A stretch of 64,000 bases of DNA, taken from contig JBDTOT010000018.1 in assembly GCA_039933105.1 (NCBI GenBank), positions 26,083-90,082 on the forward strand, read 5' to 3'. Position numbers and translations under genes: made by a program. This DNA comes from Gammaproteobacteria bacterium. GTDB lineage: Bacteria > Pseudomonadota > Gammaproteobacteria > Steroidobacterales > Rariloculaceae. Below are positions 1 through 64,000 of this stretch, piece by piece (the stretch's first letter is position 1; each line of letters opens with the position of its first letter). The notes below the pieces were generated by a model. That model was not told the origin of the DNA, made no database searches, and saw only the letters and a program-made list of their open reading frames with translations.

Positions 1-53060: not shown

Positions 53061-53920
53061 TTCACGGACTCGATGGCACGTCGCAGCTCCGGCACGTAAT
53101 CCGGATACATCGTGGCGGCGCCACCGCGCGCTGCCGCCTGCGGCAACCCGTGCCGGATCGCGTACTCCGTCAGGAACGTATTCGTGCCCGGCAGATGGTG
53201 CGGCACCAGACCCCGCGGGCGCTCGATCTCGATGGCGGGAATGCACGAGAAGGGGCTCAACTCGAGCCCCGGATCGAGCACCCAGTCGGACGTACGAACG
53301 AGCGGCTCGGTGAGATATACGGGATCGGTGACGACGGTCGCCAGCGTCAAGTAGTCTTCGTGGCGGATGAAGTACTCGATGACGGTCGCGCGGTCGCTGC
53401 GCGGCAGACCGTTGCGGCGCACCCACGCCTCTTTCAGATGCGTGGTCGTCACCTTCAGTACATCGCCCTCCCACTCGCCCGTGGAAAAGCCCTGCCAGCT
53501 ATGCTGTGCGTATTGCGACGGATGCGGGCGGCCGTCCATATAGACGGTTCGATGCGACAGACTCCACATGACGGTAACGTCCCAGGACACGACATCCTGC
53601 GAGATCGGATCCACCGTGTTGCCGATCCGCAAGCTCGCCGGACCGCGCGGCGCGTAATCGGCCGGATGCGGCTCGCACTGCCTCTCCGGCATCGTCCACT
53701 TCGCCGCGTCCCACGAGTCGGCACGTAGACGAGCGGCGTCATTCACGGGTAACCCAGCGTAATCGCCGATCTCGGGGCCGGCGCCGCGCTCCGGCAGTTC
53801 CTCGTGGAACCGCTGCGCCCACATACCCGCAAGATCCATCTGCGCACGGACCGGCAGGCTCGCGCCAAGCACGAACAGGGCCGTGACGGCGGAAACGTAC
53901 GGCACCCGCGCCGCACTCAT
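53057..53920 (-). CDS. UXP superfamily, subtype C (C1), exported
   Basis: Starts 1 nt after the upstream stop. Landmarks: DLAGMW, GDYAGLPVND, RQCEPHP, YMDGRPHP, GEWEGDVLKVTT, VRRNGLPRSD, VTDPVYLTEPL. Confidence 0.85.
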   Translation of the reverse strand: MSAARVPYVSAVTALFVLGASLPVRAQMDLAGMWAQRFHEELPERGAGPEIGDYAGLPVNDAARLRADSWDAAKWTMPERQCEPHPADYAPRGPASLRIGNTVDPISQDVVSWDVTVMWSLSHRTVYMDGRPHPSQYAQHSWQGFSTGEWEGDVLKVTTTHLKEAWVRRNGLPRSDRATVIEYFIRHEDYLTLATVVTDPVYLTEPLVRTSDWVLDPGLELSPFSCIPAIEIERPRGLVPHHLPGTNTFLTEYAIRHGLPQAAARGGAATMYPDYVPELRRAIESVK

Positions 53921-53921
53921 G

Positions 53922-56090
53922 TCACTTCGCCAACGGGTCCGGCCGCAACTGGAACTTCACGACGGAGCTGTGCGTGCCCTTGCCGCCCTCGATGTGCCAC
54001 ACGGCGTTCTGCCCATAGTCAGCGTACATCGCGCGGCCTTTCCAGCCGCCGTTCGGATCGTCGATGCGGCCGTCCATGCCGCGCGAGAAAAAGCCGAGCG
54101 GGTATGGCACACGGAGCACGACCCAGCGACCGTCAGGCTGCAGCGCCAGCAGCGAGTCGGAGTTCGTGCCGTTCGCAATGGCCACGTTCGGTCCGAGACC
54201 GAGCGTGTTGTGCTGATCGACGAAGTTGTAATAGCTCATGTCGACAGGAATCGCGTCGGTGGCGCCCTTGAAGTGCGGCCCCGGAGTTCGGTAAAGCGTC
54301 CACCCCTCGGCGCAATGCTGCGGATTCAACGCCTCGGGACCCGTGAGGACGCGACACTTGCGTCGATCGAAGCTCGCGAGATGCCCGCTGCCCGCGAGCG
54401 CCGTCCAGATCACGCCGTTGGAGTCGACGTCGATGCCGCGCGGTGTGTAGCCGTTGACGTTTACCGCAGGGTTGTTGAACGGCGGCTCGTACACTTCCGA
54501 CACGCACGTCTTGGGATCGATGCGCACGATGCGCCCGGGCATCGGCCCCGGCACTGCGCCCCAAATGTGGCCGTCGGTCGGATGCGCGATGACGCTGTAG
54601 AAAACTCCGGGCGGAACCTCCATGCCGGCCAACATGCCGGTCGGCTTGGGAAAGTTCGCGAATACGTAGCGGTCCACCTTGGGATCAATCTTGCCGTCGC
54701 CGTCGACGTCGTAATAAGGCAAGCACCAACCTTGCGCCTTGGCCTCGTCGCCCGTCTCCTCGAGCACGCGCGTGTTGATCCAGCCGAGCGCGCCGCTGAA
54801 CACGCCATTCGCGTACAACGTCTCGTCCTTGTCGTTCGCGAACTGCACGTGGTGAGTGTCGAAGCACGTGTTCACCTGGTGGAACTGCTTCGTCTTCGGA
54901 TCGAAGTACTGCACCTGGCGGAAGCTCGTCGCTCGCGGCGCAAGCGCCGCCGACGGATGCGTCTTGCAGAACTCCGGCTGGTTCTCCGGAAGCCTGAACC
55001 GCGATGACATCCACACGCGGCCCTTGCGGTCCATGGCGGCATGATTCGTGATCGCCGGATCGAACCAGTACGGCTCGCTACCCCAGTAGGGCGACGGCTT
55101 CGGCATGACCTGTGGCTTGCCCGGCGGAATGTTCGCATCGCGCACCGGAATCCGCACGTCCGTCACCTGGTTGGTGTTCGGATCAAGCGTCAGGAACGCA
55201 TCGTTACCCCAGTCGACACCGTAGATCGGCCCCTTGGCATTCGCTGTCGGATTGCGTTTGTCGGTCGAGAGCTCGTCGTGCGCAAACGTGGCGGCGGAGC
55301 CCCACTCCCACAGCGTCAGCACGAGATTACGCTCGACACCCTCCGGGCGCGGCGGCACTGGCGGAAGCTCGCCGGCCGCAATTCGATCGGTCCAATCCGC
55401 GTACATCGTGAGCGCCGCTTTGCGGCCCATGGTGCCGAGCGCAGCAATCATCGAGGTGCCGTCCTGACCCACCTGCGTGCGGTGGTCCCAGGCGTCGTAA
55501 GACGATTCGAATTTGCCGAGCGCCGGCAACATCGTGCGCGTCGGCAGGTTGCCGAGTTGATGGCACACGTTGCAGCCAGTCTTGATCTCGTTGATCCAAT
55601 GGTGCTGCGTCGCCATCCGCGGCTCGATGCCGTTGCCTTGGGCGCCCGTGCCGGGGAATTGGTCGGCGCCCGGGATCTGAATTAGCGAGTACCAATAGCT
55701 CGCGGGGTACACCTGCGCCGCCGCGCGCGCGTCCGGCGCGATTACCGCTCGCAACGACACGTGACTACCCGGGGTTGCGCGAATGCTGGGCGAGTCTACG
55801 AGACCGTAACCCCGTACCCACAGCGTGTAAGTAGCCTGCGGCAGGTCGGGCAGCACGTAGCGACCCCGGTCGTCCGTGACGACGATCTTGCGGAACTTCG
55901 TGGGCAGGTCCGTCGTCTCGGCGATGACCCACACGCCGGCTTCCGGTCCGCGGTCGCCGGCAACGACCCCGGCGATGTCGTCGGAATCGATCGCGATCTC
56001 GCCGATCCCCTGGGCCCTCACGAATGAGGCCGCGCACGAGAATGCGCACGCCGCCAGGATCGCCGCGTAACTTCGCCGCAGGTTCGCCAT
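53922..56090 (-). CDS. Large secreted protein: carboxypeptidase-regulatory-like N-domain, single CxxCH motif, beta-propeller-like body
   Basis: ATG 56090 is preceded by AGGGGGG. Signal peptide, then VWVIAETTDLPTKFRKIVVTDDRGRYVLPDLPQATYTLWVRGYG (Ig-like CarboxypepD_reg pattern), then GCNVCHQLGN, then about 480 aa of repetitive strands. Confidence 0.8.
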   Translation of the reverse strand: MANLRRSYAAILAACAFSCAASFVRAQGIGEIAIDSDDIAGVVAGDRGPEAGVWVIAETTDLPTKFRKIVVTDDRGRYVLPDLPQATYTLWVRGYGLVDSPSIRATPGSHVSLRAVIAPDARAAAQVYPASYWYSLIQIPGADQFPGTGAQGNGIEPRMATQHHWINEIKTGCNVCHQLGNLPTRTMLPALGKFESSYDAWDHRTQVGQDGTSMIAALGTMGRKAALTMYADWTDRIAAGELPPVPPRPEGVERNLVLTLWEWGSAATFAHDELSTDKRNPTANAKGPIYGVDWGNDAFLTLDPNTNQVTDVRIPVRDANIPPGKPQVMPKPSPYWGSEPYWFDPAITNHAAMDRKGRVWMSSRFRLPENQPEFCKTHPSAALAPRATSFRQVQYFDPKTKQFHQVNTCFDTHHVQFANDKDETLYANGVFSGALGWINTRVLEETGDEAKAQGWCLPYYDVDGDGKIDPKVDRYVFANFPKPTGMLAGMEVPPGVFYSVIAHPTDGHIWGAVPGPMPGRIVRIDPKTCVSEVYEPPFNNPAVNVNGYTPRGIDVDSNGVIWTALAGSGHLASFDRRKCRVLTGPEALNPQHCAEGWTLYRTPGPHFKGATDAIPVDMSYYNFVDQHNTLGLGPNVAIANGTNSDSLLALQPDGRWVVLRVPYPLGFFSRGMDGRIDDPNGGWKGRAMYADYGQNAVWHIEGGKGTHSSVVKFQLRPDPLAK

Positions 56091-56183
56091 AGTCCCCCCT
56101 CGCTGTTCGCCGCTGCCCCTGTTCGCCGTTCGCTGCGGCGAAGGGGCACTGCCCGAAGGGGTTAGATAGCCCGCCAGCGCTTG

Positions 56184-56227
56184 GGAGTACTGAAATCGCT
56201 CCGAAAATGCCGGAAAAACGCCGAATG
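56184..56227. repeat. Direct-repeat unit R1 (GGAGTACTGAAATCGCTCCGAAAATGCCGGAAAAACGCCGAATG)
   Basis: Matches R2 at about 36 of 44 positions by eye. Contains the CTGAAATCGC 10-mer (56190-56199) and CCGAAAATGC (56201-56210). Confidence 0.6.
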
Positions 56228-56281
56228 ACCGGTTGATCGCCAAATTGCTCGGTTCTCACTGGGTACGCTAGACTGCCTCGA

Positions 56282-56324
56282 GGAGTACTCAAACGCTCCG
56301 AAAAGCGCGGAAGAACAACGAATG
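56282..56324. repeat. Direct-repeat unit R2 (GGAGTACTCAAACGCTCCGAAAAGCGCGGAAGAACAACGAATG)
   Basis: Lies 98 bp downstream of R1 in the same orientation. Its terminal ATG is the regulator start codon (56322). Confidence 0.6.
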
Positions 56325-58571
56325 CGCGCGCCCCCTCCAGTAAGCACTCCGCCCGGCGCGACGAACGCGGCGCCTATCGCCTATGTGTTCGGGGAATTCA
56401 CGCTCGACGTCGCATCGCGCCAACTCCGGCGTGACACAGACAGCGACGTGCAACTGCCCTCGCGTGCGTTCGATGCGCTCTTGTACCTGGTGGAACACCG
56501 CGATCGTCTCGTGCAAAAGAACGAGCTCGTCGAGGCCGTATGGCACGACGTGGTCGTTACCGACGACAGTCTGATACACGCGATCTCCGTCCTTCGACGA
56601 GCCCTCGCCGATGACCCCAACGAGCCGCGCTACGTCCAGACGGTTCCGCGCCGCGGCTACCGTTTCGTCGCCGCCGTTCGTGTCATCCCGGGCAGAACCG
56701 CGCCGACCGAAACGGCGCATAGGCCCTCCGCTGCCTCCGCATCCTTCGAAGCCGCCGGTGCGGCGATACGAGCCGACACGGCGCCGCGGCGAATCCGTTG
56801 GCTCCCCCAACGCAACGCGGCATCCGTAGGCATTGCCATCGCGTTGGCCGCCGCCATCGGGGTTGCTTGCGCCTCACTCTGGGGTGGCTTCCATCGGAAC
56901 GCAGAGGTCCGCGAACCGGGGCGAGCAGTCCGCCTGTTTCAGCCTGCCCCGGAGGGCGCGACCATCGTGTCGAGTGGCGTGCTGTCGCCCGACGGGCGGT
57001 GCCTGACATTCGTTGCGCGAGACAACTTGAGCGGCAGAAGCACGCTCTGGGTCCGCACGCTGCATTCTTCGGAGCTGAAGCCGCTCGACAACACGGCAGG
57101 CGCGTCCAAACCTTTTTGGTCTCCAGACTCTGCCCGCATCGGCTTCTTCGCCAGCGGCAACCTGATGACAGTGAATGCGGCCGGGGGCGAGGCTCGCACG
57201 GTTGCTCGCGTCGGTATCACGCCGGCGGGCGGAACGTGGGCCGGCGACGACACCATCCTGTTCGCGGACTGGGCCAAGGGCTTGTATGCCGTCGGAGCGC
57301 ACGGCGGGGAGCCCGAGACCGTGGCCACCCTCGACCGGACGGCGCGCGACATCGCTTTCTCGTGGCCACAGTTCCTGCCCGATGGACGCCATTTTCTGTA
57401 TCAAATCGTCAGTCTCGATGCGGCCCGCACCGGCACCTACGTCGGCGACCTCGACACCCGGAAAAGCGTCCGATTGTTGGACACGGAATCGCCGGCCGTC
57501 TTCGCCCCGCCTCAGTACGTCCTCCACATTCAGCGTGACATGTTGATCGCCGAGGAATTCGACGTGCGCACGCTGCAACTCACCGGTCGCGCCACCGTTC
57601 TGGCACGTGGGGTCTCGACGCCGTCACCTGCGGACGAGAACGTGGTATCGGCAGCGGGCGACCTGATCGCCTATCGTCAGGGTATCCGCCAACAGCAACT
57701 CGCGTGGGTGAACAGATCCGGTGAAATCCTGAGCACCGTGCACATGCCGATCGAGGTGTTCAACCCACGAGTCTCTCCGGACGGATCCCAGTTGCTCGCG
57801 ACGAGCTCGGTCACCACCAATCCCGGACTCTGGCTCGCGAGCTTGTCGCGTACGGAATTCGAGCGACTCGAGACCGATGCGATTGCGCCACTTTGGTCAC
57901 CGGACGGCGGGCGAATCGCTTACACGGCGCGCGGCGGGTTCGACCTGATCGTCCGCTCCACTGCGAGTGGCGACTCTCGTCCGCTGGTCACGGATGGCGC
58001 AATCAAAATACTGAACGACTGGTCGCCGGACGGCGAGCAGATTGTCTATACGCAACTCGACGATCGAACCCGGATGGATCTGTGGGGAATCCGCGTCAAA
58101 GACGGGACCGTGTTTCCAATTCTCGCAACGCCCTTCAACGAGATGCAGGCGCGAATCTCGCCCGATGGGAAATGGATCGCATACGTGTCGGACGAGAGTG
58201 GCGCGGCCGAGGTCTACGCACAACACTACCCGCAGCTCGGTGAGCGTTACAAAGTGTCGGCCGACGGTGGCGGCCAACCGCAATGGCGGCACGACCAGCG
58301 TGAGATGTTCTACATCGCGCCGGACCACACGATCGTCGCGGTTCCGGTCGACCCGTCTGGCGGGCAGCCCACCTTCGGCTCACCCCAACGCTTGTTCCGC
58401 GCTCCCGGTCCAGAGGGTGCGCGCGACAACTACGCCGCCACGGCAGACGGCAGACGGTTCCTCGTTGACGGCTCGATCGCGGACGTTGGCAACACCGCGA
58501 TCACCGTAGTGGTCAACTGGCCGGCGGAGGCCGGCGTCGCGGCGCAGCCGCGTGCCCAACGTCTCGAGTAA
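56322..58571 (+). CDS. Membrane-anchored winged-helix (OmpR/CadC-type) regulator with periplasmic TolB-like beta-propeller
   Basis: N-terminus FGEFTLDVASRQLRRD...LPSRAFDALLYLVEHRDRLVQKNELVEAVW...VPRRGYRF. One TM segment (VGIAIALAAAIGVACASLW). Repeated SPDG/PDGR propeller blades. Confidence 0.85.
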   Translation: MRAPPPVSTPPGATNAAPIAYVFGEFTLDVASRQLRRDTDSDVQLPSRAFDALLYLVEHRDRLVQKNELVEAVWHDVVVTDDSLIHAISVLRRALADDPNEPRYVQTVPRRGYRFVAAVRVIPGRTAPTETAHRPSAASASFEAAGAAIRADTAPRRIRWLPQRNAASVGIAIALAAAIGVACASLWGGFHRNAEVREPGRAVRLFQPAPEGATIVSSGVLSPDGRCLTFVARDNLSGRSTLWVRTLHSSELKPLDNTAGASKPFWSPDSARIGFFASGNLMTVNAAGGEARTVARVGITPAGGTWAGDDTILFADWAKGLYAVGAHGGEPETVATLDRTARDIAFSWPQFLPDGRHFLYQIVSLDAARTGTYVGDLDTRKSVRLLDTESPAVFAPPQYVLHIQRDMLIAEEFDVRTLQLTGRATVLARGVSTPSPADENVVSAAGDLIAYRQGIRQQQLAWVNRSGEILSTVHMPIEVFNPRVSPDGSQLLATSSVTTNPGLWLASLSRTEFERLETDAIAPLWSPDGGRIAYTARGGFDLIVRSTASGDSRPLVTDGAIKILNDWSPDGEQIVYTQLDDRTRMDLWGIRVKDGTVFPILATPFNEMQARISPDGKWIAYVSDESGAAEVYAQHYPQLGERYKVSADGGGQPQWRHDQREMFYIAPDHTIVAVPVDPSGGQPTFGSPQRLFRAPGPEGARDNYAATADGRRFLVDGSIADVGNTAITVVVNWPAEAGVAAQPRAQRLE

Positions 58572-58595
58572 GCGCGCCCGCCAGCGGAAACTCGC

Positions 58596-59102
58596 TCAGG
58601 GCGACCATTCCGCCGTGGGCTTCGGCAACGCGCCGCTCTCACCGTGCGAAGTTGCACCGGCGACGCTGTCGCAGTGCTTGCCTGGGGCCGGCGGCGTGTT
58701 GGGCGGGCATTTGAATAACCCGGATTTGCCCCGACCGCCACCCGTCAATCCGCTACGCAACGGATGCAGGCCAATGCTGAAAATCGTCCCAGGCGGAAAG
58801 CTCTGAGCCGTTATACCCTCGAGCGCAACTTGGCTCGCTGAGCGCAGCTCGACGGACCAGATCACGGGTTTTCCCGCAGCGTCGCGGACGACCACCTGGC
58901 GCGCTTCGTTCAGAGGCGAAAAAAAGATCGTGAGGTGACTAGGATCGGGGCTCACGCGCGTGACGACCCCGGTCAAAACGTAGGTCTTCTCACCGTCGTA
59001 CATCGCAAACGAATGATGCGCGAATGCCGACATGGAGGCAGCCCCAGCGACCACGGTCGCGAGCAAGGCGACAGCCGCGGAGCTAAAACGACGTTGCTGC
59101 AT
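58596..59102 (-). CDS. HH-family small periplasmic protein (B5) with Cys-containing C-terminal tail
   Basis: ATG 59102 lies 11 nt after the E2 stop; the 315-aa track ORF overshoots. Signal peptide ending SAFA, then HHSFAMYD and DPSH. The tail contains FKCPPNTPPAPGKHC. Confidence 0.78.
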   Translation of the reverse strand: MQQRRFSSAAVALLATVVAGAASMSAFAHHSFAMYDGEKTYVLTGVVTRVSPDPSHLTIFFSPLNEARQVVVRDAAGKPVIWSVELRSASQVALEGITAQSFPPGTIFSIGLHPLRSGLTGGGRGKSGLFKCPPNTPPAPGKHCDSVAGATSHGESGALPKPTAEWSP

Positions 59103-59113
59103 ATCGCTCTCCG

Positions 59114-60472
59114 TCACTTGAATCCGAACAGCGGCGCAGCGGTGGGTCGTTCCATACCGGCCTCGAAGTACTGTTCCCAGATTTGCGCCCAGGGTCGGTT
59201 GTACACATCGGGCACGGTGTACTCGATCGTCGTCCCGGGCGGAACCGGCGTTGCGATTCCGTTGATCGGGTAGTTGTAGCGGACACACTCGATATAGAGA
59301 TAAGGGTTCCCCTCGTTTAGCGCGCCCGTCTTGTCCCACCGGTGGATGATTCGCACCGGCTGCACCAGGGCTTCCGGATCGTAGAAGACAGCCTCGTGAA
59401 CGATGCCGTTGACCCTGCCCTGGTCGTCCTTCCGCGGCGTGTAGATCTCGATCGACTGCATCTGGCTGCTGAACTCGAACGCTCCGTGCGACATCCAGCC
59501 CTGGACGTTCGACGTCCATGTCACGAGCGCATCTCCATCCCAAAAGCCGATCGTCTCACCGTACCAGCGACGGACGTCCGCGGAGAGATACGGCACAGTG
59601 CCGTCCTCTTTGAATCGCCGCCCGATCAGTGCGTGCGTGATGAAGTTTCCCGCCGTGACGTTCAGCACCTGGAACAGCTCGGGAGTCATCATGATCGAAG
59701 GGCTGAAGCCGGAGTACTGCGCGATCCGCCGCATGAACCCTTCGGGCTGGCAGTACGACGCCGGCCACTGCGGCGCGTTGGTCGCAGCGTAGTGATACAT
59801 CTGCTGCACGAACCGAGTTTGGTATTCGGGTGTCAGCAGTGTCAGGTAGGTGGGTATCTGGAGCACTGCACCGTGATACCAGGTCGCCATCTTCGAGGCG
59901 TCCCGGCGATAGTTTCCGTTCCAGTTCGGTAGCGTGGCCTGGGTGTAGACGGTAGGCCCGCCTCGCTTGACCGTGTCCGCGAGCATCGCTTCGTAATGCT
60001 GTTTCGCGGTCTTGAATGGGTACGGGCTCACGATCTGATCGCGCGGATAATCCCGATCGCAGTACCCCCACGCGGCAGACGCGGGCGGCGAGTTGCCGAT
60101 CGTCGGCGTCTCGACTGCGCCCCATTGCGCTTCGAGACCGAGCGGCGAGTTACAGCGGAAATAGCGCGCGTCGCGCCACAGCTCGCGGTCCTTGTAGAAA
60201 TCCTTGGTCGTGAAAATGTCGCGCGGCAGCGGGCTGATGCCGGGAGGCGCCGCGCCGTTCTTTGCGGCGATGACGGGCACGACGTCGTCCGGCACGCCGG
60301 GACCCACCGCCGTACCCTTGCCGTCCGGGCCCACCATCTGATCGACGTGCAGGGGCGCCGGCGCACCTCGGCCAACCAGGGGGGCCTGCGCATTGACGCA
60401 TGGCGCGATCAGGCAGACGGTCACCGCGATGATCGTCCACGACGGCCGGCCCGCGCATCGGCAAACGAGCAT
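59114..60472 (-). CDS. UXP superfamily, subtype E (E2), exported
   Basis: RBS GGGGGA. Paralogue of 12032..13438 along its full length. Confidence 0.85.
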
Positions 60473-60615
60473 CCTACGTCCCCCCGAAAATGCGGATCTG
60501 GTTCGAGCCGCGCGGTTGCGGCCCGACTAACGGCTACGGATACCGGACGCCTTCGGCGAAGTCCGGAACAAAAGCGGAAAAGGTCCGAAAAACACCGAAC
60601 GGCGCAGCGGTCGCA

Positions 60616-61392
60616 TCAAGCCGGCGCTGAGCTCGGCGGCTCTGCTGCTCCTGTCATGAATGCCACCGCGTCGGCCATCGTGCAGTCCGTCGGCTCGATG
60701 ACGCACAACCTGCGCCCCAGGCGATGGATGTGGATGCGGTCGGCGACGTCGAACACATGAGGCATGTCGTGGCTGATCATGACGACCGACACTCCGCGGG
60801 CCCGCACCTCGCGGATCACGTCGAGAACCTTGCCGGTCTCTTTCACGCCCAGCGCTGCGGTGGGCTCATCTAGGATCACGATCTTCGAGCCGAACGCCAC
60901 CGCTCGAGCGACCGCAAGACCTTGCCGCTGACCGCCGGACAGCGTCTCCACCGCCTGGCGCATGTCCTTGATCGTCAGCAGCCCGAGATCGGCCAGTTTC
61001 CGGCGCGCGGTGTCTTCCATTGCGGACCGGTCGAGCTTCCGGAGCCACCGACCCATGAAACCCGGAGCTCGCACCTCCCGGCCCATAAACAGGTTGTCGG
61101 TGATCGACAGCGCCGGCGACAACGCCAGACCCTGATACACCGTCTCGATACCGGCAGCCCGTGCCTGCAGCGGCGAGACGAACTCCACGACGCGGCTCTC
61201 GAGGCGAATTTCGCCACTGTCCGGGCGCAACGCGCCCGAGATCGCCTTGATCAGCGTCGATTTGCCGGCGCCGTTATCGCCGATCACCGCCAGAATCTCG
61301 CCGGGCCGCAAGTCGAAATCGGCGTGATCGAGCGCCGTGATACGTCCAAAGCGTTTGACGAGACCGCGGACCGTGAGGATCGGTTCGGCCAT
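60616..61392 (-). CDS. Sugar ABC transporter ATP-binding protein
   Basis: ATG 61392; the 477-aa track ORF overshoots into the permease gene. Motifs seen: Walker A GDNGAGKST, signature LSGGQRQ, Walker B IVILDEPT. Confidence 0.9.
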   Translation of the reverse strand: MAEPILTVRGLVKRFGRITALDHADFDLRPGEILAVIGDNGAGKSTLIKAISGALRPDSGEIRLESRVVEFVSPLQARAAGIETVYQGLALSPALSITDNLFMGREVRAPGFMGRWLRKLDRSAMEDTARRKLADLGLLTIKDMRQAVETLSGGQRQGLAVARAVAFGSKIVILDEPTAALGVKETGKVLDVIREVRARGVSVVMISHDMPHVFDVADRIHIHRLGRRLCVIEPTDCTMADAVAFMTGAAEPPSSAPA

Positions 61393-61394
61393 GG

Positions 61395-64000: not shown

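Follow-up and report, generated by a model that had tools for sequence, protein, structure and literature searches.

ToxR of Vibrio cholerae is a membrane-anchored one-component regulator with an N-terminal cytoplasmic winged helix of the OmpR type, and it binds direct repeats of the form TNAAA-N5-TNAAA (PMC8517210). In its tox box, A-rich pentamers stand in direct repeat at a 10-bp spacing, and tandem protomers occupy the DNA upstream of the promoter, each inserting its wing into the A-tract minor groove. CadC of E. coli has the same topology as the regulator described here (a winged helix, one transmembrane helix and a periplasmic sensor) and more than one site, Cad1 and Cad2, upstream of its target operon; its two domains face each other head to head across a quasi-palindromic, AT-rich site with the consensus T-T-A-x-x-x-x-T (PMC5430869). 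The pho box of PhoB and the sites of OmpR and TcpP are also direct repeats, with a period of 10–11 bp and one protomer per turn. Arrays of the OmpR/PhoB family adjoin the −35 region of weak promoters or stand in its place, as the pho box array does, and TcpP is found at −52 to −35. Except for TcpP, these proteins are soluble response regulators switched by phosphorylation. For divergent genes, the classical logic is that of the LysR-type regulators, in which one shared site serves both autorepression and activation of the divergent operon.

The regulator studied here is encoded on the plus strand at 56322–58571 of the analysed stretch of 64,000 nucleotides (the window). Its 749 residues combine an OmpR-type winged helix, one transmembrane helix and a TolB-like beta-propeller. 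Pfam Trans_reg_C was matched at residues 42–115 (5.2e-16), within a winged helix of about residues 24–120 that is predicted to be cytoplasmic, and PD40 was matched in the C-terminal part of about 560 residues (3e-26), for which the best solved relatives are TolB propellers. The nearest solved structures of the DNA-binding domain are those of ToxR (7nmb and 8b4b, 1e-13), followed by CadC (5ju7, 8e-13). A single hydrophobic peak of 19 residues, at about 166–189, is preceded by RRIRWLPQR, so that by the positive-inside rule the N terminus would lie inside and the propeller in the periplasm. No Response_reg match was obtained in the regulator with Pfam, and the conserved cluster showed no kinase gene. 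Since ToxR and CadC have the nearest DNA-binding domains, and the regulator has a single transmembrane helix and a C-terminal sensor but no receiver domain, the protein was assigned to the ToxR-like membrane-anchored one-component regulators, the group of ToxR, CadC, TcpP and PsaE.

Within that group, the regulator departs from ToxR in several respects. Its predicted periplasmic part is the TolB-like propeller of about 560 residues instead of the small ToxR domain, and it appears to be a new kind of periplasmic domain for ToxR-like regulators; the sensor domain of CadC is different as well. No ToxS-like partner gene was seen beside the regulator gene, and the residues aligned with the base-reading T77/Q78 of ToxR are I/H, as read from the alignment. 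The absence of a receiver domain separates it from PhoB and OmpR. More than 5600 relatives were retrieved at E ≤ 1e-20 in the first search; none of them was found to have been studied, and no literature was found on regulators that join a winged helix to PD40. A search for a paralogous regulator in the 64-kb window returned none, and the 749-aa open reading frame at 25188–27437 is without similarity.

Two minus-strand operons flank the regulator gene, the left one divergent and the right one convergent with it. The left operon begins with a 722-aa exported protein (53922–56090) with a weak CarboxypepD_reg match and a CNVCH motif, followed by a protein of the metallo-beta-lactamase fold (52101–53474) and a 271-aa protein (51289–52104). 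The divergent gene that the initial annotation started at 56091 is present, with its first base at 56090. The right operon (58596–60472) encodes a 452-aa protein (59114–60472) and a DUF6152 protein (58596–59102). The 452-aa protein gave no family match, neither it nor the 722-aa protein matched a PDB entry, the 722-, 452-, 271-aa and DUF6152 proteins gave no NCBIfam match, and no papers were found on DUF6152. The link of two function-unassigned operons to one sensor gives a starting point for the search for its signal.

Between the divergent starts, two segments, R1 (56184–56227) and R2 (56282–56324), share 36 of 44 positions once a single 1-nt gap is allowed, as had been claimed. A repeat search splits them into a 34-nt block at 79% and a 12-nt block at 92%, and local self-alignment of 56091–56324 scored 52, compared with a mean of 16.8 (sd 2.4, maximum 27) for 300 dinucleotide-preserving shuffles. 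The repeat is therefore real and not a product of chance. It was also looked for at orthologous loci, where its absence would have counted against it, and both copies are conserved there.

The repeat had been described as having a 98-bp period, and this part of the description was not upheld. Among the orthologues, R1 and R2 are 97, 116, 129, 140, 161, 172 or 186 bp apart, so the 98-bp period is an accident of this genome. The same range rules out that the two copies are in helical phase or interact through DNA looping. The spacing between the copies is thus variable and unphased, and the unit that matters lies inside each copy. All copies follow the consensus (A/G)GT(A/C)C-N-GAA-N8-GAAAA-N3-C(G/C)GAAAAA-N2-C(C/T)GAA, in which AGT precedes four directly repeated CNGAA(AA) units set 11, 10 and 10 bp apart. 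The starts of GAA advance in these steps, and the four-unit arrangement of R1 recurs in R2, R3 and every orthologue. An array of at least two short units at a 10–11-bp spacing is what defines a tandem direct repeat, and the motif has four. The informative period is this internal 10–11 bp, each turn of the double helix carrying one unit.

In R1 the motif extends over 56186–56225 of the plus strand and reads AGTAC-T-GAA-N8-GAAAA-N3-CGGAAAAA-N2-CCGAA, with CNGAA units beginning at 56190, 56201, 56211 and 56221. Its place upstream of the left operon, which begins at 56090 on the minus strand, is conserved in all orthologues. In R2 (56284–56322, plus strand) the first spacer is 7 nt instead of 8 nt and the motif runs into the ATG at 56322; it occupies the 5′ leader of the regulator directly after GCTAGACT, and its 3′ half, GAAAAGCGCGGAAGAACAACGAATG, is almost invariant in eight loci. 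A complete third copy, R3, which was missing from the initial annotation, was found at 60560–60599 (plus strand, AGTCC-G-GAA-N8-GAAAA-N3-CCGAAAAA-N2-CCGAA); it precedes the 452-aa/DUF6152 operon, and 88 nt separate its GTCC from the start codon (ATG, 60472) of the 452-aa gene, which is read from the minus strand. Equivalents of R3 stand at the same place in orthologous loci L001, L003, L004, L007–L010, L020, L034, L049, L053 and L055. R1, R2 and R3 are all on the strand of the regulator.

With a weight matrix trained only on the orthologous loci, R1 scored about 56–58.5 bits and R3 about 46–47 bits; R2 scored 40.1 bits with a gapped matrix that allows the 7-nt first spacer and 16.7 bits ungapped. 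After these three sites, the next-best match in the 64-kb window with the ungapped matrix reached 5.3 bits, and shuffled sequences gave at most 15. The matrix scan of the window found no motif upstream of the 452-aa paralogue at 12032–13438.

The resemblance to the tox box is in arrangement, SGAAA-N5-SGAAA corresponding to its two A-rich pentamers at 10-bp spacing. The unit itself differs, as it begins with C-N-G and not T-N, occurs four times with an AGT(A/C)C end, and is set in DNA of about 65% G+C. The units are strictly direct repeats, unlike the CadC site, and the TGTCA unit of PhoB is unrelated in sequence to CNGAA(AA). The architecture is what would be expected from ToxR, TcpP and PhoB and does not overturn current understanding.

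Orthologous loci, with regulators 50–83% identical to that of the window, were collected from metagenomes, protein look-ups and a genome-wide pattern scan. The R1/R2 repeat is kept at about 18 of them, in uncultured Gammaproteobacteria, and gene order is unchanged in every one. Over this range of identity, the motif copies are conserved blocks in spacers that otherwise cannot be aligned and vary in length. In the eight closest loci, the blocks that align are the ribosome-binding site of the left gene, GCTA(G/C)ATAGCC, R1, AAATTGCC, GGTA(C/G)GCTAGACT and R2, and the stretch between R1 and the AAATTGCC block cannot be aligned and is the source of the variation in R1–R2 distance. Across the loci that share the motif, the recognition helix (VVVTDDSLIHAISVLRRAL) and the wing (PRRGYRF) of the regulator are almost invariant.

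Specificity was evaluated with two scans. In 217 kb from 19 sources, 37 of 38 matrix matches fall at R1, R2 or R3 positions, all on the regulator's strand. The exact pattern GAA-N8-GAAAA-N3-CSGAAAAA-N2-CYGAA, which detects strict sites only, was searched in one genome per species for 185,579 species and gave 41 stretches. Nine of them, with 10 matches, come from seven metagenome-assembled genomes of uncultured Gammaproteobacteria and all lie beside this gene cluster, so the strict motif occurs nowhere else in those genomes; the other 32 belong to unrelated taxa. Two of these 32, in other gammaproteobacterial contexts (L027 and L048), were read and discarded; they have no winged-helix neighbour, and one is inside an HU gene.

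From this evidence, R1, R2 and R3 are probably tandem direct-repeat operators of the adjacent ToxR-like regulator. The earlier proposal of a repeated binding site for the neighbouring OmpR-type protein remains the best explanation, with the 10–11-bp unit taking the place of the 98-bp one. The motif could instead be read by an unlinked OmpR/PhoB-family response regulator or a nucleoid protein, or its phased A-runs could bend the DNA or work as a UP-like element, as the phasing of the A-runs at 10–11 bp and the position of R1 and R3 upstream of weak promoters would allow. We regard this as unlikely, since the flanking C, G and AGT(A/C)C are conserved beyond the A-runs, the strict pattern is found only beside this regulator gene in the seven genomes, and motif and regulator stay linked from 83% down to 50% identity. 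A UP element would, in addition, be senseless at R2, downstream of the −10 element.

If the regulator is the reader, as many as four winged-helix domains could line up head to tail on the same face of the double helix, each placing its recognition helix in the major groove and its wing in the narrow minor groove at the A-runs. Such a reading yields a testable operator motif and a three-promoter regulon for an uncharacterised family of membrane-anchored regulators with a TolB-like sensor.

For the regulator gene, a candidate sigma-70-type promoter was located on the plus strand at 56245–56274, with TTGCTC at 56245–56250, an 18-nt spacer and TAGACT at 56269–56274 inside GCTAGACT. The latter is identical in all 18 loci read, and AAATTGCC is found 17–18 nt upstream of TAGACT in most of them, so that the two are likely to form a plausible −35/−10 pair with transcription predicted to start near 56281. 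With that start, R2 would be the whole 5′ leader, running into the ATG. A scan for sigma-70 promoters and terminators over 55900–56500 returned nothing, and even this conserved promoter fell below its threshold.

For the left operon, the candidate −10 block is GTTAGATAGCC at 56161–56171 (GCTAGATAGCC or GCTACATAGCC in orthologues), 18 nt from R1, which reads TATCTA on the minus strand; TA.ATAG within it is invariant in eight loci, and the roughly 60 nt from this TAT block to the left-gene start and its ribosome-binding site are not conserved. The corresponding block of the 452-aa/DUF6152 operon, ACGGATACC at 60536–60544, is also 18 nt from R3 and is TATCCG when read on the minus strand; in the orthologues this distance from R3 is occupied by GGATA(C/G) or by a similar block containing TAT. 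Both blocks are poor −10 matches without the usual final T. Taking the TAT block as −10 would fit a motif at about −28 to −71, and these remain candidate promoters. R1 and R3 themselves lie about 80–115 nt upstream of the flanking minus-strand operons in the same orientation; the distance from the ATG of the left operon to the GTAC of R1 is 82–96 nt at loci where the start is cleanly located, single-site L042 included, and that from the ATG of the right operon to R3 is 88–116 nt. In single-site loci, GCTAGACT is 9–10 nt and not 18 nt from the motif, so the geometry is not uniform.

The proposed mechanism is that the periplasmic propeller would sense a signal and the regulator at R1 and R3 would then recruit RNA polymerase to the weak promoters of the flanking operons, while occupancy of R2 would lower expression of the regulator itself in a negative feedback. 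A site in its own leader implies autoregulation, which would be a further difference from ToxR, and this is most likely negative because R2 lies between the regulator's own −10 element and its start codon. The sign of regulation is the weakest step of the operator model: because the TAT block lacks the final T, the position of the sites relative to the start is a guess, and hence so is the choice between activation and repression.

A live rival is that the regulator represses at all three sites, covering the promoters, and is released by the periplasmic signal. A gap of only about 10 nt separates motif and GCTAGACT in single-site loci, a distance typical of repressor sites, and ToxR itself represses ompT (PMC6733452). 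The promoter scan, on the other side, showed no recognisable −35 or −10 element overlapping R1 or R3, the two sites are placed like those of the tandem activators ToxR and TcpP, and the target promoters look activator-dependent because of their weak consensus match. Repression at all sites is given a minor share of the probability, somewhat above that of another reader of the motif.

The copies might also act as RNA, R2 as a 5′-leader element that governs how the regulator message is translated or how stable it is, and R1 as another leader or a small RNA with a mini-ORF; from its place between the −10 element and the ATG, R2 is almost certain to be transcribed. A GGAG...CUCC stem of 4–5 pairs is indeed possible at the 5′ end of R2 in eight of eight loci. 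Compensatory change was found in none of the nine predicted R2 pairs, however, with a positive covariation term; the folds are no better than those of shuffled sequences (z = −1.7 for R2 and −0.4 for R1), and no Rfam 15 match at E ≤ 1 was obtained over 55900–60800. In addition, the stem and ATG of R1 are lost in orthologues, R3 has no consistent plus-strand transcript because the gene upstream of it and its orientation vary between loci, and a 10–11-bp periodicity is a property of the DNA helix. An action as RNA is thus very improbable for the copies as a whole, and binding of the regulator to DNA is preferred; the extreme conservation of R2 could still owe something to ribosome binding or to mRNA features.

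The more distant orthologues bear on the origin of the two copies. In L042, L053, L054 and L055, with regulators 50–57% identical, the intergenic region is short and has a single copy of the motif, 9–10 nt after GCTAGACT and 77–92 nt from the ATG of the left gene. The single site there occupies the R1 and R2 positions at once. In the window's clade, the upstream block and the motif occur twice, as GCTAGATAGCC...R1 and GCTAGACTGCC...R2. Since the distant orthologues have one shared site, R1 and R2 must have arisen by an old duplication. Orthologues of R1 match on average at 35 of 44 positions and those of R2 at 38, compared with 31 between R1 and R2, whether from the same or from different genomes; the higher match within than between copies indicates that the duplication is old and that both copies were retained. 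Concerted evolution or a recent duplication is ruled out by the equal R1–R2 match within and between genomes.

In this lineage, an old duplication of the 'GCTAGA..GCC + motif' block would have separated the two roles of the shared site, one copy staying with each of the divergent genes. The single-site loci resemble the LysR-type logic, with one motif that follows the −10 element of the regulator and precedes the target gene. The protein family and the site architecture are unrelated to the LysR type, and in the lineage of the window duplication has made two sites out of the shared one.

The duplication could also have left R1 as a functionless relic of a copied promoter-proximal region of the regulator gene, an origin to which the upstream block common to R1 and R2 (GCTAGATAGCC vs. 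GCTAGACTGCC) and the single copy of the more distant loci both point. The relic is nevertheless the least probable of the readings considered, since the duplication is old and yet both copies were kept (35/44 and 38/44 within, 31/44 between), the R1–R2 spacer has diverged beyond alignment over 97–186 bp, and the distance of R1 to the divergent gene is fixed.

The fuller proposal, that a propeller-sensing regulator module directly activates two exported-protein operons from an operator split by ancient duplication into R1 and R2, is advanced tentatively and with less confidence than operator function alone. If true, R1 and R2 would show cleanly, in nature, how a cis-element undergoes subfunctionalisation, and the comparison of single- and double-site loci would exemplify a shared divergent operator that was duplicated and its roles separated.

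Some smaller features of the region had also been pointed out. The uORF-like ATG ACC GGT TGA after R1 is present in the window, but its ATG (56225–56227) is replaced by ATA, ACA or AAG in L001, L003, L008, L009 and L010, and it is an incidental product of the fourth unit, CCGAA(T/C/A)G. The stem CCCCTGTTCGCCG / CGGCGAAGGGG (56116–56128 and 56136–56146) is likewise present but specific to the lineage. The hairpin, at 56116–56146 of the minus strand in the presumed 5′ leader of the left operon, has a minimum free energy of −35 to −39 kcal/mol and folds better than shuffled sequences (z = −2.9 for 56091–56160 and −3.45 for a slightly different leader span). At orthologous loci, the leader gave z values from +1.9 to −1.5 and leaders elsewhere are unrelated, the hairpin being confined to this genome and, in part, its closest relative, L007. 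The CTGTTCGCCG doublet (56103–56112 and 56119–56128) exists as described, lies inside this non-conserved leader and is restricted to the same lineage.

The 10-mer CCGAAAATGC of R1 does recur at 60484–60493, as had been noted, but the link to the second operon is R3 and not this word. It was rejected as a third site, as it is common only with the closest orthologue, L007, and stands beside the ribosome-binding site. By simple arithmetic, chance recurrence of one of the 35 10-mers of R1 is expected roughly 4 times in 128 kb of two-strand sequence, and it was seen once.

The block GCTAGACT, which lies before the regulator gene at positions 56267-56274 of the window, was invariant in all the orthologous loci read (18/18, the window and 17 others), with regulators down to 50% identity. 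This conservation exceeds the needs of a -10 hexamer alone. R1, the copy of the putative operator motif (AGT followed by four CNGAA(AA) units) upstream of the left operon, is preceded by GCTAGATAGCC, a block related to GCTAGACT, with the partial palindrome GCTA..TAGC.

A single motif copy per divergent region was found in four loci with more distant regulators, 50-57% identical (L042:3680-3740, L053:3895-3950, L054:3955-4010 and L055:3945-4003). In these loci, the motif is located 9-10 nt past GCTAGACT, and the distance from the left-gene ATG to the motif is 77-92 nt. The single copy looks like an ancestral shared putative operator that was later duplicated in the clade of the window. In three other loci (L020, L037 and L044), tblastn matches to the cluster proteins were fragmented into overlapping pieces in differing frames, which suggests that their MAG assemblies contain frameshift errors.

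Gene content also varied. One relative (L009/L031:4140-8117) carries two tandem pairs of DUF6152 and ~455-aa genes, and R3, the motif copy of the right operon, is found between them, upstream of the pair adjoining the regulator. In L054 (6257-7430), the regulator and the left operon are kept, while both the DUF6152/452-aa pair and the R3 copy are missing; thus, R3 and this operon are gained or lost jointly.

Both target operons have a strong ribosome-binding site, GGGGGGA, at their head (56077-56100 and 60473-60490, minus strand). For the regulator gene, there is only GGAAG, within the R2 copy in its leader, in keeping with low-level regulator synthesis.

Paralogues of operon genes were also present in the window. 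A 772-aa ORF (39697-42015, minus strand) resembles two proteins of the left operon: its C-terminal part is 40% identical to the metallo-beta-lactamase-fold protein (52101-53474), and ~110 residues share 35% identity with the 271-aa protein (51289-52104). The ORF looks like a fused paralogue of these two genes. A full-length paralogue of the 452-aa target gene (12032-13438, minus strand; 45% identity) seems to be outside the regulon, since no motif copy is present upstream of it.

For the 722-aa exported protein of the left operon (53922-56090, minus strand), relatives were found neither in PDB nor in NCBIfam. It contains a single CNVCH (CxxCH) motif at residues ~172-176, suggesting covalent haem binding, and its operon partner weakly matched models for 'quinoprotein relay system zinc metallohydrolase', with scores below the threshold.
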